From an archaeon (lineage in GTDB: Archaea; Iainarchaeota; Iainarchaeia; Iainarchaeales; JAAZKV01), in the NCBI GenBank assembly GCA_036170245.1, contig JAVHOV010000021.1:1-13515 (forward strand): a stretch of DNA of 13,515 bases, written 5' to 3'. The translations under genes and the position numbers were made by a program. Shown piece by piece: positions 1 through 13,515 of the stretch (position 1 is the stretch's first letter; each line of letters starts with the position of its first letter). Below the pieces are notes generated by a model. That model saw only the letters and a program-made list of their open reading frames with translations. It did no database searches and was not told where the DNA came from.

Positions 1-22
1 AGTAGAGGGGCAACCCTCTATT
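1..22 (+). other. Stem-loop with GCAA (GNRA) tetraloop; possibly the 3' end of a + strand transcript that starts outside the window
   Basis: TAGAGGG(3-9)-GCAA-CCCTCTA(14-20), extendable by G2.T21 and A1-T22. Confidence 0.4.
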
Positions 23-91
23 TATGCCTGTTTATAAATCATTTCTACAGAGCCTGTTTTTAAGAAACTAATAATTGTTCTCTTAAAAAGT

Positions 92-1033
92 TTAGAGAGT
101 TTTTGCAAGGGTAAATATTATAGTTGAAATCGGGGTTAAAACTAAGGCATAAACCCAAAAGTTCTTTTTATTTCCTTCCTGTATGGCAAGGAAAAATGAG
201 CTAAGCAGAGCATATTCAAAAATGTAAATATTTGTTCCAAGTATTGCTGATTCAAAAAGAGCTTTTCGCATTTCGATGCTTAATCCAAGTCCAATTTCTC
301 CCATTGAATGAAAATTTAGTCCGCTTACAAGCCCAACAATTAGCCCGAGTATTGCAGGAACAATAATTCCTGAGGATAGTATCAAAGTGTATTTTGTGAC
401 AAGCATTACTGCCTGCCTTTCCTTTAGAATCGCTTTTGTCTCAAGCAAATCTTCAGCAGTTTCTTTTAATGTTTCAGAAATCCTTGCTCCGCTCTGATAC
501 CCTTGCAAGAATAAATCAATTACTCTTGAATAACTTCTGCTTTTGTTAAGTTCTTTAATGTGGTTGAGTGCAGATTCAATGCTTGCCCCGTTTTTAATTT
601 CGCCAAAAGCTCTATTAAAATCAGTGCTTAAAAGATCAAAATCGCTGTTTGAAATTTTTTTGATTGTTTGTTCCATTGAAGATTCATCGCAAAATACGCT
701 TGCTTCAAGAAGCAAATCACTGAGAATTTCTTCTTTTTGTCTTTTTTTGTATTCAAACAAAATATCTTCAAATAGGTAAATTGCAAAAAAAGGCAAGATA
801 AAGCCAATTATTGTTACAATAAATATTATATCAAAATTGTTCTTGAAAATATAAAAACTTATAATTAAGGAAAGCACCATAAGCAGTGTCCCACAAATAG
901 TGCTAAATAGAAGGTATCCTTTCAGATTTTTTAATTTTGATTGGTTAAGCAATAATTTATTCTCAAAATTTTTTATTCTTGCTTCTTCAAGAATTTGCTT
1001 TAATGCATTTTCAAATAGTATTATTGCATCCAA
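92..1033 (-). CDS. Type II secretion system F-domain (TadC-like) pilus assembly membrane protein
   Basis: 313-aa ORF with a TTG start preceded by GGAGAG. It has N- and C-terminal TM helices flanking the T2SSF-like segment 'DFNRAFGEIKNGASIESAL...QSGARISETLKETAEDL', and lies in an operon with a secretion ATPase. Confidence 0.85.
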   Translation of the reverse strand: MDAIILFENALKQILEEARIKNFENKLLLNQSKLKNLKGYLLFSTICGTLLMVLSLIISFYIFKNNFDIIFIVTIIGFILPFFAIYLFEDILFEYKKRQKEEILSDLLLEASVFCDESSMEQTIKKISNSDFDLLSTDFNRAFGEIKNGASIESALNHIKELNKSRSYSRVIDLFLQGYQSGARISETLKETAEDLLETKAILKERQAVMLVTKYTLILSSGIIVPAILGLIVGLVSGLNFHSMGEIGLGLSIEMRKALFESAILGTNIYIFEYALLSSFFLAIQEGNKKNFWVYALVLTPISTIIFTLAKTL

Positions 1034-1058
1034 ACTTAACTCTCTCCTTTTATTTTTT

Positions 1059-1871
1059 TTATCCTTTTAAAAACAAAGGGGTTTTTGAATTAATTAAAAT
1101 CAAAACCCCGCTATCCATTAATGGAAACAAAATTATGCTTATTAGAAAAATTTGTTCAGGGGTAAAGGAGAGTTTCATAAAGTATGAGCCAATTAGAGCA
1201 AAACTCATAAACATTGCGGGGATTATAGCAGAAACTGCAATAAAAACTAGTGCATAAACAACCATTTTTCCGGAAAATTCCTTGCTTTCAATTCTTTGTT
1301 TTAGGAGCAATTCTTCTGCAAGCTTTTTTATCCCGCTAACATCTTTTTTTCCATTGTTATGTAAATTGCTTAAATTACTGCACGCCCGTTTTATATTGTG
1401 TGAATCAATTCTTTGATTCATTCTTTCAAGGGCTTCTTCAAAACTTGCCCCTTTATTCATATCTTTTACAATTAACCTAAATTCGCCTGAAACTAAGCTA
1501 TCTTCATTAGCTGCTGAAAGAATTGCATTAGTAAAGTTCTTTCCTAGTTTTATTTCGCTGGACAATTTTGTTAAAAATAGTGGGAGTTCGCTTTCAATTT
1601 GAAGAGCGTATTTTTTTCTTTTTAATAGGGGGAGTTCTAAAAGAATTACAAATATAATCAAAGTAATAATTATTGCCACTCCTGCTCCAAGCAAAATATT
1701 TTTCAGTAATACTCCTATTATTAGCCATGAAAATAACCCTATTATTAAACTGAGTTTGATTGATTCAAACTTGTGTTTATTAAATTCTTTATCTCTCATA
1801 TTTGACTTTTTCTTAATCAGTCCTTCAACAAATGAATTTGATTTAATTTTTTCCACTTCTGTTTCTTTCAT
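1059..1871 (-). CDS. Type II secretion system F-domain (TadB/TadC-like) pilus assembly membrane protein
   Basis: 270-aa ORF with a GAGGT RBS. It contains the motif 'IESELPLFL...GEFRLIVKDMNKGASFEEALERM' and two pairs of TM helices. Confidence 0.88.
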   Translation of the reverse strand: MKETEVEKIKSNSFVEGLIKKKSNMRDKEFNKHKFESIKLSLIIGLFSWLIIGVLLKNILLGAGVAIIITLIIFVILLELPLLKRKKYALQIESELPLFLTKLSSEIKLGKNFTNAILSAANEDSLVSGEFRLIVKDMNKGASFEEALERMNQRIDSHNIKRACSNLSNLHNNGKKDVSGIKKLAEELLLKQRIESKEFSGKMVVYALVFIAVSAIIPAMFMSFALIGSYFMKLSFTPEQIFLISIILFPLMDSGVLILINSKTPLFLKG

Positions 1872-1904
1872 AATTAACCTCTGTTATGTAGTTTTGATAT
1901 TTTT

Positions 1905-3308
1905 TTACCTTTCATTCTCTGCAATTTCAAAGAACTCCCAAAACGTTATGTCTTTTTGCAGGTTTAGAAGTATTTTTTCTTTTTCATTAATAAGTTCTTT
2001 TACTTGTTCCTTGTTAATAGAAAATGTTCTCTCTATTTTTTCCATTAGTTTAACCGGTTCTTCTTTTTTCTCTAATTTCTTTTTTTCAAATGAATAATTA
2101 AACAAAGTTCTTAGTTTCAGTTTGTTTAAAGTCTTATTAACTTCGCAAATTTCTACAACTTTTCTTTGCTCTTTTCTGAACCCATTTTCAATCAAACTGA
2201 TTCTTTTTTGAACTACAATCAAATCAATTGAACTAAGTACTCTTTCTTCTATTCCAAATGATTTTAATCTTTCAATTGCTTCCATTGCGCTTTCTGCGTG
2301 AAAAGTTGCATAAGATCCTCTTGCTTGACCAGCAAGCATAGTATTTACAAAAGCACTTGCTTCTTCTTTATTTCTAATTTCTCCAACTATTACTCTATCA
2401 GGTCTCATTCTGAATGTGTTGTCAATTAGCGAGCCTAAATTTACATTGACTTGTTCTGCTGTGTTAAGTTTGATAGTGTGATTTTGGGGAAGAGTGAGTT
2501 CAGGAGTTTCTTCTGCAACAATCACTCTTTCGTTTTTTGGCAAAAAACAAAATAATGCATTTAATGTAGTAGTTTTTCCTGAACCTGTATTTCCGCAGAT
2601 TAAAATAGAACAGCTGGTTTGCATTGCAAGCCACAAAAATGCAGTTGCCCTGGTGCTAATAGTTCCATATTCAATTATGTTTAATGGGGTGAGAGGTTTC
2701 TCTTTAAATTTTCTTATTGTTGCATTAATTCCAGAGAATGCAACAGGAGACATTGATGCATTGAGTCTTGATCCATTTTTGAGTACAGCATTAATCATAG
2801 GCGAGTGGTAACTGAGTTGTCTTCCAAGCGGGGAAGCCAACTTGTTTATTATTGTTCTAATCTTATCTTCATTTTCGAATTGAATGTTTGTAGTAAGCCA
2901 CCCAAAGGTTTGGTGATAAACCATTAAGGGTTTCTTTTGCCCGTTAATTACAATTTCTTCAAAATCAGGATCGTTTAACAGAGGAGTTAGAATACTCTCT
3001 TGAATACTTTCCCATTCAAGTAAAAGTGAAATTCTCTCTCTTTGTTCTTTGTTTAAGAGAATCATATTTTCCAAGCAGTAATCTCTTAAGAAAAAGTAAA
3101 CATCTGATTTTGTGTTTATTTCTTTTTGAGATTGTTTCATTTCTTCTAAAACCTTGGTAAAAAAATTTTTTTCTTTTTCAATTAAATCAGGAATATTCAC
3201 CAAAAGAAACCTTTGTCCTTTTGCATCAACAATTAATCCGCTTTTGCATTCGCTTAATTTTTTTGAGTATTCAATAGGAGTTATGTTGAAATCAATTTTT
3301 GTTTTCAT
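1905..3308 (-). CDS. Type II/IV secretion system ATPase (TadA/CpaF/VirB11/FlaI family)
   Basis: Walker A GNTGSGKTT, Asp box 'AEETPEL', Walker B region 'RMRPDRVIVGEIR', His box 'ATFHA', plus 'EEIVING' and 'TIRKF'. Confidence 0.93.
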   Translation of the reverse strand: MKTKIDFNITPIEYSKKLSECKSGLIVDAKGQRFLLVNIPDLIEKEKNFFTKVLEEMKQSQKEINTKSDVYFFLRDYCLENMILLNKEQRERISLLLEWESIQESILTPLLNDPDFEEIVINGQKKPLMVYHQTFGWLTTNIQFENEDKIRTIINKLASPLGRQLSYHSPMINAVLKNGSRLNASMSPVAFSGINATIRKFKEKPLTPLNIIEYGTISTRATAFLWLAMQTSCSILICGNTGSGKTTTLNALFCFLPKNERVIVAEETPELTLPQNHTIKLNTAEQVNVNLGSLIDNTFRMRPDRVIVGEIRNKEEASAFVNTMLAGQARGSYATFHAESAMEAIERLKSFGIEERVLSSIDLIVVQKRISLIENGFRKEQRKVVEICEVNKTLNKLKLRTLFNYSFEKKKLEKKEEPVKLMEKIERTFSINKEQVKELINEKEKILLNLQKDITFWEFFEIAENER

Positions 3309-3327
3309 TATTAAGAACTTTTTGTGT

Positions 3328-3335
3328 TATTTAAA
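3328..3335 (-). promoter_or_regulatory. Putative TATA box of the pilus operon (likely leaderless mRNA)
   Basis: TTTAAATA on the - strand 20-27 nt upstream of the ATG at 3308, with no RBS in between. Confidence 0.5.
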
Positions 3336-3423
3336 AAGGTTAATAATTTTACGTCATTTGCCAAATAGTTTGGGTATAGTTTGCTAAACAAATAGTATTT
3401 TATATTAGAAAGGTACCATGTTT

Positions 3424-3511
3424 ATCGGGTTATCACCCCGATTTCTATAGGTAAAGGCAAGAAAAGGCAAAGGGGGGAAGAAAGCACCTACTTAATTGCT
3501 TTCTTTTCCTT
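3424..3511 (+). ncRNA. Candidate small structured RNA (unassigned)
   Basis: Two hairpins (3424-3442 and 3472-3511) form a GC-richer patch inside an AT-rich intergenic gap. G.U pairs favour the + strand, with TATA-like TTTATATT at 3399-3406 upstream and T-runs downstream. Confidence 0.3.
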
Positions 3512-3542
3512 CAAAAATTGTTTTTCTAAAAGGTCTCTATTG

Positions 3543-3887
3543 TTACCAATTGATCTTTTGTCCTAGTTTAATTTTTTTGGCTTTTCCTTTTGGCAGTTCA
3601 ATTACATACTTAGCAGCTTTTTTTGGAGTATAATTAGGGATAAATGGCTCAAGAGTGGTCTTATCTACAACTTTTTGATTTTTATCCAAGAAAAGTACAT
3701 CAATTGGGAAGAAAACAAAGAGCATGTGCAGTGAAGTTCCTATTCTGCTTTCTGCCGGAAAGTCAAACACTAGCGCATAGTTAAAATTCTTTTTTTCTTC
3801 AAACATTAATCCTTTAGTTCGTTCCAAAGTATTTTTGGCGAACCTTACATTTTTCATAATTAATTTGTTCTCTGCTTTCAAAACCAT
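3543..3887 (-). CDS. DUF192 family protein
   Basis: 'A.N..ERTKGLMF...LHMLFVFFPIDVLFLD...AKYVIELP.G' matches the DUF192 pattern. Confidence 0.88.
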   Translation of the reverse strand: MVLKAENKLIMKNVRFAKNTLERTKGLMFEEKKNFNYALVFDFPAESRIGTSLHMLFVFFPIDVLFLDKNQKVVDKTTLEPFIPNYTPKKAAKYVIELPKGKAKKIKLGQKINW

Positions 3888-3920
3888 TTTTTTATCACTT
3901 TTTATAATTTATTAGAATGC

Positions 3921-4187
3921 TTATTTTAATATCTCTAAAGGAGGAACTTTTATTTCTTGAAGCAATTTTTCAGTTTTTGTCGGAGTGGCTTTGCTTAATT
4001 GATCTCTTTTCTTATTCAATTCCTCAGTAATTCTATCAATATCCTTCATTTTTTGTTTTAGTTCAGCAAGAATTTTTGCCATTTCTTCTTTTGTATTATT
4101 ATCCAAGTCTTTTTTAGGTTCAGCAGAAACTTGAGGCATTATGCCTTTCCTTACTTCAGTAAGCAGTTTGTTTTCTTCTTCAGCCAT
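3921..4187 (-). CDS. Hypothetical protein, predicted coiled coil
   Basis: 88-aa ATG-initiated ORF that fills the gap between co-oriented genes. It has the charged heptad segment 'MAKILAELKQKMKDIDRITEELNKKRDQL'. Confidence 0.7.
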   Translation of the reverse strand: MAEEENKLLTEVRKGIMPQVSAEPKKDLDNNTKEEMAKILAELKQKMKDIDRITEELNKKRDQLSKATPTKTEKLLQEIKVPPLEILK

Positions 4188-4259
4188 AACTAGAGTGAAT
4201 AATATCTTTTGGTATTATTAAATCTTTTTGATGAGCTCTAAATTAAGATAGTCTAAATT

Positions 4260-4898
4260 TTATTTGAATACTTCTCCTGTTTCATTGCTCCAAAAGATAA
4301 GGTCAAGTTCATCGAAAGGAATTTCGTTCTTTTCACAAAAATTTCTCATTTTTTCTTCAATTTCAAGGTAAGTTTTTTTGCTCAGAGTTTTAGGGACTTC
4401 TTTAATTACTTTGCACTTTACCAAGTTCTTCAAAATGTGTCTGTCAAGAATCGCAATTTCACTTCCAAAACCAATGTTTCTTAAAAAGTGGCTTGCTTCT
4501 TTTAGCCCGTATCCGTTAACTTCTTTTAGTAAAAATTCTCTTGCTTTGATTGGATCGTTTGGCAATCCATTTTTGATTAGAATTTTTTTTAGTTTACTAG
4601 CAGGAAATTTATACTGTACTTCCTTTAGCCTCTTTGCTTTAGTCCGAAAGAATCTAACATTCTTACAAAAGGGCTCTTTTTCTAGAGCAGTACCTTTGTC
4701 CAATAGTTTGTGTTCCTTTAATTGGTTAATAGTTTTGAATGCCTGTTTTGCAGAACTTTGAGGAGTAAGAATACAAAAGCACAGTTCTTCATAGACCAGT
4801 TCCTCATTTTCCCAAGTATTTTTGTATCCCTCAAGAGCTTTAGCAATATTCTCAGTAATATGGGGTTTTGGGGTGCAAAGAAAAGGTTTTTTTGCCAT
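4260..4898 (-). CDS. ogg: 8-oxoguanine DNA glycosylase/AP lyase (Ogg2 type)
   Basis: 'ELCFCILTPQSSA', HhH motif with catalytic Lys 'GYGLKEASHFLRNIG', catalytic Asp 'AILDRHI', and the terminal Lys typical of Ogg2 ('TGEVFK'). Confidence 0.93.
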   Translation of the reverse strand: MAKKPFLCTPKPHITENIAKALEGYKNTWENEELVYEELCFCILTPQSSAKQAFKTINQLKEHKLLDKGTALEKEPFCKNVRFFRTKAKRLKEVQYKFPASKLKKILIKNGLPNDPIKAREFLLKEVNGYGLKEASHFLRNIGFGSEIAILDRHILKNLVKCKVIKEVPKTLSKKTYLEIEEKMRNFCEKNEIPFDELDLIFWSNETGEVFK

Positions 4899-4916
4899 TT
4901 TGTTCCCTTCTATTAA

Positions 4917-5435
4917 TTATCCCATTATTAGTTCGCTAGTGTTTTGCGAATCTTCAACAATTTGTTCAAATAGAGCAACGTGTCCTTTCTCAAATTCAGC
5001 AAGCTCACTAAAAAATTTTCTTACGCTTCCCTTGGTTTTTATTGCAGCATCAGTGTAAAACTCAACTGCCTTCTTTTCTCTCCAAAGTGCATAAAGAACT
5101 GCAGTCATTTCTTGTTGTCCTGCCGGAATTGCATGGATTTGGGGAAATTTGTTTGTAATGAATTTTATTTCTTGTTTTAAGGGGTCTTGTGTTTTTTCAA
5201 GTTCTTTTTTTAATTCAAGAATTTTTGTTAAGTGCATATTTTCTTCTTTTACTAAAAAAACAAAAAAAGGATTTAATTCAGATCCCTTAGTCTTTTCAGC
5301 TTCAGCTTCATAAAAGCCCTTGCTTGATTCTTCAACATGCTGTGCAATATTAAGGGCATGAATAATTGATTCCTTTGATTCTGAATCAAGTTCCTGAACT
5401 GCTTTTAATACTTCTTTAGCTTTTACAAAATCCAT
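4917..5435 (-). CDS. Rubrerythrin/ferritin-like di-iron protein lacking a rubredoxin domain
   Basis: Duplicated E...FY...ExxH pattern ('VEESSKGFY...KEENMH' and 'REKKAVEFY...EFEKGH'). No CxxC. AGGTGA RBS. Confidence 0.85.
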   Translation of the reverse strand: MDFVKAKEVLKAVQELDSESKESIIHALNIAQHVEESSKGFYEAEAEKTKGSELNPFFVFLVKEENMHLTKILELKKELEKTQDPLKQEIKFITNKFPQIHAIPAGQQEMTAVLYALWREKKAVEFYTDAAIKTKGSVRKFFSELAEFEKGHVALFEQIVEDSQNTSELIMG

Positions 5436-5587
5436 TTTTTCACCTTGCTAATATGTTACTTTGTTCCGTTTCTTGTTAAAAACCTATTTCTTTCTTTTTT
5501 AGAAAGTGCTTTTCTGGTACAATCATCGAATGGGTTTTTTTGCTAACGTTTTTTAAACGAACGAATCCTTCTATTAATGATTACTTT

Positions 5588-6283
5588 ATGCTTGAATCAA
5601 TTGCTTTTATTCCGGATGGTAACCGAAGGTATGCAAAAAAGGCTGGTGTTTCTCTAGCCCAAAGTTATGCATTAGGGACCCAAAAAGCCTGGGATGTGTT
5701 GAATTGGCTTTCAAAATATCCTACAATTACAACAGGTACTTTTTATACTTTTTCAATAAAGAATTTTGAGCGTTCAAAAGATGAGCTTGGAATTTTATTT
5801 AATATATTTGAGAAACAATTAGTTCGAGTGTTGAATGAAAAGATTGATGATAACCGGGGAATTAGAATTAAGTTCATTGGTCACACCAATTTGTTTCCAG
5901 CTAACTTGCAAGAAGAAATGCAGCGAGTTGAAGAAAAAACTTCAATCTATCCTGAACGAACTTTGAACTTGGCTTTAGGGTATGATGGGCAGACCGAAAT
6001 AATTGATGCTACAAAAAAGTTTGCAAATGACGTTTCTTTAGGAAAAATAAAATCAGATTCATTGACTCCCCAAATTTTTAACAAATACCTTTATTCCGAC
6101 TTTAAAGCACCTGACTTAATTGTTAGAACCTCAAATGAACAAAGACTTTCTGGATTTTTAACTTACCAGTCATCCTATTCTGAACTTGCTTTTATTGATA
6201 AATACTGGCCCGAATTAACTGAAAGTGATGTGGATAAAGTTGTTTTGGATTTTGAAGAACGAGAAAGAAGATTTGGAAAATAA
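5588..6283 (+). CDS. uppS: cis-prenyltransferase (undecaprenyl/dolichol-type polyprenyl diphosphate synthase)
   Basis: 'IAFIPDGNRRYA', 'YTFSIKNFERS', 'LNLALGYDG', 'PDLIVRTS.EQRLSGFL.YQ.SYSEL' and C-terminal 'RRFGK'. The ATG at 5588 is preferred over the TTG at 5540 because it sits just before the first conserved motif. Confidence 0.93.
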   Translation: MLESIAFIPDGNRRYAKKAGVSLAQSYALGTQKAWDVLNWLSKYPTITTGTFYTFSIKNFERSKDELGILFNIFEKQLVRVLNEKIDDNRGIRIKFIGHTNLFPANLQEEMQRVEEKTSIYPERTLNLALGYDGQTEIIDATKKFANDVSLGKIKSDSLTPQIFNKYLYSDFKAPDLIVRTSNEQRLSGFLTYQSSYSELAFIDKYWPELTESDVDKVVLDFEERERRFGK

Positions 6284-6340
6284 TAAATAAATCCTGATTT
6301 TTTATTAGTTTAAACTTTTTTAGAATATTGAAATATTAAA

Positions 6341-6553
6341 TAGCCCCTCCCAGATTCGAACTGGGGTATCAGGCTATCTTCAGGTTCCGTTAAGTTTCGC
6401 TGTATCGAGTAAGCTTTAGCTTACGAAGATACTTCTTCATTGCAAAAGTTCTTCAAACTTTTGCGATGCCCATAAATCTCTGATTTATTGGGTCGCGAAC
6501 CTTAGCAAGGTTCCTTCAAAGGCCTGCATCCTTAGCCACTAGACGAAGGGGCT
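6341..6553 (-). tRNA. tRNA-Gln(UUG), intron-containing; exons 6553-6516 and 6375-6341; CCA not encoded
   Basis: Spliced sequence AGCCCCTTCGTCTAGTGGCTAAGGATGCAGGCCTTTGA|AGCCTGATACCCCAGTTCGAATCTGGGAGGGGCTA (73 nt). Acceptor stem AGCCCCT/AGGGGCT with the archaeal Gln A1-U72 pair, anticodon stem CAGGC/GCCTG, anticodon TTG at 6519-6517, T-arm CCCAG-TTCGAAT-CTGGG. Confidence 0.96.
6376..6515 (-). other. 140-nt tRNA intron at canonical position 37/38 with a bulge-helix-bulge-type splice motif
   Basis: Central 4-bp helix CUUU(32-35)/GAAG, bulges GA|A and AU|A, and a short outer helix (GG/CU or AGG/CCU). Removing the segment restores a 7-nt anticodon loop. Confidence 0.92.
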
Positions 6554-6612
6554 CTAGTTACTTTTCTTTCCTTGCTTTGCAGGGATAGTAAATATTATTG
6601 TTTTAGAGAAAA

Positions 6613-6620
6613 TTTATAAA
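6613..6620 (-). promoter_or_regulatory. Putative TATA box for the tRNA-Gln gene
   Basis: TTTATAAA about 60 nt upstream of the mature 5' end, implying a leader of roughly 35 nt. Confidence 0.45.
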
Positions 6621-6677
6621 TCAAGGTTTTGGGCTTTTTTTAAGGGAATTTTAAAATTGGCTTATTTACTCTAATAA

Positions 6678-7523
6678 TTAATTTTTTTTAAAACCTAATA
6701 AATCCTCATTTTTTCTTTTTTTGATTAATTGCTTGTAATTTTCTTTTGTTCTTATTGATTTCCCTATTCTATTTTCTGCGTCTTTTCTAGCATTTCCTGC
6801 TACTTCGCCCCCTTCTTTGGCTGCTTGTTCGCATTCAATAAACCCATTTGAGTTTTTGCTTTTTGTAACTTCAGTTGTTACTTTTTCTCCAAGCATTGAA
6901 AAAATTAATTCCAAATCACTCATGTGATCTCTAAGATTCTCATTTTTTAAGTCCTTAAATTTTTTATACTCGCTTGGAGTCATTCCGAATGTTTCTTTAC
7001 ATATTTCTGCAGTAAGAATAGCATATTCTTTTTCTATTCCAACGTTTCTTTTTTTCCATTCCTCAGTTAGTTCGTCTCTGATTGCTATTCCTCTAGATCT
7101 TTTTTCAATCCAAGCTTCATTGTACCCCTTGGCTTTATACAATTCTTTCATTCTTTTTTGGGCAAGTTCAGGATCTTGTATTTCTTTTACTCTGTCATAT
7201 CCGACTTTTGCTAGCCATAGTTTGAATGGTTCTGCTTTTGGTGAGGGGATTGATTGGATTATTCTAAAAGCACCTTCGGTGTTGACACAATTCATATTTT
7301 GAAATCCGCCCAAAGTTGTTATCTTAAGGGTATGTACAATTTGTACCCATCCTTTGGTTAGTTCTTCATCTCTTTGTCTTAATTTATTTATGTATTGCTT
7401 AATATCTGTTGAATTAGTTAATGCAAGTACAACATCTTCTAAAACAAACCACCATTCTTCATTGAACCAGGTTTTTCTGATTCTTTTATCCTCAAAGACT
7501 GCCAAACTGTTTTCTTGATTCAT
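6678..7523 (-). CDS. BRO-N domain (phage antirepressor-like) DNA-binding protein
   Basis: N-terminal 'IRKTWFNEEWWFVLEDVVLALT', then 'FRIIQSIPSPKAEPFKLWLAKVG' and 'NLRDHMSDLELIFSMLGE...GGEVAGNAR'. Confidence 0.88.
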   Translation of the reverse strand: MNQENSLAVFEDKRIRKTWFNEEWWFVLEDVVLALTNSTDIKQYINKLRQRDEELTKGWVQIVHTLKITTLGGFQNMNCVNTEGAFRIIQSIPSPKAEPFKLWLAKVGYDRVKEIQDPELAQKRMKELYKAKGYNEAWIEKRSRGIAIRDELTEEWKKRNVGIEKEYAILTAEICKETFGMTPSEYKKFKDLKNENLRDHMSDLELIFSMLGEKVTTEVTKSKNSNGFIECEQAAKEGGEVAGNARKDAENRIGKSIRTKENYKQLIKKRKNEDLLGFKKN

Positions 7524-7560
7524 TAAAAATTCAACCTTGATTAGTTAATTCCTTTTTTTG

Positions 7561-7568
7561 TTTATAAA
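7561..7568 (-). promoter_or_regulatory. Putative TATA box of the BRO-N gene
   Basis: TTTATAAA 38-45 nt upstream of the ATG at 7523, followed by the RBS-like AAGGTTGA. Confidence 0.5.
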
Positions 7569-7596
7569 CGCTTTGGAAGTTATTTGCCGAAGTAGA

Positions 7597-8739
7597 TTAT
7601 GCAGTTAAGAATCTCATTGCAGTTCCAAGCATAGTAAAGTATGCTGGGTTTGTAGCTAATTTTCCAATGAATTTCCCTGGTTCATCCATGTTTCCTTCTT
7701 TGGCAAGGAATTCTTCAATTCCTTTTTTCTTTAGTTTTAAAAATAATTCGTCAGTTTCAGCAGGAGTTAGGGAGTTAGCATATCTTCTGATTTTCCAGTG
7801 AAGTTTTAGTTCTTTATTTAATGAATCCATTCTTCTTTCGTAAGAACTTAATGTAGTTTTTCCTTTGAATGTTTGGGCAATTGTTTCGGCTAATATGTTA
7901 GCAGATTTCATTCCAAATATTACTCCGCCACCGGTAGTAGTTTTTGTCTGGAAAGCTGCATCCCCAACAATAACCATGTTGCCTTTTGTAATTCCAACAA
8001 GCGGTTCGCCGTAGGGTATTAGTGCAGATTCATAGTGATAGGGTCTTGCATTTTTTAGTTTCTCAGTAATGAATTTTTTCAAAGCTTTAGAAATATTTTC
8101 TCCTAGCACCATTCCAATTCCTACTTTTGCTTTGTCTTTACTAATTGGAACTACCCATGCAAAGAATCCCTTAGCATAATCAAGAAAATGTACTTCAACA
8201 AAGTTAGGGTCAAATTCTCCCGTGCAAGTTGTTTGAAGTGTGTGAATGAAATTGTCTTTTGTAGTCTCAAGTCCAATTAAGTGCCTAATAGTAGAATTTA
8301 CTCCATCTGCTCCAACAATGATATCAGCTTTTCTTAGTTCTCCTCTAGTTTGGTTTTGAACAAATAGAGTATTGTTTCTAACATCAATTAATTTAGTTTC
8401 AGTAGCAACGTGTACTCCAATGAGTCTTGCTCTTCTTAATAAAATTGAATCAAATTCTTGTCTATCAACAACGTAAGCAACAGGTTCTTTTGTTTTTATT
8501 TTAATCATGTGTCCTGAAGGAGAAAATAGTTTTGCTCCAGAAATTGTATTTTGCAAAGAATCTCCTAAAGTAAGTCCAAGTTCTTCAACACCTTTTCTTG
8601 AGATTAATCCAGTGCAGTGCTCAGGCACTCCAATTGCATCATGTTCTTCAAGAACAGTTGCATCAAAGCCAAGTTCCTTAAGTCTGATTGCAGTTTGCAG
8701 TCCAACTGGTCCTGCTCCAATTATTGCTACTTGTGGCAT
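7597..8739 (-). CDS. Geranylgeranyl reductase family FAD-dependent oxidoreductase
   Basis: 'VAIIGAGPVG' dinucleotide fold, 'GVPEHCTG', 'VDRQEFD', 'VGADGVNS', 'FFAWVVP' and 'VGDAAFQTKTTTGGG'. Confidence 0.88.
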   Translation of the reverse strand: MPQVAIIGAGPVGLQTAIRLKELGFDATVLEEHDAIGVPEHCTGLISRKGVEELGLTLGDSLQNTISGAKLFSPSGHMIKIKTKEPVAYVVDRQEFDSILLRRARLIGVHVATETKLIDVRNNTLFVQNQTRGELRKADIIVGADGVNSTIRHLIGLETTKDNFIHTLQTTCTGEFDPNFVEVHFLDYAKGFFAWVVPISKDKAKVGIGMVLGENISKALKKFITEKLKNARPYHYESALIPYGEPLVGITKGNMVIVGDAAFQTKTTTGGGVIFGMKSANILAETIAQTFKGKTTLSSYERRMDSLNKELKLHWKIRRYANSLTPAETDELFLKLKKKGIEEFLAKEGNMDEPGKFIGKLATNPAYFTMLGTAMRFLTA

Positions 8740-8763
8740 ACACTCTATAAAAGAACCAATGAG

Positions 8764-8771
8764 TATTAAAA
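8764..8771. promoter_or_regulatory. Putative shared TATA element of two divergent leaderless genes
   Basis: TATTAAAA/TTTTAATA is centred in a 57-nt gap, 25 nt from the ATG at 8739 and 26 nt from the ATG at 8797. Confidence 0.4.
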
Positions 8772-8796
8772 TGATTCTCTATTTGATTTTTTTATT

Positions 8797-9222
8797 ATGA
8801 ATAAAGTTTTTGTTTCAGGTTGTTATGATGTAGTTCACGGCGGGCACGTTGAATTTTTTAAACAGGCAAGAGCGTTAGGGGATTATTTGATAGTTTCTTT
8901 TGCAAGTGATGAAGTTTTACTGAAGTACAAAAACAGAAAATCAGCTATTCCTATGGATCACAAAAAATACTTGCTTGAAAATTTGAAAATGGTTGATAAG
9001 GTTTACTCAAGCACTAATTTAGATGATCCTATTTTGGATTTTAAAGATGCTTTCATAAAAGAAAAAGTAAATATTTTAGCAGTTACTACTGACGATAGGA
9101 ATATTGAAAAGAAAAGAGCTTTTTGCGAAGAGAATAATGCTAAATTAGTAGTGCTTCCAAAATCACTTTTATTCAAACCAATTTCAACAACAGAAATTAG
9201 GGAAAGAATAATAAAAGATTAA
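8797..9222 (+). CDS. HxGH nucleotidyltransferase (cytidylyltransferase-like; RibL/TagD/RfaE-like, substrate unresolved)
   Basis: 'SGCYDVVHGGHVEFFKQARALGDYLIV' and C-terminal 'ISTTEIRERI'. Confidence 0.88.
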   Translation: MNKVFVSGCYDVVHGGHVEFFKQARALGDYLIVSFASDEVLLKYKNRKSAIPMDHKKYLLENLKMVDKVYSSTNLDDPILDFKDAFIKEKVNILAVTTDDRNIEKKRAFCEENNAKLVVLPKSLLFKPISTTEIRERIIKD

Positions 9223-9223
9223 A

Positions 9224-9448
9224 TCAAATTAGTTCTTTTAGTTGTTCTCTTGTAATATTCAAATCCTGTTTCATTATTTTATTTAGTAATCCTTCAGGTA
9301 TTGGGTTTTTTGAGTGATAAGGTATTGTCAATCTTCTTCCATCAGGATGAACGAAGTTTTTATGAGATCCTTTTTGTCTGCTTTCAATAAACCCTAGTTT
9401 TGAAACTATTTTGCATAAATCTTGAGGGTATATCACAGGAAGCTTCAT
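9224..9448 (-). CDS. hicA: HicA family toxin (mRNA interferase)
   Basis: 'LGFIESRQKGSHKNFVHPDGRRLTIPYH' contains the GSH motif. The ATG at 9448 is preceded by AGGAG. Confidence 0.92.
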   Translation of the reverse strand: MKLPVIYPQDLCKIVSKLGFIESRQKGSHKNFVHPDGRRLTIPYHSKNPIPEGLLNKIMKQDLNITREQLKELI

Positions 9449-9459
9449 AATAAAGACTC

Positions 9460-9678
9460 CTAACAAACAGCAACTTTTACTAATCCGATAACGCTAGTAG
9501 TGACTTTTGCTTTAGATTCTTTCATTCCTTCTACATGTAACTCAATAGCTTCTTTTATATTTTCAAGAGCTTCTTCAACAGAGTCTCCATATGAGTAGCA
9601 ACCTGGAAGAGTTGGCACTGATGCATAAACTTGTCCAGTTTTCTTGTCTTTCTCTAAGACTACATCAAAGTCTAACAT
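9460..9678 (-). CDS. hicB: HicB family antitoxin, short form without a DNA-binding domain
   Basis: 'YASVPTLPGCYSYGDSVEEALENIKEAIELHVE'. The ATG at 9678 is preceded by AGGTGA. Confidence 0.92.
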   Translation of the reverse strand: MLDFDVVLEKDKKTGQVYASVPTLPGCYSYGDSVEEALENIKEAIELHVEGMKESKAKVTTSVIGLVKVAVC

Positions 9679-9701
9679 CAAATTCACCTATTTATTATTG
9701 G

Positions 9702-9716
9702 TTTATTGTCAATAAA
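9702..9716. promoter_or_regulatory. Perfect 7-1-7 inverted repeat over the hicBA promoter (candidate operator)
   Basis: TTTATTG-T-CAATAAA lies 24-38 nt upstream of the hicB start. Confidence 0.45.
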
Positions 9717-9727
9717 AAACTATCTAA

Positions 9728-10139
9728 TTACTTCATCATTCCAAAAGTAATTTTTCTGTGAACTATAAAATTAACTAATCCAATTATAGGTATTACCATT
9801 GCTTTGACAAGAGTGGGCCATAAATGCCATTCCTTCAACGAGCATTGATATTAGAATGGAGTTTGCAATTAATGCAATTATTGCGTAAGTAAAAAAGAAG
9901 GTGAATTGCTTTTTTTTGTTAGGGTAACTGTTTTTGAAAGTCAATTTTCTTTGCATTACATAATTTGTTATTGATCCAATACTAAATGAAATTGGGGCTA
10001 CATAGTAATAGGGGATGTGAAATATTTCATTTAGGGTAAAGAATATTATTAGATCAAGTGCAGAAGAAAGTCCTCCACAGAACCCGTATTTCAATAGTTG
10101 CTTTAAATTAGCTTTAGTTAAGTGTTTATGGAGGTTCAT
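9728..10139 (-). pseudogene. GtrA family membrane protein with a +1 frameshift near 9827 (real lesion or sequence error)
   Basis: The N-part 'QLLKYGFCGGLSSALDL...NYVMQRKLTF' is GtrA-like. The expected last helix 'HLWPTLVKAMVIPIIGLVNFIVHRKITFGMMK*' continues in another frame to a stop at 9728-9730. Confidence 0.8.
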
Positions 10140-10164
10140 TTTGGAAACCTTTGTTAATTAGTAT

Positions 10165-12837
10165 TTATTTTTTGAATGCTTCGAACTTTTTCTTAGCTTC
10201 TTTTTCTTCAGGTGTGATGTGTTCAATTAGAGTTTTTTCTTCACCAAAGCCGTGTCCTGGCATCTTGAATCTTACAAAAAATAAGCTTACTGCAATTATT
10301 ATCAATATGATTAGTACTCCAATGATTAATAGAAGGAATTCGTTTCCATTATTGAGGTTCTTTAATGAGCTTTCAATAGTTAAGTTTCCATCAAGAACAA
10401 TTGGTGCTGTTTCGAAAAGTGCAATTACATTTTTGTCTACTATTTCTTGTGCTTTAATTGAATCCATTTCTCCTATTCCGTAACTTATAGTTGTAGTTGC
10501 TCCTTTTGCAACAGGAACAGTAAATTCAATTATAGGGTCATTTTTAATTATTCTGAAATTAGCATCTGAAACAATATTTCTTGCCATTTCAACTAATTCT
10601 TTTGGAATTACTTCAACTATTTTTACTATGTTTGAATTAGTGTCATTCTTGAAACTTAGTTCTATTTTTACTTGTCTCTTATTGCTGGTTCCAGTTTGAA
10701 CTATAATTAATTTTCTAGTAATTCCAGTGTCCTTCATTGTGCTGATTTGGTTAGCTGCTTCCTCTGCACTCAAACCATAAGTTTTTAGTATTTCAATAGA
10801 ACCATTCAAGTCGCTAGTGTAACTGATAGTTTCTTTTACTTGAGTAGTTGCTTTAGTATTAAATTCATCAAATAATTTAGCTGCATTAATAGCATCAGTT
10901 TTTGCTTTATCCGGCTGTGAATTTAATTCACTTATTGCCTGTGTTATCAGAGTATCTCCGTCAGTTTTGTTTGTATTAAGGTCCGCTGGGATTACTAAAG
11001 CTTGAGCTTTGTAGTAGTTTATCAAATCAGCTGATGTCTTCTGCTTTGCTTTAGCTTCATTGATTGCTTTTTCTGCTAATTGTTTTGGGGAAAGGTAATT
11101 ATCTAAAGTAACCGTTCTAGTAATTTCAGTTTTATTTCCTGCTTCATCAGTAGCAGTTGCTTTTAGAACATAAGTTCCGTTCTCGTACTTTGCAGTGTTC
11201 AAATCAAGGTAATAATTATTGTTAGTGTCCTTTGAAGTAATTGCGTTTATTGAATTGTTGAAATCAATTTCTACTTTTGATAAACTTAAATTGTCACTTG
11301 CCTTAACAGTTACTCTTTTCATTCCAATAAATAAATTATTAGTATCTTTCCATTCAATAAATGGCTTATTGTTATCAATTCTAACAAAAGCATCTACACT
11401 TCCTGATTGGTCTGAACTGCAGTAGAAGTATATTCCGTCATGTTTTGTATCAGTAATTGTTATGCTTCCTTCAAGTGAGGTTGTATCATTGGCACTGTCA
11501 AGTTCTTCTTTATCTGTATTTGGATAAGTGTATTTAAGTTCTAATAGTGCATCGCCTGTTGTATCATTAGAAAAAGTACACTTGGCTGTAATAGTATCTC
11601 CGCTTTTTGCGTAAGTTACGCTAGGGGTTAATTTAATTGATACTGTGATTGCTCTTGGAGTAATATTATTGTAACTTAGGGTTTTAGTGTTTCCTGCAGA
11701 ATCAGTTAATTTAAGATCTATATCATAATCTGATCCATTACTAAGTCCAGTAAGTGTAATTTCTTCTTTATCTACTGCTTTAGTAGTATCTTTTTTTAGG
11801 GTGCTGTCCAAATATGCTGTTGCTTGAACTGTTGCTAATTCAAGAGGTTTATGGGGGTTATCCCAAGTAATTACTATTTCTTTATCTCCTGGAGTGACAA
11901 TAAAATCTGCTTTATCAAAATTAGGGTCGTCTGAATCATAAATTATTGTCTGTCTATACTGATTACTCAAGTTTCCTGCTTTGTCTATAAATTTTGCATA
12001 GACATATACTGAATCGCCATTTTCAGTGTTGTCAGAACAGCCGTATAAATTGGATGTTATATCAAGAGTGTTTAATGTTGTGTTATAATCATGTGAATAC
12101 CATGGTCCTGTTTCACTACATGAAAGTAATATTGTAATTGCATCGCTTGAATTAAAAGTTAGTTGAGGGTTTGAATTAGAATAATCATTAGCAGTGAATG
12201 TTCCTGTTGGTGCTGTTGTATCATAATTGAAAGTTGATGTTGTTTTAGAGTTGTTCCCTACTGAATCATTTGCATCAATCAAAATAGTGTATATTACATT
12301 TGCAGTAATCCAAGTAAGTAAATTTCCTTCAGAAACTTCAATTCCATTAATAGTTGCTTTTGGGGTGCTTGATGCTCCACTACAATTAAAATGAAATTCC
12401 TTTCCTGCTGTTGAATTAAAGTCTGAAAGTGGTGAAGTGATTGAACAAACCGGTGCATTAGTGTCAATTACTATACTTGATACTAAGTTTGTTGAAATTG
12501 TAAGAGTTGCCGCATTTCCATCAGCTGCTGAAATAATTGATCCTGTAAGTGAAGAAACTTCCAGATTATTAGTGTTTTGGTTTGATCCAACTGTGTAATT
12601 AAAATCAAGAACTGCTCCGCTCACCCCTATATATGCTGCAGTTGCGTTTGTGTTTAGGGTAAGAGTTGCTGAGTTTACATTAACATCTTCATTGAATGTT
12701 ACTTTTATTTGAATTATTTCTCCAGCTTTATAACTTCCATCAGCAGTAGTTGTGGTTATGCTACTTATTATAGGTCCTGCAAAAACACTTGCTAAAATTA
12801 ATATTAAAAATAATATTGTTGAAATATTTCTATTCAT
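10165..12837 (-). CDS. Large membrane-anchored cell-surface protein with Ig-like/FN3-like repeats
   Basis: N-terminal signal peptide, Thr/Ser/Asn-rich beta repeats with four D-x-[AV]-G-N motifs and D-x-x-x-P linkers, a helical stalk, a C-terminal TM helix 'FLLLIIGVLIILIIIAVSLFFV' and a short charged tail. Confidence 0.85.
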   Translation of the reverse strand: MNRNISTILFLILILASVFAGPIISSITTTTADGSYKAGEIIQIKVTFNEDVNVNSATLTLNTNATAAYIGVSGAVLDFNYTVGSNQNTNNLEVSSLTGSIISAADGNAATLTISTNLVSSIVIDTNAPVCSITSPLSDFNSTAGKEFHFNCSGASSTPKATINGIEVSEGNLLTWITANVIYTILIDANDSVGNNSKTTSTFNYDTTAPTGTFTANDYSNSNPQLTFNSSDAITILLSCSETGPWYSHDYNTTLNTLDITSNLYGCSDNTENGDSVYVYAKFIDKAGNLSNQYRQTIIYDSDDPNFDKADFIVTPGDKEIVITWDNPHKPLELATVQATAYLDSTLKKDTTKAVDKEEITLTGLSNGSDYDIDLKLTDSAGNTKTLSYNNITPRAITVSIKLTPSVTYAKSGDTITAKCTFSNDTTGDALLELKYTYPNTDKEELDSANDTTSLEGSITITDTKHDGIYFYCSSDQSGSVDAFVRIDNNKPFIEWKDTNNLFIGMKRVTVKASDNLSLSKVEIDFNNSINAITSKDTNNNYYLDLNTAKYENGTYVLKATATDEAGNKTEITRTVTLDNYLSPKQLAEKAINEAKAKQKTSADLINYYKAQALVIPADLNTNKTDGDTLITQAISELNSQPDKAKTDAINAAKLFDEFNTKATTQVKETISYTSDLNGSIEILKTYGLSAEEAANQISTMKDTGITRKLIIVQTGTSNKRQVKIELSFKNDTNSNIVKIVEVIPKELVEMARNIVSDANFRIIKNDPIIEFTVPVAKGATTTISYGIGEMDSIKAQEIVDKNVIALFETAPIVLDGNLTIESSLKNLNNGNEFLLLIIGVLIILIIIAVSLFFVRFKMPGHGFGEEKTLIEHITPEEKEAKKKFEAFKK

Positions 12838-12916
12838 TTGATTTCACTTTTTCTTGCATCTATTAGAGTGTAATCCTTTATATATGTTATTAAAAGTTTG
12901 AAAAAAAGGATTTTTG

Positions 12917-13515
12917 TTACTTTTTATTTTTTTCTAGCCAGCAACTTAAAAATCTTAAAAATATGGTTGCATATTGTCCTTTTCCTAGTTCAAAGTTAAG
13001 TTCGTATTTTCCTTTTCCAAGCTTTTTTGCTTTAAATTTCTGGGCAGCAAAAAAAGTGTTTCTCTCAAGTATCCCTTTTCTAAAATTTTGTTCAAATTCA
13101 GTTGGTTCTATTGTTATTTGTCTTTTCATTGCTCTGTTGGCAAACAAATTAAGCTCTTGTCCTAGAAAACCTTTTTGGTTTTCTGGACCCATAAAACCAT
13201 AGGTTTTATTTGGTCCAACAATAAGTGCACTTACGTTATTAGGTTTTTTCTCAAGAGCCATTTTGTTTAATTCAACATTGAATCTAAATGCCTGTGCAGT
13301 TTTTACAATCAAGGCAACGCTTCTTGGTTCACATGCTTTAAATGCTCCCTTGTAATCTTTTTCATTCTCAATCAAATAATCAAAAAGTTTTCTTTTTTTG
13401 GTTTCCTTAAAAATATCACTTTCTGCAAGTTCTTTCCACTTACCCCAATTCTCTAAAATGCTATACTTCATCTTCACACTAAGTTCAGAATCAAATCCTG
13501 TGATTTGAGTCAAGA
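12917..13515 (-). CDS. truD: tRNA pseudouridine(13) synthase TruD, C-terminal part (5' end outside the window)
   Basis: 'DYKGAF...LIVKTAQAFRFN' resembles the TruD 'AYQSYLFN' region, and 'LNFELGKGQYATIFLR' resembles 'F.LPKGSYAT..LR'. The frame is open to the window edge. Confidence 0.72.
   Translation of the reverse strand, partial: LTQITGFDSELSVKMKYSILENWGKWKELAESDIFKETKKRKLFDYLIENEKDYKGAFKACEPRSVALIVKTAQAFRFNVELNKMALEKKPNNVSALIVGPNKTYGFMGPENQKGFLGQELNLFANRAMKRQITIEPTEFEQNFRKGILERNTFFAAQKFKAKKLGKGKYELNFELGKGQYATIFLRFLSCWLEKNKK

Follow-up and report, generated by a model that had tools for sequence, protein, structure and literature searches.

The window, by which we mean the entire 13,515-nucleotide stretch analysed here, carries on its minus strand a tRNA-Gln(UUG) gene that ARAGORN, when searching for introns, calls at 6553-6341 with an intron of 140 nt, and that a default scan without long introns misses. 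The intron lies at 37/38, directly behind A37, and its boundaries are fixed independently by three relatives (L004-L006) in which the gene is intronless and the exons are identical; the joined exons equal these intronless genes, and precise removal of the insert gives a normal tRNA. The first-pass annotation, whose quoted sequence pieces all lie where it placed them on the minus strand, had proposed a 140-nt intron in this gene, which the ARAGORN call and the identical exons of the intronless relatives bear out. The features of the locus are:

6516..6553, minus strand: tRNA-Gln(UUG) 5' exon, A1 to A37, 38 nt, identical to the intronless genes of L004-L006
6376..6515, minus strand: intron at 37/38, 140 nt, absent to the base at the syntenic locus of genome G008
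6341..6375, minus strand: tRNA-Gln(UUG) 3' exon, 35 nt, CCA not encoded
6513..6521, minus strand: BHB 5' half, with CUUU at 6521-6518, bulge GA^A at 6517-6515 and outer-helix GG at 6514-6513
6375..6383, minus strand: BHB 3' half, with outer-helix CU at 6383-6382, GAAG at 6381-6378 and bulge AU^A at 6377-6375
6493..6513, minus strand: element 'head', a 7-bp hairpin GAACCUU-GCU-AAGGUUC followed by GCGA, starting at intron position +3 and recognised by family pattern and covariation
6438..6492, minus strand: 55-nt cassette of hairpin A (6492-6469) and hairpin B (6468-6438), placed at GCGA^AAG and absent from the orthologue L191
6402..6432, minus strand: tail hairpin of the GUAUC-UUC-GU...AC-UC-GAUAC type, common to other Gln introns and to non-intron copies
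6382..6400, minus strand: decayed inverted head GCGAAACUUAACGGAACCU, which pairs with the head as long-range stem and BHB outer helix

The splice motif is a canonical BHB in which CUUU (tRNA positions 32-35) pairs with GAAG as a 4-bp helix between the two 3-nt bulges GA^A and AU^A, and its outer helix, one G.U and one G-C pair, is only 2 bp in the canonical register and is lengthened by the head-to-tail rod described below. The first-pass annotation had carried its long-range stem on into this motif; the AGG/CCU register that it chose leaves a 2-nt bulge, so that the register competent for splicing is offset from it by one. The gene is the only one assembled for its anticodon in the genome of the window (G000), which uses the CAA codon 4974 times and encodes both EndA (one 172-aa unit) and RtcB, and we therefore predict splicing. 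On this sequence evidence we regard the insert as a genuine BHB tRNA intron, predicted to be spliced by EndA and RtcB. That it is instead an unspliced insertion that inactivates the gene, or an assembly artefact, is very improbable: the G000 assembly is 86% complete, so that a second tRNA-Gln(UUG) copy could be missing, but the exons are identical to the relatives' intact genes and the BHB is canonical, 34 of the 38 family genomes have one tRNA-Gln(UUG) 5' exon, in single copy in each, and contigs of two sequencing runs, possibly the source of the assembly, cross the intron without differences. Position 37 (window 6516) is A here and in all 19 matched genus relatives, and G in several sister-genus genomes.

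In position, 4-bp helix, paired 3-nt bulges and the presence of EndA and RtcB, the intron is like the canonical archaeal 37/38 BHB introns treated in PMC5829648 and PMC8450103, from which it differs in its length of 140 nt and in being built from a dispersed repeat family. PMC4033280 gives 'less than 100 nt' as the rule for archaeal tRNA introns, and the 54 introns of the family described here range from 40 to 140 nt, with 9 above 100 nt and the tRNA-Gln(UUG) copy the longest, which supports the earlier remark that the intron is long for archaea; the selfish element that the annotation named as an alternative is supported too.

The minimum free energy structure contains the three hairpins and the four-way junction that the first-pass annotation had drawn, at -43.3 kcal/mol (z -5.37, with none of 200 shuffles as good). 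The long-range stem UAAGGUUCGC/GCGAAACUUA has 9 of 10 pairs, as claimed, the other being G.A, and it appears in this structure as 4 + 4 pairs around a 2x2 loop with pair probabilities of 0.85-0.94. The description 'almost fully base-paired' is overstated, since 47 pairs account for 94 of the 140 nt (67%), and the annotation missed a perfect 7-bp local hairpin, GAACCUU-GCU-AAGGUUC at 6513-6497 of the minus strand, which is the hallmark of the family. The local head hairpin and the long-range stem compete, the forced fold having -39.7 against -43.3 kcal/mol, and the stem excludes the hairpin because both use the arms of the head. A scan of the window against Rfam at E<=1 gave nothing on the intron and one chance microRNA match elsewhere, and the intron contains no convincing ORF in linear or circular form. 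A group I intron was set aside, there being no Rfam match and the intron ending in U rather than in a terminal G, and hammerhead and group I readings were both ruled out on sequence by comparison with their consensus.

Read along the minus strand, the intron opens with a 21-nt head (hairpin plus GCGA) and continues through the two hairpins of the 55-nt cassette and one more hairpin to a decayed inverted head; the head belongs to a repeat family. Its pattern matches 28 of the 38 family genomes and 45 of the 196 order genomes, where the reversed pattern used as a control gave 0 and 1 matches, and the exact 21-base pattern is found in 34 GTDB records, namely 7 of Ca. Iainarchaeum, 20 of other archaea, 5 labelled Altiarchaeota and 2 bacterial ones in which the family's tail is absent. 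A viral collection gave 10 matches to the head pattern, none with the family's tail, and these were treated as chance; neither these 10 viral loci nor 9 others of bacterial look enter the 153-copy, mismatch-strand and 144-copy counts given here and below. The outer pairs of the head hairpin covary, as 135 of the 153 copies have a Watson-Crick third pair where shuffling gives 76 on average and 94 at most (the inner four pairs are fixed by the search pattern), and since the head copies are related to one another, these counts and p-values overstate independence.

The contexts of 144 distinct head copies, a set that still holds the bacterial-looking L236 and L243 and one chance match on contig C2, fall into a few kinds. 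Introns at 37/38 account for 54, spread over 14 anticodon classes and all in sense orientation, with the head beginning at intron position +1 in 45, +2 in 6 and +3 in 3; intron position was scored at 37/38 only, and all scored intron copies lie there. A further 28 have a flanking direct repeat, 9 abut a tRNA 3' end, 8 abut a tRNA 5' end on the other strand, and 45 lie in other contexts, RNase P RNA included. The direct repeats are 15-50 bp long and are usually a duplicated gene or tRNA end, the gene staying whole, and copies flanked by them occur at the starts and ends of protein genes; by eye, the flank recurs in inverted form behind several heads. GCGA forms the 3' end of the heads; their 5' flanks vary, with no fixed target tetranucleotide ahead of the head. 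In a count of 71 introns of at least 20 nt, 45 contain a sense head and none an antisense head. G000 itself has 8 clear heads, with family introns in tRNA-Gln(UUG), tRNA-Glu(CUC) and tRNA-Gly(GCC). One of its heads lies inside what we take, from sequence motifs, to be the RNase P RNA gene (G000:C26:13590-13612, minus strand), as do heads in L085 and L099, and genome G012 has further cassette copies at other places within RNase P RNA.

The cassette is separable from the rest. A metagenomic orthologue of the tRNA-Gln intron, L191, has the same 5' exon, AG offset, head type and tail hairpin and is without bases 6492-6438. Six tRNA-linked sites (in tRNA-Gln, two types of tRNA-Trp, Gly(UCC), Gly(GCC) and a tRNA-Met leader) have a long allele that differs from a short one by such a cassette of 50-58 nt, always at GCGA^AAG and with no duplication, and the long and short members of one pair, L092 and L218, are otherwise almost identical. 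Free-standing cassettes give 12 matches at E<=0.05 in G000, at 11 loci, with 0 in the reversed genome; one adjoins the 16S rRNA end, and the cassette also occurs in opposite orientation within other heads. A strict cassette pattern, which proved too strict, was found in 1 of 61 phylum genomes. Since an orthologue lacks exactly the cassette, and the cassette also occurs elsewhere alone, the four-way junction is an element inside an element. Immediately downstream of the tandem tRNA-Lys genes at G000:C6:12621-12837 (minus strand) lies a copy of the cassette.

Intron presence among the relatives is patchy. In genus g1, 17 of the 19 genomes with tRNA-Gln(UUG) are intronless (4 of these calls coming from abutting BLAST halves, with one family genome left unscored), and 8 family genomes have a tRNA-Gln(UUG) intron, of 25-140 nt. 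The four-way junction is therefore not conserved, an orthologue being without the cassette and most genus relatives without the intron, and a conserved, cloverleaf-like functional RNA is not supported; the 140-nt cloverleaf is not special in itself. At the syntenic locus of G008, where the upstream Bro-N gene is 91% identical, the intron is absent to the base, with no target duplication. In an EF-2 tree built from 30 genomes, of which 28 were scored, intron presence needs at least 5 changes, 4 of which are forced by well-supported branches, and the near-identical sisters G021 and G002 differ in intron presence. No polymorphic or empty intron allele was found in the contigs of four DNA runs, two of them possibly the source; an intronless joint in run X7 was rejected as an empty allele, its pieces being short, diverged and probably from another organism.

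The same pattern bears on a different history, in which an old Gln 37/38 intron was repeatedly lost, for example through cDNA of the mature tRNA, and was homogenised by gene conversion with hairpins associated with stable RNAs, with no present transposition. The Gln introns of genera g1, g3 and g5 do share tail type and BHB ends, the absence is base-precise and without target duplication, G000 encodes DGR-type reverse transcriptases, and no dedicated mobilase was found, all of which suit such a history. It leaves unexplained, however, the copies between 15-50-bp direct repeats at the starts and ends of protein genes and the near-identical heads in records labelled Altiarchaeota, and it requires many more losses in g1 against the two gains of the alternative, so that we consider it unlikely.

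Several arrangements around this gene were seen in passing. Behind the intronless tRNA-Gln of G008 the tRNA 3' end and its flank are present once more (L007:1570-1750), and a GCACCTT...AAGGTGC hairpin lies between the two copies. The Bro-N gene directly upstream of tRNA-Gln(UUG) (window 6678-7523, minus strand), syntenic in G008, has four paralogues in G000, and a Bro-N gene adjoins tRNA-Trp in L077.

The far end of the intron connects the element to the splice motif. In intron copies the final 30 bases form a decayed inverted head, scoring above shuffles in 43-44 of 54; non-intron copies have little of this relation (49 of 88). Within isoacceptors the tails fit their own head (14.5) better than swapped heads (13.5; p 0.0002, with kinship partly remaining). 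A gapped head-to-tail test was positive for intron copies only, and the 10-bp long-range stem, scored without gaps in all 153 copies, did no better than shuffled tails (7.67 against 7.51). Among 23 hand-picked short intron copies, assessed by shuffle tests, column 3 covaries both with column 15 in the head hairpin (100% paired, 6 compensatory changes) and with column 86 in the BHB outer helix (97% paired, 6 compensatory changes, 4 of 500 shuffles). Of the 54 family introns, 46 have a BHB central helix of 3-4 pairs and 39 an outer helix of at least 2 pairs. The long-range stem of the first-pass annotation gains from the comparison, as the same head-to-tail rod is predicted in the two orthologous Gln introns (3 of 3 Gln orthologues in all, and 29 of the 54 family introns) and each tail tends to match its own head better than a swapped one. 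We read the head as having two predicted folds, a hairpin that may be the element's own signal and a rod that would make the insert spliceable.

Mismatches indicate which strand the inner hairpins suit. After the head, the inner hairpins read on the tRNA strand have 38 A.C against 6 G.U mismatches (9 against 2 distinct contexts), the reverse of a tRNA-stem control (9 A.C against 65 G.U) and of the head itself (3 against 10). The intron folds to -52.9 kcal/mol as antisense against -43.3 as sense, and across the family the folding energies show no preference for a strand. Mixed as it is, we take this result as moderate evidence that selection did not act on the inner hairpins as excised RNA, and it bears on the reading, close to that of the first-pass annotation, in which the excised and possibly circular intron RNA has a selected function or serves as a protein-binding scaffold. 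We judge this improbable. It could draw on the strong fold, the covarying hairpins, the invariably sense orientation of intron copies and the rod predicted in 29 of the 54 introns, but the cloverleaf depends on a cassette that an orthologue lacks, most relatives are intronless, the intron modules also occur in never-spliced DNA in either orientation relative to transcripts, the wobble-type mismatches of the inner hairpins favour the antisense strand, as does the fold of this intron, and no Rfam family matches.

That the intron is a guide for box C/D methylation, comparable to the tRNA-Trp intron of euryarchaea, is very improbable. AUGAAGA (intron 76-82) and CUGA (133-136) are present and fibrillarin is encoded, but AUGAAGA arises where the cassette is joined and L191 and G031 lack it, CUGA belongs to the BHB, Rfam gives no match, and the 12 nt before CUGA find a perfect complement only at their own locus, with no rRNA contig among the matches listed. 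The Haloferax tRNA-Trp C/D-guide intron, as presented in PMC4090602, is likewise long, structured and at 37/38, whereas the present intron has no conserved boxes or guide, is patchy in presence and is unmatched in Rfam. Ten tRNA-Trp(CCA) introns of 75-136 nt (L077, L081, L092, L094, L186, L217, L218, L227, L229 and L241) are copies of the hairpin element, and they are apparently not of the euryarchaeal C/D-guide type.

We therefore favour, at a probability of about 0.7, the reading that the intron is a nested, non-autonomous and likely mobile hairpin element tolerated as a host-spliced intron, its splicing being predicted; the excised RNA is then most likely a by-product and not a dedicated functional RNA. 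Under this reading the head end of the element would join precisely at stable-RNA boundaries or gene ends, and its far end would come to hold either 15-50 bp of the target in direct repeat or the head in inverted form, as by template switching during insertion. After nucleotide 37 only sense copies would survive, in which the first bases of the head pair with the far end and complete the BHB. The cassette would have entered later, or arrived as a gene-conversion copy, at GCGA^AAG, so that an intron of about 84 nt grew to 140 nt and the four-way junction was formed, and the host splicing endonuclease and RtcB ligase would free the pre-tRNA of the whole. Mobilisation in trans by a single-strand, hairpin-recognising enzyme is our guess. 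A larger claim, which we put forward tentatively and at less than even odds, is that the element is the archaeal counterpart of an 'introner': mobile and non-coding, it would create the splice signal by its own insertion, its first bases and an inverted head supplying the BHB outer helix, would switch between a hairpin for movement and a rod for splicing, and would itself be the target of a smaller element; if so, it would be a concrete route of tRNA intron gain in DPANN archaea.

A close precedent is the transposed tRNA introns of the Thermoproteales (Fujishima et al. 2010, as related in PMC4033280 and PMC4090602), for which movement at the DNA level is supposed. There, similar intron sequences occur in many tRNA genes, comparable to the 14 anticodon classes here, and on sequence grounds the present locus would be classed both as a BHB intron and as part of a multi-isotype intron family of that kind. 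It differs from those families, as far as the same accounts describe them, in that the intron body is also found outside introns, with target duplications and with a second element nested within it. The mechanism of intron movement in Thermoproteales is called unknown in a review (PMC4090602), a 2026 preprint (10.64898/2026.10.13.758758) found no general route to tRNA introns in Asgard archaea, and direct repeats near introns are treated in general terms in PMC11782384. No description of the hairpin-element family was found in the literature searched, subscription papers and bioRxiv supplements lying outside that scope. What the tRNA-Gln(UUG) site offers is a set of matched empty, short and long alleles, together with a three-way covariation that links the head hairpin to the splice motif, and an intron body that is a repeat family also seen unspliced and with target duplications, which makes intron gain testable with defined substrates. 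The site offers a likely path for the origin of tRNA introns in archaea.

The element works like a REP- or MITE-type repeat, but it lacks their tag and target. The REP/BIME-like GTAG and CGTC families, as described in PMC3733652, are likewise short imperfect palindromes with paired units that insert in palindromes, and some of them likewise have no dedicated transposase. The hairpin family differs from them as there described in having no terminal tag, a lower copy number and long direct repeats, in targeting stable-RNA boundaries and in serving as a splice substrate. Membership of the GTAG/CGTC REP families was rejected, the heads having no terminal GTAG or CGTC tag, and so was a classical MITE, the duplications being absent or 15-50 bp rather than fixed and short, with no linked transposase; as to the terminal inverted repeats of MITE type, intron copies have the decayed inverted head, which is weak in other copies. 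By eye, the left ends of the lineage's IS200-type elements (CTCGC/GAGCG, purine linker, hairpin, GAAAGCGAG) have a layout like that of the type-A tail, and the cassette inserts without duplication, points shared with IS200/IS605 left ends and their non-autonomous derivatives, a group treated in PMC3201880 and PMC5027513. Against this likeness, the element's covariance model is unmatched there and no fixed tetranucleotide precedes the head. Homology to IS200 left ends was not supported, the covariance model giving no match at E<=5; the model's match at L286 is a tRNA-Glu intron.

No mobilising gene was found beside the head copies when 283 neighbouring ORFs were clustered. In the family survey, whose draft assemblies drop multi-copy elements, a Y1 transposase occurs in 6 of 38 genomes and a reverse transcriptase in 8 of 38, with no co-location with copies, and no Y1 transposase was found in the assembled G000. 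G000 has two GIY-YIG genes, with no head beside the short one, which was inspected. The low copy number also speaks against mobility. A LAGLIDADG endonuclease gene on the opposite strand adjoins an intron-bearing tRNA-Asp at L221:485-1540 (minus strand), and also in L197 and L244; it is a possible helper for intron spread, and no such gene lies beside tRNA-Gln(UUG).

Contigs of G000 break at the ends of multi-copy insertion sequences whose interiors are unassembled, at window 1-54 (plus strand) and at the ends of contigs C2, C6, C7, C8, C12, C14, C15, C17-C20, C24, C27, C28, C33, C34 and C36. One type of contig end matches the IS200-type TnpA elements of relatives, with a left end after TTAA and a hairpin plus GAAAGCGAG. 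Finally, the window contains a hicB-hicA toxin-antitoxin pair at 9224-9687 on the minus strand, which has several paralogues in G000.
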